Shown here one piece after another: positions 1 through 64,000 of a DNA stretch of 64,000 nucleotides. The DNA is taken from positions 640,001 through 704,000 of the forward strand of contig CAWIXE010000001.1 of assembly GCA_963840035.1 (NCBI GenBank), in the 5' to 3' direction. Under the pieces are notes generated by a model. The model did no database searches. It was given only the letters and a program-made list of their open reading frames with translations, and was not told the DNA's origin. Every line of letters begins with the position of its first letter. Within the stretch, counting starts at the first letter, position 1. Made by a program: the position numbers and the translations under genes. The DNA comes from a candidate division FCPU426 bacterium (GTDB taxonomy: Bacteria; Oederibacteriota; PGYV01; Palsa-1178).

Positions 1-294
1 GAGCTGAGCATCCGGGAAAAGGATGAAAGAATCAAAATGGGGAGCGAAGAAATAATTGCCATACCAAAAGGACAAAAAACAGCTTATCCCCAAATTCGGG
101 TACTTGTTGCGGCCGGGAAAGTAATGCAAATGAAATTTTATGATATGGCCGGTAAAAAATATTACGATGTCAAGGTTAACACCTATGAAAAACAAAACGG
201 CATCGACATGCCGGTTGATATTGATGAATCAATAATCTCAGCAAACAACCGTATTGACAGCAAGATTGAATACGCTGAAGCAACAGTAAAATAG
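1..294 (+). CDS. C-terminal part of a hypothetical protein (possibly outer-membrane lipoprotein-sorting/LolA-like fold); 5' truncated by window
   Basis: Frame is open from base 1 to TAG at 292-294; the family guess rests on weak sequence resemblance (FYD..GK....V..YEKQNGIDMP). Confidence 0.5.
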   Translation, partial: ELSIREKDERIKMGSEEIIAIPKGQKTAYPQIRVLVAAGKVMQMKFYDMAGKKYYDVKVNTYEKQNGIDMPVDIDESIISANNRIDSKIEYAEATVK

Positions 295-346
295 AGCGTT
301 TTGACTTAAATATGCGGCTGTAAAGATTTCATTCAATCTATATTTA

Positions 347-1042
347 TTGGAAAAGGACTATAACCTGATGAAGAAAATCATGAAAACAAAAACTAGGCAA
401 AAAAGGAAACTGCATAAAACTGCCGTTGAGGACAACAGGGAAGCGCGGCGGTTTTTGTTTGTTACGGGCGTGACAATGGCCGTTTTCATGGCGCTTAATT
501 TTATATCCATACTTTGGCTTCAGGATTTGTCGAAAAAATACATTAAGAAACCCGCCGCAGCTGCGGTTGCGGCGCCTGCTCCGGCAATCAATAAAAGCTA
601 TAAGGAAAAGTCGGATGAAATGCGCTACAGGAACCCCGAACTGGAAAAAATGAAGGATTTGAAGATTGGCGGGGAAATTGAAAAACCCATGCCTGTATTT
701 GAAAAACTCAAATTTACCATGTCTGATGAGCCTGTTTTTGGAGGCGAAAACCCCGTATACTCCCTCTCTGTATGCTGCCCGGGCGGCCTGGCCAAGGAAT
801 TCTACACCGCTAAAATGCCGTGGGCCTTCATAATGTACGAGTATGAGCAGGGGCTGCCGACAGTAACGGTTTTTGAAATGGACAAAGGAAAAAAGCAGGG
901 GCGTTTTGAGATAGTTGTCCTGGACGCGAAAGCCGATATGGAAAAACTTATGGCTGTGTCAGTGGGAATATACGCGGAGCTTTTAAAGGCATATATGCCC
1001 GGGTATGAATGGAGAGGGTCGGTAAGGCAGGAGATAAACTAA
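347..1042 (+). CDS. Hypothetical single-pass membrane protein
   Basis: 231-aa ORF with basic N-terminus, one hydrophobic helix and an Ala/Pro linker; start uncertain. Confidence 0.6.
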   Translation: MEKDYNLMKKIMKTKTRQKRKLHKTAVEDNREARRFLFVTGVTMAVFMALNFISILWLQDLSKKYIKKPAAAAVAAPAPAINKSYKEKSDEMRYRNPELEKMKDLKIGGEIEKPMPVFEKLKFTMSDEPVFGGENPVYSLSVCCPGGLAKEFYTAKMPWAFIMYEYEQGLPTVTVFEMDKGKKQGRFEIVVLDAKADMEKLMAVSVGIYAELLKAYMPGYEWRGSVRQEIN

Positions 1043-1195
1043 TCACAGATCCCAAATCACAAATCCCAAAGAAAGAAGCAATTTGTGATTTGGGATTTGT
1101 GATTGTGTTTTAAAATTCCCTTGAAACTCCCCCTAAAGTGTGATAAATTACCTATACTTTAACACGGCACGATTTTTGCTTATAGGAGTTTTTAA

Positions 1196-1480
1196 ATGGC
1201 AATTACAAAAAAAGACGTAGAGTACATCGCCAACCTTTCCAGGCTGGAGATTACAGAGCCGGAAGCGGATGAGTACACAAAGCAGTTATCCGACATATTA
1301 GAACACGTCAACCGCTTAAGCAAACTAAACACAGATAACGTGGAACCCACGTTTTTTGTCATTGATATGAAGAATGTAACAAGAAAAGATGAAGTGGTAC
1401 CGTCAGTAGACAGGCAGAAAGTTTTTGACGCGGCGCCGTCGATAGAAAACGGCGGGTTTAAGGTGCCGAAGATTATTTAG
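1196..1480 (+). CDS. gatC: Asp/Glu-tRNA amidotransferase subunit C
   Basis: ITKKDVEYIANLSRL...FKVPKII; RBS AGGAG; precedes gatA. Confidence 0.95.
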   Translation: MAITKKDVEYIANLSRLEITEPEADEYTKQLSDILEHVNRLSKLNTDNVEPTFFVIDMKNVTRKDEVVPSVDRQKVFDAAPSIENGGFKVPKII

Positions 1481-1558
1481 TCACATGACCCAAGACCCAG
1501 GACCCAAGTGTGCAACTTGAGTCATGAGTCCTGGGTCTTGGGACAAACAAAGGTGTTT

Positions 1559-3019
1559 ATGGAACTGTACCAGCAAACAATAGAGCAGCTGCACAAACAG
1601 CTCATAGAGAAGAAGATAAAGCCTTCGGAAATACTTGATTCCGTGTATAAGCGTATTGACGCTGTCGAACCCAAAGTAAAGGCTTACCTGCGTTTGACAA
1701 AGGAACTTGCTTATGAACAGGCTAAAAAGGCTGAAGAGCGCATCATGTCAGGGACAAATGTCACGGAACTCACGGGCATACCGCTGGGTATTAAGGACAA
1801 CATGTGCCTGGAAGGTTATGAAACCACATGCGCATCCAAAATGCTTGAAGGATATAAACCCCCATATACGGCCACGGTGCTGCAGCGTTTAATCGACGCG
1901 GGCGCGGTGTTTACCGGAAAACTTAATATGGACGAATTCGCGTTCGGTTCCTCCACTGAAAACTCCGCTTATCATACGACCTGCAACCCATGGGATGTGA
2001 CCAGGGTTCCGGGAGGTTCTTCAGGCGGGTCAGCGGCGGCAGTCGCGGCAGACATGTGTATCGCGGCTCTTGGCTCTGACACAGGCGGGTCCATAAAACA
2101 GCCTGCGGGACTCTGTAATGTGACAGGACTGCGCCCCACGTACGGCAGGGTGTCGCGCTTCGGGCTCATAGCGTTCGGCTCATCCCTCGACCAGATAGGG
2201 CCCATGACAAAGACGGTCAAGGACAACGCAATACTTTTAAAATACATGGCAGGCATTGACAGGGCTGATTCCACTTCAGCCCCCGTTGAAGTGCCTGACT
2301 ACTACAAAAAAATAAAAACAGACGTTAAGGGATTAAAGATAGGCATACCTTCGGAATACTTCATAGACGGCATGGACGCGGAAGTAAAGGCGAAGATAAT
2401 GGACGCCATAAACATGCTGGAAAAAGAGGGCGCGAAGCTCGAGAAGATATCTCTGCCGAATACGGATTACGCGCTTGACGTGTATTATGTGGTGGCGCCT
2501 GCCGAGGCTTCATCAAACCTGGCCAGGTTTGACGGGGTGCAGTACGGGCTGCGCGACAAAACAGCGGACAACATGATAGACATGTACAAAAAATCAAGAC
2601 GCGCCGGCTTCGGCAAGGAAACAAAAAGAAGGATAATGCTCGGCACTTACGTGCTCTCGTCAGGCTACTATGACGCTTATTATAAGAAAGCGCAGAAGGT
2701 AAGGACTCTCATTAAAAATGACTTTGACAGGGCTTTTGAAAAAGTGGACGTAATACTCACCCCCACATCGCCGACCACCGCGTTTAAGATCGGCGAAAAA
2801 GCCGCTGACCCGCTGACCATGTATTTATCCGACATATTTACCATAGCGCCTAACATGGCGGGCATGCCAGGCATGTCGATACCCGCGGGATTTGACTCTA
2901 AGGGCCTGCCAATCGGAATGCAGATAATGGCGGCGCCGTTCAAAGAGCAGGCCATATTTGACGTGGCTGATTTTTACCAGTCCAAAACAGACTGGCACAC
3001 TAAAAAACCAAAAATTTAA
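1559..3019 (+). CDS. gatA: Asp/Glu-tRNA amidotransferase subunit A
   Basis: Amidase signature PGGSSGGSAAAV, GSDTGGSI, EASSNLARFDG; start moved to ATG at 1559. Confidence 0.97.
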   Translation: MELYQQTIEQLHKQLIEKKIKPSEILDSVYKRIDAVEPKVKAYLRLTKELAYEQAKKAEERIMSGTNVTELTGIPLGIKDNMCLEGYETTCASKMLEGYKPPYTATVLQRLIDAGAVFTGKLNMDEFAFGSSTENSAYHTTCNPWDVTRVPGGSSGGSAAAVAADMCIAALGSDTGGSIKQPAGLCNVTGLRPTYGRVSRFGLIAFGSSLDQIGPMTKTVKDNAILLKYMAGIDRADSTSAPVEVPDYYKKIKTDVKGLKIGIPSEYFIDGMDAEVKAKIMDAINMLEKEGAKLEKISLPNTDYALDVYYVVAPAEASSNLARFDGVQYGLRDKTADNMIDMYKKSRRAGFGKETKRRIMLGTYVLSSGYYDAYYKKAQKVRTLIKNDFDRAFEKVDVILTPTSPTTAFKIGEKAADPLTMYLSDIFTIAPNMAGMPGMSIPAGFDSKGLPIGMQIMAAPFKEQAIFDVADFYQSKTDWHTKKPKI

Positions 3020-3038
3020 CATATTACAGGAGGCTCTC

Positions 3039-3332
3039 ATGAAATGCAGAAATTGCGAGAACAAGACAGGATTTTTAGTAATGGTTACGGATTACAAGCC
3101 GCTTGAGCTCTGGGAGTTCGCGGGCGGAACATTTACCAGGTACGACCAGAAGGATTCAGGGGACATGGAACAGACACTGCAGTGCGCCGCGTGCGGATCG
3201 GATGACATAGACACCGAGGGCATGGACACGCAGAACTATTCAGACAGGCCGCTGGTAATCCTTTCTGAAGAAGAGTGGGAAGGCAAAACAGCCGAATTCA
3301 AAAAAGAAGAGCCGGCTGAAGAGGATAAATAA
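3039..3332 (+). CDS. Small acidic zinc-ribbon-like protein
   Basis: MKCRNC...CAACGS (two CxxC motifs); RBS AGGAGG before ATG 3039. Confidence 0.75.
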   Translation: MKCRNCENKTGFLVMVTDYKPLELWEFAGGTFTRYDQKDSGDMEQTLQCAACGSDDIDTEGMDTQNYSDRPLVILSEEEWEGKTAEFKKEEPAEEDK

Positions 3333-3338
3333 AAAAAG

Positions 3339-4805
3339 ATGAACGTCAGGGACAAGTACGAGGTAGTCATAGGGCTCGAGGTACATGCCGAGCTCAACAC
3401 AAAGACCAAAATATTCTGCGGGTGCAAGAACGAGTTCGGCGCCCCGCCGAATACCTATATCTGCCCGAACTGCCTGGGCCTTCCAGGGAGCCTGCCTGTT
3501 TTTAACGAAGGCGTGCTTTACAGGGCGATAAAGGCGGGGCTTGCGTTAAACTGTACAATCGCTGAGAAATCAAAGTTTGACAGGAAAAATTACTACTATC
3601 CGGACCTTCCAAAGGCATATCAGATATCACAGTTTGACATGCCCATTGCGATAAACGGATCTGTGACAATAGTGGAAAAGGACGGCACCAGAAAAAAACT
3701 CGGAATCACCCGTCTGCACATGGAAGAGGACGCGGGAAAACTCCTGCACTTAACCAAGAGCGGCCAGATAGGCGACGCTGAAGCGTCGCTTGTGGATTAT
3801 AACAGGGGCGGCGTGCCGTTAATCGAGATAGTATCAGAGCCTGACATGAGGACCTCCGAGGAAGCCTACCTGTACCTTAACTCCGTAAAAGCCATATTGA
3901 AATTCATAGACGTATCCGACTGCAACATGGAAGAGGGGTCGCTGCGCTGCGACGCCAATATTTCAGTGATGGAAAAAGGCGCGAAACAGTTCGGCACAAA
4001 AGTCGAGATAAAGAACATGAACTCCTTTAAGAACGTGCAGAAGGCCATCGATTATGAAGTGGAGCGCCAGATAAAGGCGGTCGAGGCCAAGGAAACCATA
4101 ATACAGGAAACAAGGCTGTGGGATAACGACAAGGAAAAGACATTCTCCATGAGGTCCAAGGAAGGCTCGCACGACTACCGCTACTTCCCGGAACCGGACA
4201 TCCCGCCCATGGTAATAACAAAAGAATTCATAGCAAAGATAAAGGCGGAGCTCCCCGAGCTGCCGCTGCAGAAAGCCGAGAGGTTTGTGACGGAATATGG
4301 CATCCCCGCGTATGACGCCGGAGTGCTGACCTCGGAGATAATCACGGCTGATTATTTTGAAAAAGCGGCCAAACTTTCAGGAGAGCCCAAACAGTGCTCG
4401 AACTGGATAATGGTGGAAATGCCCGCGAAGATGAACGAGGCAGGCATAGATAAAATCACACAGACAAAGATACCCCCGGAGAAACTGGCCGGCATGATAA
4501 AGCTCATCAAGGACGGCACCATAAGCGGAAAGATTGCAAAGACAGTCTTTGACGAGATGTTCAAGACAGGCGACGACGCGGATAAGATAGTCAAGGAAAA
4601 AGGGCTGGTGCAGATATCGGACACAGGCGCCATAGAAAAGGCAGTTGACGCGGTACTCGCGGCAAACGCGAAGGTAGTTGAGGAGATAAAAGGCGGAAAG
4701 ACCGGAGGCATAGGATTTTTGGTAGGACAGGTAATGAAGACAACGGGCGGGAAGGCAAACCCTAAGATGGTAAATGAGATAATAGCTAAAAAAATCAGCG
4801 GATAA
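3339..4805 (+). CDS. gatB: Asp/Glu-tRNA amidotransferase subunit B
   Basis: VIGLEVHAEL, KFDRKNYYYPDLPK, EEGSLRCDANIS, DYRYFPEPD. Confidence 0.97.
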   Translation: MNVRDKYEVVIGLEVHAELNTKTKIFCGCKNEFGAPPNTYICPNCLGLPGSLPVFNEGVLYRAIKAGLALNCTIAEKSKFDRKNYYYPDLPKAYQISQFDMPIAINGSVTIVEKDGTRKKLGITRLHMEEDAGKLLHLTKSGQIGDAEASLVDYNRGGVPLIEIVSEPDMRTSEEAYLYLNSVKAILKFIDVSDCNMEEGSLRCDANISVMEKGAKQFGTKVEIKNMNSFKNVQKAIDYEVERQIKAVEAKETIIQETRLWDNDKEKTFSMRSKEGSHDYRYFPEPDIPPMVITKEFIAKIKAELPELPLQKAERFVTEYGIPAYDAGVLTSEIITADYFEKAAKLSGEPKQCSNWIMVEMPAKMNEAGIDKITQTKIPPEKLAGMIKLIKDGTISGKIAKTVFDEMFKTGDDADKIVKEKGLVQISDTGAIEKAVDAVLAANAKVVEEIKGGKTGGIGFLVGQVMKTTGGKANPKMVNEIIAKKISG

Positions 4806-4838
4806 TTACAAATTACCAATTACTAATTACAAATATAT

Positions 4839-4862
4839 GAGGCGCCGAAAGGCGCCTTTTTT
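4839..4862 (+). terminator. Intrinsic terminator after gatB
   Basis: AGGCGCC-GAAA-GGCGCCT followed by T tract. Confidence 0.85.
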
Positions 4863-4869
4863 GTTTATT

Positions 4870-5295
4870 CTATTTATTTGTTTTTTTGAATAATACCAGT
4901 TCCTGCGCCGTCTTCAGGGCGCGGGTTGTTTTGATATCCACTGTCAGAGGTATGAATTTTTTTCCTAAACCCAAAAGTTCGGCATATTTTTCTTTTAGTT
5001 TTTTGTCTATAGACGAAATCAAAACACGCTTTTCATCTTTTGGGCCGAAGTAGCAGGTTGCTTTAAAGGAACCTTTCCAAACCGAAATCCAGCAGACAGT
5101 CTTATCCTTCAGCGTGGCCTTATTAAGCCAGGATCCGCCGTCTTTATAGTAACGCCATTCATTTTTAAGCCCAATCTCTTTTGAGGCGATAAAACCCAGA
5201 AAATCCGTCCATAAAATGAAGCTTTTCCCCAATGCTTTTTTTAAAACACCGTTATCAGGGTAGGTATTAATATCGTTTAATAATGGCTTTTCCAA
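4870..5295 (-). CDS. DUF3788-like protein
   Basis: EKPLLND...YP..., EWRYYKDGGSWL.K...K.KTVCWISVW; TTG start after AAGGAG. Confidence 0.7.
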   Translation of the reverse strand: MEKPLLNDINTYPDNGVLKKALGKSFILWTDFLGFIASKEIGLKNEWRYYKDGGSWLNKATLKDKTVCWISVWKGSFKATCYFGPKDEKRVLISSIDKKLKEKYAELLGLGKKFIPLTVDIKTTRALKTAQELVLFKKTNK

Positions 5296-5334
5296 GGAAC
5301 ATCTCCTTGTGCACTTTTGCGCTCCCCGTTTTTC

Positions 5335-5555
5335 GTAGAGCCGCCGCTTGCTGCGGCTCAAGGTTGGTATTTCGTAGTCGCAGGCCTGCGTTTCACCGGC
5401 CTGCGCCTAGATAAGGTATAGATGGACGCAAACCAACGACAGTCCAACCTCCCTACGTACGCACCCCGATGGAACGTAGAGGGTGCGACTACCGCTGTTA
5501 AATAGTATGAACCTACAAAATGCCTCATCTGAGCCGCAGCAAGCGGCGGCTCTAC
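5335..5555. repeat. Nested REP element: outer inverted GTAGAGCCGC.GCTTGCTGCGGCTC pair enclosing one copy (5374-5492) of the 146-bp-array REP doublet
   Basis: Direct comparison with 21545-21700, 23117-24424 and 40291-40315. Confidence 0.85.
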
Positions 5556-5568
5556 AAAAGAAACATTG

Positions 5569-5913
5569 TTAAATCAAAGGTAAGGTCTCCCAGTGGCCTT
5601 TTGAATCATTAAACCTTATTATCTTATCTATATAGATACATCCATCAGCGGGCGAAAGAAAGAAAAAACCGTATTGCGATTCCGTATATGGTTTTCTTTT
5701 GTAACAAAAGTAATCCCTTCTCTGCAGTTCTATTTCCACGCCGTCCGGATAACTTTCGTTGTATGGTCTTGCGAGCCTGCAGAGGTAATTGTGGGCTTCC
5801 ATCAGAATTTTTGCGCGTTCGGATTTAGCTGTGTCTTTATCAAGGACTACAGCCATATTTTCAATCTGAAGAAGGGCGGTTTTGTTGAACTTAACGGGAT
5901 GAAGGGGGGTCAC
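5569..5913 (-). CDS. Putative divergent RelE/ParE-like toxin
   Basis: 114 aa; N-terminal V.F...A..Q strand-helix and C-terminal beta strands (FFF...IYIDKI); overlaps upstream ORF by 4 bp. Confidence 0.45.
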   Translation of the reverse strand: MTPLHPVKFNKTALLQIENMAVVLDKDTAKSERAKILMEAHNYLCRLARPYNESYPDGVEIELQRRDYFCYKRKPYTESQYGFFFLSPADGCIYIDKIIRFNDSKGHWETLPLI

Positions 5914-6206
5914 TTTGGGTATTTAACCTTTTTGGTTATCTGTTTGCCGTCCTTAAAGAACATGTCCTTAAGACCATACCTTCCGGCAACGTCCGCAAAA
6001 TCAACTGCGGTTTTTGACTCTTTTTCAGCCCTTCCATACTCTGAGGCAAGCCTGGCTTCCGCGACTGATTCTGCTTCGTGTATTATGGCCTGCTCTATGA
6101 AATACTGCGCCTTAAGGCCGTATTTTTGCAGGGTGTCCTTGTACAGTTCCTTGACAGAAGGGGATATCTTTACGCTCTGGATAACAACGCCTGATTTTGT
6201 CTTCAT
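5910..6206 (-). CDS. Putative RHH-type antitoxin
   Basis: 98 aa; beta-strand SVKIS then helices (QYFIEQAI); strong RBS AAGGAGG. Confidence 0.5.
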   Translation of the reverse strand: MKTKSGVVIQSVKISPSVKELYKDTLQKYGLKAQYFIEQAIIHEAESVAEARLASEYGRAEKESKTAVDFADVAGRYGLKDMFFKDGKQITKKVKYPK

Positions 6207-6232
6207 ATAAACCTCCTTAAGCTCTTATACCA

Positions 6233-6283
6233 GATATAACATTTTACTACTAAAATGTCAAATAGTAATACAAAGTAATACTA
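6233..6283 (-). promoter_or_regulatory. Sigma70 promoter with palindromic operator for the putative TA pair
   Basis: TTGACA-17nt-TATATC on the minus strand; palindrome ACATTTTA-N4-TAAAATGT (6239-6258) spans the spacer; GTAATAC direct repeats upstream. Confidence 0.6.
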
Positions 6284-6304
6284 AAACAACAACGTGTCAA
6301 AGGC

Positions 6305-6375
6305 GAGAGGGGGCAAGCCCCCTCTCTACAGTTTTGTATTAATTGGAGTTGTAGAGAGCCGGCTTGCTGGCTCTC
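6305..6375. repeat. REP pair (GTAGAGAG..GCTTGC..CTCTC family)
   Basis: Same family at 53698 and 54719-54786. Confidence 0.8.
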
Positions 6376-6414
6376 CGGGCAGGGTATAAATAATTAACAA
6401 CGAAGTCGGTTTTG

Positions 6415-6549
6415 TGTTATAATATTTACGTTATACAAGTGCCTGTCGCAAAAGGCGGATAGAACAGATTGATGCTTCGACGAGCTCAGCACAAGTTGTC
6501 GATTGTCAATTAGAAGCTAAACCACGACAGGCGAAAAGCCTGTTTTTTT
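6415..6549 (+). promoter_or_regulatory. Candidate attenuator/riboswitch-like leader of the rlmD-like gene
   Basis: Extended -10 TGTTATAAT; GCCTGTCG (6441-48) can pair with CGACAGGC (6525-32), which overlaps terminator ACAGGC-GAAAA-GCCTGT-T tract. Confidence 0.5.
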
Positions 6550-6572
6550 GTTTTATACGGGTTGTTGTATTT

Positions 6573-6630
6573 GTAGGGGCAATTCATGAATTGCCCAAAC
6601 CGGGGCGGGCGATTCGTGAATCGCCCCTAC
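6573..6630. repeat. REP doublet GTAGGGGCAATTCATGAATTGCCC / GGGCGATTCGTGAATCGCCCCTAC
   Basis: Inverted GTAG palindromes; further copy at 40238-40261. Confidence 0.85.
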
Positions 6631-6664
6631 AAGAACGTAAAAATGCGAAACGAAAGGAACTACA

Positions 6665-8155
6665 ATGTCAAAAAAACACCAGTACGAAAAGCCGCCGCTT
6701 AACGTGGGGGATGAAGTGGAAGTTGATATTATTGACCTGGCTTATGGCGGGGACAGCGTGGGGCGGTACAGGGATTTTACCGTTTTCATACCTTACGGCG
6801 TGCCGGGGGCGAAGGTGCGGGCTAAGATAACCGAGGTAAAGAAGAACTTTGCTTCTGGAAACATTACACGCGTTGTGAGCCAGTCGCCCATATATGAAAA
6901 ACCGCCATGCCCATATTTCGGCAAGTGCGGCGGCTGCGACTGGATGAATGTCAAGTACGGCTCGCAGGTAGCGCATAAAATGCAGTTTATAAAGTTTATG
7001 CTGGAAAAAACCGGCGGCATACCCAACGCGCTCATACAGGAACCCGTTAAATATGAAAACCCGCTTCATTACCGCAACAGGGCGCAGTATAAACTTATTA
7101 TCGAAGGCGACAGGGTAAAGATGGGGTTTTATAAGGCGCGCAGCCATGATGTAATCGGAGTGGACGAATGCCTGCTCCTGCACCCGAAGATAAACGAGAT
7201 AGCCGCCGTGATAACAGAGGCTTTAAATGAGAAAAGGAAAGAGGTAACTTTATACGACGAAAGGACAAACCGCGGATACTTAAGGCACGTGGCCATCAGG
7301 GTAAACCTGCAGGGCGAGAGCCTTGTCACGTTTGTGGCCAATGACAGGGACATCAAACCTTTTGTCCAGTACGCGGCGGATAAGGTCAGGGAAAAAATTG
7401 AGGGCTTAAAAGGAATCGTCCTGAACATAAATACCGAGCCGGGCAACAACGTATTCGCGGACAAGGAAAAACTTATTTACGGCCAGACGTATGTAACCGA
7501 GCACGCGGCAGGCATGGATTTTAATTTAAGCTCAGCCGCTTTCTTCCAGGTAAACGCGACAATGCTTGAAAAGATGGCCGCGTTTGTAAAGGATAACATC
7601 AAGCCGGGCGCGAACGTGCTGGACCTCTACGGCGGCGTCGGCGCGCTCACACTTCCTTCAAGGGATAAGTTCAAGGAAATTTATGTGGTGGAGATAGACA
7701 CCAGCGCGGCAGAGCGGCTCCACGAGATGACTATTAAAAACAACATAAAAAATGTAACTGTGGTAAACGGAAGGGCGGAAGACGCAGTCGACAGGTTCTT
7801 AAGCGACGCGAGGATAACAGACGTGGTAATAGACCCGCCGAGGAAAGGCATACATCCGAAAATTTTGTCGGCGTTGCGCAGGTCCAGGATACAGAACATC
7901 ATATACATCTCATGCAACCCGGCAAGTTTTGCCAGGGACTTAAACGAACTTAAGGAAAATTATTATCTGCGCGAGACAGTGCCGTTAGACCAGTTCCCGC
8001 AGACATACCACGTGGAAATAATGAGCAAACTGGAATTAAAACACGGAGGCGACAGGGCCCGCGAGGACGACAGCAGGGGATACGGCAGAAGCAACCACAG
8101 GTCGCAGAATATGAATCACAGGCGCGGGCATAAAAGAAATGACGACAGAGGGTAA
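6665..8155 (+). CDS. rlmD: 23S rRNA (uracil-C5)-methyltransferase RlmD/TrmA family with TRAM domain
   Basis: CPYFGKCGGC Fe-S motif, YRNR, FFQVN, DPPRKG, YISCNP, DQFPQTYHVE. Confidence 0.9.
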   Translation: MSKKHQYEKPPLNVGDEVEVDIIDLAYGGDSVGRYRDFTVFIPYGVPGAKVRAKITEVKKNFASGNITRVVSQSPIYEKPPCPYFGKCGGCDWMNVKYGSQVAHKMQFIKFMLEKTGGIPNALIQEPVKYENPLHYRNRAQYKLIIEGDRVKMGFYKARSHDVIGVDECLLLHPKINEIAAVITEALNEKRKEVTLYDERTNRGYLRHVAIRVNLQGESLVTFVANDRDIKPFVQYAADKVREKIEGLKGIVLNINTEPGNNVFADKEKLIYGQTYVTEHAAGMDFNLSSAAFFQVNATMLEKMAAFVKDNIKPGANVLDLYGGVGALTLPSRDKFKEIYVVEIDTSAAERLHEMTIKNNIKNVTVVNGRAEDAVDRFLSDARITDVVIDPPRKGIHPKILSALRRSRIQNIIYISCNPASFARDLNELKENYYLRETVPLDQFPQTYHVEIMSKLELKHGGDRAREDDSRGYGRSNHRSQNMNHRRGHKRNDDRG

Positions 8156-8926
8156 ATGAAGATAATTGAATTTAACAACATCACAGTCATCAGAGGCGCG
8201 GAGCGCATATTAGACAGCGTTAATTTGGATATTTCATCAGGGGATAACACCGTAATTCTCGGACCCAACGGGTCCGGCAAGTCCACCCTGATAAAACTCA
8301 TGACACGCGAGATATATCCTTATAATATGGAGCCGAATGTCTTTAAGATATTCGGGGAGAATGTGTGGGATATCAATACCCTGCGCGGGTCTCTCGGGAT
8401 AGTCTCTGATTCCATGATGCTTTTCGCGAACCCTGATGAGACCTGCTTTGAGATAGTGGCCTCAAGTTTTTACAACGCTATGAACCTCTATAATATGGAG
8501 GCGGATAAAAATGCCGGGAAAAAGGCCATGGAGCACCTTGAGTTCATGGACATAGCGCACTTAAAGGACAGGCTGATATCGGACGTGTCCACCGGAGAGG
8601 CAAGGCGCGTCTTTATAGCCAGGGCGCTCGCGCACAACACTAAGGCGCTGATGCTTGACGAGCCGACCAATTCACTCGACATAAGCGCGGTGCGCAAGTT
8701 CAGGGAGACCATGTCAAAGATAGCGAAGAAAGGCGTGACAATCATAATAGCCACGCATACGCTGCAGGACATTATACCTGATATACAAAACGTGATGATG
8801 CTGAAAAAGGGGAAGGTTTTTAAGGCCGGGAAGAAGAAGGACGTTTTAACAGACAGGAATTTAACTGATTTATTTGAGACGAAAGTTAAATTATCAGAAA
8901 ACAAAGGGCATTATAGTATTGTTTGA
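8156..8926 (+). CDS. ABC transporter ATP-binding protein (ModF-like)
   Basis: Walker A GPNGSGKST, STGE signature, LDEP. Confidence 0.9.
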   Translation: MKIIEFNNITVIRGAERILDSVNLDISSGDNTVILGPNGSGKSTLIKLMTREIYPYNMEPNVFKIFGENVWDINTLRGSLGIVSDSMMLFANPDETCFEIVASSFYNAMNLYNMEADKNAGKKAMEHLEFMDIAHLKDRLISDVSTGEARRVFIARALAHNTKALMLDEPTNSLDISAVRKFRETMSKIAKKGVTIIIATHTLQDIIPDIQNVMMLKKGKVFKAGKKKDVLTDRNLTDLFETKVKLSENKGHYSIV

Positions 8927-8948
8927 AAAAGTATTTTGATTTCTCCCT

Positions 8949-9023
8949 GTAGGGGCCGCCCTATGTGGCGGCCCGCAAGGCAGGATTTGTTTGTGTCGGG
9001 CGACCACATGGGGTCGCCCCTAC
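8949..9023. repeat. REP doublet GTAGGGGCCGCCC.ATGTGGCGGCCC / GGGCGACCACATGGGGTCGCCCCTAC
   Basis: Inverted palindromes; single copy at 20711-20736. Confidence 0.85.
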
Positions 9024-9048
9024 AGGAGAAAATAAAAAAAGAGGACAA

Positions 9049-10323
9049 ATGAAGAAGATTTTTATAAAGACCTTCGGCTGCCAGATGAACCAGTACGATT
9101 CCGAGCGCATGGCGGGAGAGCTCGCCGCCAACGGGTATGAGCTCACCATGGACGAACACGCCGCGGAATATGTCGTTATCAACACCTGTAGCGTGCGGCA
9201 GCATGCCGAGGACAGGGCGATGAGTTTTATCGGAGCGGCTATTAAGACAAAAAAAGTAATAGTGGCCGGGTGCATGGCTGAGCGCATGAAGCAGGAGCTT
9301 GTTGATAAATTTCCGCGCATACACGCGGTGGTCGGGACATTTAACTTTTCCAACATTGCCGAGGTCATAGAGCGAAGGAAATCAAAACTCTACATTGACA
9401 ACATAAATGAGAAATACACCAAGAATTTAAAACGCACGGACAAATACAGGGCCACGGTGGCCATTATGCAGGGGTGCGACAACTTCTGTTCCTATTGCAT
9501 AGTGCCTTACGTGCGCGGCAGGGAAAGAAGCAGGGAAGTATCTGAGATACTCGACGAGATAAAGCTTGTAGCCTCCGAGGGTTTCAAGGAAGTCATGCTT
9601 TTGGGGCAGAACGTAAACTCATACCTGGACAAAGTATCGGGGACGAATTTCAGCGGCCTTATAAAAAAAGCCGCGGAGATAGAAGGCATAGAATTCATAC
9701 GTTTCATGACATCGCATCCAAAGGACCTCTCAGACGAACTCATAGAAGCCATATCATCAACCCCCAAAGCCTGCAGGCACATTCATTTGCCGCTCCAGTC
9801 AGGTTCTGACAGGGTGCTGGATAAGATGAACAGGAAATACACGCAGCAGTGGTACTTGGGCAGGCTGGAGAAGATAAGGCAGGTCATGCCGGACTGCGCC
9901 ATAACCTCGGACATACTTGTGGGGTTCCCCGGAGAGACGGAAGAGGACTTCATGGAGACTGTTAATACGGTTGAAAAGGCGCGTTTTGACGCGGCTTTTG
10001 TATTTAAGTATTCCCTTAGAAAAGGCACAAAAGCCGCTGATTTCGGGGATGATGTAAACGAAAAGGAGAAGTTAAGGCGTCTAAACATTATCCTTGAAAT
10101 GCAGAAAAAAATAAGCGAAGATAGTACAAAGAGGTACGCGGGAAAGACCGTAAAAGCCCTTGTTTACACGCAAAATAAGTTTGAACCGGAGTGCATGGAA
10201 GCCGCTGCCATGAGCAGCAAGAAGATACTCATAAAAGGCGGAAATGAACTGCTTGGTTTTTCCGGGAACGTGCTCATAACCGGCGCCAAAGGCGCCATGC
10301 TTACAGGAGAGGTCATAAAATGA
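9049..10323 (+). CDS. miaB: tRNA-2-methylthio-N6-dimethylallyladenosine synthase
   Basis: TFGCQMN, NTCSVR, GCDNFCSYCIVPYVRG, GQNVNSY, TSHP. Confidence 0.93.
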   Translation: MKKIFIKTFGCQMNQYDSERMAGELAANGYELTMDEHAAEYVVINTCSVRQHAEDRAMSFIGAAIKTKKVIVAGCMAERMKQELVDKFPRIHAVVGTFNFSNIAEVIERRKSKLYIDNINEKYTKNLKRTDKYRATVAIMQGCDNFCSYCIVPYVRGRERSREVSEILDEIKLVASEGFKEVMLLGQNVNSYLDKVSGTNFSGLIKKAAEIEGIEFIRFMTSHPKDLSDELIEAISSTPKACRHIHLPLQSGSDRVLDKMNRKYTQQWYLGRLEKIRQVMPDCAITSDILVGFPGETEEDFMETVNTVEKARFDAAFVFKYSLRKGTKAADFGDDVNEKEKLRRLNIILEMQKKISEDSTKRYAGKTVKALVYTQNKFEPECMEAAAMSSKKILIKGGNELLGFSGNVLITGAKGAMLTGEVIK

Positions 10324-11393
10324 AAAGAATTCTGGCGGCTGTAATGTTCCTTTTTATTACAGCCATATCATACGGCGCGTTTTACGCCAACATGGTGGAA
10401 GAGGACGCCTACATCTCATCCATGGAATCATTTGATAAAAAGGATTTTACCGCGGCTAAAAAAGGTTTTGAGGAATTCCTCGCGAAGTTCCCGGAAAGCA
10501 AATACAAACCCACAGCGCTCTTAAGGCTTGCCGAGCTTAAAGAGGACATGTCTTCCATAGAAAAGGCATATAATGATGTGATGAAAGCTTACCCTGCCTC
10601 GGAGTACGAGGCTGAAGCGGCGTTTTCCCTGGGCAGGATATTTTACTCCAGGGGCGACTATAAAAAATCAAGGGAATACCTGAACATAATACTCAATAAA
10701 TACCCGAATATGGTGTGGATAGAGGAATCCTACTGGTATCTGCTGCTGTGTTACCTGGCTGAGAAAAATTACACCCTTGTGGACAAAGCGTATGCCGAAT
10801 ATCTCTCAAAAAAGGATTTTTTCATCCAGAAAAAAAGGATACAGCTGGCCTACGCGGACTCCCTTATGGAAAGGGATAAATACGCGGAAGCCGCGGCCAT
10901 GTATAAGGAACTAATCGACAAAGCCTCTTCAGACGACAGATACATTTATTTACCCGCTGTTTACAAAAGGGCGGCTGAGGCTTATGAAAAAGCCGGGAAT
11001 GCCGACAGCGCTGAAATACTTTCCACGGACCTTAAGCTTAAATTTCCGGACAGCGACGAGGCAACAGGCAAAGCGCAGAAACCCGCCGCCACAGCGGCGC
11101 CGTCAGCCGCGGCAACGCCGAAGGCGGACATCATACCGACAGTCTCATCTACAGCCGCATCAAAAGAGTTTTATACAATCCAGGTGGGCGCGTACACAAA
11201 TAAAAAGTTCTGCGATTATACGGCAAAACAATATGAGAATAAAAAATATAAGGTGTATGTAAAAAAAGACGGAAAATTTTACCGGCTCATGGTGGGAAAG
11301 TTCAACACAAAAGCCGAGGCCGACGCTTTTGCCCCGGGCTTCGCGAAGAAGGAAAAATTAAAGTCTTATCTGGTTAAGCAGGCGTGGGAGTAG
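10320..11393 (+). CDS. Secreted TPR-repeat protein with C-terminal SPOR domain
   Basis: Signal peptide; FPESKY/YPASEY TPR-like repeats; YTIQVGAY...YRLMVGKF..K.EA. Confidence 0.85.
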   Translation: MKRILAAVMFLFITAISYGAFYANMVEEDAYISSMESFDKKDFTAAKKGFEEFLAKFPESKYKPTALLRLAELKEDMSSIEKAYNDVMKAYPASEYEAEAAFSLGRIFYSRGDYKKSREYLNIILNKYPNMVWIEESYWYLLLCYLAEKNYTLVDKAYAEYLSKKDFFIQKKRIQLAYADSLMERDKYAEAAAMYKELIDKASSDDRYIYLPAVYKRAAEAYEKAGNADSAEILSTDLKLKFPDSDEATGKAQKPAATAAPSAAATPKADIIPTVSSTAASKEFYTIQVGAYTNKKFCDYTAKQYENKKYKVYVKKDGKFYRLMVGKFNTKAEADAFAPGFAKKEKLKSYLVKQAWE

Positions 11394-11615
11394 GAAGGAA
11401 GAGGAAAAACGAGATAAGAGACCGGAGACGGGAATAGCGCAGATGTTTTGGTGTGAGATTTACTCCAATTTCCAGTCTCCTGTCTCTTCAACTCAATGGA
11501 TGTTTCACTATACGGCCAAAACGAAACTGTGCAGATAAGACATTAAATCCCCGTTTTCTTGATAAAACCGGAGGTTTATAGTATAATAAGGTTCATAAAC
11601 CCAAGGAGGGATATC

Positions 11616-12293
11616 ATGGCGGAAAAAGATGCGAAAAAAATAGGATTAAGAATGGTCCAGAAAACGGCGATACTGGGCACTGACAAGGAAGGCAATACCA
11701 CATACAAACTCAGTTTTTTCTCCGAGGACAAGTCGGTAAAGACAAAATCAGGCATGGAAGTTTACGGAATTGAAGTTTTAAATAAGGACGGTGTTTTAAA
11801 ACGCTACGAGCTTTTCGGGGATATCCCGGACGGCGACGTGGTGGAGTATTATGAAAACGGGCAGGTCATGGTGGAAAAGCATTACGTCAACAGCCAGAAA
11901 AACGGCGCGTACATACTTTATTACCCGTCAGGTTCCATGTGGAAGGAAGGACGCTTTGGCAATGACCAGATGATAAGGCTTAAAACTTACGGCGAAAGCG
12001 GGAAGCTTTTAACCGATAAAATTTTCGCTGAAATTGTTTCCATAACGACAGGGGACACAGAAGTCTTTTATAAAAACGGCAGGGAAATTGCCCGCTGGAC
12101 AAAAGGTTCTGACGGAAGCATAAAAAAATACGGCGAGACCATAGACGGCATAGTTAAATATTATGTTGGAAAAACACTTAAGGAAGAGCATATATATGAC
12201 GAGGGCTACCTCGTTACCATGAAGGTCTATAATAAAAAAGGCCAGCTGGTTTCTGAAAAATCGTTTGTCAAGGGCGAAGGGCCGGATAAGTAA
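11616..12293 (+). CDS. MORN-variant repeat (YwqK-like) protein
   Basis: EYYENGQ, YYPSG, TYGESGKL repeats; RBS AAGGAGG. Confidence 0.75.
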   Translation: MAEKDAKKIGLRMVQKTAILGTDKEGNTTYKLSFFSEDKSVKTKSGMEVYGIEVLNKDGVLKRYELFGDIPDGDVVEYYENGQVMVEKHYVNSQKNGAYILYYPSGSMWKEGRFGNDQMIRLKTYGESGKLLTDKIFAEIVSITTGDTEVFYKNGREIARWTKGSDGSIKKYGETIDGIVKYYVGKTLKEEHIYDEGYLVTMKVYNKKGQLVSEKSFVKGEGPDK

Positions 12294-12384
12294 AATTTTC
12301 AATTTACTATTTTCAATTTTCAATTAAGAAAAACAGACCTTATATAATAAGTATAAAACCTGAAATTAACGGAGCATCTTCAAA

Positions 12385-15300
12385 ATGATTAAACGTTTCA
12401 TCATGTTTTTTGCCGCGGTTTTAATTCCGTTAACTGCTTTCGCGGCGGGTGAGATGTTTGATTTTTACATTCCATGGAACGATTCATCTGCTAATGCCAT
12501 AGACCTTTCTTCATTTATCAGCAGGGACGTCGACGCGGAAGGGTATCTGCGCGCCACCGCGGACGGGCACCTGGCTTTAAACTCCGGAAGGATACGCTTC
12601 TGGGGGACCAACCTTACATTCTCCGCGGCTTTCCCCGCCAAATCATACGCTCCGGACCTTGCCGCGCATTTCGCGAAGTACGGCATCAACATGGTGCGCT
12701 TCCATCACATGGACATGTTCGCGTCAACCGAAGGTATCTGGAGGACAACTTCATATGACAGACAGATAGACGATACCCAGCGCGATAAGCTGGAATATAT
12801 GGTTTATCAGCTAAAGCAAAAAGGCGTATATAGCGACATAAACCTGCTGGTGTCCAGGCCTTTTAACAGCCTGACCGACCTTCCTGCCGATATAAATACG
12901 GTTACTGACTGGAAAGTGAGGGCAGCGTTAAGTTTTTTTGACCCGCAGCTCCAGCAGCTTCAAAAAGATTACGCGCAGTCGCTTCTGACACATGTGAGCC
13001 CATATACGGGGCTGACCTTCGCGCAGGATCCTGCCATAGGGTTTATCGAAATAAATAATGAAAACGGGCTGATACAGGCATACCTTTCAAACCAGATAAA
13101 CGCGCTGCCTCCTTTTTATAACAATGAACTTCAGGCGCAGTGGAACGCGTGGCTGAAAGCGAAGTATGCGGCAAACGCGGCCATGACAACCGCGTGGGGC
13201 GTGATGAATACGCCAGCAGGCGCGGAGAAATTGCTCAACAATGATTTTTCATCGGGCGCAATAGGCCCCAGCTGGTCGCTTCAGGTTATGACAACTGCCG
13301 CGGGCAGCGCGGCAGTGACTGCCGACGGCGCCGGCACCGGGTCTGTCAATTCCGCTAAGATAACCATTACAACGGCAGAACCGGCAAACGCGTGGCACGT
13401 GCAGTTCATGCAGGCGGGGTTAAGCGTCCAGACGGGAAAGGCATATACGTTTTCATTCTGGGCAAAGTCGGACAGCAACAGGGCCATGGATATAAACATA
13501 ATGAACAACGCCAATCCGTGGAATAACCTCGGGTTTGCCTCTTCAGTCAACCTAACTTCGGCGTGGCAAAAATTTACTTTTGTGACATCCGTCAATACCA
13601 CTGTAACAACGGCCAGGATAACATTTTCATCCCTTGCGTCAGCCGCGGGAAATATATGGATAACAGGAGCTTCATTTAAGGAAGGCGGAACGCTCGGGCT
13701 TTATCCCGGAGAGGATCTTGATACGGACTCAGTCCTTAATTTTGTAAATACCGGGGGGACGATAGCCAGAACAGACGAGGCAAAGAGGGATTGGTTAAGG
13801 TTTTTAAGGGATACCGAGTTAAACTACTGGACCACCTTGCGCGATTATATAAAAAACACACTGGGAGCGAAGGCCCTCATATTTGGCACAATAGTCGGAT
13901 GCACCACGCCGAACTTAGCCGCCATATTTGACGTGGTGGATACGCACACGTACTGGCAGCACCCGAGTTTCCCCGGCGTTTCTTGGAGCGGGACAGACTG
14001 GTACCAGGCTAATGTGGATATGGCAAACACCATGTCAGGCACGACAGTGGGAAATATAGCGGTAAAGAGGGTTTTAAACAAGCCACTTGCCGTGACAGAA
14101 TACAACCACGCCAGCCCAAACACATACGCGGCTGACGGTTTTTATTTCCTATCCGCGTACGGCGGGCTGCAGGACTGGGACGCGGTGTTTTCATTTGATT
14201 ACGGCGGCGGCAACGGCGGATGGGATATTAAAAAGACAGAAGGATATTTTGCGGTGGGGCAGAACCCTGCAAAGATGGGCTCGTTTATTCCGGCTGCGCT
14301 TTCCTTTATAAGGGGCGATATCGCGCCGGCAAGCCAGCAGATAGTCGCGTCGCTTACAAACGAGGACGAGATTGAGGGCCTGCTCACATCATGGGCATGG
14401 CGGCTCGTGGACGGCACCACAGCGGGCATGGACGAGAGGGAGTCATTTGTCCACAGGACAGCAATAGCCGTGGAAGGGCAATCTGTTCCGGGAGGGTCCT
14501 TAAGCCCGGGTGCGTCAATTCCGGGAAACATTGCCGTCTCGGATACGAACCAGGTAAAGTGGGATTTATCAACGGCAGGAAAAGGCGTGATAACCGCGGA
14601 TACAGGGATGTCAAAATTTATTTACGGATTCATAGGCGGCAACACATATCTGATGTCGGGCGGAGTGACGATTACTGCAGGCGCGACACTTCAGAACGGA
14701 TTCGGTACGCTCGCAATCTCCGCGATAAATGGGGCCTCCATCGCGTCAGCGACAAAAATCGTTGTAACTGCATGCGGCGCTTACCAGAATACAAACCAGA
14801 TATTTTATACATATCCGTCAACTGTTTCAGCATTCCCGCCTGCCTACGGCATAAACCTTACTTCGCGGGACCAGTGGGGCACATACCCGAGCAGGATTGA
14901 GGGAATACCGGCGGTAATTACACTTCCGATACCCTACGCATACGTTAGCGTATGGTCGCTGGGCAGCACGGGAGACAGGGTTTCTTCAGTGGCTGTCACA
15001 AACAGCGGCGGTTTCGCGCAGTTTTCAATAGCGCCGTCATACAGTGCCATGTGGTATGAGGTCGTGGTAAATAACCCGTCATTCTCGCCGACTTTTACAA
15101 AAACACAGACACCAAACTGGACAGCAACCCCGACTTTTACTCCAACACAGACGGCGACACTGCCTACATGCGATACAGTGGATGATTGTGAAAACCTTGG
15201 TACGTCCCAGGACCTCTGGGGCGGCTGGTGGTATACATACCGCGACAGTCTTGGCACGGTTTCTTCAGGCGCGAAAAGAGCCGGCGGGAGCCCTCCTTCA

Positions 15301-16434
15301 CCAGGCGGTTGTTTTTACAGCAGCGGTACGTTCACAGCCGGCGGGTATTGCGGCATTGGGGCAAATCTTTCTTCAGGGGTTTATGTGAACCTATCTTCGT
15401 ATCAGTTTATAAGTTTGTATGTGAAAGGTGATGGAAAACAGTATGACTTAAGAATAAGCACAAAAGGATTCATAGACGCCGCGGCAAATAATTATTACCA
15501 GTACACTTTTACCGCGCCTGCCGCGTGGACTTTGATACAGGCGCCGCTTTCGTCATTTACCCAGCCCGGCGGGACAGCAAGGCCGTTTGATTTAAACCAG
15601 GCAAAGGACCTGCTGTGGGCGGCTGACCAGTCTTACAGCATATATCTGGATGATGTCCAATTTTGCAGGCAGCTGCCGACAATGACAAATACGCCGACAC
15701 CTGTTTCAACAGATACAAATACACCCACAAAAACCGCAACCGCCACTTTTACAAAGACCGCGACAGATACAATTTCCGTGACTTATACGCGGACATATAC
15801 AATAACGGAAACGGACACTGTTTCACCGACAGCGACTGAAACAATCACGGGGACGCCGCCCACTGAAACAATGACACCGAGCATGACGCTGACAGCGACG
15901 GAAACCGTTAGCTATACTGCCACTGATACTTATACGGCCACGCCGAGCGGAACAGGGACGAGCACACACACGCCGACTCTAACGCGCACTGCGACAAATA
16001 CATCCACCCGCACCGCGACTTCAACCAGGACGCGCACCGCAACGCCGACCTTAACCCGCACGCCGCAGCCAACGGCAACAGTGTCGGTAACGCCTACGGC
16101 GACAGTTGCGCAGATAACAGGCGAAGACCTGCCAAAACAGAAACCCGTGCCATATCCCAACCCTTTCAATCCGGATAAGGACGCGCAGCTTAACCTTTCA
16201 TTTTCAACATCAAAGGACATGTCCTCGGGAAGGCTCCGGGTGTTTACGTCGTCATTCAGGCTTGTGGCAGAAGCCGCATTCATTGAGACAGGGGCGGGAG
16301 AACACATAGTATCCGTGCCGTCAAACAGGCTGAAATTCCTGGCAAACGGGCCGTATTATTTTACAGTTGAAGCCGCGTATCAAAATGCGGCAAATGAAAC
16401 CTCAAGAGCCGAAGTTCTGCTCATCGCAAGGTAA
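12385..16434 (+). CDS. Secreted multidomain glycoside hydrolase (GH5-like TIM barrel with inserted CBM4/9, CIA30/CBM11-like module, Thr/Pro linker, C-terminal sorting-like domain)
   Basis: RIRFWGTN, GINMVRFHH, EINNENG (acid/base), VTEYN (nucleophile), W..QF.Q..YTFSFWAK CBM, VKGDGKQY, TPT repeats, PYPNPFNP. Confidence 0.8.
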   Translation: MIKRFIMFFAAVLIPLTAFAAGEMFDFYIPWNDSSANAIDLSSFISRDVDAEGYLRATADGHLALNSGRIRFWGTNLTFSAAFPAKSYAPDLAAHFAKYGINMVRFHHMDMFASTEGIWRTTSYDRQIDDTQRDKLEYMVYQLKQKGVYSDINLLVSRPFNSLTDLPADINTVTDWKVRAALSFFDPQLQQLQKDYAQSLLTHVSPYTGLTFAQDPAIGFIEINNENGLIQAYLSNQINALPPFYNNELQAQWNAWLKAKYAANAAMTTAWGVMNTPAGAEKLLNNDFSSGAIGPSWSLQVMTTAAGSAAVTADGAGTGSVNSAKITITTAEPANAWHVQFMQAGLSVQTGKAYTFSFWAKSDSNRAMDINIMNNANPWNNLGFASSVNLTSAWQKFTFVTSVNTTVTTARITFSSLASAAGNIWITGASFKEGGTLGLYPGEDLDTDSVLNFVNTGGTIARTDEAKRDWLRFLRDTELNYWTTLRDYIKNTLGAKALIFGTIVGCTTPNLAAIFDVVDTHTYWQHPSFPGVSWSGTDWYQANVDMANTMSGTTVGNIAVKRVLNKPLAVTEYNHASPNTYAADGFYFLSAYGGLQDWDAVFSFDYGGGNGGWDIKKTEGYFAVGQNPAKMGSFIPAALSFIRGDIAPASQQIVASLTNEDEIEGLLTSWAWRLVDGTTAGMDERESFVHRTAIAVEGQSVPGGSLSPGASIPGNIAVSDTNQVKWDLSTAGKGVITADTGMSKFIYGFIGGNTYLMSGGVTITAGATLQNGFGTLAISAINGASIASATKIVVTACGAYQNTNQIFYTYPSTVSAFPPAYGINLTSRDQWGTYPSRIEGIPAVITLPIPYAYVSVWSLGSTGDRVSSVAVTNSGGFAQFSIAPSYSAMWYEVVVNNPSFSPTFTKTQTPNWTATPTFTPTQTATLPTCDTVDDCENLGTSQDLWGGWWYTYRDSLGTVSSGAKRAGGSPPSPGGCFYSSGTFTAGGYCGIGANLSSGVYVNLSSYQFISLYVKGDGKQYDLRISTKGFIDAAANNYYQYTFTAPAAWTLIQAPLSSFTQPGGTARPFDLNQAKDLLWAADQSYSIYLDDVQFCRQLPTMTNTPTPVSTDTNTPTKTATATFTKTATDTISVTYTRTYTITETDTVSPTATETITGTPPTETMTPSMTLTATETVSYTATDTYTATPSGTGTSTHTPTLTRTATNTSTRTATSTRTRTATPTLTRTPQPTATVSVTPTATVAQITGEDLPKQKPVPYPNPFNPDKDAQLNLSFSTSKDMSSGRLRVFTSSFRLVAEAAFIETGAGEHIVSVPSNRLKFLANGPYYFTVEAAYQNAANETSRAEVLLIAR

Positions 16435-16480
16435 AAAAGTTTGACATAAATATACTGAAGTGGTAATATTTAAAAAGAAA

Positions 16481-16563
16481 GACGGGGTGGTGCCGCCAAA
16501 AAACGACTGCATCTGAGAATATACCCGATGAACCTGATCCGGATAATGCCGGCGGAGGAAGAG
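16481..16563 (+). ncRNA. TPP riboswitch
   Basis: GGGGTG...CTGAGA...ACCCG.TGAACCTGATCCGGATAATGCCGGCGGAGGAA; promoter TTGACA(16441)/TAATAT upstream. Confidence 0.92.
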
Positions 16564-16602
16564 TAATTAATTTTAAATTTGAAATTTTAAATTTGAAATT
16601 GA

Positions 16603-16638
16603 GGCCTTCAACCCAATGCCGGGATTGAAGGCTTTTTT
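16603..16638 (+). terminator. Expression-platform terminator of the TPP riboswitch
   Basis: GCCTTCAA.CC...GG.TTGAAGGC followed by T tract. Confidence 0.75.
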
Positions 16639-16677
16639 GTTTATTAGGCTCAATTTCAAAACTATATGGAGGGTTTT

Positions 16678-17736
16678 ATGGCTGAACTGGTTGAAATAGG
16701 GAAAATATCACCGGATTTTTTTGACGAGACCATATATCCGGCGCTCGGAAAAAAGAACCCGAGAGTCCTGGTCGGACCGGAACACGGCGTGGATATAGCG
16801 ATTGTTGATATCGGCGGGGGAAAGGTTATGGCCACCACCACTGACCCTGTTTTCATAGTGCCTGAGTACGGTTTTGAGCGGGCCGCGTGGTTTGCCATAC
16901 ATATACTTGTCTCTGACGTTGTGACATCGGGTTTTAAGCCTTCATACATGACCATAGACCTGAACCTTCCGCTTTCCATAAAAAAGGAAGATTTCAACAC
17001 AATGTGGAGGGTAATGTCGCAGGAGTGCGAAAAAATGGGCATTGCAGTCATCAGCGGGCACACAGGAAAGTACGAGGGGTGCGGCTATCCCATGGTGGGC
17101 GGGGCCACGGTTATGGCAATCGGTGATAAGAACAAGTATGTCACGCCAAAAGGGGCGCTTGTGGGCGATAAAATAATAGTGACGAAAGGCGCTGCCATAG
17201 AAGCTGCCGGGCTTTTTGCCGTGACGTTTGAAAAAAAGATAGAACAGATATTCGGGAAAGATTTTTCAAAAAAGGCATCTGAAATATTTTACAAGATGTC
17301 AGTGGTTGACGACGCGCTTATAGCCGCCTCGGTCGGGGTGCGGGATAAAGGAGTCACCTCCATGCACGACGCCACAGAGTGCGGCATCTGGGGAGGCCTT
17401 TATGAGGTGGCAAACGCCTCGGGCGTTGGCATGAAGATAATAAAGGAGAACATCCTCATACAGCACGAGGTCAAAGCCATCTGTGATTATTTTAAGATGG
17501 ACCCGTACTCTTCCATAAGCGAAGGGACGCTGCTTATAACGGCGCGGCCGGATAAGGCGGAGAAGATAGTAAAAAAACTTAAGGATAACAACATAGATTC
17601 ATCGGTGGTGGGAGCCGTTGTGCCGAAGGAACAGGGTATAAATGTGGTGGAAAAGGGTGTTGAGAAGAAACTTGAGCACCCGCGCATAGACCCGTTCTGG
17701 GGCGCGTTTGCTTTAGAACTTAAGAAAAATTACTAG
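16678..17736 (+). CDS. AIR synthase-related (PurM/ThiL/HypE superfamily) protein
   Basis: GPEHGVD, TTDP, SDV..SG, GHTG, MHDATECG, SEGTLL. Confidence 0.85.
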   Translation: MAELVEIGKISPDFFDETIYPALGKKNPRVLVGPEHGVDIAIVDIGGGKVMATTTDPVFIVPEYGFERAAWFAIHILVSDVVTSGFKPSYMTIDLNLPLSIKKEDFNTMWRVMSQECEKMGIAVISGHTGKYEGCGYPMVGGATVMAIGDKNKYVTPKGALVGDKIIVTKGAAIEAAGLFAVTFEKKIEQIFGKDFSKKASEIFYKMSVVDDALIAASVGVRDKGVTSMHDATECGIWGGLYEVANASGVGMKIIKENILIQHEVKAICDYFKMDPYSSISEGTLLITARPDKAEKIVKKLKDNNIDSSVVGAVVPKEQGINVVEKGVEKKLEHPRIDPFWGAFALELKKNY

Positions 17737-17852
17737 TTAATAATTACGAATTACTAATAAATGTATGCGTCAAATATAATAAACTACGCGAAGCGTTTCC
17801 TTCATTTGTAATTAGTAATTATTAATTGGTAATTAGAATTAGAGGAGGTTTT

Positions 17853-19598
17853 ATGCCTAAAAACTTGGTACTTTTAACACTGCTTATGACGTTTGCGTCG
17901 CAGGTATCGGCTGTAATGGAGATCGTGGTCCAACCGGAAGAAGAGAGCTATATTTATGACTACAAATATACAACCGGGCAGATCAGCGCGGAAAAGCCCG
18001 TAAGCCTGGGCGGAATATTAAACTCCATATCCGAGATAAACATCGCTTCAAAGGGTTTTTCGGCAATCTTAAACGATATTTCCATAAATGGCGGGACGTT
18101 TGAGCAGACAGCCGTGCTTTTGGACGGCGTGAAGGTCAATGACAGCCAGACAGGCCACTTTAACCTGGACGTGCCGGTTCCTTCCATATATATAGGCGGG
18201 CTCACGATATTGAAAAACGGAAGTTCATCCATAGGCGCGGGAGGATTTACCGGGCTTGTGAACATTGAAACGCCGCAGTACGACAAAGACCTCATAAAGT
18301 CATATTTTGAATACGGCACATACAACACCATATATTCAGGGCTCCTGTTTACCAGGAAGTTCTCGGACTTAATCGTGAACTTAAGCGCCGAGAGCGATTC
18401 CTCGGACGGGTACCACGCTGACACTGATTTTTACAAGAATACGGCCATGGTGGATTTAAAATACGGAAAACTATGCGCTGTAAAGTTCGGGTATGACGAG
18501 AAATCATACGGCGCTTACGATTTTTATTCGCCGGGCAGTAATCTGGATTCCTGGGAATATACAGCTACAAAATACGGGTCCCTTGACCTTTTCAAAGGAG
18601 AAGCCTTAAGCGGCGACGCATATTACAGGTCGCACTATGACCACTTTATACTTAAGCGCTCCAACCCGGCTTACTATGAGAACAGGCATAACACGGCTGT
18701 ATACGGCGCTGACCTTAAGTATGACTGGAAAATAAACAGCGATAACTCACTGGCGGCAAAATACAACTTCCAGCGGGAGGAAATGCAGAGCAAAAATCTG
18801 GGAAACCATTACAGGGTAAAGAACATGGCTGTTGTTAACGCGTATCTAAAGCCCATAGACGACCTGGTTTCCAATATCAATTTGTCCATGGAAAACTATG
18901 ACGTTTACCGCGGCGTTGACCTGCTTCCATCAGCCAGCTTTGTGTATTCGTTCATGCCGCATATAAAATTTAACGCCGGGTACAGCTATTCGGTGCGTTA
19001 CCCTGATTTTACCGAACTGTATTACAACGACAGCAAGTCCATAGGGAATCCCGGCTTAAAAGCTGAAAAATGCAATGAGTACTCCGGCGGCATGGAGATG
19101 AAACTTGCCGGGTCAAAGCTGAGGCTGTCGGCTTTTTACAGAAACGCGTATGACCTGATAGACTGGGGTAAAAATAATATAGCGGAACCCAAATGGACCA
19201 TCAAAAATATAGGCAGCGTAAATACGGCAGGATACAGCGCCGGGGTGGAAGTACCTTTTGAATGGGCAAACCTTTCGGCCAGCTACACATACCTTGATTC
19301 GTACAGGTCTGAAAGCTTTATTTCCAAATACGGCGTGGCGTACTTAAGGAACAAAGTAACAGCATCCGCGGATTTTGAAGTGTTCACTGTAAAGGTAAAG
19401 GCGGATTATACATTCAAGAATTACATAAACAGGTCAAAGTTCTGCAACAGCCTGGACATAACCTTAAGCCGCACAATCGTTGAAGGCATCGACCTTTCTT
19501 TAAAGGCGGAGAACGCCCTAAACTGGTATTTTGAGGAAACTCCGGGAATACCGGCTGTTGGAAGGATGCTGTCGGTAAGGGTGGAAGCGCAGATTTAA
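17853..19598 (+). CDS. TonB-dependent receptor
   Basis: Plug motif DISINGGTFEQTAVLLDGVKVND.QTGHFNLD; RYPDFTELYY...GNPGLKAE; C-terminal GR....V...I. Confidence 0.85.
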   Translation: MPKNLVLLTLLMTFASQVSAVMEIVVQPEEESYIYDYKYTTGQISAEKPVSLGGILNSISEINIASKGFSAILNDISINGGTFEQTAVLLDGVKVNDSQTGHFNLDVPVPSIYIGGLTILKNGSSSIGAGGFTGLVNIETPQYDKDLIKSYFEYGTYNTIYSGLLFTRKFSDLIVNLSAESDSSDGYHADTDFYKNTAMVDLKYGKLCAVKFGYDEKSYGAYDFYSPGSNLDSWEYTATKYGSLDLFKGEALSGDAYYRSHYDHFILKRSNPAYYENRHNTAVYGADLKYDWKINSDNSLAAKYNFQREEMQSKNLGNHYRVKNMAVVNAYLKPIDDLVSNINLSMENYDVYRGVDLLPSASFVYSFMPHIKFNAGYSYSVRYPDFTELYYNDSKSIGNPGLKAEKCNEYSGGMEMKLAGSKLRLSAFYRNAYDLIDWGKNNIAEPKWTIKNIGSVNTAGYSAGVEVPFEWANLSASYTYLDSYRSESFISKYGVAYLRNKVTASADFEVFTVKVKADYTFKNYINRSKFCNSLDITLSRTIVEGIDLSLKAENALNWYFEETPGIPAVGRMLSVRVEAQI

Positions 19599-19791
19599 CG
19601 GTAATCACATATCCCAAATCACAAATCCCAAAGAAAGCAGGGCAATTGCCTCAATTTGGGATATGTGATTTGGGATTTGTGCTTGCTTTAATGCCAACCA
19701 AAAACCCCCTTCCTGCGTCTAATACTTGCAAGGCATAGGTCTTTGTACTATAATATGCCTTGAAACAGCCTATATATATAAGGAGTGAAAA

Positions 19792-20529
19792 ATGAAAAAA
19801 CTGATTGTACTATCTTTATTGTTACTCATGCCTGTTATCGCTTTTTGCGGCTTTATAAAGGGCGGGCAGGAAGAGACTGCGAGAAAACTGGCAGACAAGG
19901 ACGAAACACCGGTTGTTTTCTTTGACCCGGGCACGGGGGACGCGAAAGGTTACATAATGTACGCGGACATAAACGGCGACGGGAATCAGGAAAAGATCAT
20001 ACCATACAGGATAAGGAAACCCATAGAGCGCATAGAAGCCACGGCAGACATTTATCCGCAGATCCTCTCGGTGGATGTGGTGACAGGGGACAAGAAATTT
20101 AAGGGCTTTTTCGAAGTGGAGCTTGCCTATAACCACACCCCGAAAGTATACCTGGCTTCAAAAGCCATAAAAGAAGGGGAACTTCCGAAAGTATTCCTCA
20201 TGGTATCAGACGGCATAAAGAAAAAGGATTTAAAACTTACCCTCATGTATAACAGCTATGACAAGGCGGACAAGAAAAGGGAACAGAAGGTATTTGAAAC
20301 GGACAAGATGCCCTTTGAGCTCATACTATACCAGTTCGACAAATCAGAGCCGACCATAACGGAGTTTGACATAAACTACGAGCAGAACTACGGCAAGTTC
20401 TACATAAGGCCTTTGGACGGACCGGAAAAGACGGTAAGGGTCTCGGAAGGGGCCATGAAGAAGTTTGAGGAAGAACTGAAGAAGTATAGGAATGATATAT
20501 TTTTCGAGTATGACGAACCGGAAAAATAA
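19792..20529 (+). CDS. Secreted hypothetical protein (DxNGDG motif)
   Basis: Signal peptide, RBS; paralog of 20763-21548. Confidence 0.75.
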   Translation: MKKLIVLSLLLLMPVIAFCGFIKGGQEETARKLADKDETPVVFFDPGTGDAKGYIMYADINGDGNQEKIIPYRIRKPIERIEATADIYPQILSVDVVTGDKKFKGFFEVELAYNHTPKVYLASKAIKEGELPKVFLMVSDGIKKKDLKLTLMYNSYDKADKKREQKVFETDKMPFELILYQFDKSEPTITEFDINYEQNYGKFYIRPLDGPEKTVRVSEGAMKKFEEELKKYRNDIFFEYDEPEK

Positions 20530-20762
20530 AGGCCTCAGAAATCACCCTCTTGAGATGCGATTGCGACCAAAGGGAGCAAACATTAAATAAATATTTTTAC
20601 CTCTCATCTTGTCGCGCTATGCACGACATCCCTCTTTCTGAGACAAAGAGGGACGATTACTGGAGGCGGTTTGGCGTGGAGGCGGATGGGCGTTCGGGAT
20701 TGATATCCCTGTAGGGGCCGCCCCATGTGGCGGCCCGCAACGCATGGAAGTAGGTTAAATGA

Positions 20763-21548
20763 ATGAAGGGGAAAATGAAAACAAAAATTTCGTTTATTCT
20801 TTTTTTAGTTTTGACATTCCCGTTATTTATATATGCTATCAATCAAGATACTGACATGGCAATAGCTTTAAAATATGCGGACAAAGATGAAACGCCTGTT
20901 GGATATTATGATGTTGAAAAAGGATTTATGGGATATGCTTTAAAAGCAAACTTGGACGGCAAAGATGGAGATGAGTATATAATACCGTATACAAAAAAAT
21001 CACAAAAACCAAGCAAACACTCGAAAATCATTTACTCTCATTACAAAGAATATTGTTTAACCACAGTATGCCTTATTGTTAGGGGCAAAAGGAAAGAGAT
21101 ATATTCATTTACCGACCAAATCAACCCGATGAAATGTCCAAAAATATATATGACCGTAGAAGGCTTGATTAAAGAAAAATTGCCAGTGCTATTCATTACG
21201 GATAATTCTTGGGAAGGATCAAACGGCGTGACGAATATAGTTGGCATTTGTGCCGGATTATATGAAGATGTTTTTCCAGGGCAGGAAATAAAAGACAACA
21301 GCGTGTACCTGTATATCGAAAATATAGAATCCATGTTGATTCCATGGGAATATATATTCCATCAATTCGACAGCAAATCAGTGACTTATAATTCTTTTGT
21401 TAGAGATGGACCAAATATTTGTTTTGATGTGCGGGGATTGACTAAGGGAACAGTTGTTGGTCAAAAATCAATTGACAAGGAAAAGCTTGCTGAATTTCAA
21501 AAAATAGTTGACTATTATTACCATGGAAAAAATATTAGGAAGAAGTAG
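20763..21548 (+). CDS. Secreted hypothetical protein, AT-rich paralog of upstream gene
   Basis: Shares ADKDETPV...GY...A...G....E.IIPY and ..QFD motifs; start may be 20775. Confidence 0.7.
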   Translation: MKGKMKTKISFILFLVLTFPLFIYAINQDTDMAIALKYADKDETPVGYYDVEKGFMGYALKANLDGKDGDEYIIPYTKKSQKPSKHSKIIYSHYKEYCLTTVCLIVRGKRKEIYSFTDQINPMKCPKIYMTVEGLIKEKLPVLFITDNSWEGSNGVTNIVGICAGLYEDVFPGQEIKDNSVYLYIENIESMLIPWEYIFHQFDSKSVTYNSFVRDGPNICFDVRGLTKGTVVGQKSIDKEKLAEFQKIVDYYYHGKNIRKK

Positions 21549-21790
21549 AGCCGCTGCTTGCTGCGGCTCAAGGAAGGATTTTGTAGTCGCAGGCCTGCGT
21601 TTCACCGGCCTGCGCCTAGATTAGGAATTGATATTCGCAAACCAATGACAGTCCACCCACCCGGCGCGCGCACCCCGATGAGGCGAAGGGGTGCGACTAC
21701 CAGGGATAAATATGTATTAAGGGTCAAAAACTAAAACCGGGCGAGCCACCGGCTCACCCCTACGAGAACAGGGCGGTTTGTTTTGTCTTC
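21545..21790. repeat. REP mosaic including a single copy of the 146-bp-array doublet (21583-21700)
   Basis: Direct sequence match to array units and to 23024-23078. Confidence 0.85.
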
Positions 21791-21856
21791 TTACAAAAAA
21801 CAAAAGCGGGCTTTTCAGCCCGCCCTTGTAATTATCTTAAAACTTCAAACTTAAAA

Positions 21857-22279
21857 CTATTTTTGCTCTGCCTTTATCTTATTTATATACGCCTCGTACG
21901 CTGTTTTGCCTTCGGCTTTCCAGTAGTCCTCGTAGTACTTCCAGTTCCTGTAATCGCCGTTGGGCGCCCAGTCGTCGTGGGACCAGTTACCGCGCCATTT
22001 CCAGTGTTTGCGCGCGTGATTGTGGTGCTTGCCCCAGTGGCCGCTTCCAAAGAGTATTTTTGCCAGCACCAGGATGCCTACAGCCTGCCAGAAGGTCAGT
22101 AACTTTAAACCAAAGAGCCCCGGCATGAGCCAGTTCCACAGCGACATTACAACCCAGCCGCCTCCGAAGATAAAGGCCGCTATACCCAGCGGTATGAAGA
22201 TTGCCATTGCTATGTACTTTACAAACCTTGGTACTTCCGAGAAGTGCCTTCCGTGATAATCCGTTTCGTTTTCATGCAT
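21857..22279 (-). CDS. Small membrane protein (LWNWLMP.LFGL..LTFWQA.G family)
   Basis: Conserved-looking motif, His/Trp-rich tail; overlaps sigma gene. Confidence 0.8.
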   Translation of the reverse strand: MHENETDYHGRHFSEVPRFVKYIAMAIFIPLGIAAFIFGGGWVVMSLWNWLMPGLFGLKLLTFWQAVGILVLAKILFGSGHWGKHHNHARKHWKWRGNWSHDDWAPNGDYRNWKYYEDYWKAEGKTAYEAYINKIKAEQK

Positions 22280-22817
22280 GACTTATCCCTCCTTTTAAGA
22301 GAATGTTTTTTATTTTTTCCACGGCGCGCGCTTTGCGTGAGAGCAGCGTGCCTATGGGTTCGTCCCACTCTTCCACGAGTTCCCTGAAAGATATGTCCTC
22401 AAATTCTGTGGCAATGACAACTTCACGTTCTTCCTCGCTTAAGGTCCCCATGGCGTAGTGAAAGGCTGCCATGAACTCCTTGCTTTCAAGCCCGCCGTCA
22501 GCTGTTTCTTTTGACCGCAATACTGCCAGCAGGGAAAGGCCGTTGTCCTGCGATACCTCGTCAAGCGAGAGGTCGTCCTTTCTTTTCCTCATCATATCCA
22601 CTATCCTGTTCCTTATAGCCGTATATATATAGGAGGAGAGTTTCTCAAGGGGGATGTTAAGGTCAGCTGATTCATACAGCCTTAACATCACATCCTGAAC
22701 GATATCCTCGGCGTCCCGGGATGAACCGTCGACAAGTTTCTGCCTTACGAAGTTAACCATCCTCTTATATTCCCTGGTAAAAAAGCCGGCTATGCCGGTC
22801 TTTACTGCCTTTTCCAT
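22272..22817 (-). CDS. ECF RNA polymerase sigma factor
   Basis: DAEDIVQDV, YIYTAIRNRIVD, region 4 SFRELVEEWDEPIGTLLSRKARA. Confidence 0.9.
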   Translation of the reverse strand: MEKAVKTGIAGFFTREYKRMVNFVRQKLVDGSSRDAEDIVQDVMLRLYESADLNIPLEKLSSYIYTAIRNRIVDMMRKRKDDLSLDEVSQDNGLSLLAVLRSKETADGGLESKEFMAAFHYAMGTLSEEEREVVIATEFEDISFRELVEEWDEPIGTLLSRKARAVEKIKNILLKGGISHA

Positions 22818-23025
22818 GGTGCTCCTTGTTTAAGAGTAATAAAGAATGGTTGCGATTATGAGGCTTATGTACTTTTTAGTATCTGTTTTTTTTCTCTTGG
22901 TTATTGCCTGTTTGCGCCGTTTATTTGCTTTCATACAGTTATAGACGTTATAGTTCTGGTTTTATTGCAATTGATTTAATGAATTTTGTCAAAAAATTGC
23001 AGGCGTTTAAATCAAGGTCTAAATC

Positions 23026-23103
23026 CGGGCGAGCCACCGGCTCGCCCCTACGAGAACAGGGCGGTTTGTATTGTCTTCGTAGGGGCGAGCCGGTGGCTCG
23101 CCC
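23026..23103. repeat. REP pair GTAGGGGCGAGCCGGTGGCTCGCCC
   Basis: Two inverted copies. Confidence 0.85.
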
Positions 23104-23116
23104 GGTATTTGTTTTC

Positions 23117-24424
23117 GTAGTCGCAGGCCTTCGGTTCACCGGCCTGCGTCTAGTTACGGCATTGATAGACGCAAACCGACGACAGTCCACCCACCCGGCG
23201 CGCGCACCCCGATGAAGCGAAGGGGTGCGACTACCATCGTTAAACAGTCTGAGTTGGTATTTGTAGTCGCAGGCCTTCGGTTCACCGGCCTGCGCCTACA
23301 TGAGGTATTGATAGACGCAAACCGACGACAGTCCACCCACCCGGCGCGCGCACCCCGATGAAGCGAAGGGGTGCGACTACCATCGTTAAACAGTCTGAGT
23401 TGGTATTTGTAGTCGCAGGCCTTCGGTTCACCGGCCTGCGTCTAGTTACGGCATTGATAGACGCAAACCGACGGACAGTCCACCCACCCGGCGCGCGCAC
23501 CCCGATGAAGCGAAGGGGTGCGACTACCATCGTTAAACAGTCTGAGTTGGTATTTGTAGTCGCAGGCCTTCGGTTCACCGGCCTGCGTCTAGTTACGGCA
23601 TTGATAGACGCAAACCGACGACAGTCCACCCACCCGGCGCGCGCACCCCGATGAAGCGAAGGGGTGCGACTACCATCGTTAAACAGTCTGAGTTGGTATT
23701 TGTAGTCGCAGGCCTTCGATCCACCGGCCTGCGCCTACATGAGGTATTGATAGACGCAAACCGACGACAGTCCACCCACCCGGCGCGCGCACCCCGATGA
23801 AGCGAAGGGGTGCGACTACCATCGTTAAACAGTCTGAGTTGGTATTTGTAGTCGCAGGCCTTCGATCCACCGGCCTGCGTCTAGTTACGGCATTGATAGA
23901 CGCAAACCGACGACAGTCCACCCACCCGGCGCGCGCACCCCGATGAAGCGAAGGGGTGCGACTACCATCGTTAAACAGTCTGAGTTGGTATTTGTAGTCG
24001 CAGGCCTTCGGTTCACCGGCCTGCGTCTAGTTACGGCATTGATAGACGCAAACCGACGACAGTCCACCCACCCGGCGCGCGCACCCCGATGAAGCGAAGG
24101 GGTGCGACTACCATCGTTAAACAGTCTGAGTTGGTATTTGTAGTCGCAGGCCTTCGATCCACCGGCCTGCGCCTACATGAGGTATTGATAGACGCAAACC
24201 GACGACAGTTCCCCCACCCGGCGTGTGCACCCCGATGAAGCGAAGGGGTGCGACTACCATCGTTAAACAGTCTGAGTTGGTATTTGTAGTCGCAGGCCTT
24301 CGGTTCACCGGCCTGCGTCTAGTTACGGCATTGATAGACGCAAACCGACGACAGTCCACCCACCCGGCGCGCGCACCCCGATGAAGCGAAGGGGTGCGAC
24401 TACCATCGTTTAACAGTCTGAGTT
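23117..24424. repeat. Tandem array of 9 x 146-bp REP-doublet (BIME-like) units
   Basis: Units start at 23117, 23263, 23409, 23556, 23702, 23848, 23994, 24140, 24286; each has GTAGTCGCAGGCC..GGCCTGCG and an inverted GTAGTCGCACCCC..GGGGTGCG. Confidence 0.97.
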
Positions 24425-24463
24425 CTACGGTGTTATTAGTAATTGGTAATTCGTAATTAGTAA

Positions 24464-25078
24464 TTAAAACAGCTCCGTTTTCAGATCCTCTAAAAACTTC
24501 CCCGTGAACTTTTTGTTCTTATACTTCTCCACCACCCACGTGCTCCACATATCCGCGTAGTGTATTAATAAGGTGAGGGGATAGGGGTCGCTTTTGATGT
24601 CGTCCCAGGCAGGGACAAAGGGGCCGTCGTGGTAGGCGATCGCCTGGAGCTCGTCCTGAGTTAAATCAACGAATTTGGATACCAACAATGCTGATTTATG
24701 GCCTCCGCCGTAGCCTAACTGTTTTGTGTTCCAGAAGTAGGGCTGTTTGTCGGAAGTGGAGGTGTTATTTTTATCATATGTGCTGTTGCCGAAGCCGTCC
24801 GTTACCTTGTGGGCGTCGTGGAAGAGGGCGCACAGGATGATGGATTCCTCGCTTTTATCGGGCATTAACTGCTCCCTTAATTTAAGCGCCAGTTTTGCCA
24901 CGCCTACCTGGTGGATGATAAGCCCGCCTTCTATGCACAGGTGGTATTTGGTGGATGCAGGGGCCTTAAAAAGGCCGTGTTTTTCGAGGTAGGCTGAGAG
25001 CTCTTTTACGCCTTTACGGGCTGAGATTTTTGATAGAAGTTCGGCATAGTCTGTTTTTGCTTTTTCAAGGTCTGTCAT
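24464..25078 (-). CDS. HD-domain phosphohydrolase (YhaM-HD/phage-like)
   Basis: FKAPASTKYH....GGL..H, ALFHDAHK, AIAYHDG, IHYADM; RBS GGAGG. Confidence 0.85.
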   Translation of the reverse strand: MTDLEKAKTDYAELLSKISARKGVKELSAYLEKHGLFKAPASTKYHLCIEGGLIIHQVGVAKLALKLREQLMPDKSEESIILCALFHDAHKVTDGFGNSTYDKNNTSTSDKQPYFWNTKQLGYGGGHKSALLVSKFVDLTQDELQAIAYHDGPFVPAWDDIKSDPYPLTLLIHYADMWSTWVVEKYKNKKFTGKFLEDLKTELF

Positions 25079-25144
25079 GTGGGTCCCTCCTGTTTTTATC
25101 GGTGATGGGTTAATAATACACGAAAGGGGGAGGGGTGTCAAAAG

Positions 25145-25468
25145 TAAAAGGCGTTCGGAGGGTGGAGGGTGGGGTTCGAAGTTCGAACTAAAACTTTGAA
25201 CGCCCTATCATCCCCCAGATAGGAGGGTGGGGTTCGAAGTTCGAACTAAAACTTCGAACGCCCTATCATCCCCCAGGTAGGAGGGTGGGGTTCGAAGTTC
25301 GAACTAAAACTTTGAACGCCCTATCATCCCCCAGGTAGGAGGGTGGGGTTCGAAGTTCGAACTAAAACTTTGAACGCCCTATCATCCCCCAGATAGGAGG
25401 GTGGGGTTCGAAGTTCGAACTAAAACTTCGAACGCCATATCATCCCTCCACCCTCCGAACGCCTTTTA
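25145..25468. repeat. 5 x 58-bp tandem repeat bounded by perfect 25-bp terminal inverted repeats
   Basis: TAAAAGGCGTTCGGAGGGTGGAGGG...CCCTCCACCCTCCGAACGCCTTTTA; units at 25164, 25222, 25280, 25338, 25396. Confidence 0.92.
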
Positions 25469-25708
25469 TTGTTATCTACCTGCCAATACCTTTATCAAGA
25501 AAAATAGTGTAAGGTCTACCTAACATAGTGAATACCACTAACCACAAGGGGTTTGAGCCCTTGTGGTGGTGGTTTTGAATTATAGCCTTATAAATAAGGG
25601 GTAAATCAGCCTGTTAGCATATATATAAAAAGGGATGGTTAATCTAACACTTTAACAAAGCTTATATAGTCAAAAACTACCATAAATTAAGGGCTTTCGG
25701 ATGAAAAA

Positions 25709-25840
25709 GCACAATATATAGCGTAAACAAAGGGTTTAATGCAACTAAACATACTATATATATGAAAAAATATCCGTTGACAATATTGGCTGCATACCAT
25801 ATATTGTGGACAAGCGGAAAAAAAATACTACATATACGGT
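25709..25840 (+). promoter_or_regulatory. NrdR boxes and promoter of nrdD
   Basis: GCACAATATATAGCGT (25709), ATACCATATATTGTGG (25794), ATACTACATATACGGT (25825; 31 bp from previous box); TTGACA 25777 / TATATT 25800. Confidence 0.7.
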
Positions 25841-25910
25841 TTTTAATCTTGACTTTTCTAAAAAACTCGACTAAAATGCGCCGCATAAAAAATTAAGGAG
25901 GAGTGAGGGA

Positions 25911-27953
25911 ATGAACAAAGTTGGCTATATCAGGAAGCGCGACGGCCGCATTGACGCATTTGACTTAAACAAAATAACAGAGGCTATTTTCAAGGCATTC
26001 AAGGCAAACAATAACTATGAGAAAGACAAGGCTGACAAGATATCCGAGCAGGTATCCTCCATCCTAAACGTAATCTATAAGGATGGCAAAGTGCCTTCCG
26101 TAGAAAACGTCCAGGACCTCGTAGAAACCACCCTCATTAACAACGGTCTGACTAACATCGCGAAATCATACATCCTATACCGTGACCAGCACGCAAAGAT
26201 GAGGGACGTAAAAAACCTCCTTAATGATTCCACCACCTTAATCGACGATTATATAAGGATGATAGACTGGCGCATAAAAGAAAATTCAAACATGTCTTAC
26301 TCGCTCCAGGGTTTAAACAACCACGTATCGTCGATTGTCACATCCATGTACTGGCTTAATAAGATCTACACGCCTGAAGTCAAGCAGGCGCACACTGACG
26401 GTTCGCTGCACCTTCATGACCTCGGGCTGCTTTCCGTTTACTGCTGCGGCTGGGACTTAAAGGACCTTTTATTCCGCGGCTTCGGAGGCGTGGAAGGGAA
26501 GATAGAATCAGCGCCGCCCGCGCATTTTGAGTCCGCGCTCGGCCAGATAGTGAATTTCTTTTACACGCTCCAGGGAGAGGCAGCCGGAGCGCAGGCGTTC
26601 GCGAACTTTGACACGCTGCTCGCGCCGTTTATCCGCTACAACCAGCTTCCCTTTGAGGACGTAAAACGCGCCATGAGGCGTTTCATATTTAACATGAACA
26701 TCCCGACCAGGGTAGGATTCCAGACTCCTTTTACCAACATCACCATGGACCTTACAGTCCCGGCAAACATGAAGGACGAAGCCGTTATAATCGGCGGCGA
26801 GATACAGGACTCCACATACGGCGAATACCAGGAAGAAATGTACCTGATAAACCGCGCCTTTGCCGAAGTCATGCTTGAAGGCGACGCCAAGGGAAGGATT
26901 TTCACCTTCCCGATACCCACATACAACATCACAAAAGATTTTGACTGGGACAATAAAGAAATGGAACCGGTATGGGAAATGACCGCAAAGTACGGCATAC
27001 CGTATTTCGCGAACTTTGTTAATTCCGACATGAAGCCTGAGGACGCGCGCTCTATGTGCTGCAGGCTCCGTCTTGACAACAGGGAACTGCGCAAACGCGG
27101 CGGCGGGCTTTTCGGATCGAACCCTCTTACAGGCTCCATAGGAGTGGTCACCATAAACATGCCGAGGCTCGGATTTAAACATAAGGGAAATAAAGAAGCT
27201 TTTTACGCGGAGCTGACATATCTGATGGACATCGCGAAAGAATCGCTTGAGATAAAAAGAAAAATGCTTGAAAAACTCACGGATCAGGGACTTTACCCGT
27301 ACTCCAAGCACTACCTCGGAGGAATCAGGGAAAGGGAAGGCGTGTACTGGAAGAATCATTTCTCCACCGTGGGCCTGATCGGAATGAATGAAGCATGCAT
27401 TAATTATATGGATAAGGACATAACCACGGAAGACGGCACTGCTTTTACAAAAGAAGTGCTCGACTTCATGAGGAACCGCCTCATAGATTATCAGAACGAG
27501 ACAGGAGACCTGTACAACCTCGAAGCCACGCCCGGCGAAGGCACTTCATACAGGCTGGCCAAGATTGACAAGGAAAAATATCCGGAGATAAAGGCCATGG
27601 GCGCCAAGACCCCGTACTACACGAACTCCACACAGCTGCCCGTGTACCACACGCGCGACGTATTCCGCGCGCTCGAGCACCAGGACCCGCTCCAGACAAG
27701 GTATACAGGAGGCACGGTATTCCACATATTCCTGGGCGAGAGGCTTACATCCATTGAAGCCACAAAGAACCTTGTCAGGGGAGTATCGGAAAGGTTCCAC
27801 CTGCCGTATTATTCCATCACGCCGACATTCTCGGTGTGCCCGGTGCACGGCTACATAGCGGGAGAGCATTTTGACTGCCCAGTGTGCAGGACCGACAAGG
27901 AAGAGGAACTGAAAAAAGAGATAGAAAAGATAGAAGCGCAGCTGACCTGCTAA
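25911..27953 (+). CDS. nrdD: Class III anaerobic ribonucleoside-triphosphate reductase large subunit (ATP cone; lacks glycyl-radical loop)
   Basis: IRKRDGR..F ATP cone, HLHDL..YCCG, SMCCRL, EATPGEG, YYTNS, YTGGTVFH, CPVHG...CPVC. Confidence 0.95.
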   Translation: MNKVGYIRKRDGRIDAFDLNKITEAIFKAFKANNNYEKDKADKISEQVSSILNVIYKDGKVPSVENVQDLVETTLINNGLTNIAKSYILYRDQHAKMRDVKNLLNDSTTLIDDYIRMIDWRIKENSNMSYSLQGLNNHVSSIVTSMYWLNKIYTPEVKQAHTDGSLHLHDLGLLSVYCCGWDLKDLLFRGFGGVEGKIESAPPAHFESALGQIVNFFYTLQGEAAGAQAFANFDTLLAPFIRYNQLPFEDVKRAMRRFIFNMNIPTRVGFQTPFTNITMDLTVPANMKDEAVIIGGEIQDSTYGEYQEEMYLINRAFAEVMLEGDAKGRIFTFPIPTYNITKDFDWDNKEMEPVWEMTAKYGIPYFANFVNSDMKPEDARSMCCRLRLDNRELRKRGGGLFGSNPLTGSIGVVTINMPRLGFKHKGNKEAFYAELTYLMDIAKESLEIKRKMLEKLTDQGLYPYSKHYLGGIREREGVYWKNHFSTVGLIGMNEACINYMDKDITTEDGTAFTKEVLDFMRNRLIDYQNETGDLYNLEATPGEGTSYRLAKIDKEKYPEIKAMGAKTPYYTNSTQLPVYHTRDVFRALEHQDPLQTRYTGGTVFHIFLGERLTSIEATKNLVRGVSERFHLPYYSITPTFSVCPVHGYIAGEHFDCPVCRTDKEEELKKEIEKIEAQLTC

Positions 27954-28026
27954 AGAGCGGCAAATAATCGGCCAAAGCCGATAAAAGATAAAATTAAAAA
28001 ATCATATTTTTACGAGGAGGCAAAAG

Positions 28027-28242
28027 ATGGCGGAAAGATCAGAACTTATGATGAAGCTCGAGGAATTAAAGGGCGAGCTGGCAGGAGTCAAAGGAACGGA
28101 ATGCGAAGTGTACTCGAGGATAGTGGGTTACTTCAGGCCGGTCAAGCAGTGGAACAACGGCAAGCAGGAAGAGTACGCCGACAGGGTAACATTCGAAGCA
28201 AAAGTACCGGAAGAAGCAACTGCAGCTGTCAGGATACAGTAA
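28027..28242 (+). CDS. Stand-alone NrdD glycyl-radical domain
   Basis: CEVYSRIVGYFRPVKQWNNGKQEEY; own RBS GAGGAGG. Confidence 0.9.
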   Translation: MAERSELMMKLEELKGELAGVKGTECEVYSRIVGYFRPVKQWNNGKQEEYADRVTFEAKVPEEATAAVRIQ

Positions 28243-28377
28243 TATATAAGATATGCGATAGACGATATTAGATATAAGGCGCAAAGCTTTATAATGTATC
28301 GTATATCGCATATTGTATTTTTTAAGGTTTATATCTAATTTCCAATATCACATATCAAATATAACAGGGGCTAAAAA

Positions 28378-29079
28378 ATGCGTATTAACGGCTTTGAAGG
28401 GGTTTCCTTAATAGATTTTCCGGGAACGGTCTGTTCCATAGTCTACACGTCGCCGTGCAATTTCAAATGCCCGTTCTGCCACAACCCCGACCTCATAAGC
28501 ATAAATGAAGACACAATCGGCGAACCGCAGGTAATATCGGAGATAGCCGAGAGGGCCGGTTTTATTGCCGGAGTTACAATTACCGGGGGAGAGCCTCTTT
28601 TACAGGAAGACATCGGGCTGTTCCTGAAAATATTAAAGGACATGAAGCTTAAGGTTAAGCTTGACACCAACGGCTACATGCCTGACAAACTAAAATCCCT
28701 CATGGATAAAAAGCTGGTCGATTACGTAGCCATGGATATAAAGTCATCCCCTGACAAATATCAGTTTGCCTGCGGCATTAAGACAGACTTAAGCAGGATA
28801 AAAGAATCAATAGCGCTTATTAAAGAAAGCGGCATAGACTATGAATTCAGGACCACGGCAGTGCCAAACCTGGTGGAACCGGGCGATATCCCGAAAATAG
28901 GCGAACTTATATCTGGCGCGAAGATGTTTTCGCTCCAGCAGTTCCGCAACACCAACACATATGACGAACTATACAAAAAGATAACCCCGTACACCGAGGC
29001 AAAACTCGAGGAATTCGCCGAGGAGCTAAGGCTCTACGCGGACAAAGTAAGGGTCCTAAACACCGCCGCCCTGGCGTAA
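28378..29079 (+). CDS. nrdG: Anaerobic RNR activating radical-SAM protein
   Basis: [34 protein letters not shown]. Confidence 0.92.
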
Positions 29080-29183
29080 AGAAGCATAAGGATATAGCGA
29101 TATTTTTATGGAAATACCCCCACCCCTGTGATATAATTTCCGATATTAATTCAGTAAAAATATTTCCCCCCAAGGAGGAAAAA

Positions 29184-30368
29184 ATGGAAATAAAAGAAGG
29201 GCTTTTTACCTCGGAATCCGTAACAGCTGGGCATCCTGACAAGGTGGCGGACCAGATATCCGACGCCGTGCTGGATTATATTTACGCCAATGACCCGATG
29301 GGCCGCGTGGCATGCGAAACACTTCTTGCCAAGGAACTCGTGGTTGTAGCCGGAGAAATCACCACAAAGACAAAACTTGACCACGCCATTATTGAAAAAA
29401 TAGTAAGGAAGACATTAAAACAGATAGGATATACCACGCCGGAATCCGGAATCGGAGCCGACACATGCAAAATCATAACGTCTGTCTCAAAACAGTCGCC
29501 TGACATAGCCATGGGAGTCGACCGCGAAGGCGCCGGGGACCAGGGTATGATGTTCGGTTACGCTTCAAACGAGACCAAGGAATTCATGCCGCTTCCGATA
29601 ATTCTCGCCCACAGGCTCGTGGAAAAACTCCACGAAGTCAGGGAGAAAAAGCTTGTGCCTTACTTAAGGCCGGACGGCAAGTCGCAGGTATCAGTGGAAT
29701 ATAAAAAAGGAAAGCCCGTCGGCATCACTGCCATAGTGCTTTCGACCCAGCATGACGAGACAGTATCAGACGACCACTTCAGGATAGAGCAGGATATGAA
29801 AAGGCTCGTCATAGACAAAGTAATCCCTAAAAATCTTATCACATCAAAGACAAAAATATACGTCAACCCGACAGGCAAGTTCGAAGTCGGGGGCCCGATG
29901 GGCGACACAGGGGTAACAGGAAGAAAGATCATCGTCGATACATACGGCGGGATGGGCAGGCACGGCGGCGGAGCGTTCTCAGGCAAGGATCCGTCGAAGG
30001 TTGACCGCTCGGCGGCGTACATGGCGCGCTACATAGCCAAAAACGTAGTGGCAGCGAAGCTCGCGGACAAATGCGAAGTACAGCTTTCCTACGCCATCGG
30101 CGTGGCAGACCCGACATCGGTCATGGTAAACACCTTCGGAACAGGAAAATTTCCTGAGGCAAAAATATCAGCGGCCGTTTCGGCCGTATTTAACATGACA
30201 CCGCGCGGAATCATGGAGACCTTGAACCTCCGCAGGCCCATATACCAGAAATCAGCGGCTTACGGGCACTTCGGCAGGACAGAAAAAGAATTCACATGGG
30301 AACACATTGATAAAGTCGCGGCACTTAAGAAAGCCATGAAGGCGAAGGTTAAGAAAACAATAATATAA
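29184..30368 (+). CDS. metK: S-adenosylmethionine synthetase
   Basis: [26 protein letters not shown]. Confidence 0.97.
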
Positions 30369-30417
30369 CTTGCAGGGACAGCGCTCCCGCACTGTCCGCA
30401 CAGTTAATGGAGGCAAG

Positions 30418-31680
30418 ATGAAAAAAGCATACGACATAAAAGATATAAAGCTGGCTGCGGAAGGCAAAAGGAAGATCGAGTGGGCTGAAAAGAATATGCC
30501 TGTCCTGCGCCTTATAAGGGAAGATTTTAAGAAGAACAAGCCGCTTAAAGGGCAGACACTTGTGGCCTGCCTTCACATCACCACTGAAACGGCAAACCTT
30601 CTCTGGACGCTCAAAGAGGGCGGCGCGAATGTCATAGCATGCGCGTCAAACCCGCTTTCCACACAGGATGATACGGCAGCGGCGCTGGTTAAATACCACA
30701 ACATCCCGGTGTACGCCATAAAGGGAGAGTCAAACAAAGTTTATTACTCGCACATACTCGCGGCGCTTGAACACAAGCCCACGCTTACCATGGACGACGG
30801 GGCAGACACAGTCTCAGTAATTCACAAGACCCACAGGCACCTAATAGACGGAATCATCGGCGGCACTGAAGAGACCACCACCGGCGTAATCAGGCTCAAA
30901 GCCATGGAAAAAGAAGGCGTGCTCGAGTACCCGATAATCGCGGTAAACGAGGCAATGACAAAACATTTCTTTGACAACCGCTACGGCACAGGCCAGTCGA
31001 CACTGGACGGCATAATCCGCGCGACTAACGTGCTGCTCGCGGGACTGAATTTTGTTGTCGCCGGCTATGGCTGGTGCGGCAAGGGCCTGGCGATGAGAGC
31101 CTCGGGAATGGGCGCGAACGTAATCGTCACGGAGATAGACCCGATAAAGGCGCTTGAGGCAAAAATGGACGGATACCTGGTAATGCCGATGATAGAAGCC
31201 GCGGCTATAGGGAACGTATTCTGCACGGTAACCGGCGACATTAACGTAATCAGGAAAGAGCACTTCCTGAAAATGAAAGATAACGCCATAGTATGCAACT
31301 CCGGCCACTTCAACGTGGAAATCGACCTTCCGGCCCTTGAAAAGATTTCAGTCTCCAAAAGGGAAGTAAGAAACCTGGTCATGGAATACAAGCTGAAAAA
31401 TGGAAACAGGATATGTGTGCTTGCCGACGGCAGGCTAGTTAACCTGGCAACTGCCGAAGGGCATCCGGCCATGGTAATGGACATGTCCTTTGCCAACCAG
31501 GCGCAGGGCGCGGAGTACATGGTGAAGAACCACCTCTCGCTGGAGAAAAAAGTTTATAACGTCCCCGAGGATATCGACAGGAAGATAGCGGAGATAAAGC
31601 TGAAATCCATGGGAGTAAAGCTGGAAAAACTGACTGCCGAGCAGGTAAAGTACTTAAACAGCTGGCAGGAAGGGACATAA
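30418..31680 (+). CDS. ahcY: Adenosylhomocysteinase
   Basis: [44 protein letters not shown]. Confidence 0.97.
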
Positions 31681-31737
31681 GAAGTTCGGAGGGTGGAGGG
31701 TTGAGTTCGGAGTCAAAACCAATACCCACATAAAATA

Positions 31738-31766
31738 GAAAAGGCGGGCAAAAGCCCGCCTTTTTA
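31738..31766. terminator. Bidirectional intrinsic terminator (ahcY / tRNA-Cys)
   Basis: AAAAGGCGGGC-AAAA-GCCCGCCTTTTT. Confidence 0.85.
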
Positions 31767-31771
31767 TTTAT

Positions 31772-31846
31772 TGGAGGTGGCGATCGGAATTGAACCGATG
31801 AATAAGGGTTTTGCAGACCCGTGCCTTACCACTTGGCTACGCCACC
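31772..31846 (-). tRNA. tRNA-Cys (GCA)
   Basis: Reverse complement GGTGGCGTAGCCAAGTGGTAAGGCACGGGTCTGCAAAACCC...GGTTCAATTCCGATCGCCACCTCCA, CCA encoded. Confidence 0.95.
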
Positions 31847-31949
31847 AAATCGTTTATTTGAAACAGGCATAATTATATAGGTTCGTGGATAATTTTTCAA
31901 GTTGTTTTTATGGGTCTTGCAGTTGATATTTTGAATTTTGTAATTTTTT

Positions 31950-32038
31950 CCCTCTCCCTCCGGGAGAAGGTAGGGTGAGGGGCAGGCAAAGGCATAGTAT
32001 TATTCACATCACCCCGGCCCTCTCCTAAATAGGAGAGG
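31950..32038. repeat. Palindromic CCCTCTCCC...GGGAGAGG/GGGTGAGGG-type intergenic element
   Basis: Two degenerate inverted halves. Confidence 0.55.
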
Positions 32039-32072
32039 TAGAAAAAACAGAGCGTTTATTAAGGAGGCTTTT

Positions 32073-32963
32073 ATGTTCAAAAACAGGACTTTGGCTTTTA
32101 TTGTTTTAACCTACGCTTTAACCGCAGTTTACTCCCTTTTATACCTGAAGTTTCCCTTAGCCGCGAAAGGGCCATCCACTGCCATTACCATGCTTTACAT
32201 GTTCCTGCCCATTATAGCCGCTCTCATATTGCAGGTAATTGTATACAGGGAGCCGGTTAAGGATATCGGCATAAACCTTAAGTGGTCCAACTGGTTCATT
32301 GTGGCGGCGCTGATCCCGGTGGTTTATGCGCTGTGCACTTTCGGAGTGTCCCTTCTCATCCCGGGAATTAAATATGACCCGGATATGGCCGCGTTTATGG
32401 AAAAGATGTCAAAGGCCATAACCCCGGAGCAGGTTGAAATGGCAAAAAAACAGATGGAACCTTTAAAGCCGTTTATGCTGCTCATTTCAGTTTTTCAGGC
32501 AATTATATACGGCATGACCATAAACGCAGTATTTGCCTTTGGCGAGGAAGCCGGCTGGAGGGGATTCATGCTCAAAAGCCTGCAGGGAAAAAACTTCTAT
32601 GCCGCGGCGCTTATTATAGGCGCTGTCTGGGGAATCTGGCACGCGCCGGTGATAATACAGGGTCATAATTATCCGGAACACCCGGTAATAGGCATTTTTA
32701 TGATGACTGTATGGACCATGCTTTTGTCGCCCCTGTTGTCATATGTAACCATCAAATCAGGATCAGTAATCGCGGCAGCCATATTCCATGGGGTCCTTAA
32801 CGCCTCCGGCGCCATTCCCATCATGTACATATCAGGAGGAAACGACCTGACTACGGGTATAACAGGGCTTGCCGGATTCATAACCCTGATAATATTCAAC
32901 ATTTTGTTATTTGTTTATGACAGGTATATGGCGAAAGACAAAATTATTATAGTTAAAAATTGA
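32073..32963 (+). CDS. CPBP (CAAX-protease/Abi) intramembrane metalloprotease
   Basis: GEEAGWRG, WGIWHAP, FHGVLN. Confidence 0.9.
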   Translation: MFKNRTLAFIVLTYALTAVYSLLYLKFPLAAKGPSTAITMLYMFLPIIAALILQVIVYREPVKDIGINLKWSNWFIVAALIPVVYALCTFGVSLLIPGIKYDPDMAAFMEKMSKAITPEQVEMAKKQMEPLKPFMLLISVFQAIIYGMTINAVFAFGEEAGWRGFMLKSLQGKNFYAAALIIGAVWGIWHAPVIIQGHNYPEHPVIGIFMMTVWTMLLSPLLSYVTIKSGSVIAAAIFHGVLNASGAIPIMYISGGNDLTTGITGLAGFITLIIFNILLFVYDRYMAKDKIIIVKN

Positions 32964-32999
32964 CGATTGTCGATTGACGATTAAAAGACGGCATTAATT

Positions 33000-33179
33000 T
33001 GTACTGTTAACATGTTCTGTTTACAGTCTTATGCTTGTCATTGCGAGGAGGCGTTTTTGTTACTTGCCGACGAAGCAATCTCGCTGTTCCAGAAGGAGAA
33101 AACGAGATTGCTTCGTCGCCACAAGCCAACTGCGGCTCCTCGCAATGACAAACTGTAAACACATCTTCTTAACAGTGCA
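33000..33179. mobile_element. ~180-bp MITE-like element with GTCATTGCGAG...GAAGCAATCTC palindromic core
   Basis: Ends TGTACTGTTAA/TTAACAGTGCA; ATTAATT on both sides; second inverted copy at 44849-45027. Confidence 0.7.
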
Positions 33180-33400
33180 ATTAATTGACAATTGACAATA
33201 GTCAATCGTTAATTACCTGCCCTTGACAACACGCCCTAAAAGCCCTATAATTAGCCTGTTTGTTATTGACGCGGATATGACCAGATAAGTTACTGGAGAC
33301 AGGAAAGGCAATAATAACGCCAGGCCGGTATTATCTATAAAAAAACAAACCCAAAACACAATATTTTTGGATTATTTAAGTGCATTGAAGGAGGTTTATC

Positions 33401-33979
33401 ATGGCGGACGAAGCAAAGAAAGAGGAAACAACAAAGGAAGAGCTAAAAGCTGAAGCACAGCCTGTTCCGGAGGTAAAGGAAAAGACCGTGGAAGAGCTTT
33501 TAAAGGAAAAAGACGATAAGATAGCAGAGATGACCGATAAATACCTGCGCGCGCTGGCTGAACAGGATAATTACAGGAAACGGGTGCAAAAGGATAAAGA
33601 AGATTTTGTGAAGTATTCAAAAAGCGAATCAATATCTGTCTTCCTTCCTGTTGTTGATAATTTTGAGAGGGCTGTTGCGTCGGCTGACAAGACAAAAGAC
33701 TATGGACAGCTTAAGAAAGGCATTGAAATGGTATTAAAACAGTTTGAAGGCGTCTTAAAGGAACTCGGCGCGAAAGAGGTGCCCACCAAAGGCGTTTTTG
33801 ACCCGGCTTTCCACCATGTCATGCATAAGGAGCACGTCGAAGGAAAAAAGGAAGGCGAGATAATCGAGGTTTACCAGAGGGGCTATATGATAGATGACAA
33901 GCTGGTAAGGCCGGCGATGGTAAAAATAGCGCATAACGCTGACGATAAGAACAAGAATCATCACGAAAAGAAACAATAA
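33401..33979 (+). CDS. grpE: Nucleotide exchange factor GrpE
   Basis: YLRALAEQDNYRKR, LPVVDNFERA, FDPAFH, GY.....LVRPAMV. Confidence 0.95.
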   Translation: MADEAKKEETTKEELKAEAQPVPEVKEKTVEELLKEKDDKIAEMTDKYLRALAEQDNYRKRVQKDKEDFVKYSKSESISVFLPVVDNFERAVASADKTKDYGQLKKGIEMVLKQFEGVLKELGAKEVPTKGVFDPAFHHVMHKEHVEGKKEGEIIEVYQRGYMIDDKLVRPAMVKIAHNADDKNKNHHEKKQ

Positions 33980-34108
33980 GCTGAAACTTAACCCTTAATT
34001 CTTATCTCTTACCCTTAGTATTTGGAATTAGGTTTAGGGCAAGGGCTAAAGGCTGAGGATAAGAATTAAGGATAAGGGTTAAGGTGAATAATAATATAAA
34101 GGAGTTTT

Positions 34109-35275
34109 ATGGCTAATAAGGATTTATACGCGATACTCGGCGTATCAAAAAACGCCACACCCGATGAAATGAAAGCCGCGTTCCGGTCAAAAGCGAAGGA
34201 AATACACCCTGACAAATTCCAGGACGCGACGGAAAAAAAGCACGCTGAGGAGAAGTTCAAGGAACTCGGCGAGGCATACAGCATATTAAACGACCCGGAA
34301 AAAAAGCAGAAATATGACGCCTATGGCTATGAAGGAATGAAAGGCAGCCCGGGTTATTCCAACGCAGGCGGCTTTTCAGGGGATATGGAAGACATGTTCG
34401 GCGACATATCCGACATCTTCGGCGATTTTTTCGGGTTTGATTCCGGAGCCAGGGGAAGGCGGGGCGGCGGCGCGCGCGGCGGCAAAAGAAGGCGCGCGGG
34501 CGAGGACTTAAGGTATGATACCCTGCTGACATTTGAAGAGATTGCTTCCGGAAAAAAGGAAGTACTTGAAGTTAACAGGAAGGAAGCCTGCGAAACATGC
34601 CACGGCGAAGGCATTAAACCGGGAACGTCGAGGACGCAGTGCAGGACCTGCGGCGGCGCCGGAAAAGTAAGGCAGTCCAGCGGATTTTTTTCTGTCGTTA
34701 CCACATGCCCGGCATGCGGCGGCGCCGGGGAAGTGGCTGAGGCGCACTGCGATGACTGCGGCGGCACCGGAATAAAGACAAAAAAAAGGAAGATAGAAGT
34801 GAAAATACCGGCCGGAGTTGACGGAGGGTCATATTTAAAACTATCAGGCGAAGGCCACGCCGGAATAAACGGCGGGCCCAACGGCGACCTGTATGTTGTC
34901 ATTAACATGGAACCGCATGAAATATTTAAAAGGGAAGGCGAGGATGTCATATTGCCGCTTCCAATCACCATTACACAGGCGGTACTTGGCGATGATGTCG
35001 TCATACCGACATTATACGGGGATTACACCCTGAAGATACAGCCGGGCACCCAGCCCGGCGATGTCATTAACATTAAGACAAAGGGATTCCCGCGCACGCA
35101 TTCACAGCAAAAGGGAGACCTTAAAGTGGTGATATCCGTGGAGACCCCCAGAAACCTAAATTCCAAGTTGAAAGACGCTTTTAAAAATGTTAAAGTGTTG
35201 GAGTCGGAAGATAATTACGGCGCGGTTAAGAACGCGTCTAAAACCTTTAAAAAGTATAAAAAAGAGGTGAAGTAA
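34109..35275 (+). CDS. dnaJ: Chaperone DnaJ
   Basis: J-domain HPD, G/F-rich region, four CxxCxGxG repeats. Confidence 0.96.
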   Translation: MANKDLYAILGVSKNATPDEMKAAFRSKAKEIHPDKFQDATEKKHAEEKFKELGEAYSILNDPEKKQKYDAYGYEGMKGSPGYSNAGGFSGDMEDMFGDISDIFGDFFGFDSGARGRRGGGARGGKRRRAGEDLRYDTLLTFEEIASGKKEVLEVNRKEACETCHGEGIKPGTSRTQCRTCGGAGKVRQSSGFFSVVTTCPACGGAGEVAEAHCDDCGGTGIKTKKRKIEVKIPAGVDGGSYLKLSGEGHAGINGGPNGDLYVVINMEPHEIFKREGEDVILPLPITITQAVLGDDVVIPTLYGDYTLKIQPGTQPGDVINIKTKGFPRTHSQQKGDLKVVISVETPRNLNSKLKDAFKNVKVLESEDNYGAVKNASKTFKKYKKEVK

Positions 35276-36580
35276 ATGGCTGAAGAGAAATTTGACGCGA
35301 TAGTTGTAGGCGGCGGGCCCGCGGGATTATCAGCGGCTCTGGTAATGGCAAAGGCAGGGATGCAGGTTATAGTGCTTGAAAGGGGTGAATACTGCGGGGC
35401 GAAGAACGTATTCGGCGGCATATTCTTCACCAATGTAATGAAGGAGCTTATCCCTGATTTTTTAAAGGACGCCCCCATTGAGCGCAACGTAACGAAAAGG
35501 CGTTTTGCGTTCCTCTCAGAGGATGGCGAGTTCGGCGGGGATTTCAAATTTGACAGGTTTAACAAGGACTATTCCAATAACTGCTTTACGGTGCTGCGCG
35601 CGAAATTTGACAAGTGGTTCGCGGAAAAGGCTGAAGCGGCCGGAGCCATGATCATAACGGGCGCTGTTGTGGATGACTTTCTTATGAAAGACGGAAAGAT
35701 AGCCGGCGTAAAAGCCAGGATGGACGACGGCGACATATTGGGCGATGTAATCGTACTCGCTGACGGGGTAAACTCGCTTTTGGCAAAAAAACTCGGCATG
35801 CACAAGGAACTCCCGCCGGAATCCACTATCGTGGGCGTGAAGGAAATACTTTCGCTTTCCGAGGAAAAAATACGCGACAGGTTCGGCTTAAACGGCAACG
35901 AAGGCGTGGCATATGAATACTTTGGAAACGCCGCCATGGGCGCGATCGGATCCGGATTCATCTATACCAATAAGGACACCATCTCAATAGGCGTGGGCGC
36001 GACCATCAAGTCGCTGCTTGAGCACAAATTAAACCCGAACGATGTGCTCGAACATTTCAAAGCCCATCCGTGCATCAAACCGTTCATCCGCGATACCGAG
36101 CAGAAGGAATACTCGGCGCACTTGATACCGGACGGCGGATATAAGAAACTCTCAAAACTCTACGCGGATAACATTGTGGTCGCGGGAGACGCGGCCGGAT
36201 TTGTCAACGCCACGCTTTTCCACGAAGGCACGAACCTTGCCATGGAAACAGGCCGGTTAGCCGGCGAGACGGCCGTTGAAGCCTTTAAGAAAAAAGATTT
36301 CTCGGCTACAGCCATGTCGCAGTACGAGACTAAGCTGAAAGATTCATTCGCCATGAGGGATATGAAGCAGTTCAAGCATTCAAGCGAGACCCTTGACCAT
36401 AACCCGCAGCTTTTTGACAAGTATCCGGCTTTAATGGGAGACCTTATAGCCGAACTTTTCACAGTCGACGGGGAGCCGAAATGGGCCAAGGAAAAAAGGC
36501 TGATGTGGAAGCTTTTAACTTCTGAGAATCCTTTAAGGCTTGCGAAGACAGCCATTGACATGAGGAGGGTAATCATATGA
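35276..36580 (+). CDS. fixC: FAD-dependent oxidoreductase FixC/ETF-QO-like
   Basis: GGGPAG, ERGEYCGAKNVFGG, TVLRAKFDKWFA, GFIYTNKD, EYSAHLIP, GDAAG. Confidence 0.9.
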   Translation: MAEEKFDAIVVGGGPAGLSAALVMAKAGMQVIVLERGEYCGAKNVFGGIFFTNVMKELIPDFLKDAPIERNVTKRRFAFLSEDGEFGGDFKFDRFNKDYSNNCFTVLRAKFDKWFAEKAEAAGAMIITGAVVDDFLMKDGKIAGVKARMDDGDILGDVIVLADGVNSLLAKKLGMHKELPPESTIVGVKEILSLSEEKIRDRFGLNGNEGVAYEYFGNAAMGAIGSGFIYTNKDTISIGVGATIKSLLEHKLNPNDVLEHFKAHPCIKPFIRDTEQKEYSAHLIPDGGYKKLSKLYADNIVVAGDAAGFVNATLFHEGTNLAMETGRLAGETAVEAFKKKDFSATAMSQYETKLKDSFAMRDMKQFKHSSETLDHNPQLFDKYPALMGDLIAELFTVDGEPKWAKEKRLMWKLLTSENPLRLAKTAIDMRRVII

Positions 36581-36855
36581 AACATTTTACAACCATGGAA
36601 GACAAGCTTGGCTTAAATAAATTCACGGCTTTTGAGAAGACGCACCTGAAGTTAAAGCCGGGTGTTGACCCGAAAGTGGTGGAACACAAACTTTTCATAT
36701 GCCCGGCAAAGGTATATGAATTAAATGACAAAGGCGAGGCAATAGTTTCATTTGAAAACTGCCTTGAGTGCGGCACATGCAGGGTTGCGGCGCCGGAAGA
36801 ACTTGACTGGGACTACCCTCAGGGCGGTTTCGGCGTAACATATAAGTTCGGATAA
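36577..36855 (+). CDS. fixX: Ferredoxin-like protein FixX
   Basis: ICPAKVY...ENCLECGTCR...WDYPQGGFGV. Confidence 0.9.
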   Translation: MKHFTTMEDKLGLNKFTAFEKTHLKLKPGVDPKVVEHKLFICPAKVYELNDKGEAIVSFENCLECGTCRVAAPEELDWDYPQGGFGVTYKFG

Positions 36856-36857
36856 AC

Positions 36858-37634
36858 ATGGTACTCGTATTTGACATAGGCAACACAAATATAACCATAG
36901 GTGTTTTCAGCGGGGCGCAGCTTCTTTTTGACCTGCGCCTTCGCACTAATATAGGATATACAGAGGACCAGTACTACGCGCACCTGCGCACCCTTCTTAA
37001 TGAAAAGCAGATTGAAAAGGAAGACATCGAAGGCGGCATAGTGGGCAGCGTTGTTCCGGCTGTGACCAGGACTGTCGTGGAGATGTTTAAAAAGTACTTT
37101 TCCATGATGCCGGTTTTAATGGACCAGAAGACAAAACTTAATGTAAAAAACCGCTATAAAAACCCCCGTGAAGTCGGCGACGACAGGCTGGCAAACGCGG
37201 CGGCCGGCAGGACATATTTCCCCGGCAAGAACCTCATCATAGTGGATTTTGGCACGGGCACCACATTTGACGCCGTGGACAGAAAAGGCAATTATCTCGG
37301 AGGGGCCATACTTCCGGGGCTGCACCTCTCGCTCAGGGCGCTTTTTTCCCACACGGCAAGGCTTCCACAGGTGGAGCTTAAATTTCCGGATAAAGTCATA
37401 GGCAATACGACTGAAACCTCCATACAAAGCGGCATCATGTACGGCGCGATCGCCTCACTTAATTACTTCATAAAAGGGGTAAAAAAAGAACTCGGCGCAG
37501 GGAGCGTAAAGGTCATATTAACAGGCGGCGACGCTGAAATGATACCTTTAAAGCTGATGGATGAAAAGAACGCGCATGTGGACTGCGATTTTACACTCAA
37601 AGGGTTTAAGATTATATACGATTTAAATAAATAG
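36858..37634 (+). CDS. coaX: Type III pantothenate kinase
   Basis: DIGNTN, SVVP, GDDR, VDFGT.TTFD, GGAILPG, TGG. Confidence 0.93.
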   Translation: MVLVFDIGNTNITIGVFSGAQLLFDLRLRTNIGYTEDQYYAHLRTLLNEKQIEKEDIEGGIVGSVVPAVTRTVVEMFKKYFSMMPVLMDQKTKLNVKNRYKNPREVGDDRLANAAAGRTYFPGKNLIIVDFGTGTTFDAVDRKGNYLGGAILPGLHLSLRALFSHTARLPQVELKFPDKVIGNTTETSIQSGIMYGAIASLNYFIKGVKKELGAGSVKVILTGGDAEMIPLKLMDEKNAHVDCDFTLKGFKIIYDLNK

Positions 37635-38030
37635 TCTCAGGACACAAGACTCATGTCCCAAGACTCATGACCCAGGTTGGACTTGGGACTTGGGTCTTGA
37701 GTCTTGTGACTAAAAGCCGCCTGGAAGATCAAATACCAAAAGCAATCAGACATATATGACCTACTGTATATACAAAAATAACTGACAACTAACAAAATAA
37801 CTGCTTGACAAAAATACAGAAAATGATATAACTTTAAATGCGCAGGGTTGAGCCTACCTTGTAGCTCGTAAAAACCCCTCTATATCCCTGCGCATTTTAA
37901 AAAAAGACAAAAAAAAGCCTAACGGCTTTAAATGGCCATATAGTTTCATATAGCAAAAACCAGTTTTATAATACCTAACAAGGTCCCATTTAAACTTGCA
38001 TGCTTGTAATTTCGCTGTTATTATATACTT

Positions 38031-38330
38031 ATGAGGATAAAACCGATTTTAAGCATAATAATTGTCTTTGTTTTTATGTCTGCATTTATTATTGCTTCCT
38101 GCGCGGCAAGGAAGCCTGATACGGTCATTTATGAAGAGCCGCTTAACGCGGTGCCTGCGGGATCCATGATTGAAACCACAGCCACAGCCGGAGCAATAAT
38201 CCCTGCGCCTACGGCAGCCCCGAAACCCTTCAAAATAAAAAGGAAAAAGAAAAAGGCTGTTTCCGCGGCGCCTTTACAGGATAGAGGGGCAATGCAGGTG
38301 TTCGACAGCACAGGCAATAAAATACAATAG
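38031..38330 (+). CDS. Small lipoprotein
   Basis: Lipobox-like IIASC after hydrophobic stretch. Confidence 0.6.
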   Translation: MRIKPILSIIIVFVFMSAFIIASCAARKPDTVIYEEPLNAVPAGSMIETTATAGAIIPAPTAAPKPFKIKRKKKKAVSAAPLQDRGAMQVFDSTGNKIQ

Positions 38331-38344
38331 AAAATGGTGCAAAC

Positions 38345-38794
38345 ATGAAAAAAGGCGTCGCGATAGTTTACCTCACAATCATCATGGTATTTCTCCTGGC
38401 TTTCCTGTTTTTTGACATCCGGGTGAAGGTTTCTGATAAAAGCGCCGGTGATTCAATGAAGATAGCCGTTATAAACATGGTTTCCGCGGAGACCAAGGAA
38501 AACATATCAGTGTGTGATGACGCTCTTGTCTCTAAAAAAGTAAAGATAAGCATCCCCAATAAAGGGCTTATAAGGTTCATGGCATCTTCCGATAAAATGT
38601 ACAATTTTGGTGCTGATGCAACGGAAAAATGGCAGGCAATTAAAGACGGGTTGAACGGCGCGGGATTGCTTGGGAACGGTTCAGGTGTGGCTGAAATAGA
38701 GGCGGCAAAGATTCCTGCCGCTCTTGAGATGCTAAATTCTGTGGGCAGTCTTTTTAATAAGGCCATGGATAACGGGTATGATTTTGATTTTTAA
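38345..38794 (+). CDS. Hypothetical membrane-anchored protein
   Basis: N-terminal TM helix; paralog of next ORF (E.W..IK, NGYDF). Confidence 0.65.
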   Translation: MKKGVAIVYLTIIMVFLLAFLFFDIRVKVSDKSAGDSMKIAVINMVSAETKENISVCDDALVSKKVKISIPNKGLIRFMASSDKMYNFGADATEKWQAIKDGLNGAGLLGNGSGVAEIEAAKIPAALEMLNSVGSLFNKAMDNGYDFDF

Positions 38795-38806
38795 GCTGTT
38801 GAAAGC

Positions 38807-39307
38807 ATGAAAGAAACTAACATAAAATCAAACAGGCCGGCAATTATAATTCTGATTGTCCTCGGACTGGTATTATGGTCCATCATTATGAGGTCGTGCG
38901 GCGACAGGGCGCAAAGGGCTGAGATGATAAACAGCCTTTTGCTGGAATGCAGGACAAACGGGGCAGTTCTTAATGTAATGGCAGCGGATGGAACGGAAAA
39001 CAACAGCGGGTTAAAACTCAAGGTTAAGGCTTTGAATGTTTTTATAGGAAATGAGAGAAAGTTCAGTTTCAGCAAAAGCGCAGGGGAGCGCTGGGACGGC
39101 ATAAAAAGAAAATTCCGGGAAAAAGGTCTGGTCATGGCAGGAATCGTTGACGCGGAGCTTAAACCCGGAAATGCGCTGGAAATGGCGGGGATTTACAGGG
39201 CGCTGTTTGACATGCTCCTTACTGCGGCGCAAAACGGATATGATTTTAAGTACAGGGAATCAGCAGCAGCCGGGAAAACAAGGCAGTTTGAAGAGGCGGT
39301 AAATTAG
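38807..39307 (+). CDS. Hypothetical membrane-anchored protein
   Basis: N-terminal TM helix; paralog of previous ORF. Confidence 0.65.
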   Translation: MKETNIKSNRPAIIILIVLGLVLWSIIMRSCGDRAQRAEMINSLLLECRTNGAVLNVMAADGTENNSGLKLKVKALNVFIGNERKFSFSKSAGERWDGIKRKFREKGLVMAGIVDAELKPGNALEMAGIYRALFDMLLTAAQNGYDFKYRESAAAGKTRQFEEAVN

Positions 39308-39315
39308 GGGGGGAC

Positions 39316-40188
39316 ATGGCAAAAAAGAAGATAAGGAAAGCAGTCAGGAAAACCGCGGGCAGGCCGCGCAAAAAAACTGTAAGGCCGCCGGCTGCGGCAG
39401 TAATTCCGGCGGCAGTGCCGGAGGCATTAAAAGCGGCATCAACGGAAGAAAGACTGAACCTCTGGGAGACCCTGAAAAATTCATGGGAGATATTCATAAA
39501 AAACATTAAATTTGTATGGATCCCCGCCGTAATAATTAACCTGCCTTTTATTTTTCTTGCCCGAATTGATTTCAAGGACATGCAGCATGCCGACTGGAGG
39601 GCTATTTTATACGCCTTCGCCGCGTTCGGGTTTATCGCGCTGTTTTTCAACACTGTCATATACAGGATATATGAGGGAAAGGAAAACAAGCACCCGGCGG
39701 CTTACGCATTCTCAAGGTTCCTGCCTGTAATGGGCGTTGGAATTTTATACATGGCCATATTATGCGCCATATTTTTACCGGCTGTTTTTGCCTTTTTGAT
39801 AATGAAGAATACTGTGGCGGGCATACTCATCGCGCTGCTGATAGCTTTCATCCTTTTAGTCCCGCTTTTTTATGTGAGTGTGGGATTTACTTTCGCCGGC
39901 ATTATAGCCATGTTAGAGCCGGAAACAGATAACCCATTCGCCAGGTCAATGAAAATCATAAAGGGAAACTTCTGGATGGTTTTCCTTGGCACGCTCGTAA
40001 TGGCAGGAATCAACCAGGCCATGAACCTGGTATTTTCGCCCATAGGCCTGCTGGTCAGGCTCTTTGACGGAAACATAACCGAATTCGGAGCGCAGATGAT
40101 ATCAGCCTGCATCTACTCGCCAATATACACGCCGTTTTATATGGCGTTTATTTTCGCGATGTATAAGGCTTTAAAGAATAAAGTGTAA
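39316..40188 (+). CDS. Polytopic membrane protein (YciC/GDPD membrane-domain-like)
   Basis: About 6 TM segments, RSMKIIKGNFW motif. Confidence 0.7.
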   Translation: MAKKKIRKAVRKTAGRPRKKTVRPPAAAVIPAAVPEALKAASTEERLNLWETLKNSWEIFIKNIKFVWIPAVIINLPFIFLARIDFKDMQHADWRAILYAFAAFGFIALFFNTVIYRIYEGKENKHPAAYAFSRFLPVMGVGILYMAILCAIFLPAVFAFLIMKNTVAGILIALLIAFILLVPLFYVSVGFTFAGIIAMLEPETDNPFARSMKIIKGNFWMVFLGTLVMAGINQAMNLVFSPIGLLVRLFDGNITEFGAQMISACIYSPIYTPFYMAFIFAMYKALKNKV

Positions 40189-40321
40189 CCGTACAATCTG
40201 CGTTTAATCAAGGGTGTTACAGCCGGATTTCCAAGGTGGGCGATTCGTGAATCGCCCCTACTAAGGCAGACAAAACATCCGTACAACCTTGAGCCGCAGC
40301 AAGCAGCGGCTCTACAAAACA

Positions 40322-40350
40322 AAAAACCGCGGTTTTTATGCCGCGGTTTT
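40322..40350. terminator. Bidirectional terminator
   Basis: AAAACCGCGG...CCGCGGTTTT between convergent genes. Confidence 0.75.
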
Positions 40351-40391
40351 GTATTTAATTAAAAATTAGAAATTAGAAATCAGAAATTGAT

Positions 40392-42194
40392 TTAATCGAC
40401 TTTAAGAATCGCCAGGAACGCTTCCTGCGGGATTTCCACGCTTCCTATGGACTTCATCCTTTTCTTTCCCTCTTTCTGTTTTTCTAAAAGTTTCCTTTTA
40501 CGCGTGATGTCTCCGCCGTAGCATTTGGCCAGGACGTTCTTCCTCATGGCGGGGATGGTTTCCCTTGATATGATATTGGCCCCTATGGCGCCCTGTATGG
40601 GGACCTGGAACATCTGGCGGGGTATTACTTCCTTTAGCCTCTCGACAAGCACTTTTGCCTTTGTGTAAGCGAAGGACTCGTGCGTTATGAACGAGAGCGA
40701 GTCCACTTTTTCAAAATTAACAAGGATATCCACTTTTTTCAGCTCGGATGTCCTGTAGTCTATCAATTCATAATCCATGGAAGCGTAGCCCTTTGACATG
40801 GATTTTAATTTGTCATAAAAGTCCCAGATGATCTCGGCTAAGGGTATCTCATAAACCAAAAGCGCCCTGGTGGACGAGATGTATTCGGTATTCACATAAG
40901 TGCCGCGGCGCTGCTGGCAAAGCTGCATTAAGGCGCCCAGGTATTCAGCCGGCGTTATAAGGTTAAGCTTTACATAAGGCTCTTCCACATGGTCAACAAA
41001 CGCGAAGTCCGGAAAAGAGGATGGAGCGTCGCATATCATGGTTTCTTTTTTTGTTGTGATGATCTTATACTCCACGTTTGGGGCAGTGGCAATAAGGTTC
41101 AGGTTGTATTCGCGCTCGAGCCTTTCCTGAATGATTTCCATGTGGAGCAGGCCTAAAAATCCGCAGCGGTATCCGAAACCGAGGGCTTCAGAGGATTCAG
41201 GCTCAAAGAAAAGCGAAGAGTCGTTGAGTTTAAGTTTTGAAAGCGCGTCCTTTAACTCCACATACTGCTCTGATATGACAGGGAAAAGTCCGCAGAAAAC
41301 CATGGGCTTTATGTCCTTATATCCGGGCAAAGGCGCGTCGCACGGGTTGTCAGCCATGGTCACGGTGTCGCCTATGCGTATGTCGCTTAAAGCTTTTATG
41401 CCGGCTGTAAGGAAACCCACCTGGCCGGCGAATAACTCATCAACGTCAACCATACCGGGCCTGAATACGCCGACTCCGTTTATCTCCCAGTCGTTGTTTG
41501 ACGCCATCATCTTTATCTTCATGCCTTTTTTAATCGAACCGTCAACGAGCCTGACGAATATTATGACGCCCTTGTAAAAATCAAACTGCGCGTCCATGAT
41601 GAGAGCCTTAAGGGGTTTGTTTACATCGCCTTTGGGAGAAGGTATGTTCTTGACTATGCTGGCTAATATCTCGGCAATGCCAATGCCTTCCTTGGCGCTG
41701 GCTAAGACAGCTTCGTCAGCCGGTATGGCAAGGAGCTCCTCGAGCTCGGCCTTTGCCTTGGGGATGTCGGAATTGGGAAGGTCAATTTTATTTATGACAG
41801 GTATGAGTTTTAAGTTAAGCGTATTTGCTATGTGGGCATTGGCCATGGTCTGCGCCTCTATGCCCTGGGAAGCGTCAATGACCAAAAGCGCGCCTTCGGA
41901 GGCGATAAGCGAACGGGAGACTTCATAGGTGAAATCCACATGGCCGGGCGTGTCGATTAAGTTCATCAGGTATTCCTGGCCGTCCAAGGTATACTTCATC
42001 TGCACGGCTTTGGCCTTTATGGTAATGCCGCGTTCGCGCTCCAAGTCCATGGAGTCCAGAATCTGTTCCTTCATCTTGCGCTTGTCAATGGTGCCTGTGA
42101 ATTCAAGGAGCCTGTCGGCCAGGGTGGACTTGCCGTGGTCAATGTGCGCTATGATTGAAAAATTTCTTATGGATTTCATGTAATCGCTGTTCAT
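40392..42194 (-). CDS. lepA: Elongation factor 4
   Basis: [20 protein letters not shown]...[25 protein letters not shown]. Confidence 0.98.
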
Positions 42195-44063
42195 TTATCT
42201 GACCTCAATGTATTTAAAATCAAAGTACCGCTCCTGGGTGGAGAGGCCGTTATACTGCAGCATGTATGAAATCATCTGCATGTAATCTTTCTTGTAATTG
42301 TTGTCCATGGCTTTTACCTGGAAGGTGAGTGTCTTTATCTCGCCCGGAGCCAGGTAGAACTTGTGCACTATGTCGCCGAACATTTCCAGGTTGGAAACCT
42401 TTAGCAGTTTTACGTAATAATCCATGGTAATCTGGCCTGTATTTTTTACGTTTATGTCTATGGTAAATACTTCGCCGCGTTTTACCTTATCCGGAAGCTC
42501 CCATTTGGCTTCGAAAGGGAAGATGCCGTTTTTTGCGCGCACATAAGAAAAAGAAGCTGCTCCGGCGACGGCCCACTCAAGCGATGAATATGGGCCTTTG
42601 GAACCCTTAAAGGCGCGCGTCAGGTCGTGCCAGAAAAGGCCTATGTTAGGGTTAACCGGCATAAGTTCGTCGACTAACATCTGCTGCCTGATGTAATGCT
42701 CCTCCGGGCCCGAAGGCCTGTAGGTCCTGCCGAGCAGGTTCCAGTCAACGCACTGGCCAGCGCAGAGGTTTGTCTGGCCTTTTTCCAGATATTCGCGCCA
42801 GCTGGTTAACATGCTGGGATATGTGTCGTGGTCTATGGAGTAGAACATGCCGGCGTTTATGTCAACGCCCGCGTCTATGAACATCAGAGGGTCCTGGCCG
42901 TGTTCCTTGCCCTGGCGCCATGTAAGCGAAAAGACCCAGAGCGGCTTTGTGATGCCGGCCGCCGCTTTTATCTTTGCGAGCACCGTGGCTATGGAATGGG
43001 CGCGCCACCAGTCCCACATTTCTATGAAGCGGCTGTTCTTTTCCACCTCAATCTTATGGCCCATCCAGATCATCCTGTCTTCCTCAGTCATGTCTTTCCA
43101 GTCGCGCGGCACGTCCAGAAGAGGCATGTCCTCCACAAACTGGTCAGTGTACTCAAGTCCGCCGAAGTCGGTGCGCATATAATCCAGGCCGATATAATCC
43201 ACTGCCGGGTTTTCCTGGAATGATTTCATAAGGTCTATCATGTCAGCATGGCGTTTTTCATCAAGTATGGAAACGTAAATAAGGGGGCGCAGCGTGTTGT
43301 CAGTGGGGTCATAAGCGATGGTCTGCTTGTAAGGGGAAAGGTCTTTCCTGTTTCCCAGGACAACAAAGCTTGTTATCCACGCGCCGTATTTTAGTCCGTA
43401 CTTATGCAGGTCGTTTCCGAGGTCTGTGACCTGTTTTAAGGCAACTTTATCCCAGGGAAAGTCGTCAGGTTTCCAGGTGTTCCAGATTTGTGACTGGCCC
43501 ACGCAGTGCCAGAGCGCGTCAGCGCCCATGAACTTTGCCCAGAGCACGTAATTTTCCCATATCTTAACGGCTTTGCCGCCTATTCCGGGGACCCTTGTGA
43601 TTATGGAGTCGCCCGGCTCTATGTTCATAACACAGAGGGCTTTCTGCATTTTTAGCGGGGTGCGTTTCGTGACATCGAAATTAATGTTTCCGGCGAATTT
43701 TTTTGCGCCGGACCTGAACATGACAACGGCTTTATAAGTGCCGAGTTTTGGCCCCCAGGGAATAGGCCATTTGCCGACCCACTTTTTGCCGGCCGGGTCG
43801 TATCTGAAAATAATTTCCTCGGTATTTCCGACAGTTTTAACAGGCTTGTTATCATAAAATATCCTCGCGGAGCAGAGCGCTTCCTGGCGTGTTTTTTCGG
43901 CTCCGCCGTTTAAGTCAAGCAGCGGCCCGACATACTCGCAGGTCATTTCCACCAGCTCGTAACGCAGGTATGACGGTTTGGAGGCTTTTATCTTGATCCC
44001 TTCGGCGTAAACGCTTGAAATAAAAAGGGAAAAGAGTATAATAATTAAAATTGATTTCTTCAT
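42195..44063 (-). CDS. Secreted hypothetical protein, possible glycoside-hydrolase-like TIM barrel with Ig-like termini
   Basis: Signal peptide; VDYIGLDYMR resembles GHL10-type DGI.LDY.R; C-terminal LAPGE.KT.TF. Confidence 0.6.
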   Translation of the reverse strand: MKKSILIIILFSLFISSVYAEGIKIKASKPSYLRYELVEMTCEYVGPLLDLNGGAEKTRQEALCSARIFYDNKPVKTVGNTEEIIFRYDPAGKKWVGKWPIPWGPKLGTYKAVVMFRSGAKKFAGNINFDVTKRTPLKMQKALCVMNIEPGDSIITRVPGIGGKAVKIWENYVLWAKFMGADALWHCVGQSQIWNTWKPDDFPWDKVALKQVTDLGNDLHKYGLKYGAWITSFVVLGNRKDLSPYKQTIAYDPTDNTLRPLIYVSILDEKRHADMIDLMKSFQENPAVDYIGLDYMRTDFGGLEYTDQFVEDMPLLDVPRDWKDMTEEDRMIWMGHKIEVEKNSRFIEMWDWWRAHSIATVLAKIKAAAGITKPLWVFSLTWRQGKEHGQDPLMFIDAGVDINAGMFYSIDHDTYPSMLTSWREYLEKGQTNLCAGQCVDWNLLGRTYRPSGPEEHYIRQQMLVDELMPVNPNIGLFWHDLTRAFKGSKGPYSSLEWAVAGAASFSYVRAKNGIFPFEAKWELPDKVKRGEVFTIDINVKNTGQITMDYYVKLLKVSNLEMFGDIVHKFYLAPGEIKTLTFQVKAMDNNYKKDYMQMISYMLQYNGLSTQERYFDFKYIEVR

Positions 44064-44188
44064 ACCGCTCCTTTATGCGTATATAATAATGAAGATGCAA
44101 AATATGATTATAAGGATATTTGCCAAAAATACAAGAGAAAAGTGAATATAAACTTGAAACTTAAAGCTGAAAACTGAAAGCGGGAACA

Positions 44189-44830
44189 ATGAACCATGAA
44201 CAGGCAATAAAAACAGGCAGTCTGAAGGTCAATGAAATCTTCTATGACATAGAGGGAGAAGGCAAATATCAGGGTTATCCCACCCTGTTTATCCGCCTGA
44301 CCGGATGCAACCTGCGCTGTTCCTGGTGCGATACGAAATACTCTTATTTTAAGGGGAAGATGACTGATATTGACGGCATATTGAAAAAGGCAAAAAAGAG
44401 CCCGTATATGAATATAAATATTACAGGCGGCGAGCCGCTTTGCTTTAAAAAAGAGCTTATAGAACTGATAAAAGGGATAAAAAAAATAAGGCCTGATATT
44501 ACCGTGTCAGTGGAGACCAATGGTTCACTTGATATCTCAGGCGTTCCGGCTGATAACATAAGCATGGATTTAAAGCTGCCGTCGTCAGGGGAGCACGATA
44601 AGATGATGTTTTCGAACCTGAATATCTTAAAACCCAAAGACCAGTTAAAACTTGTCATAGGATCGCGGAAAGACCTCGCATGGGCGAGAAAAACACTCGC
44701 GGGATATAAAGTCAAATGCGTCATATTTGCCCAGCCCGTATACGGGAAGTTTAAAACCGCTGACATAGGCAGGTTTGTGATGAAGAATAATTTAAAGTGG
44801 AAGGTAAGTGTACAGCTGCATAAACTTTAA
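44189..44830 (+). CDS. queE: 7-carboxy-7-deazaguanine synthase-like radical SAM protein
   Basis: EIFY.IEGEG...G.PT.FIRLTGCNLRCSWCDT, TGGEP, ETNG, QLHK. Confidence 0.85.
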   Translation: MNHEQAIKTGSLKVNEIFYDIEGEGKYQGYPTLFIRLTGCNLRCSWCDTKYSYFKGKMTDIDGILKKAKKSPYMNINITGGEPLCFKKELIELIKGIKKIRPDITVSVETNGSLDISGVPADNISMDLKLPSSGEHDKMMFSNLNILKPKDQLKLVIGSRKDLAWARKTLAGYKVKCVIFAQPVYGKFKTADIGRFVMKNNLKWKVSVQLHKL

Positions 44831-44848
44831 TTTACAATTACGTTCGAG

Positions 44849-45027
44849 TGCATTATTAAGAAGGTTTGTTTACAGTTTGTCATTGCGAGGAGCCGGTGTT
44901 GGTTTATGGCGACGAAGCAATCTCGTTTTTCCATTACTGAACAGCGAGATTGCTTCGTCGGCAAAGACAAAAACGCCTCCTCGCAATGACGGACTAAAGG
45001 CTGTAAGCAGAACATATTAGCAGTACA
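44849..45027. mobile_element. Second (inverted) copy of the ~180-bp MITE-like element
   Basis: Reverse complement aligns end to end with 33000-33179; flanks GTTCGAG/GTTGGAT. Confidence 0.7.
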
Positions 45028-45070
45028 GTTGGATTTAATAGTAAATAGCAAATTTCCGCAAGGGGTGATC

Positions 45071-47707
45071 ATGAAAAAAATATTGTTAATACTTCTAACC
45101 TTATTATTTTCGCAGGTTTTAACAGCCTACTTCGACTGGCAGTGCGTAAAGACGGATCAGTTCACGGTTTTCTACGGCCCGGGGTTTGAGGAGCGGGCGA
45201 GATACCTTTTGGCCACGCTGGAAAATAACAAACAAATACCCGAGCGCATTACCGGCAACAGGCTCGCGTGGGTACCGGTACTTTTGGAGGACGCGGGCGA
45301 ATACAATCAGGGTTATGCCGACCCGGCATATTTCAGGATGTCGGTCTTTAATTACGAATACAACGAACCATGGTTCAGGATGGTGGGGATACACGAATAC
45401 ACGCACATGCTGCAGATGACGGAAACGCGCGGCATACCAACTGCCTTTACATTCCTTTTCGGCTCCATAATGTCGCCGAATATTTTCATGCCCCTGTGGG
45501 TGCACGAGGGGATAACCACTTATGACGAGTCGCAGGCCTCGCAATACACGGGCCGGCTGAACACGGGCGGGTTTGACGCGTATATGGGGGCGTGCGTTTC
45601 CGAAAATAAAATGCCGTCCATAATGAAAGCCACATACGACCCCATGGAAGCGCCTTACGGGCAGACGCCTTACCTTTTCGGCGGCGAGTTCACGCAGTAT
45701 CTGTCTAAAACATACGGCGAAGAAAAACTTAAGGAATTATACGCGGACATAGGCGGAAATGTATTCATGTACCTTTCCCCTGTTTTTCCGTTTTTGGGCA
45801 TGGACCAGTCATACAGGAACATACTCGGGAAAAGAACTGACGAACTCTGGCAGGATTTTCTTGAAGGGGAAAAAATAAGGTTTAAGGATTTTAAGATGGA
45901 CGGGGAAAGGCTTACAAACAGGGGTTATTACACAAACAGCCTTGTCCTGTCAGGGGAAAAACTTTACTACAGCAGCACGACCCTGGAAAAAACCGGTCCT
46001 TACAGCCTGTGGGTCATAAACAGGATAGTGGAAAGGGATATTAAAACAGGGAATGAAAAAGAAATTGTGCTGCGCACAGGACAGGTCTTAAAAGCCATGA
46101 AGACATACGGCGGAAAGCTGTATTACACGGTGCATGAAATAAAACCGGGATACGCGAACACTTTTAACGGAAGTTTTGGCTACTATTCCGTGGTATATGA
46201 GCGCGATATCGCCTCCGGCGATGAAAGGGAAATAGCCAGGGGAGAGATGAACGCTTTCTGCGTAATAAACGGAAAACTTTTATACAGCGTTAACAAACCT
46301 TACACTTACGGTTCTGAAATATATTTAAAAGACCTGGATACGATGAAGGCCGTAAAGCTTCCGGACATTGACCGGGTTATTTTCGATTTTGCCGTGACAG
46401 ACGACGACGAAGGCGTATATGTCTCCGCAAAAAAAGAGGAGGAGAATTTAAGCCTCTTTTACTTTGAATATAAAAAAGGATATTTTACAGCGGTGGCTGA
46501 CACGCCATGGAGCGAGGAAAAACCCGCCATATACGGGGACAGGCTTTTTTACTCGGCTGACTACGGCAAAGCTGTCAAAAATTACTGCTATGACCTGAAG
46601 GCAAAAACATTTTATGCGCTCACCGGCAGCGGCTTCGCGCAGGAGGCGGCATATGACGCGGCCTCAGGCGATATTTATTTCATCGGAATCAACACGGACG
46701 GCTTTGACCTTTATAGAAAAAAAGCTGATTTTAAAAAATTCGCACTTCCGGCGGATAAGGCGGACGATTATGTAAATAGGCCCCTTGACCCGGCTTCAGT
46801 GTCTAAGGGCTCATACCTGGACAACCTGGCGACGTTGTGGCCAAAAATAAGGGTGCCTTTTATTTACGTGGATGACAATTCAAATACAATGGCGGGATTT
46901 ACTCTGATGGGTTCGGACGCTATGGGAGACCTGACATACACGGCGGAATTTTCATATAACCTCGCAAAGAAAACAGTGGGAGAAACCATCCTGCTTACCG
47001 CGGGTTTCTTAAACCCGTTAAGGCTGGAAGCGCAGTTTAACAACACTTTAGACAGGGATGCGCGCATCGGCGTCGCATATCCGCTTTATACCTCGGTTAT
47101 TGGCGGGCTCTCAAACATAACCATTGGCGCCCAATACAGGCGTTTTGAAGACCTTACAAAAAACGGATATAATCTTAACCTGAAAGTGGATTCGAAATGG
47201 CCTTTGACGCAGTTGTACCTGGTTGGGGTGGCGGAAGCCAGGCCGGAAAACGATATTGATTTTATTACCTCAAAAAGGGTCTTTGGCTACACAATCGCCA
47301 GGTTAGTGCAGCATTTCCCTTATTCAAACCTTATCATCGACGCTGTACGCGGATTCTCCGGGAAGCCGGGGGCTGGTTTTGTTTTTAAGGCAAGGGGTTA
47401 TGATGACGGGCCATATGACCATAACATGACCGCGTTAAACGCGCAGATAACAGCGCCGCTTTTGAAGCTGCGCTTCGGGCTGTGGAACCCGAATATATAT
47501 TTTGAGGACATTTGTGTGAACCTTTTCTGTGATTCTGTTTTTACAGGCGGTGAAACGCAGCTCTCAGGAGGCGGAGGGCTCCAGCTTGAGACAAAACTGC
47601 TGTTCATAGCGAGCACAACCATAGGCGTTGAAGCCGTGCACACAAAAGAAAAGGGCGCGGAATGGATAATCACATACAACCTCGGGTTCGTGTCGTTCGG
47701 GTTTTAA
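45071..47707 (+). CDS. Outer-membrane protein: gluzincin HEYTH peptidase + beta-propeller + probable C-terminal beta-barrel
   Basis: HEYTH...PLWVHEGIT..E; propeller repeats; C-terminal amphipathic strands ending in F. Confidence 0.75.
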   Translation: MKKILLILLTLLFSQVLTAYFDWQCVKTDQFTVFYGPGFEERARYLLATLENNKQIPERITGNRLAWVPVLLEDAGEYNQGYADPAYFRMSVFNYEYNEPWFRMVGIHEYTHMLQMTETRGIPTAFTFLFGSIMSPNIFMPLWVHEGITTYDESQASQYTGRLNTGGFDAYMGACVSENKMPSIMKATYDPMEAPYGQTPYLFGGEFTQYLSKTYGEEKLKELYADIGGNVFMYLSPVFPFLGMDQSYRNILGKRTDELWQDFLEGEKIRFKDFKMDGERLTNRGYYTNSLVLSGEKLYYSSTTLEKTGPYSLWVINRIVERDIKTGNEKEIVLRTGQVLKAMKTYGGKLYYTVHEIKPGYANTFNGSFGYYSVVYERDIASGDEREIARGEMNAFCVINGKLLYSVNKPYTYGSEIYLKDLDTMKAVKLPDIDRVIFDFAVTDDDEGVYVSAKKEEENLSLFYFEYKKGYFTAVADTPWSEEKPAIYGDRLFYSADYGKAVKNYCYDLKAKTFYALTGSGFAQEAAYDAASGDIYFIGINTDGFDLYRKKADFKKFALPADKADDYVNRPLDPASVSKGSYLDNLATLWPKIRVPFIYVDDNSNTMAGFTLMGSDAMGDLTYTAEFSYNLAKKTVGETILLTAGFLNPLRLEAQFNNTLDRDARIGVAYPLYTSVIGGLSNITIGAQYRRFEDLTKNGYNLNLKVDSKWPLTQLYLVGVAEARPENDIDFITSKRVFGYTIARLVQHFPYSNLIIDAVRGFSGKPGAGFVFKARGYDDGPYDHNMTALNAQITAPLLKLRFGLWNPNIYFEDICVNLFCDSVFTGGETQLSGGGGLQLETKLLFIASTTIGVEAVHTKEKGAEWIITYNLGFVSFGF

Positions 47708-47792
47708 GGCGTTTTTTTGGTGCATACAGGAGTGTTTTGTTTTATAATAATCAGGTTAAGGGTGTTGGTTAAAAAATGAAAAACAGATTTTT

Positions 47793-47871
47793 GTAGAGAC
47801 GCAGCTTGCTGCGTCTCAGACGTTGGGTTTAAAACAAGGCAAATGCGAGACACAGCAAGCTGTGTCTCTAC
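47793..47871. repeat. REP doublet GTAGAGACGCAGCTTGCTGCGTCTC
   Basis: Inverted copies. Confidence 0.85.
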
Positions 47872-47893
47872 GAATACAAAAAAGGGCGGATTG

Positions 47894-49105
47894 ATGAAAA
47901 AGTTATTATTTGTTTTTTTAGCGTTCCTTTCAGCCGGTATTTTATACGCGGAGAACATGTCCACGTCCACTTACCTGCTTACCGGATCGTATCCGGCATC
48001 AGCGGCTAAGGGCGCGGCTTGCGGCGCTTCCAGCGGAGGGGCTCTTGCCTCGGATTTAAACCCGGCGCTTATCGCTTCCGCGGATTATTTCTCATATTCC
48101 GCCATGCACGCAGTGCTTCCCGGTATGATGGCCTTAGAAAGGCTCACTGTGGCAAAATCCTTTGATTTCGGCGCAATCGGCGCCGACATTTCATATTATA
48201 ATTTCGGGGACACGCGCAGGGTCGGGCTTGATATTAATTTAGGCCCGGTTTTTACATCGGATGTCATTTCCTCGCGCGCTTTTGCCGGAGCTGTAACCTA
48301 CGGCAAAAAATTTGAGAACATAAGTTTCGGTATCGCCTTAAAATACATAGTCGAAAACATAGGTGAATCCCAGTGGTCCATGCCCGCGGCTGACGCCGGA
48401 ATAATTTTTGAAGGCCTCGGCGCTGAAAACATGGACGCGGGAATAAGCGTCCTTAACTTAAGCGCCGAAGATGCCGATTATGCCCTGCCGCTTACTATAA
48501 AAGGCGCGCTTACATATAACTTCAGGTCGCGCGTGGCCGAGAATATGAAACTTACCGCGGGCGCGGATTACCTTGTGCGGGATAACGCTTTAAAGGCCGG
48601 GGCGGGATTTGATTATTTTGTGACCGAGGAGATAACGCTGCGCGGCGGAGTCACGGCGGGGCAGAACCAGCCCATAAGGTTTACGGCCGGGTTCGGCGCG
48701 AAAGCCCTGGGAGTATCGCTTGATTACGCGTATGTGCCTGACGCGGCAATTGGCGACACGCATAAGGTATCGGTATCCGGTTCGTTTGGAAAACCTGATG
48801 AAGACGTGGAAAAACCAGCCGGCAAGGCCGGAGAGTCATACGAAGGTTACAAAAAATCAGGGGATTATTATTATGAAAACAAGCAGTACCGGCAGGCGCT
48901 GAAATATTACGAATATTTGAACCTGCTCTACTGGAAAGAGATAGAGGACATGCCCGAGAGGGAGAAGTCGTCATTCTTCCAAAAGCTTGGCATATGCTAT
49001 TACAACATAAGGGACAATAAAAGGGCGCTGCAGTATTTTGACAGGGCCGTGTATTTTGAAAAGGATAATGAGATATTAAAGCACTGGATAAAACTGCTGA
49101 AGTAA
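47894..49105 (+). CDS. PorV/PorQ-like beta-barrel protein with C-terminal TPR
   Basis: NPA.I motif, G...KY..E.I, DAG, LP.T...A, LRGG, LDYAYVP...IGDTHKVS; TPR tail. Confidence 0.7.
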   Translation: MKKLLFVFLAFLSAGILYAENMSTSTYLLTGSYPASAAKGAACGASSGGALASDLNPALIASADYFSYSAMHAVLPGMMALERLTVAKSFDFGAIGADISYYNFGDTRRVGLDINLGPVFTSDVISSRAFAGAVTYGKKFENISFGIALKYIVENIGESQWSMPAADAGIIFEGLGAENMDAGISVLNLSAEDADYALPLTIKGALTYNFRSRVAENMKLTAGADYLVRDNALKAGAGFDYFVTEEITLRGGVTAGQNQPIRFTAGFGAKALGVSLDYAYVPDAAIGDTHKVSVSGSFGKPDEDVEKPAGKAGESYEGYKKSGDYYYENKQYRQALKYYEYLNLLYWKEIEDMPEREKSSFFQKLGICYYNIRDNKRALQYFDRAVYFEKDNEILKHWIKLLK

Positions 49106-49220
49106 TTTTATATTTTAAATTTTAGATTTAAGGTATTCCATGGCACTATTATAATAGAGCCGCGGAGCACCTTAAATCTAAAATCTGCAATCTAAAATAT
49201 AAAATAAACCAGGGAGCATC

Positions 49221-49910
49221 ATGAAAAGAGCAGTACTTGTTTTAACAGCGTTTTTAGCCGCGGGGCTTTTGTTTGCGGCGCCTACAGAGACTTTTACCGA
49301 GACGGTTACAGAGACCATAACACTTACTGTTACGGATACTTCGACCGCCACAGTCACGGAAACCGCGACGGCTACGGGAACTTATTCCGTTACGCAAAGC
49401 ACCACGGAAACTGTCACTGGCACGGCTACGCAGACTCTTACAGAAACTTTTACCTCCACCATGACTGCGACTGAGACATTTACGGTTACATCCACAAGAA
49501 CATACACTTTCACAACCACGGTCACGGCGTCAAGTACATCAACACCGAGCATAACACCGACATTTACAATGACTGCTACGGTAACCGTCACTCTTACGCC
49601 AGTGCCGTCAGCCACAATCCAGGCGGCATATTATGAAAATTACAATTCAACCATATATCCGGACCCTGTAAAAACAGGGGAGTATGTTTACATGCTTTAT
49701 AACCTGCAGGGAAGCGCGGACATAAAGATTATAATTTACACCATGGACGGCCGGAGCGCGCGCGAGGTAAAAACTTCAGGTTCAGGAAAAGGCATGGCGC
49801 GTATCGCTACTTCAGGGCTCGCGCCGGGCATCTATTTTTATACCGTGACATATAAATATGCCACGAAGGAAGACAAACACGCGGCTAAAAAGTTTATTAT
49901 ATCCAGGTAA
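49221..49910 (+). CDS. Secreted Thr-rich protein with T9SS type-A-like C-terminal domain
   Basis: Signal peptide, ~110-aa T-x-T tract, IYPDPV...IYTMDGR...LAPGIYFY...KKFII. Confidence 0.8.
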   Translation: MKRAVLVLTAFLAAGLLFAAPTETFTETVTETITLTVTDTSTATVTETATATGTYSVTQSTTETVTGTATQTLTETFTSTMTATETFTVTSTRTYTFTTTVTASSTSTPSITPTFTMTATVTVTLTPVPSATIQAAYYENYNSTIYPDPVKTGEYVYMLYNLQGSADIKIIIYTMDGRSAREVKTSGSGKGMARIATSGLAPGIYFYTVTYKYATKEDKHAAKKFIISR

Positions 49911-49922
49911 AGGGGATAAAAC

Positions 49923-50129
49923 ATGGCGGATGAAAAAGACTGCAACAAGAACAGATGGCAGGGCAATAACGCGGGCGGCGGGGCCGTGTACGGCTTGGGT
50001 TTTATCGGAGCGCTGATTTATTTTATACAGCACGCGACATCGTTCTGGGGCGGGGTTTTAGGCGTTTTAAAAGCGATGATCTGGCCGGTTCTGGCGGTTT
50101 ATAAATTGCTGGAATTCCTTAAGTTTTAA
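49923..50129 (+). CDS. Small membrane protein
   Basis: GAVYGLGFIGALIYFIQ.A.SFW.GVLG.LKA..WP. Confidence 0.8.
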   Translation: MADEKDCNKNRWQGNNAGGGAVYGLGFIGALIYFIQHATSFWGGVLGVLKAMIWPVLAVYKLLEFLKF

Positions 50130-50366
50130 TTGCGCTGATTTCCACAATGAGGAAGAGTTTAAGAGACAAGAGATAGGAGACTGGAGTAAGGAAAACCCGG
50201 TTTTTGGCCTGTTTTTGTCTTTAATCTCCAGTCTCCTGTCTCAAATAAGAAATAACGTTGATAACATCCTTTTTATGTTATAATATATTCAGTATTATAG
50301 TGCTGCATCGCACAGACCCCGGCCATTTGCCGGGTTTTTTTCATACATGAAAAGGACGGAGAAAAC

Positions 50367-52178
50367 ATGCTTCAGGTAAACGAACTTTCGCTTTCATTCG
50401 GCGAAGATGAGATCTTAAATAACATAAGCTTTAACATACACGGCGGCGAGCGCATAGGGCTGGTTGGAAGGAACGGTTCCGGCAAAACCACCATTTTCAA
50501 GCTTTTAACCGGCGAGATGACTCCCGACAGCGGCCGCATCATAATCCCAAGGCATTACACCATAGGTTATTTAAAGCAGCACCTTAAATTCAACGAACCG
50601 ACACTCATACAGGAAGCTTGCCTCGGTTTAAAACAGGAAGAACGCAGCCAGATATGGAAAGCCGAAAAAATGCTCGGCGGACTCGGATTCTCGGATGAGG
50701 ATATGTACAAGTCGCCGGCCGAGTTTTCAGGCGGATTCCAGGTGCGCTTAAACCTGGCAAAGGTACTGCTAGCCGAACCGCACCTTCTGCTTCTTGACGA
50801 ACCTACAAATTATCTCGACATCATATCCATCCGCTGGCTGACAAAGTTCCTTCAGCAGAGGGAAAACGAGCTTATGATCATAACCCACGACAGGGACTTC
50901 ATGAACGCGGTCACCACGCATACCATGGGCATATACAGGAAGGGCATAAAAAAGATAGAAGGCCCGACGGATAAACTTTTCTCGCAGATATCCGTGGAAG
51001 ACGAGGTATATGAAAAGACCAGGGTAAAGGACGACAAAAAAAGGGAAGAAGTGGAAAAATTTATAGCGCGTTTCAGGGCGCAGGCAAGCAAGGCCAGCCT
51101 GGTGCAGTCCAAGGTAAAGGCCCTGGAAAAAATGGGGAAGAAGGAAGAAATCGGGAAAGAGGCGTCGCTGGGGTTCAGGTTTAATTACAAGGAATTCCAG
51201 GCAAAGCTGGCCATGCGTGTGGAGCACATATCATTCGGATACACGCCGGAGCGGACGCTGATTAAAGACCTTACATTTGAAATAGGAAAAGACGACCGCA
51301 TCTGCGTCATAGGAAAAAACGGAAAAGGAAAATCAACGCTGTTAAAGCTTCTGGCCAATGAGATGGAACCTAATTCAGGCGTCATAACCCCGCATCCGGT
51401 GTGTTCCATAGGATATTTCGGCCAGACAAATATAGAAAGGCTTAACCAGAAAAATACCGTCGAGCAGGAACTCTGGGCAGTAAAGCCGGACATGGCGTAT
51501 ACCAACGTCAGGGGAGTGGCCGGAGCCATGATGTTCTCAGGGGACGCGGCGCTTAAGGAAATATCGGTATTATCAGGAGGGGAAAAATCAAGGGTGTCGC
51601 TTGGAAAGATTCTCATACACCCGGCAAACCTGCTTTTGCTCGACGAACCCACAAACCACCTGGACATAGAGTCGTGCGACTCAATGATAGACGCGCTGGA
51701 TAAATTTCCAGGAGCTGTAGTAATCGTGACCCACAGTGAAATGTTTTTGCACCACCTGGCCACAAGGCTCATAGTTTTTGACGAGGACAAGGTGACGGTA
51801 TTTGACGGCACATACCAGGACTTTTTAGACAGGATAGGCTGGGAAGAGGAAACACGCAAACCGAAAAAAGAACGCGCAGCCATACTCGCGCCCGCGGAAC
51901 AGCAGGGCGAGAACGCGGATACCCCGAAAAAGAAGAAAAAAAGGCTCGCGGTGCGCATCGCGGCCATAGAAAAAATGATTGACGAGGCAGAGGCCGCCTT
52001 TGAGGAAGTAAACCACAAGCTCGTGGAGGCGTATTCAAAGCCAAGGGCCACCGGCATACAGGAACTGGAAATACAAAGCCATAAATACCAGACGGCAATA
52101 GACGACGGCTACGCGGAATTAGACGGCCTTATAGCCGAGATGGATATACTTGAGAAGGAAGAAAAAAAGGAAGATTGA
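50367..52178 (+). CDS. ABC-F family ATPase
   Basis: Two NBDs (GRNGSGKTT, GKNGKGKST), two LLLLDEPTN, no TM domain. Confidence 0.93.
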   Translation: MLQVNELSLSFGEDEILNNISFNIHGGERIGLVGRNGSGKTTIFKLLTGEMTPDSGRIIIPRHYTIGYLKQHLKFNEPTLIQEACLGLKQEERSQIWKAEKMLGGLGFSDEDMYKSPAEFSGGFQVRLNLAKVLLAEPHLLLLDEPTNYLDIISIRWLTKFLQQRENELMIITHDRDFMNAVTTHTMGIYRKGIKKIEGPTDKLFSQISVEDEVYEKTRVKDDKKREEVEKFIARFRAQASKASLVQSKVKALEKMGKKEEIGKEASLGFRFNYKEFQAKLAMRVEHISFGYTPERTLIKDLTFEIGKDDRICVIGKNGKGKSTLLKLLANEMEPNSGVITPHPVCSIGYFGQTNIERLNQKNTVEQELWAVKPDMAYTNVRGVAGAMMFSGDAALKEISVLSGGEKSRVSLGKILIHPANLLLLDEPTNHLDIESCDSMIDALDKFPGAVVIVTHSEMFLHHLATRLIVFDEDKVTVFDGTYQDFLDRIGWEEETRKPKKERAAILAPAEQQGENADTPKKKKKRLAVRIAAIEKMIDEAEAAFEEVNHKLVEAYSKPRATGIQELEIQSHKYQTAIDDGYAELDGLIAEMDILEKEEKKED

Positions 52179-52239
52179 CGATTGTCAATCTTCGTAATTT
52201 TGTATTTTTAATCCAAAATTTAGAATCCAGAATCTAGAA

Positions 52240-52872
52240 TTACTTTTTTTTAACCGGATACGACTCCGGATGTACCATCCCGAAAGAAGCCACCGATTTC
52301 AAACCCTGCTCTACCGTTATGTCCAGATATGAAAGGTCCTCCACCGGTATGACCGCAATTATGCCCTGGGTGGGCGGGGTAAAGGGGACATACACATGGA
52401 CAGCGGGAACCATGACCCCGTCTTTTTCCACGTTCACCGTGGTTGCCGAAGTGACAAAGCCAAACCTGTTCATTCCGAAAGTCGGGGATTTTATGAGCAC
52501 CACGTCCCTGAATGTATTTTTATCCCCGGCAAAAAGGGAACTGCTTATTTCTTTTAAGGCGTTGAATACATTGCCCAAAAGCGGGATTTTGGAGAATATG
52601 CCTTCATAAACATTGATGGCCCGTTTTACAAAAATATTCCTCGCGAGCATGCCCGTCAGCCAGATAAGGGATAAAAGTACTATTACCCCGATGCCCTTTA
52701 TGTATCCGTCCTCAAGGTATGATCTGAGGATATTCCCCAGTATCTTATCCAGGGCGTTAAAGGCGATAATGGAAAAGTAAATGGTAAGGGCGAGCGGGAG
52801 TATGACGGCGAGCCCCGCAAAAAAATTCTTCATAAGGCCTTCCTGGAATTTCTTAAAGAATGAATCCTGCAT
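52240..52872 (-). CDS. DUF502 family membrane protein
   Basis: FFAGLAVILPL..T, KIPL, F..VVL, GFVT, VYVPFTPPTQG. Confidence 0.85.
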   Translation of the reverse strand: MQDSFFKKFQEGLMKNFFAGLAVILPLALTIYFSIIAFNALDKILGNILRSYLEDGYIKGIGVIVLLSLIWLTGMLARNIFVKRAINVYEGIFSKIPLLGNVFNALKEISSSLFAGDKNTFRDVVLIKSPTFGMNRFGFVTSATTVNVEKDGVMVPAVHVYVPFTPPTQGIIAVIPVEDLSYLDITVEQGLKSVASFGMVHPESYPVKKK

Positions 52873-53063
52873 ATTGGCCTCCTTAAAAACCGTTTTAATT
52901 ATTTTACATTGTCCGGGCGGGAAAGCAAGAGAATATGGGAGGAGGAGAGGGAGAGACAGGAGATAGGAGACAAGAGACAAGAGACAGGAGGCAGTAGTAA
53001 GACAAATAACAACGTATTACTCCAGTCTCTTGTCTCCTATCTCCTGTCTCACGCAAATTTTTC

Positions 53064-53112
53064 TTGACTTTATAGTATACAAGATGTATACTTTACACAA
53101 ATAAAGTATACA
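53064..53112 (+). promoter_or_regulatory. Promoter with overlapping GTATAC-based inverted repeats (operator candidate)
   Basis: TTGACT-17-TATACT; AGTATACA-AGA-TGTATACT and TGTATACTTTA-N6-TAAAGTATACA. Confidence 0.6.
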
Positions 53113-53131
53113 GAACAAAAAGGAGGCTTAC

Positions 53132-53278
53132 ATGAAACTAAACAGCAATGAAAAAGAGGTTATAAGGGAAAGACGGGCTTACAAGGCCCGCAGGCTGCGG
53201 GCTTTCCGCAAGTTAAGGCGCTTAGTGCAGGTCAATGTGAAGTTCGGGGATATTTTTTGGGAATTGAGGGCCTGCTGA
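53132..53278 (+). CDS. 48-aa Arg-rich small protein (not in ORF track)
   Basis: AAAGGAGG RBS; MKLNSNEKEVIRERRAYKARRLRAFRKLRRLVQVNVKFGDIFWELRAC. Confidence 0.55.
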   Translation: MKLNSNEKEVIRERRAYKARRLRAFRKLRRLVQVNVKFGDIFWELRAC

Positions 53279-53327
53279 AAACCGGAATCAGGGGCTTTAT
53301 TAGTAAAAAAAAATATGGAGGGGTCTT

Positions 53328-53594
53328 ATGAGTGAACAGGAAGCAGTTTTTTCAAAGGCAGTAAGTTCGGGAAAGAAAAAGTACTATATGGACGTGAAGA
53401 AAGCCAAGAACGGGAACCTGTACATGACCATCAAGGAAGTCACGATGGGCGATACAGCCGAGGCAAAGGAGCAGCGCAGGATACTTGTTTTTGATGACGC
53501 CATAAAAGATTTTGCGGCGGCTTTTGACGCGGCAAAACAACACATACCCAACAGGGAAAGGGCAAAACCGCCGATGGAAAAAGCGGCGTTTTAA
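53328..53594 (+). CDS. PUR-family (DUF3276) nucleic-acid-binding protein
   Basis: FSKAV..GKKKYYMDVK....GNLY.TI.E...ILVFDD...F. Confidence 0.8.
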   Translation: MSEQEAVFSKAVSSGKKKYYMDVKKAKNGNLYMTIKEVTMGDTAEAKEQRRILVFDDAIKDFAAAFDAAKQHIPNRERAKPPMEKAAF

Positions 53595-53608
53595 AAGGAA
53601 GGGATTTT

Positions 53609-53637
53609 AAAGGCGGCAGGCCGGTCTGCCGCCTTTT
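53609..53637 (+). terminator. Intrinsic terminator
   Basis: AAAGGCGGCAG...CTGCCGCCTTTT. Confidence 0.8.
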
Positions 53638-53935
53638 ACTTTTGTGGGGCGGGGTATAAGGGTAAGGATTAGGGGTTGAGGAGGAAGAAAAAATACTGTA
53701 GAGAGGCGGCTTGCTGCCTCTTTAGGCGGGCACTTTTGTTTTTGTATTCAAGGTCGCAATTTGCGACCTTGAACGATACCCGTTTGAGGTACCAAATTGG
53801 CACCTCAAAGCGGATTATGTCCTAAAATGTTTTGTGGTCGCAAGCCTGCGTTCCACCGGTCTGCGCCTATATTAGGCATTGAAATATGCAATCGAAAGAA
53901 AATCCTGCAAATCTAAAATTTAGGGGGAGATAGGT

Positions 53936-54472
53936 ATGACGGATATGATACCAATCGAAAATATTGCACAGAAGATTTATGTTATAAGGGGACAAAAGGT
54001 AATGTTAGACAGCAATCTTGCGGTGTTTTATGGAGTGGAAACAAAGGTTTTAAATCAGGCGGTAAAAAGAAATCTGGACCGTTTTCCTGAAAACTTTATG
54101 TTTCAATTGTCCATAGAAGAAAGCAGTTCTTTAAGGTCACAAATTGTGACCTTAAACGACACGACTTTGAGGTCACAAATTGTGACCTCAAAGAGAGGAG
54201 GCAGGACATACCTTCCCTACGCTTTTACCGAGCACGGCGTGGTCATGCTATCCAGCGTCCTTAAAAGCAAAAAAGCCGCGCAGGTCAGCATTGCCGTGGT
54301 AAACGCTTTTATTAAGATGAGGGAATACCTGGCAACGCATAAACAGATACTGGACAAGCTAAAAAAACATGACGAGAACTTTGTAATAATTTTTAATTTT
54401 TTAAAGAAATTGTCTGACAAACCGAAACCGCAGCCAAAACAGATAGGTTTCAGGCAGGTGAAGGATTTGTAG
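53936..54472 (+). CDS. ORF6N (KilA-N-like) domain DNA-binding protein
   Basis: IYVIRGQKVMLDSNLA.FYGVETKVLNQAVKRN.DRFP.NFMFQL...LRSQIVT...LPYAFTEHGV.MLSSVL...IGF. Confidence 0.9.
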   Translation: MTDMIPIENIAQKIYVIRGQKVMLDSNLAVFYGVETKVLNQAVKRNLDRFPENFMFQLSIEESSSLRSQIVTLNDTTLRSQIVTSKRGGRTYLPYAFTEHGVVMLSSVLKSKKAAQVSIAVVNAFIKMREYLATHKQILDKLKKHDENFVIIFNFLKKLSDKPKPQPKQIGFRQVKDL

Positions 54473-55019
54473 TCGCAGGCCTGCGTATCATCGGCCTGCG
54501 CCTATTCAAGTAATAGAAGGACGCAGCCCATCGAAAGTTAACCAACGCGCGCTACAATCATAAAGGACTTCATATAAGGCTAAGGTTTAGGGGTTAAGGA
54601 GGAAGAAAGATATTCCGTAGAGACGCCACCCGCTCATGGCCCTGAGTGAATCGAAGGTCGGGTCCCGTCTCTACGAAATACATGCGGATTGCATTTGGTA
54701 TTAATATTTATAATCACTGTAGAGAGGCGGCTTGCTGCCTCTCAAGGCAGGCACTGCGTCTGAGAGGGGGCAAGCCCCCTCTCTACAATTACATGTTTTT
54801 TAAGGTCACAAAATGAGACCTTAAACGAAGCTTCATTGAAGTCACAATCTGTGACCTCAAACAAGTACCCATTTGAGGTGCCAAATTGACACCTCAAACC
54901 GCAGGCAAAACATATATGCTTCAGGCAGGTAAAAGACGGGGAGTAAAAGCAGTGTTTGATATTCCGTTTTAGAATATCAAGTCTCAAGGCTGCGAGACGG
55001 GTACGGGTCTCGTCTCTAC
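54469..55019. repeat. Mosaic of several REP types interleaved with the 27-bp palindromes
   Basis: GTAGTCGCAGGCC (54469), GTAGAGACG.. (54617-54673), GTAGAGAGG.. pair (54719-54786), ..CGTCTCTAC (~54993-55019). Confidence 0.7.
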
Positions 55020-55061
55020 GATTTCTTACGGTTCAAGGTCACAATTTGTGACCTTGAACGT

Positions 55062-55469
55062 TTATTTAACTTTCTCCTTCAAAAACGGCCCCAGTTTTAT
55101 ATCCGTGGTCATGATGTGGTTTATGACCCAGCCTGTGAGCCAGTTGTAGGTCTTTATGACGTCCGCGCTTGTGACCGCCGCGGCACTTAACTTTTCCTTT
55201 TTTTCCAGGAACTCCGCCACCAGTTTTTCATGCTCGGCTTTATGCAACTCATAACCGGGGTAATTGTATTTCTTCATGAGGCCTTCCTCGGTGCCGAAAT
55301 GCACCACGACATAGTCCTGTATGAACTGCAAAACCTGCGTGAGCCTGTCGCGGCCCTTGCCTTCGGCCATGGCGGATAAAAGGGCGTTAACATGGTTTAT
55401 GAGTTCCTTATGCTGGTCGTCTATCAGGTTAAAGTGTACGGACAGGCTTTCTTTCCATTCAGCTCTCAT
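55062..55469 (-). CDS. Bacteriohemerythrin
   Basis: W...LSV....IDDQHKEL, HF..EE.LM....YP....HK.EH, HI...D. Confidence 0.93.
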   Translation of the reverse strand: MRAEWKESLSVHFNLIDDQHKELINHVNALLSAMAEGKGRDRLTQVLQFIQDYVVVHFGTEEGLMKKYNYPGYELHKAEHEKLVAEFLEKKEKLSAAAVTSADVIKTYNWLTGWVINHIMTTDIKLGPFLKEKVK

Positions 55470-55591
55470 AAGCGCCTCCGGGGTTTTAGTCTCATATAAT
55501 TATATTTGCGGGCTGAATCAAAGTCAAGTTTGTATTTTCCGGCAGGAGTGATATAATACTTGCAGGAATAAAATAACGCCATGAGGGACAC

Positions 55592-56560
55592 ATGAAAAAA
55601 ATATGCGCGGTAATGATGCTTTTATTCGCCTTCACAGCACTGCGGGCCTCGGTAGGGATAACTAACGAGGTTTCAGCGGCAAAGGGTTATATTTCCTATA
55701 GCCTCGGCGTTTCAACGGATGACGAACCCTTCTCCATAAACGGCACGCTGGACCTCTCGGGAAGCGAAGGCCATAACTTCACTTTTGGAGCCGGCGCAGG
55801 CGGTTATTACACGGTAAATGATAATCTAAGTTTTAACCTCGGGGTTAACTATACGGGAAATACTTCGTATCCTGTCTATAAGACTATAATAACATTTGCC
55901 AAGGATTATTACGTATCCTATAAGCAGACATTAAAGGCATGGTCCATAAACCCGGGCGTGGACGCTCAAATTGATTTTTTTAAAATTTCGCCGTACTGCG
56001 GCGTGACATTTAACGGGTTGGGCGGATACCTTGAAATAGACGCTGTCCAGGGAGCCGGAAATTACACTAAAAAAATAGCGGAGAGCAATTTTGTGGAATA
56101 CGCGCCGGGCACCGGGATTTCCTTTAAACTTCCCGAGAAGTTCAGGCTTTCAATGGGCGGGACCGTAAACTTTTATAATGTAAACGTCAGGGAGATACTC
56201 GACGCGGGCACATCCACCATCACCGCAAGGTCGCAGACATTAAACCAGGAAGCGTTAAAGACCGCCGTAACTTTTAATGACTTCAGCCTCTCCACAGGGC
56301 TTTCAAAAACAATTGACGACCTGTACCTGAAGGTGTCGCTCAACTACTCAAAATACAGGACGCCCTCCGCCGAGACAGCGTTCGGACACAGCGCGGGAAT
56401 AACGTTGGCGGGTAGCTATGATATCAATGATAACTGCACACTGGGATTAAAGCTGGAAGGCTCCAGGTCATACTACACAGACGGTACTTTTGCCAACAGC
56501 GCGTATATATACCTGGACGCGGATTTTTATATAACAGGGGAAGAAAAAACAGGGGAGTAA
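55592..56560 (+). CDS. Putative outer-membrane beta-barrel protein
   Basis: Signal peptide, alternating Gly/aromatic strands. Confidence 0.6.
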   Translation: MKKICAVMMLLFAFTALRASVGITNEVSAAKGYISYSLGVSTDDEPFSINGTLDLSGSEGHNFTFGAGAGGYYTVNDNLSFNLGVNYTGNTSYPVYKTIITFAKDYYVSYKQTLKAWSINPGVDAQIDFFKISPYCGVTFNGLGGYLEIDAVQGAGNYTKKIAESNFVEYAPGTGISFKLPEKFRLSMGGTVNFYNVNVREILDAGTSTITARSQTLNQEALKTAVTFNDFSLSTGLSKTIDDLYLKVSLNYSKYRTPSAETAFGHSAGITLAGSYDINDNCTLGLKLEGSRSYYTDGTFANSAYIYLDADFYITGEEKTGE

Positions 56561-56610
56561 ACATATGTGTTTTATACGTAGAAAAATAAAACGTTGCTGT
56601 TAAAAACTCA

Positions 56611-57197
56611 AGACGCCCACAAGGGGCGTCTCTAAGGGTTTTGTCATTATTTGGATCTTCAAAAACTTGTAGAGACGGGCCTCGTACCCGTCTAAAACGG
56701 GGTCACAACACGTTGAAAAGCGAGACGCCCACAAGGGGCGTCTCTACGGGTTTTTTACATTAATCGGGCTTTTAAAAACCTGTAGAGACGGGCCTTGTGC
56801 CCGTCTAAAACGGGGTCACAGCGCGTTGAAAAGCGAGACGCCCACGAGGGGCGTCTCTACGGGGTTTTGATATTAATCGAGCCTTTAAAAACCTGTAGAT
56901 ACGGGCCTTGTGCCCGTCTAAAACTGGGTCACAACACGTTGAAAAGCGAGACGCCCACGAGGGGCGTCTCTACGGGTTTTGTCATTATTTGGACCTTCAA
57001 AAACCTGTAGAGACGGGCCTTGTGCCCGTCTAAAACGGGGTCACAACACGTTGAAAAGCGAGACGCCCACAAGGGGCGTCTCTACGGGTTTTGTCATTAT
57101 TTTGACCTTCAAAAACCTGTAGAGACGGGCCTCGTGCCCGTCTAAAACGGGGTCACAGCGCGTTGAAAAGCGAGACGCCCACGAGGGGCGTCTCTAC
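56611..57197. repeat. BIME-like tandem array, ~5.5 x 112-113 bp of paired REPs
   Basis: GTAGAGACGGGCCT.GTGCCCGTCT and GAGACGCCCAC.AGGGGCGTCTCTAC; units at 56669, 56782, 56895, 57007, 57119. Confidence 0.95.
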
Positions 57198-57334
57198 GGG
57201 GTTTTGTTTGATACCTTGGATGTTGCCATTTTAACCACTTGTTTCATTATTTTTTCAAATCCGCTTTATTGACAACATACCCCCCTTATTGTTATAATAA
57301 CTAATACATTTATCCAGTTAAATCAGGAGGGCTT

Positions 57335-57976
57335 ATGGCAACTGCGGTTAAAAAAGAAAAACCTAAAATGTCCCTTGAACAGCTCCAGATCGGGGTTTTT
57401 ATCCTTATCGGCGCTGTAATCGGGGTGATCTTAAGTTTCTTTATTTTTAAGGGAGTATTTGAGGCTTACCTTGCCATGCAGCGCAAGTATATAGACGAAG
57501 ACTGGTCAAAGGTGGAATACTTTACCAACAGGATAACAGACCAGGTTATAAACCTTCGCAAGATGCTCTTGGTGGACAAGGCAAAGGCGGATTATGACAA
57601 GATAGACTCAATAATCGACCTGCGCAGCAGGGTAATCGGCGGCGACACACTGCAGGATAAAATACCGCTCATGAAAGAACTGATAATAAGTTCCGAGGAG
57701 ATAATTTCCTACTATAACAGCAGGATGGACTTAAGAAGGAAGCATTTTACATACATAGAATGGGGCATGGCCACGCAGCCGCTCCTGGAAGAATTCAACG
57801 ACAGCGTAAACGCGTATAATGTTTCCGCTGATGATTTTAACGGCAAGATCCGCATAGTCCCTTATTCGTGGATAGCGGACCTGAAGAAATATAAGAGACT
57901 GCCGCTTGTAAAAGGGCTCTTATTGACATCGGTGCAGACGGCTACTGAAGAGTACACCAAGAAGAAAGAGGAGTAG
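57335..57976 (+). CDS. lemA: LemA family protein
   Basis: N-terminal TM, IDEDWS.VE....R, YN.....FN.KIR.VP.SWIA; promoter TTGACA/TATAAT at 57269-57298. Confidence 0.7.
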   Translation: MATAVKKEKPKMSLEQLQIGVFILIGAVIGVILSFFIFKGVFEAYLAMQRKYIDEDWSKVEYFTNRITDQVINLRKMLLVDKAKADYDKIDSIIDLRSRVIGGDTLQDKIPLMKELIISSEEIISYYNSRMDLRRKHFTYIEWGMATQPLLEEFNDSVNAYNVSADDFNGKIRIVPYSWIADLKKYKRLPLVKGLLLTSVQTATEEYTKKKEE

Positions 57977-58333
57977 CTCTTCGGAGGAAAGTCCGGACTC
58001 CATGAAGCACGGTTCCGGGTGAAAATCCGGGCATGCAGGGGCAATCCTGCATGATGGAAAGTGCAACAGAAAATAACCGCCACGGGTCAAACCGTGGTAA
58101 GGGTGAAAAGGCGGGGTAAGAGCCCACCGCGCTTGACCGTAAGGTCAGCGGCTATGAAAACCCAACCGGGAGCAAGGCCAAATAGAGGGCAAATGCCTGG
58201 ACCCTAACAGGTTCAGGCGGGAACAGTTTCATTCCTTATGCCCGGGTAGGCCGCTTAGAGTAATTGCCGTCACCTGTCACAGCGCAAGCTGCGGCGGGGA
58301 CAGAATCCGGCTTACGCGCCGGTGTCAATAAGA
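57918..58333 (+). ncRNA. rnpB: RNase P RNA (type A)
   Basis: GAGGAAAGTCCGGACTCC, GGAAAGTGCAACAGAAA..ACCGCC, GGGTGAAA.GGCGGGGTAAGAGCCCACCG, GAGCAAGGCCAAATAG, ACAGAATCCGGCTTA; P1 pairs 57918-57935 with 58316-58333. Confidence 0.95.
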
Positions 58334-58346
58334 ACCCTTAAAAACT

Positions 58347-58456
58347 TAAGAGCGTTCGAAGGGCGGAGTTCGGGGTTCGGAGTTGGAAAGGCAAAATGTT
58401 ATGTTTAGCCTTTGTTCGAACTTCGAACCCCGAACTCCACCCTTCGAACGCTTTTA
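58347..58456. repeat. Hairpin element related to the 58-bp/TIR family
   Basis: AGCGTTCGAAGGGCGGAGTTCGGGGTTCG...CGAACCCCGAACTCCACCCTTCGAACGCT. Confidence 0.7.
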
Positions 58457-58470
58457 CATTGAGAGGTTTC

Positions 58471-59277
58471 ATGTACAACCTAACCGACCTTCATCTTCAC
58501 ACAAAGTTTTCATGGGATGCCGAACAGACCATGGAAGAGATAGTTAAAAAAGCCTATAAGGAAGACATTGAGTTTATAGGATTTACAGAACACCTTGACT
58601 TCCATAAAAATCACCCGGACAGTTTCATGTTTCTGGATTATGAGAAGTACACGAAGGCTTTTCACCATGTCAAAAAGGATTTCCCCGGGCTAATCAAAGG
58701 CGTGGAAGTGGGGGAACCGAATTTATATACGGATCTTTATGAGAAGTGGATGGAAGGAAAGGAATTTGACTTTATCATGGCCTCCACCCACTGGATAGAC
58801 GGCGCAACCCCGGTCTTTGAGGAATATTTTAAAAGGTACAAATCATATGACGACGCTTATAAAAAGTATTTTGAGGAATTATACAAGCTCGTTTCATACG
58901 GAAAGTTTGACGTGGCGGCGCACTTAACCCTCGTGCACAGGCAGGGGAAGAACCTGTATAAGGAATACTCCTATGAAAAATACAAAAAGGAACTGGATGA
59001 TATTTTAAAGATAATAATATCCAAAAATATCGCGCTTGAGGTGAACTGCTCGGGTTTAAGGTTCCCTTCAAAGGAACTCATACCTGACGAGGATGTCATA
59101 AAGGCGTATATGAAACTCGGAGGCAATTCGTTCATGATGGGTTCCGACAGCCACAGGGTGAGGGACTCGTTCTTCGGGTTAAATGAGGGGTACGCGGTCT
59201 TAGCGCGGCTGGGTGTAAAGGAAGTTACGATATTTGAGAAACGCAGGCAGGTAAAAGTGCCTTTAATAAAGGAATAA
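58471..59277 (+). CDS. PHP-family histidinol-phosphatase (HisJ-like)
   Basis: DLHLHT.FS.D, FTEHLD, GVEVG, EVNCSG, GSDSH. Confidence 0.85.
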   Translation: MYNLTDLHLHTKFSWDAEQTMEEIVKKAYKEDIEFIGFTEHLDFHKNHPDSFMFLDYEKYTKAFHHVKKDFPGLIKGVEVGEPNLYTDLYEKWMEGKEFDFIMASTHWIDGATPVFEEYFKRYKSYDDAYKKYFEELYKLVSYGKFDVAAHLTLVHRQGKNLYKEYSYEKYKKELDDILKIIISKNIALEVNCSGLRFPSKELIPDEDVIKAYMKLGGNSFMMGSDSHRVRDSFFGLNEGYAVLARLGVKEVTIFEKRRQVKVPLIKE

Positions 59278-59401
59278 AGGCAGTCTCAATAATCTCAATG
59301 ATCTCAGAGGTCTCAATAGGAAATGCAGCGGTTGTAAGCATTTACTATTGAGATCATTGAGGCTTCTGAGATCACTGAGACCGCATTATAAAAGGAGCAA
59401 T

Positions 59402-60415
59402 ATGAAAATCTACAAGAACAACATCAACACCGCAAAGCCTTTTGTCACAAAAGATTCATCCATAATACGCTCCATCCTCGACCTCTCCAACGCGAAGGTA
59501 AAGAACGTTTCCCTTGCCGAGGCTGTGGTAAAGCCGGGCATGACAACACTTGCGCATGAGCACCGGGCAACAGAGGAGATTTACTATTTTACTTCAGGCA
59601 GCGGCAGGATGAAACTCGGAAAAAAGACATTCCCGGTGAAAACCGGCGACGGCGTGCTGATACCTCCGGGCACGAGCCACAAACTTTTTAACACGGGAAA
59701 AAAAGACCTCAGCCTTTTATGCGCGTGCGCGCCGCCTTACTCGCACGAGGACACATTTACTTCCGAGTCAAAATACAAGCTCATCATATTTGATTTTGAC
59801 GGCACGCTTGTGGACTCCGCAACCGGTATCTGGGCTACGGCAAACGCCATGGCAAAGAAGTTCGGGGTAAAGCAGTTTAAGAGGGATATCATTATCGGCG
59901 CTGTGGGCACCGGGCTTGACAGTTTCCTGCACGACCTGTTTCCTGCCAAAGAAAAGGAAATCGGAAACAAGGAACTCATAAAAATATACCGCGCCATATA
60001 TGACGTTAAGTATAAGCAGGGGCTTAAAATTTACAAAAACGTAAAAGAAACTCTTGGATTCCTTTACGCGAAGGGCATGATACTGGCAATAGCTTCAAAT
60101 AAGTTAAAGCGGTATGTTGTGGACATCAATAAGGAAGTCGGCATAGACGGATTTTTTGACATAACCCTCGGCAGCGCGGATGTAAAGCGGCGCAAACCGG
60201 ACCCTTTTGTGGTCCACCACCTCATGAAAAAATATAAGGTTAAGGCAAAAGAAGTGCTCTTTGTCGGCGACAGCCAGTATGACGTCCAGACGGCCAAAAA
60301 CGCCGGCGTGGACTGCGCTTACCTGGAATACGGCTACGCGGATAAGAAAATCATTAAGAAACTGAAACCGGAATACGTCCTGGAAGGATTCAAACAACTC
60401 CGGGAAATAATATAA
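59402..60415 (+). CDS. Cupin + HAD (phosphoglycolate-phosphatase-like) fusion
   Basis: H.H..TEEIYY..SG.G...IPPG..H cupin; FDFDGTLVDS, KPDP, VGDS..D HAD motifs. Confidence 0.85.
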   Translation: MKIYKNNINTAKPFVTKDSSIIRSILDLSNAKVKNVSLAEAVVKPGMTTLAHEHRATEEIYYFTSGSGRMKLGKKTFPVKTGDGVLIPPGTSHKLFNTGKKDLSLLCACAPPYSHEDTFTSESKYKLIIFDFDGTLVDSATGIWATANAMAKKFGVKQFKRDIIIGAVGTGLDSFLHDLFPAKEKEIGNKELIKIYRAIYDVKYKQGLKIYKNVKETLGFLYAKGMILAIASNKLKRYVVDINKEVGIDGFFDITLGSADVKRRKPDPFVVHHLMKKYKVKAKEVLFVGDSQYDVQTAKNAGVDCAYLEYGYADKKIIKKLKPEYVLEGFKQLREII

Positions 60416-60427
60416 GGCGGGGCATAA

Positions 60428-61348
60428 GTGGAGCTGATCGCGAACTCAATTATACCGGTATTCATACTTGTAGCGCTGGGGTACTGGTTTAAAAGGGCGA
60501 AATTTATAGAGGATGTGACTGAAAAATTCCTGAATAACCTGGCATATTACCTGGTCCTTCCTGCCATGGTATTTGCCTCCATATATAAATCCCCGTTTGA
60601 GAAAATATTTTCGCTTAAAATGATAGCCGGGCTTTATCTGGCCGCGTTTGCCGTATTTGTGCTGGCTGCGGCTGCTGCGTCATTTTATCCGAAGGAAAAG
60701 CGCGGTTCTTTTGTCCTTCCGTCTTTCAGGACAAATATCGCGTATATAGGCTTCCCCATTATTTTACACGCCTATGGACAGCTGGCTCTGGCGGAGATCG
60801 GCGTTATTACCGGGTTTATGGCGCCGTTCATGATAATTCTTTCCATCATTTATCTGAATATAATGAACAAGGATAACGGCACGCACAAAGCATCAATCCT
60901 ATATTACATAATATCCGACCCGCTGGTAATCAGCTCCATAGTGGGGCTTGTATTTTCATACTTTAAGATCGGCCTTCCGGTGTTCCTGTCAAATACCGTG
61001 GAAATGGTTTCTTCCATGGGGTCGCCGCTGATGCTCATTGCCGTGGGCGCCGGACTGAAGATTTCCACCATAAAAAAAGACAGGTGGCATGTTATCCTTG
61101 CCACGTCTTTAAAACTTTTCATACAGCCGCTTTTCGCGTGGCTTATTTTTACATTTTTCATTATTTTGCCTTCGCCGCTGGATTTTAAGGTCGCGGTCAT
61201 GACTTTTACATTTCCGTCAGCGCTTTCCACATACATAATGGTGAAGCAGTATAAAGGCGATGGCGAGCTTACAGCGGCGATAATAATGGTTACAACGCTG
61301 CTTTCAATCCTGACAATGTCAGGCTGGATATTATTTTTAGGGAAGTGA
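60428..61348 (+). CDS. AEC (auxin efflux carrier) family transporter
   Basis: IIPVF, LPA, N...IGFP, KL..QP, PSA, TT.LS. Confidence 0.88.
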   Translation: MELIANSIIPVFILVALGYWFKRAKFIEDVTEKFLNNLAYYLVLPAMVFASIYKSPFEKIFSLKMIAGLYLAAFAVFVLAAAAASFYPKEKRGSFVLPSFRTNIAYIGFPIILHAYGQLALAEIGVITGFMAPFMIILSIIYLNIMNKDNGTHKASILYYIISDPLVISSIVGLVFSYFKIGLPVFLSNTVEMVSSMGSPLMLIAVGAGLKISTIKKDRWHVILATSLKLFIQPLFAWLIFTFFIILPSPLDFKVAVMTFTFPSALSTYIMVKQYKGDGELTAAIIMVTTLLSILTMSGWILFLGK

Positions 61349-61359
61349 TTTTGATGCTG

Positions 61360-61490
61360 GTAGCCGCAGCCTTCAGGCTGCGAAAGGCGGTTTGCGTACT
61401 TGGCGGGGAAGCAGAAGACAGAAATATTATTTTCGTTTTTGTAAATATTTGTCCATTTGCGACGTTACGCAGCCTGAAGGCTGCGGCTAC
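61360..61490. repeat. REP pair GTAGCCGCAGCCTTCAGGCTGCG
   Basis: Perfect inverted copies at 61360 and 61468. Confidence 0.85.
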
Positions 61491-61536
61491 AAAACCAATA
61501 GAAACAACCATATTCTATTGAAAAAGTGCAGAACTC

Positions 61537-61670
61537 TGTGGGAAATCCACAGAAAACCCATAATACGCTTTTAAAATATAGGGTTTTATGGAAATAACAG
61601 GTGTGGATAGCATGTGGATTAGCAATCTAAAGAGGGCTATAAAAATATGGGGTTTTTGGAGTTATCCACA
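61537..61670. promoter_or_regulatory. DnaA-box cluster
   Basis: TTATCCACA (61662), TGTGGATAG (61602), TGTGGATTA (61613), weaker boxes at 61537 and 61543. Confidence 0.55.
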
Positions 61671-61830
61671 TAATAGATTTTCAATTTTATATTTTCAATT
61701 TTCAATTAAATGCCAAAAACAGAACAGAACAAAAACCGTTATATTATTGTCAGGCTGTTTCATAATACGGATTTTAAATTTGACTGGAATTTGAAAAAAT
61801 GATATTATAAATAGAAAGGAGACCGCAGCT

Positions 61831-63321
61831 ATGATCCGTAAAGTTATCTCATCAAACAAAAAAATACTAAAAGAGGCCCTGACTTTTGACGACGTTTTGC
61901 TCGTCCCCCAGATGTCATCGGTGCTTCCCAGACAGGTGGAAGTAAAGACAAAATTCTCCAGGAATATAACCATAAATATACCGCTGGTATCAGCGGCAAT
62001 GGACACTGTAACAGAGGCCAAGCTGGCTATTGCCATAGCCCAGGAGGGCGGGATCGGCGTCATTCATAAGAACCTGACCATTGAAGAACAGGCAAAAGAG
62101 ATCGATAAGGTAAAGCGCTCTGAATCAGGCATGATATTAGACCCCATAACCCTGCACCCGGAATCAACGGTCGGTGAAGCGGCTGAATTTATGAACAAGT
62201 ACAGCGTCTCGGGATTCCCAATATGCGAAGGAAAAAAACTCGTAGGCATACTCACTAACAGGGACTTAAGGTTCGTAAAAAATAAAAAGCAGAAAATCAA
62301 GGAACTGATGACGCCTAAAGAAAGGCTCATCGTGGCCAACCACGGCATATCGCTTGAAAAAGCCCAGGAAATACTTCATAAGAACAGGATAGAGAAACTG
62401 CCTGTGGTCAGCAAGGATTTTGATTTAAAAGGGCTTATAACGATAAAGGACATCGAGAAAAAACTCAAGCATCCGTTTGCCGCCAAGGATAAATTCGGCA
62501 GGCTTATGGTCGCGGCGGCAGTAGGGCCCTCTGATGAACTTTTCGACAGGGCAGCGGCGCTTATTAACGCGGGCGTTGACGCGCTCGTGATTGAAACAGC
62601 GCATGGACATTCTGAAAATGTCATAAACGCCGTAAGGGACCTTAAAAAGAAATACAGGAACATCGACATGATAGCCGGAAACATAGCCACCGCGCGCGCG
62701 GCACAGGACTTAATAGAAGTGGGCGCGGACGGGGTTAAAGTGGGCATGGGGCCGGGTTCGATATGCACGACCAGGGTGGTAGCCGGAATCGGCGTGCCGC
62801 AGATAACAGCCATAATGGACGTTTATGAAGTGACCAGAAAAAAAGGCGTGACACTGATCGCCGACGGCGGAATTAAATATTCCGGGGATATAACAAAAGC
62901 CATAGCGGCAGGCGCGGACTCCGTAATGATTGGAAGCCTTTTTGCCGGCACCGAAGAATCGCCGGGAGAGACAGTGCTATTGGACGGCAGGAGCTTCAAG
63001 GTACACCGCGGCATGGGCTCTCTGGCTGCCATGAAAAAACGCGGCGGCAGGGAAAGATATTTCCAGTGGGAAGAAGAGGAAGAGAAACTCGTGCCGGAAG
63101 GCATTGAAGGAAGGGTTCCGTTCCGCGGCCAGCTTGCCTCCACAGTGCACCAGATGATAGGCGGCGTGCGCGCGGGGATGGGTTACTGCGGGACTGTCAA
63201 TATAAAAGAGCTTAAGGAAAAAACGCAGTTTGTTAAAATATCAAACGCAAGCCTGAAAGAAAGCCATCCTCACGATGTCATCATCACCAATGAGGCGCCG
63301 AATTACAGGATAATGAAGTAA
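61831..63321 (+). CDS. guaB: IMP dehydrogenase
   Basis: [19 protein letters not shown] pair, [14 protein letters not shown]. Confidence 0.97.
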
Positions 63322-63378
63322 GCACGCAATTTAAAATCTAAAATTTTAAATTTAAAATTGAAAAATAAAGGATAAACC

Positions 63379-64000
63379 ATGAAACACGACACGATACTTG
63401 TTCTTGATTTCGGTTCCCAGTATACCCAGCTTATCGCGCGCAGGGTCAGGGAGATGGATGTTTATTCGGAGATAATGCCGTTTAACCATTCTTTTGAAAA
63501 AATTAAAGAGATGGCGCCCAAGGGCATAATCCTTTCGGGAAGCCCGGCTTCCATATACGATAAAAAAGCGCCGCTTCCTGACATGAGGATATTTGACCTC
63601 GGCGTGCCGATTCTGGGCATATGTTACGGCATGCAGGTTGTGGCAAAAAAGTTCGGCGGCAGGGTGGAAAAAGGCGAACACAGGGAATACGGATTTACCG
63701 AACTCAGGCTCACTGAGAAAGACCCGCTGTTAAAGGACCTCTTTAAGCAGGAAATAGTCTGGATGAGCCACGGCGACAAACTTGTAAAAAAACCGACTGG
63801 GTTCAAGACCCTTGCCGTGACCGACACCTCTGATTTCGCGGTCATATCTAACGCTGAAAAAAAGGTGTGGGCCATACAGTTCCACCCGGAAGTCGTGCAC
63901 ACGAAAAACGGAAAGCTCATATTATATAATTTTGTGACGGACATATGCAGGGCAAAGCAGAACTGGACGCCCGAGTCCTACATAAAGGCTACAGTAGAAG
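63379..64000 (+). CDS. guaA: GMP synthase (glutamine-hydrolysing), 3' truncated by window
   Basis: ILVLDFGSQYTQLIARRVRE, GICYGMQ, WMSHGD, QFHPEV. Confidence 0.96.
   Translation, partial: MKHDTILVLDFGSQYTQLIARRVREMDVYSEIMPFNHSFEKIKEMAPKGIILSGSPASIYDKKAPLPDMRIFDLGVPILGICYGMQVVAKKFGGRVEKGEHREYGFTELRLTEKDPLLKDLFKQEIVWMSHGDKLVKKPTGFKTLAVTDTSDFAVISNAEKKVWAIQFHPEVVHTKNGKLILYNFVTDICRAKQNWTPESYIKATVE

Follow-up and report, generated by a model that had tools for sequence, protein, structure and literature searches.

We propose, with a probability of about 0.78, that the class III ribonucleotide reductase (RNR) encoded in the window (the whole stretch of DNA analysed, 64,000 nucleotides) is made from two genes, one for a 680-aa NrdD body and the other for a 71-aa chain predicted to carry the glycyl radical, and that the last helix of the body and the first helix of the small chain are likely to pair as an antiparallel coiled coil. 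Class III RNRs, anaerobic enzymes that supply the precursors of DNA, have been described as one-chain enzymes, which oxygen destroys by cutting the chain at the radical glycine. We found no description of a two-gene NrdD in the literature searched, most subscription papers lying outside that scope, and its absence from print is not thereby established.

Layout of the locus

The features of the locus are as follows.

25710..25723, + strand: NrdR-box-like palindrome lying upstream of the operon; departs from the pattern at 1 position
25777..25805, + strand: predicted sigma-70-like promoter, TTGACA-17-TATATT, 11/12 consensus matches; overlaps a weaker NrdR-like box
25793-25808 and 25826-25839: weak further NrdR-box-like matches
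25911..27953, + strand: nrdD body, 680 aa, with ATP-cone, catalytic barrel, Zn site and putative C-terminal docking helix (PF03477, PF13597, NF006126)
27051..27065, + strand: SMCCR finger-loop motif (Cys383, Cys384), of the double-cysteine type of class III RNR, from the sequence; invariant in 20 relatives
27837..27887, + strand: Zn-ribbon site, C643-H646...C656-C659, from the sequence; invariant in 20/20 aligned bodies
27888..27950, + strand: C-terminal heptad helix of the body; core L667, I671, I674, L678; predicted salt-bridge residues K663, E670, E675
27954..28026, + strand: AT-rich intergenic spacer, 73 nt, with the ribosome-binding site GAGGAGG at 28014-28020
28027..28242, + strand: small gene, 71 aa, with putative docking helix, Zn-ribbon-completing strand, predicted glycyl-radical loop (Gly34) and short C-terminal helix
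28036..28089, + strand: N-terminal heptad helix of the small chain; core L7, L11, L14, L18, V21; predicted salt-bridge residues K10, K15, E17
28378..29079, + strand: nrdG, radical-SAM activase of the NrdG2 type (TIGR02495, 198 bits, cut-off 131)

The body ends in CPVH...CPVC-RTDKEEELKKEIEKIEAQLTC, followed by a TAA stop, and a sequence scan of its 680 residues found no RxxG[YF] motif. The 71-aa ORF, in a frame that differs from that of nrdD, starts MAERSELMMKLEELKGEL and carries the loop CEVYSRIVGYFRPV, in which the codon of Gly34 occupies 28126-28128. An earlier note on this DNA had described an NrdD that stops after the Zn site with a heptad-like tail and no RxxGY loop, then a 73-nt gap, a GAGGAGG ribosome-binding site and a 71-aa ORF with a heptad-like start and the radical loop, and all of these are present in the sequence.

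Profile comparisons divide a single NrdD between the two chains. The PF13597 (NRDD) profile is tiled over them without overlap, its positions 1-531 on the body (E 8.5e-181) and 531-562, the portion in which the RIVGY loop lies, on the small protein; TIGR02487 is tiled likewise, with 1-549 on the body and 550-580 on the small protein. The body scores above the cut-off for both NF006126 and TIGR02487, and its residues 6-95 match PF03477. The loop of the small protein aligned at 611-643 of the Thermotoga maritima structure 4COI, a weak match (E 0.19); no solved chain matched the small protein at an E value under 0.19, and PHROGs held no family for it at 1e-6.

The locus has the barrel with finger-loop cysteines, the Zn ribbon and the adjacent nrdG of class III RNR, but the RxxGY loop, which in one-chain enzymes stands at the C-terminus of the same chain, is found on a separate ORF. 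Compared with the one-chain NrdD/NrdG systems (T. maritima 4COI/4U3E, Prevotella copri 8P23 and phage T4 1H78; NF006126/PRK08270 and TIGR02487), the ATP-cone, barrel, MCCR finger loop, Zn ribbon, RxxGY loop and adjacent nrdG are the same and stand in the usual order; the differences are the separate gene for the radical loop and two heptad helices instead of a 4-residue turn. The double-cysteine finger loop is one of the motif classes described for class III RNR (PMC9669993; here and below, PMC numbers stand for the portions of those papers that were available).

The genome, which is 98% complete, has only this one class III locus; it also encodes a class II NrdJ, so that class III activity is not forced by necessity. 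NrdR is encoded in the same genome. The palindrome at 25710..25723 was scored against what we take to be the NrdR-box consensus, and as this pattern, with up to three mismatches, has 12 matches in the window against 17 expected, only position and best score argue for an NrdR box there.

Conservation of the split

In 23 of the 24 genomes of the class that were searched, the body and the small gene are adjacent and separate ORFs, and in none are they fused; the twenty-fourth (G023) has the small gene only. The gaps between body and small gene range from 14 to 143 nt and fall in all three frames (9/8/5, in 22 genomes), and the spacers of these 22 genomes have no shared sequence except the ribosome-binding site, an SD-like sequence standing before each small ORF. 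Because the same two genes recur in the 23 genomes, with gaps in all frames and no fusion, the split is not an assembly error. Among five members of the family, the uncorrected pN/pS was 0.05 for the loop region, 0.27 for the small helix and 0.19 for the body helix. The body and the small gene are two distinct genes, which the class conserves and on which purifying selection acts. A survey of homologous loci for the same split had been suggested in the earlier note, and its proposal of a two-chain class III RNR is now well supported by this conservation and selection, together with the complex model described below. One distant DNA run (share 0.09) gave no contig across the body/small junction and speaks neither for nor against continuity.

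Comparison with fused relatives, which have a 4-residue spacer at the cut site in 112 of the 116 cases parsed, shows by alignment that the cut falls in their 4-residue turn, which links the last Zn ligand to the EVYSR strand, and that two predicted helices stand in its place. Fused forms with helices were found neither among 15 longer matches, which is weak evidence, nor among the fused loci parsed.

The split has more than one origin, the AU test on 30 chosen rows giving p 1.7e-10 against a single clade; the rows of the tree were reduced from 163 to 114 to 100 by thinning Saccharibacteria and dropping duplicates and bodies under 450 aa. Many other split NrdDs are without docking helices, which are thus not needed for a split in general. 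Examples annotated in RefSeq are those of Cupriavidus necator H16 (pHG1) and Sulfuricurvum kujiense (pSULKU01), in which a body, a small RxxGY gene and nrdG are found with the same break, but the small chains are without the N-terminal heptad helix seen here and the body tails are shorter. These helix-less splits are apparently undescribed in the literature; the small gene of C. necator has gone unremarked, and its presence could reopen the older genetics of NrdD in that organism. The split would also account for the numerous very short database entries, from chromosomes, plasmids and phages, that bear the name 'anaerobic ribonucleoside-triphosphate reductase'. Beyond what the earlier note had claimed, the split itself occurs widely and has evolved repeatedly, and the helices are a lineage-specific addition; it is the docking helices that are the new part of the finding.

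Large subunits of RNR in two genes are known in other classes, as the split class I NrdA-a/NrdA-b of phage Aeh1 (Crona et al., PMC3045599) and the split class II NrdJa/NrdJb (PMC9669993), but with other cut sites, whereas the cut here isolates exactly the radical-carrying segment. The Aeh1 gene was split by a homing endonuclease gene (PMC3045599); at the break studied here, with its unconserved spacers, we found no intron, intein or endonuclease gene (Rfam and intein families). The Aeh1 proteins acquired new, oppositely charged terminal tails that are essential for activity; in the available part of that paper these are not reported as a coiled coil and are not needed for the a/b heterodimer (PMC3045599).

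Predicted docking of the two chains

The core positions of the body helix are hydrophobic in 144 of 144 alignment cells, compared with 32 of 540 elsewhere, and those of the small helix in 177 of 180, compared with 57 of 504. Charge correlations were computed for 36 distinct helix-bearing pairs of chains over 270 variable column pairs, in a set that excludes ten split pairs (no helix, or a different Zn motif) and one locus, L117, that the motif missed. The residues at body +16 and small 15 are of opposite charge in 34 pairs and alike in none (23 K/E, 11 E/K); those at +4/17 and at +11/10 are each opposite in 27 and alike in none. These are the three most negative of the 270, and all are among the five pairs predicted by one antiparallel register, with the provisos that the correlations are inflated by kinship, that a pair at +0.82 also occurs, and that two of the three had initially been spotted in a subset of these data with 20 rows. 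The pattern finds no support in the remaining two in-register pairs, +9/22 being like-charged in 25 rows. On a tree of 27 of the 36 pairs, the body and small positions changed equally often (3/3, 2/2 and 2/2), and five of five independent pairs on starred branches agreed, although the swaps are so few that no sign test on them can reach 0.05. Both helices have the features of an antiparallel coiled coil, with hydrophobic a/d heptads on each and complementary e-e' and g-g' charges that co-vary.

The earlier note had also suggested predicting the structure of the two chains together. The complex model scored 0.85, compared with 0.00 for the best of three controls, 116 of 157 solved complexes attaining the score mark, as did 2 of 215 mismatched pairs; such a pass may stem from resemblance to one-chain NrdD structures already solved. 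The runs had at least 91% of their contacts in common, the pLDDT of the partner being 76-77. The interface lists contain body residues 660-678 and small-chain residues 4-21 at heptad spacing, including all six salt-bridge residues, and the most confident contacts are mainly strand complementation; Cys383 and Cys384 are not among the confident contacts. As the model was fed the same alignments, it is not independent of the covariation, and as it gives interface residues and not helix-helix pairs, the orientation of the helices rests on the charge pattern. AlphaFold modelling of the small chain by itself gave a helix at 2-19 and was poor elsewhere (mean pLDDT 64). Docking of the chains by a coiled coil, which the earlier note had inferred from the two heptad-like ends, is well supported as a prediction by the conserved heptads, the compensatory charge swaps in one antiparallel register and the model interface.

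In the predicted assembly, L667, I671, I674 and L678 of the body would pack against L18, L14, L11 and L7 of the small chain, flanked by salt bridges E675-K15, E670-K10 and K663-E17; residues 24-30 of the small chain would pair as a strand with the Zn ribbon of the body, residues 30-37 would enter the barrel, and residues 43-59 would pack on its surface. By analogy with the known chemistry of the family, NrdG would place the radical on Gly34, from which it would then move to a finger-loop cysteine of the body. The radical domain of the one-chain NrdD of P. copri is mobile (PMC11226230), and the coiled coil would tether the mobile radical loop here as the peptide bond does in one-chain enzymes. 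Such a two-chain form would show that the radical loop is able to work in trans, and in a docking helix so defined the charge pairs are ready swap controls.

Possible repair, origin of the split and other readings

In the two-chain enzyme, oxygen would cut the 8-kDa chain only. That a fresh small chain could then re-activate the 78-kDa body is a further step, which we consider possible at somewhat short of even odds. A fuller reading, held no more firmly, extends the two-chain explanation and does not exclude it: the split would be kept since O2 destroys only the small chain and fresh chains re-arm the bodies, and phages and mobile elements would carry the small gene as a means of sustaining the dNTP synthesis of the host or of seizing control of it. 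The likeness is to GrcA/YfiD of Escherichia coli and Y06I of phage T4, which are also small, separate glycyl-radical-loop proteins that would act inside the barrel of another chain and of which phage copies exist; Y06I is a phage precedent, for PFL (PMC8683613). GrcA/YfiD belongs to PF01228, for which the genome has no match, and the small protein to PF13597; the N-terminus of YfiD is disordered (PMC8683613), whereas the small protein has a conserved docking helix. GrcA rescues a one-chain enzyme after cleavage, whereas here there is only an NrdD body that never has a loop of its own, which makes the small chain an obligate subunit, the enzyme's only radical loop and not a back-up. A replaceable radical domain like GrcA/YfiD, as the earlier note had suggested, is plausible.

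Lone small genes are consistent with repair. A genome of the same family (G002) has, besides its resident split operon, a further helix-bearing small gene that stands alone, next to ParA/ParB, coupling-protein, relaxase and RepA genes of a mobile element; a 63-kb phage (G041, CheckV 100% complete) has a helix-bearing small gene between its terminase and portal genes and no body. Ten viral records in which the small ORF stands alone were searched over their full length; in nine no NrdD body was found, three of these nine being estimated complete and six incomplete. The lone copies keep the IILLV core, and the repeated origin of the split points the same way. On the other side, cleavage at Gly34 would leave residues 1-33, that is, the helix and strand, docked, so that repair would need exchange of the stub, which the helix may slow; only two of the three charge pairs of the G002 mobile copy match the host, the third clashing; and no promoter-like site specific to the small gene was seen on the + strand.

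In its most extended form, which we put forward tentatively and think rather doubtful, a detachable radical cartridge would have evolved more than once in class III RNR; here it would be held by a charge-coded antiparallel zipper, sacrificed to O2 and swapped without remaking the 78-kDa body, and zipper-matched phage and mobile copies would re-arm the host enzyme or bring it under their control. Of the glycyl-radical enzyme classes, just the formate lyases have identified spare parts (2026 review, PMC13450708), and spare parts for such enzymes other than PFL are stated to be an open question (PMC8683613; PMC13450708, 2026); if true, this would be the first such system beyond the formate lyases, and one that is part of the enzyme as an obligate subunit. 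With a natural two-chain form the question becomes directly testable, since its 8-kDa radical chain can be made and activated on its own.

The split may instead be neutral, a reading to which we give similarly guarded credence: the turn after the Zn ribbon would tolerate a break, the radical domain being a mobile module, the break would have drifted to fixation, and the helices would have come later as stabilizers with no role in repair. Consistent with this, unrelated lineages, some with helices and some without, have their break at the same site, the model contacts of highest confidence are mainly strand complementation, and in phage Aeh1 new terminal tails became essential after the split (PMC3045599). 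However, neutral fission does not account for the small genes that stand alone on phages and on a mobile element, and no fused member was found among the 23 genomes of the class.

It is very unlikely that the body's own G647, in CPVHGY, is the radical site and the small ORF an accessory. Siedow et al. (1999) reportedly assigned the radical of the C. necator H16 enzyme to Gly650, the equivalent of which we take to be G647 here; in C. necator the body lacks RxxGY and its G650 lies in CPTHGY, and G647 is invariant among the aligned relatives. However, fused relatives with an RxxGY loop possess the HGY glycine too (70/74 and 48/50), and we therefore regard it as part of the Zn-ribbon turn, and in C. 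necator, too, a small ORF lies between nrdD and nrdG. In the solved class III enzymes the radical resides on the loop that follows the Zn ribbon (T. maritima Gly621, T4 Gly580, P. copri Gly711; PMC4493059, PMC11226230), the segment that is on the small ORF here.

Least probable, and largely refuted, is one continuous polypeptide (through assembly error, intron, frameshift, ribosomal hop or trans-splicing) or a decaying pseudogene, for although phage nrdD genes often carry introns or inteins (PMC12880540, PMC3653736), the break is common to 23 genomes, the gaps (14-143 nt) fall in all three frames and share no sequence, each small ORF is preceded by an SD-like sequence, the locus has no Rfam match and neither chain an intein family, and both new ends are under purifying selection. 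Apparent extra copies in one genome, G022, were rejected as such, being two 93%-identical strain variants, both of them split.

Separate genes for the body and the radical loop

The class III ribonucleotide reductase (RNR) of this genome is encoded in two pieces, and the features named in the earlier note (separate ORFs, ribosome-binding site, Zn site, no radical loop in the body) were all correct in the sequence.

25911–27953, + strand: nrdD body, 680 aa; RxxG[YF] sought in the chain and absent
73 nt: intergenic gap between nrdD and the small ORF
28027–28242, + strand: small ORF, 71 aa, frame different from that of nrdD, GAGGAGG six bases before the ATG
28378–29079, + strand: nrdG

The body, which carries an ATP-cone, the SMCCR finger loop and Zn ligands C643/H646/C656/C659, matches positions 1–531 of the Pfam NRDD profile, and the small protein matches positions 531–562; TIGR02487 divides in the same way. 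In the small protein, the stretch CEVYSRIVGYFRPV gives a weak alignment (E 0.19) to the Gly621 loop of T. maritima NrdD. This is the sole class III locus of the genome (98% complete), which also encodes class II NrdJ and NrdR, and in which no PFL-type radical domain was found.

The two-gene layout recurs at homologous loci. Body and small gene are adjacent yet separate in 23 of the 24 genomes of the class, none of which yielded a fused NrdD; the 24th (G023, 96% complete, about 120 contigs) has the small gene only. Because the gaps vary from 14 to 143 nt in 22 genomes, fall in all three frames and have only a ribosome-binding site in common, a sequencing error, an intron and a programmed frameshift are excluded; an Rfam search of the locus gave no match. 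Uncorrected pN/pS values from five family members were 0.05 in the region of the radical loop, 0.27 in the small-chain helix and 0.19 in the body tail, and the low values at helix and tail indicate that selection acts on both new chain ends at the protein level. When the small protein was used as query, 189 proteins of 39–125 aa were retrieved, with the four-position hydrophobic core in 114 of the 118 parsed. Sequence comparison thus establishes separate genes, conservation and selection.

A SAM synthetase gene and an SAH-hydrolase-like gene (29184–31680) directly follow the SAM-consuming nrdG. At least nine 146-nt repeats of GTAG-started palindromes, resembling REP/BIME elements, lie at 23035–24424, flanked by an ECF-sigma-like gene and an HD-domain gene, and similar palindromic DNA may occur near 33000–33200.

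Predicted docking of the small chain

In 112 of 116 parsed fused relatives, four residues separate the last Zn cysteine from the EVYSR strand; at this locus the spacer is replaced by a body tail of about 21 residues and a small-chain head of 25. Across 36 distinct pairs, body positions +8, +12, +15 and +19 (counted from the last Zn cysteine) are hydrophobic in 144/144 cells, against 32/540 elsewhere, and small-chain positions 7, 11, 14, 18 and 21 in 177/180, against 57/504 elsewhere. Geometry favours an antiparallel helix pair, because one and the same end has to accommodate both the Zn cysteine and the incoming strand. This register sets I671 with L14 and I674 with L11, and predicts the salt bridges E675–K15, E670–K10 and K663–E17. 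These three pairs give the top three negative charge correlations among 270 variable column pairs, all of them inflated by kinship; two were first noted on the initial 20 rows of the same data and the third came from the full scan. E675–K15 is opposite in charge in 34 of the 36 pairs (23 K/E, 11 E/K) and alike in none, and the other two are each opposite in 27 and alike in none. On a 27-pair tree the partner positions change equally often (3/3, 2/2, 2/2) and 5/5 independent pairs agree; the events are too few to be tested for significance. A further pair of this register, located at the helix end, has like charges. Both helices thus have the a/d hydrophobic core expected of an antiparallel coiled coil, with complementary charges at three pairs.

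A model of the complex scored 0.85, compared with 0.00 for the best control; among solved complexes 116 of 157 attained the mark, as did 2 of 215 mismatched pairs (a rough calibration, since our own alignments were supplied). Runs shared at least 91% of contacts, with a partner pLDDT of 76–77. The best contacts join small-chain residues 24–30 to body residues 639–643 and 652–656, completing the Zn ribbon, and could derive from solved one-chain enzymes. The part of the interface that has no solved counterpart comprises body residues 660, 663–664, 667–668, 670–671, 674–675 and 677–678 and small-chain residues 4, 7–8, 10–11, 14–15, 17–18 and 21, and so includes both helices, the output giving interface residues rather than helix pairings. 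Modelled alone, the small chain folds confidently in helix 2–19 only, which would fit folding on binding. Conserved heptads, in-register charge swaps and the model interface therefore favour the coiled coil of the earlier note as the predicted means of docking.

According to excerpts of the papers concerned, the radical glycine of one-chain enzymes is carried by a loop that follows the Zn ribbon and reaches into the barrel, from which it has to withdraw for activation (PMC4493059), and the radical domain is highly mobile (PMC11226230). In the split enzyme, this loop would come in trans from the small chain; the added strand would hold it together with the coiled coil, the latter replacing the missing peptide bond. 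Gly34 would be activated by NrdG, and one of the finger-loop cysteines of the body would then receive the radical. We assign this reading as a whole a probability of about 0.78. The conserved genes under selection, the tiling profile halves and the complex model uphold the two-chain class III RNR first proposed, with docking predicted and radical chemistry taken from the family.

Possible replacement or neutral fission, and the radical site

The earlier note likened the small chain to the spare part GrcA/YfiD. The two are alike in idea, but the locus differs in domain family and has no full-length partner, and is therefore not a member. In the portions available, a 2026 review identifies spare parts for formate lyases only (PMC13450708), and another source terms those for other enzymes speculation (PMC8683613). 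The radical glycine is where oxygen cuts class III RNR (PMC3019208, in part); a cut here would cost 8 kDa instead of 86. That a fresh small chain repairs the cut enzyme we consider somewhat less than an even bet. Lone small genes speak for it. The same-family genome G002 has, besides the split operon, a second, helix-bearing small gene in lower-GC DNA adjoining partition, coupling-protein, relaxase and replication genes; two of the three charge pairs of this second copy fit the code of the host. In phage G041 (63 kb, estimated complete) a helix-bearing small gene lies between terminase and portal genes, and no NrdD body was found in this phage. The 16 viral loci found comprise 13 short separate ORFs and three fused genes; in 10 viral records searched whole, the body was not found in nine, three of them estimated complete. 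However, a cut at Gly34 would leave residues 1–33 docked, so that the zipper must exchange, and neutral fission of NrdD explains the chromosomal pairs equally well.

The helix-bearing small gene of G023, from the same order (L237, contig C72, 9259–11901; RVVGF variant), lies between a TonB receptor gene and an AdoCbl riboswitch with metE; neither an NrdD body nor an NrdG above the cut-off was found in that genome. Since R17 of its product fits the E at body +4 of its genus, the body gene may have escaped assembly or been lost recently. A 144-aa viral protein (L242, ANMV-1 virus, KP703175, 3680–4114; P0123) has an NrdD radical loop behind an unrelated cysteine-rich N-terminal part, and plasmid pALVIN01 of cultured Allochromatium vinosum has a lone 69-aa radical-loop gene (L243, 2962–3171) with no body within 3 kb.

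It is very improbable that G647 of the body is itself the radical site. Siedow et al. in 1999 reportedly placed the C. necator NrdD radical on Gly650, the CPTHGY glycine equivalent to G647, but the same glycine occurs in 70/74 and 48/50 fused relatives in which the RxxGY loop is present as well, and C. necator has a small gene between nrdD and nrdG; we therefore read it as a probable structural turn.

Distribution and known systems

The 110 loci around body relatives, some from the same genome twice, comprise 74 fused, 31 split and five cut by contig ends. The split itself is not unique to this lineage: NrdD is also broken at this place, without helices, in Nanoarchaeia, Anaerolineaceae, Dojkabacteria and further families of this phylum, as well as in cultured S. 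kujiense and C. necator H16, for both of which RefSeq lists two genes. A 100-row tree needs six changes between split and fused states, and an AU test on 30 rows rejects the grouping of all split forms in one clade (p 1.7e-10). The helix-bearing forms of this class group together in a single starred clade, which has 28 rows. A second pair with helices (L168, L175), with phage-like neighbours, has an unrelated body (AU p 0.002 for L168), which points to a separate origin or module transfer. Its nrdD–small–nrdG cassette adjoins HslV-like peptidase and NinI-like phosphatase genes, possibly in phage DNA.

The two-gene NrdD is real, and the locus has the sequence features of class III RNR except the one-chain layout; we regard it as a variant of that class, with no earlier description found in the passages of the literature searched. 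As far as excerpts go, split class I (Aeh1, whose new tails are essential; PMC3045599) and class II (PMC9669993) RNRs are known, and introns interrupt the nrdD genes of phages (PMC12880540, PMC3653736). The portions seen of PMC4390871, PMC9531940, PMC2795772 and PMC2864759, which all treat NrdD, do not describe a two-gene form, and in the last, NrdDG of C. metallidurans has two locus tags whose numbers are not consecutive but skip one.

In several helix-less pairs (L058, L103–L105, L148, L171) a single cysteine of the second Zn pair remains in the body (e.g. CPYEH, CPHH), and a cysteine close to the beginning of the small chain may supply the fourth Zn ligand; in one of them (L105, genome G034) 515 nt separate the two genes. 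In the fused L073 a long insert separates the same two cysteines, and two distant fused NrdDs (L107 in G035, L108 in G029; about 27% identity) have a long C-terminal extension with CxxC that may be a redoxin domain.

Follow-up and report, generated by a model that had tools for sequence, protein, structure and literature searches.

On balance we favour the view that a 27-bp palindrome read in frame within an ORF6N gene is that gene's own operator, and that the free copies around the gene are spare sites or remains of earlier alleles rather than donor cassettes, a view drawn from comparison of sequences. Its parts differ in strength. Binding of the ORF6N protein to its own palindrome is very probable, and it seems likely that the six free copies represent spare sites and remains of ORF6N alleles with other specificities. 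What makes an own operator the most likely explanation of the palindrome is the covariation of its arms with the predicted recognition helix, seen both across independent pairs on a phylogenetic tree and in genes where the palindrome is translated in a different frame. The relevant features of the window, by which we mean the whole 64-kb stretch of DNA analysed, are as follows.

53075..53091: palindrome GTATACA-N3-TGTATAC over a TTGACT promoter that lies two small genes upstream of ORF6N
53655..53901: genome-wide repeats unrelated to the palindrome, bracketing the upstream pair of free copies
53747..53773: free copy, E type, not matching the resident helix
53783..53809: free copy, R type, not matching
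53936..54472, + strand: ORF6N gene, 178 aa (Pfam PF10543, E 2e-34)
54041..54070, + strand: codons of the predicted recognition helix, residues 36-45, with K37, V38 and Q41 covarying with the arms; Q type
54130..54156: in-frame palindrome 1, Q type, matching its own helix, encoding LRSQIVTL
54166..54192: in-frame palindrome 2, Q type, matching its own helix, encoding LRSQIVTS
54443..54451, + strand: codons of the C-terminal IGF tripeptide, an [ILVM]G[FYL] motif in relatives
54461..54787: further set of these genome-wide repeats, separating the gene from the downstream triplet
54799..54825: free copy, Q type, one arm mismatch
54835..54861: free copy, Q type, slightly decayed
54872..54898: free copy, R type, one arm mismatch, not matching
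54896..54936, + strand: copy of the last 14 ORF6N codons, reading KPQAKHICFRQVKD, joined to the triplet out of frame
55032..55058: free copy, perfect Q type, 3 bp from the hemerythrin stop codon

The ORF6N gene and its palindromes

Membership of the gene product in PF10543 is clear (118 bits against a curated cut-off of 27.8). All 30 of its 30 Atlas matches are ORF6N clusters, its PHROG matches are anti-repressor families, and there is a weak match to Rha (E 3e-5). By profile it also belongs to the PADLOC candidate PDC-S05, fitting three of its models (E 7e-54 to 4e-38). A search of INPHARED phages gave five matches, all to unannotated records. The structure model (mean pLDDT 76) suggests an N-terminal head with a helix-turn-helix at residues 25-45, the palindrome-coded loop, long C-terminal helices and the IGF tail. 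The palindrome-coded stretch starts in the modelled helix 60-76 and runs into a segment, 72-88, with pLDDT below 50; its peptide is thus predicted to be a low-confidence loop, separate from the recognition helix. Within the last 25 residues the tail motif is found in 222 of 297 relatives, and we take it to resemble the ClpX loop that docks on ClpP. No relative was retrieved by a sequence search of the PDB. For a KilA-N/APSES-like DNA-binding head, fold matches to solved structures were weak, all below Z 8 (Dachshund 5.2, Ski 4.8, pSK1 Par 4.7, Mbp1 4.3), the best Foldseek match having E 0.3. By synteny, an ORF6N gene is present in this neighbourhood in none of 24 relatives, all of them other species.

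Eight odd palindromes of 27 bp lie in the window, with spacings of 36, 36, 36 and 37 bp; positions, spacings and translations all agree with the preliminary description. A degenerate-pattern search of the window returned 17 matches, comprising these eight sites on both strands and a non-palindromic one with three mismatches at 16586, where shuffled sequence predicts 0.09. The absence of further copies from the 64 kb is thereby borne out. The central one or two bases do vary, as had been remarked, but variation is not concentrated there, since arm positions 4-5 and 10-11 vary too. The core CA-nnn-TG is nearly invariant (177/181 in an earlier gene set).

When a family matrix was run against the whole genome (G000; 3.46 Mb, 98% complete), ten palindromic sites emerged, nine of them in or beside an ORF6N gene. 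The two sites outside the window are at C1:26048, in frame within a second ORF6N gene, and at C3:327425, which is intergenic. The other seven matrix matches are non-palindromic, with scores like those of shuffled DNA. The site at C3:327425 is an orphan of R type with no ORF6N gene nearby; it lies about 450 bp after a GTATACA-N3-TGTATAC-like box and upstream of a mraZ-like gene.

The palindrome is a feature of the whole family. ORF6N loci were gathered from genomes, metagenomes and viral contigs, and the 433 profile matches, less 58 incomplete and 75 duplicate ones, left 300 distinct complete genes. In 298 of these, one to four palindromes lie between the FxFQL strand and YAFTE. Among 182 genes the arms are complementary at 10.7 of 11 positions, compared with 5.2 after synonymous recoding of the same peptide, and the excess over recodings reaches p<0.05 in 181 of them; the palindromy thus exceeds codon constraint across many ORF6N genes. 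Symmetry extends for 13 bp on each side and is gone by 16, while complementarity of the bases next to the centre is no higher than base frequencies predict. One palindrome search pattern covered only some arm types and hence undercounts. A hairpin acting in the mRNA was considered and rejected, since the sense strand shows no excess of G-U pairs (26, compared with 40 A-C), and an Rfam match to mir-753 (E 5e-6) was discounted as hairpin likeness.

Related heads share the feature. Palindromes are present in 26 of 27 Bro-N genes, drawn from 31 loci of the phylum, and in G000 the RhuM gene and the two Bro-N genes each contain, in the corresponding position, a palindrome paired at 10 of 11 positions; the background for such palindromes in coding DNA is 38 in 2.74 million positions. 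The truncated KilA-N gene and the DUF1016 gene of G000 contain no odd palindrome at 9/11 or above. By eye, the Bro-N arm types seem to group with helix motifs (Bro-N/RhuM loci L404, L405, L407 and L436-L464).

Palindrome arms and the recognition helix

In 266 single-site genes, residue 41 is tightly linked to the dinucleotide at arm positions 5-4: Q goes with CA (128/129), E with CG (68/68), K with TC (20/20) and, less strictly, R with GC (28/47). K37 likewise pairs with G at arm position 7 (159/160). More generally, arm positions 4-5 track helix residues 41 and 38, and positions 7-8 track residue 37. When all protein columns outside the loop were scanned, the signal lay in K37, V38 and Q41, which are spaced i, i+1, i+4 and so share one face of the helix modelled at 36-45. 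A site within the gene fits the gene's own helix in 294 of 298 genes, and in 31 of 33 genes flanked by non-matching copies, the code being derived from the same genes on which these matches are counted.

Shared ancestry was addressed with a FastTree phylogeny of 256 genes, from which helix and loop were left out. On it, independent pairs agreed with the code in 21/23, 14/14, 14/15, 10/10 and 14/22 cases, and none showed the opposite direction. Helix changes on this tree number 88, a count inflated by its shortness, and specificity differs in 8 of 91 gene pairs at 80-85% identity. A covariation of helix and loop at the peptide level was rejected on the strength of 18 genes in which the palindrome is translated in the +1 frame. 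Their peptides are different (VTNCD, VANCD or VTNWH) but they keep the same DNA code (Q 8/8, E 5/5 and R 5/5, the last five being near kin), and therefore the link is between helix and DNA. Of 113 +1-frame proteins, 111 fit, Q being found with T in 107/109 and E with A in 4/4.

Thus, of the ideas put forward at the outset, that of a coding palindrome bound by ORF6N itself gains strong support from the helix covariation. A symmetric site conserved beyond codon needs, and a site specificity tied to recognition residues (covariation, with the frame-shift control), are both what an intragenic auto-operator would display. Acting as a dimer on duplex DNA, ORF6N would place a recognition helix against either arm and so dock on its own gene; the simplest effect would be negative feedback, keeping a potentially harmful, candidate anti-phage protein scarce.

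Other elements may also bear on expression. The GTATACA-N3-TGTATAC box is found directly upstream of ORF6N in five close relatives, and similar boxes occur in G000 at C1:444966, 107189, 724230, 743553, 938839 and 11032, at C2:907214 and at C3:326980. Boxed TTGAC promoters in this genome precede an apparent lexA-recA operon (by eye), two Bro-N genes and KilA-N and DNA methylase genes. The box is likely to be the SOS box of this lineage, and the position of ORF6N directly behind it in five relatives makes induction by DNA damage plausible. In the window the boxed promoter is followed by a 48-codon basic ORF (53133-53279) and a DUF3276 gene (53328-53594); a second DUF3276-like gene follows the similar box at C1:938839.

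Free copies, gene remnants and rival explanations

Of the six free copies in the window, three fit the resident Q-type helix and three fit other specificities. Outside the centre, four of the six are identical to in-frame sites of other genes: the copy at 53747 to those of three E-helix genes (apart from three central bases), that at 53783 to those of two R-helix genes and that at 55032 to those of eight other genes, the centre again excepted. The 41 nt at 54896-54936, directly after the triplet, are 85% identical to the 3' end of the gene (54425-54465), a feature previously overlooked, and this match marks the triplet as a putative internally deleted gene remnant. The possibility that the flanking copies sit in decayed ORF6N genes, put forward at the outset as a refutation, is thus partly borne out, through the triplet; the upstream pair at 53747 and 53783 has no gene homology beyond a similar linker.

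Remnants consisting of palindrome plus IGF tail recur in three other genomes (G002, G035 and G277). In G007 an intact ORF6N gene stands between two genes whose orthologues in G002 enclose the remnant, which indicates that the gene was lost while its palindromes were retained. In such decayed genes palindromes and last codons persist, and one remnant palindrome is still perfect. Alleles of differing specificity may therefore be pictured as replacing or following one another, the decayed ones leaving palindromes behind. The window would then be a repeat-rich spot that once held successive or tandem ORF6N alleles, with one Q-type allele intact; the upstream E and R pair and the downstream Q, Q and R triplet with its tail would be what remains of others, and the three Q-type free copies could serve as auxiliary sites.

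The surroundings are indeed rich in repeats. Those around the upstream pair have about 8 (53655-53690), 54 (53695-53734) and 49 (53826-53901) matches in G000, and in the spacers around the gene the repeats have about 6 to 106 matches each; those at 54461..54787 are presumably GTAG-type REP-like hairpins. Together with a seven-base-repeat hairpin at 52953-53050, the REP-like repeats of 53655-55021 make this a repeat hot spot.

Replacement of helix and site can be followed at the nuoH-nuoI junction of Flavobacterium, where three loci carry ORF6N, L054 being of Q type and L068 and L081 of E type. Flanks and gene ends in the trio are 86-97% identical, yet L054 has only 75% identity to the other two across a 375 bp gene core that holds helix and site; a divergent core within near-identical ends indicates that both were replaced together. 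Differences among the upstream free copies of the trio affect both arms together, and the first such copy in L081 is identical over all 27 bases to the site inside the L054 gene. In one pair of loci the free copies differ more than the spacers (16/81 against 6/118, p=0.002), the other pairs giving p=0.06 and 1.0. These comparisons suggest that in-gene and free copies exchange sequence over evolution. Solo ORF6N genes with no adjoining mobility gene are also seen inside other conserved operons, namely bioB-bioA, topoisomerase B-A and lepA-signal peptidase (with nuoH-nuoI, loci L054, L068, L081, L069, L316 and L331).

Across the family, 85 free copies lie near 52 of the 300 genes, and none appear in shuffled sequence. 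They are mostly within 300 bp upstream (59 of the 61 upstream ones) or just past the stop codon. The resident helix is fitted by 38 of the 85, against 32% by permutation; 68 of 85 are within two mismatches of another gene's in-frame site, and 13 of 84 of their own gene's. Real gene sequence lies alongside only six of the 85 (15 BLAST matches, nine of them judged trivial on inspection), and the orientation of the centre is balanced in free copies (28:29) but not in in-gene sites (168:77; p=0.008), from which it follows that most free copies are not visibly simple leftovers.

A further question is whether the free copies are themselves functional. An immunity or addiction module with a DNA antidote would comprise a free protein that is harmful and held in check by its own site, and variant sites kept or collected, under selection, because they neutralise other specificity variants; gene loss would be safe only if the palindrome stayed. 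Self-binding is common to this scheme and to the own-operator reading, and we regard the scheme as a whole as unlikely. In its favour, 100 of 100 aligned family members fit the models of PDC-S05, of which a member with a RhuM domain is reported to have cut plating of T7 and T5 about 1000-fold (10.1101/2024.09.26.614923), and BstA is suppressed by cognate DNA at its own locus (PMC8585504). Specificity changes often, by the tree and pair counts given above, and remnants keep their palindromes, as we have seen. When 99 genomes were searched with one pattern irrespective of genes, each yielded between 0 and 7 sites; among 30 loci retrieved, 18 have the gene, two a fragment and ten neither, and several of these orphans adjoin Fic, PIN, nucleotidyltransferase-HEPN or HTH genes. 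At one of them, L493, palindromes at 351-377 and 1499-1525 bracket a nucleotidyltransferase-HEPN pair without any ORF6N gene, one of the two being just upstream of the pair's TTGACA promoter.

Other observations tell against such a module. No catalytic domain is seen in the structure model, and 248 of the 300 genes have no free copy in the available flank, which is often cut by a contig end. Free copies that do not match the resident helix are no better kept than those that do (17/47 perfect against 20/38). Many of the genes sit in housekeeping operons, not in defence islands. The cognate element of BstA consists of direct repeats instead of a palindrome, and in trans it was effective only at high copy number (PMC8585504). 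A related comparison within genes counts against the own-operator reading instead, since matching copies there were not better preserved than non-matching ones (30/47 perfect against 14/25, p=0.61).

The preliminary description had offered, as one of two alternatives, silent donor cassettes, whereby gene conversion from flanking copies, or inversion of the palindrome, would vary the peptide within a population. We now find this very doubtful. Units do enter genes, as is evident from the 19 of 32 multi-copy genes that hold non-matching units in frame and from in-gene spacings that are all multiples of three (40/40, against 9/22 in free arrays). The identity of the L081 upstream copy to the L054 in-gene site, the excess of change in free copies in one of three nuoH-nuoI pairs, and a three-unit array common to L003 and L083, which differ in helix, might also be cited for it. 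Conversion of the site alone, however, would break the match to the helix that nearly all genes keep, those flanked by non-matching copies included, and the peptide that it would recode is the predicted loop, which is separate from the recognition helix. In the one switch that is well resolved, about 375 bp of gene core were exchanged, not 27 bp. Inversion, proposed from the QIV and QFV variants, would alter only the centre, equivalent to a substitution of one base that is found with every helix type. A recombinase (of the serine type) is encoded by one of 88 genes neighbouring ORF6N and a reverse transcriptase by none; reading by eye revealed neither among the ORFs of the window at 48-62 kb. 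Two sequencing runs gave short low-depth contigs, none spanning a palindrome pair. Diversification of the locus survives from the earlier idea in a weaker form, in which both arms of free orthologous copies change in concert and one such copy is identical to the site inside another allele; switching from donors is not supported.

The palindrome might instead act as a hairpin or cruciform extruded from the DNA, or as a small selfish repeat or recombination site that moves solo ORF6N genes, the protein recognising or mobilising the structure; this too is a poor candidate. Each copy can fold into a hairpin with a stem of 11-13 bp and a loop of three bases (z -6 to -9), the genes are solo insertions in varied neighbourhoods, conserved operons included, and copies lie at gene ends and at both ends of the L493 pair; but the palindromes are not dispersed in many copies through unrelated genes and spacers as Rickettsia palindromic elements (RPE) or REP elements are (ten sites in G000, few in any of the 99 genomes), occur in coding DNA at one homologous position only, reach the gathering score of no Rfam family and covary base-specifically with one helix face, as fits duplex readout, and neither a nuclease nor a recombinase domain was found in the protein. 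The symmetry at arm positions 10-13 (82-100%, against 40-66% expected), where no residue covaries, does indicate that hairpin, cruciform or arm-to-arm repair also contributes alongside an own operator.

Significance and comparison with known systems

Should the palindrome be what we propose, the gene would itself reveal the predicted target of each of at least 8000 ORF6N proteins, and the same rule would reach Bro-N (26 of the 27 genes examined) and one RhuM gene. The binding target of phage-type 'antirepressor' heads, an old question, would become testable with one oligonucleotide per protein, and nature would have supplied a recognition code of three residues in which several protein-site pairs are orthogonal. 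The window is a good test case, having three specificity types and a remnant around one intact gene. A more far-reaching idea, which we consider improbable, is that ORF6N, Bro-N and RhuM heads form a widespread, self-addressed defence or addiction class that spells out its own neutralising sites, the variant arrays being a kept immunity record. The three-residue code would then switch specificity, and loss of the site, for instance to a phage that breaks down the host's DNA, would release the protein, whose IGF tail might then engage ClpP; if free arrays were functional, they would be an immunity memory made of DNA only.

A full-text literature search, covering few subscription papers, returned no description of the ORF6N self-palindrome. 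Roi of phage HK022, of the Rha/ANT family (Clerget and Boccard 1996), has a related phage-type DNA-binding head and reportedly binds its own gene. However, roi has no long in-frame palindrome (best 8/11), a point against the own-operator reading, and its product gives no alignment to the ORF6N profile (probability 0.15). Shufflons, programmed inversions and gene-conversion cassettes likewise have variant units beside an expressed gene, to judge from the accessible portion of one account (PMC9881135), whereas the neighbourhood of ORF6N provides no linked invertase or reverse transcriptase and the 27-bp units lack the specificity-determining residues. RPE are also palindromic DNA read in frame in protein genes and found between genes, but those described in the available text (PMC2229807) are of 105-146 bp, lie in 19 different genes and are neutral or slightly harmful. 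The ORF6N element is 27 bp long, occupies a single fixed position in one superfamily and is linked to the helix of its host protein.

Closer in biology is BstA, whose KilA-N-like domain may correspond to the ORF6N head, and which likewise has a cognate element (aba) at its own locus and variant protein-element pairs (PMC8585504). As described there, aba is of 63 bp, with terminal direct repeats, and overlaps the gene start; the palindrome of ORF6N, at 27 bp, lies in mid-gene. BstA has in addition a second domain and proven abortive infection, and direct binding to aba is not shown in those sections either (PMC8585504). The text (PMC8585504) contains 'palindrom' and 'ORF6N' 0 times each. As for PDC-S05, whose models the window protein fits, the available part of the source (10.1101/2024.01.29.577857) mentions no DNA site, and the member tested elsewhere (10.1101/2024.09.26.614923) is there said to carry a RhuM domain, not ORF6N.

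For an own operator of ORF6N, then, intragenic sites provide the comparison. Intragenic or auxiliary operators are well known in lac O2 within lacZ, in gal OI and in parS inside parB/spo0J. Each is likewise a palindromic binding site in coding sequence with further copies near a promoter, and parS, as is proposed for the ORF6N palindrome, lies within the gene of its own binder. The ORF6N site differs from all of these in being near-universal in its family, in coding, through one frame or another, for a loop of its presumed binder, in following a residue-base code that often switches, and in being accompanied by sites of other specificities.
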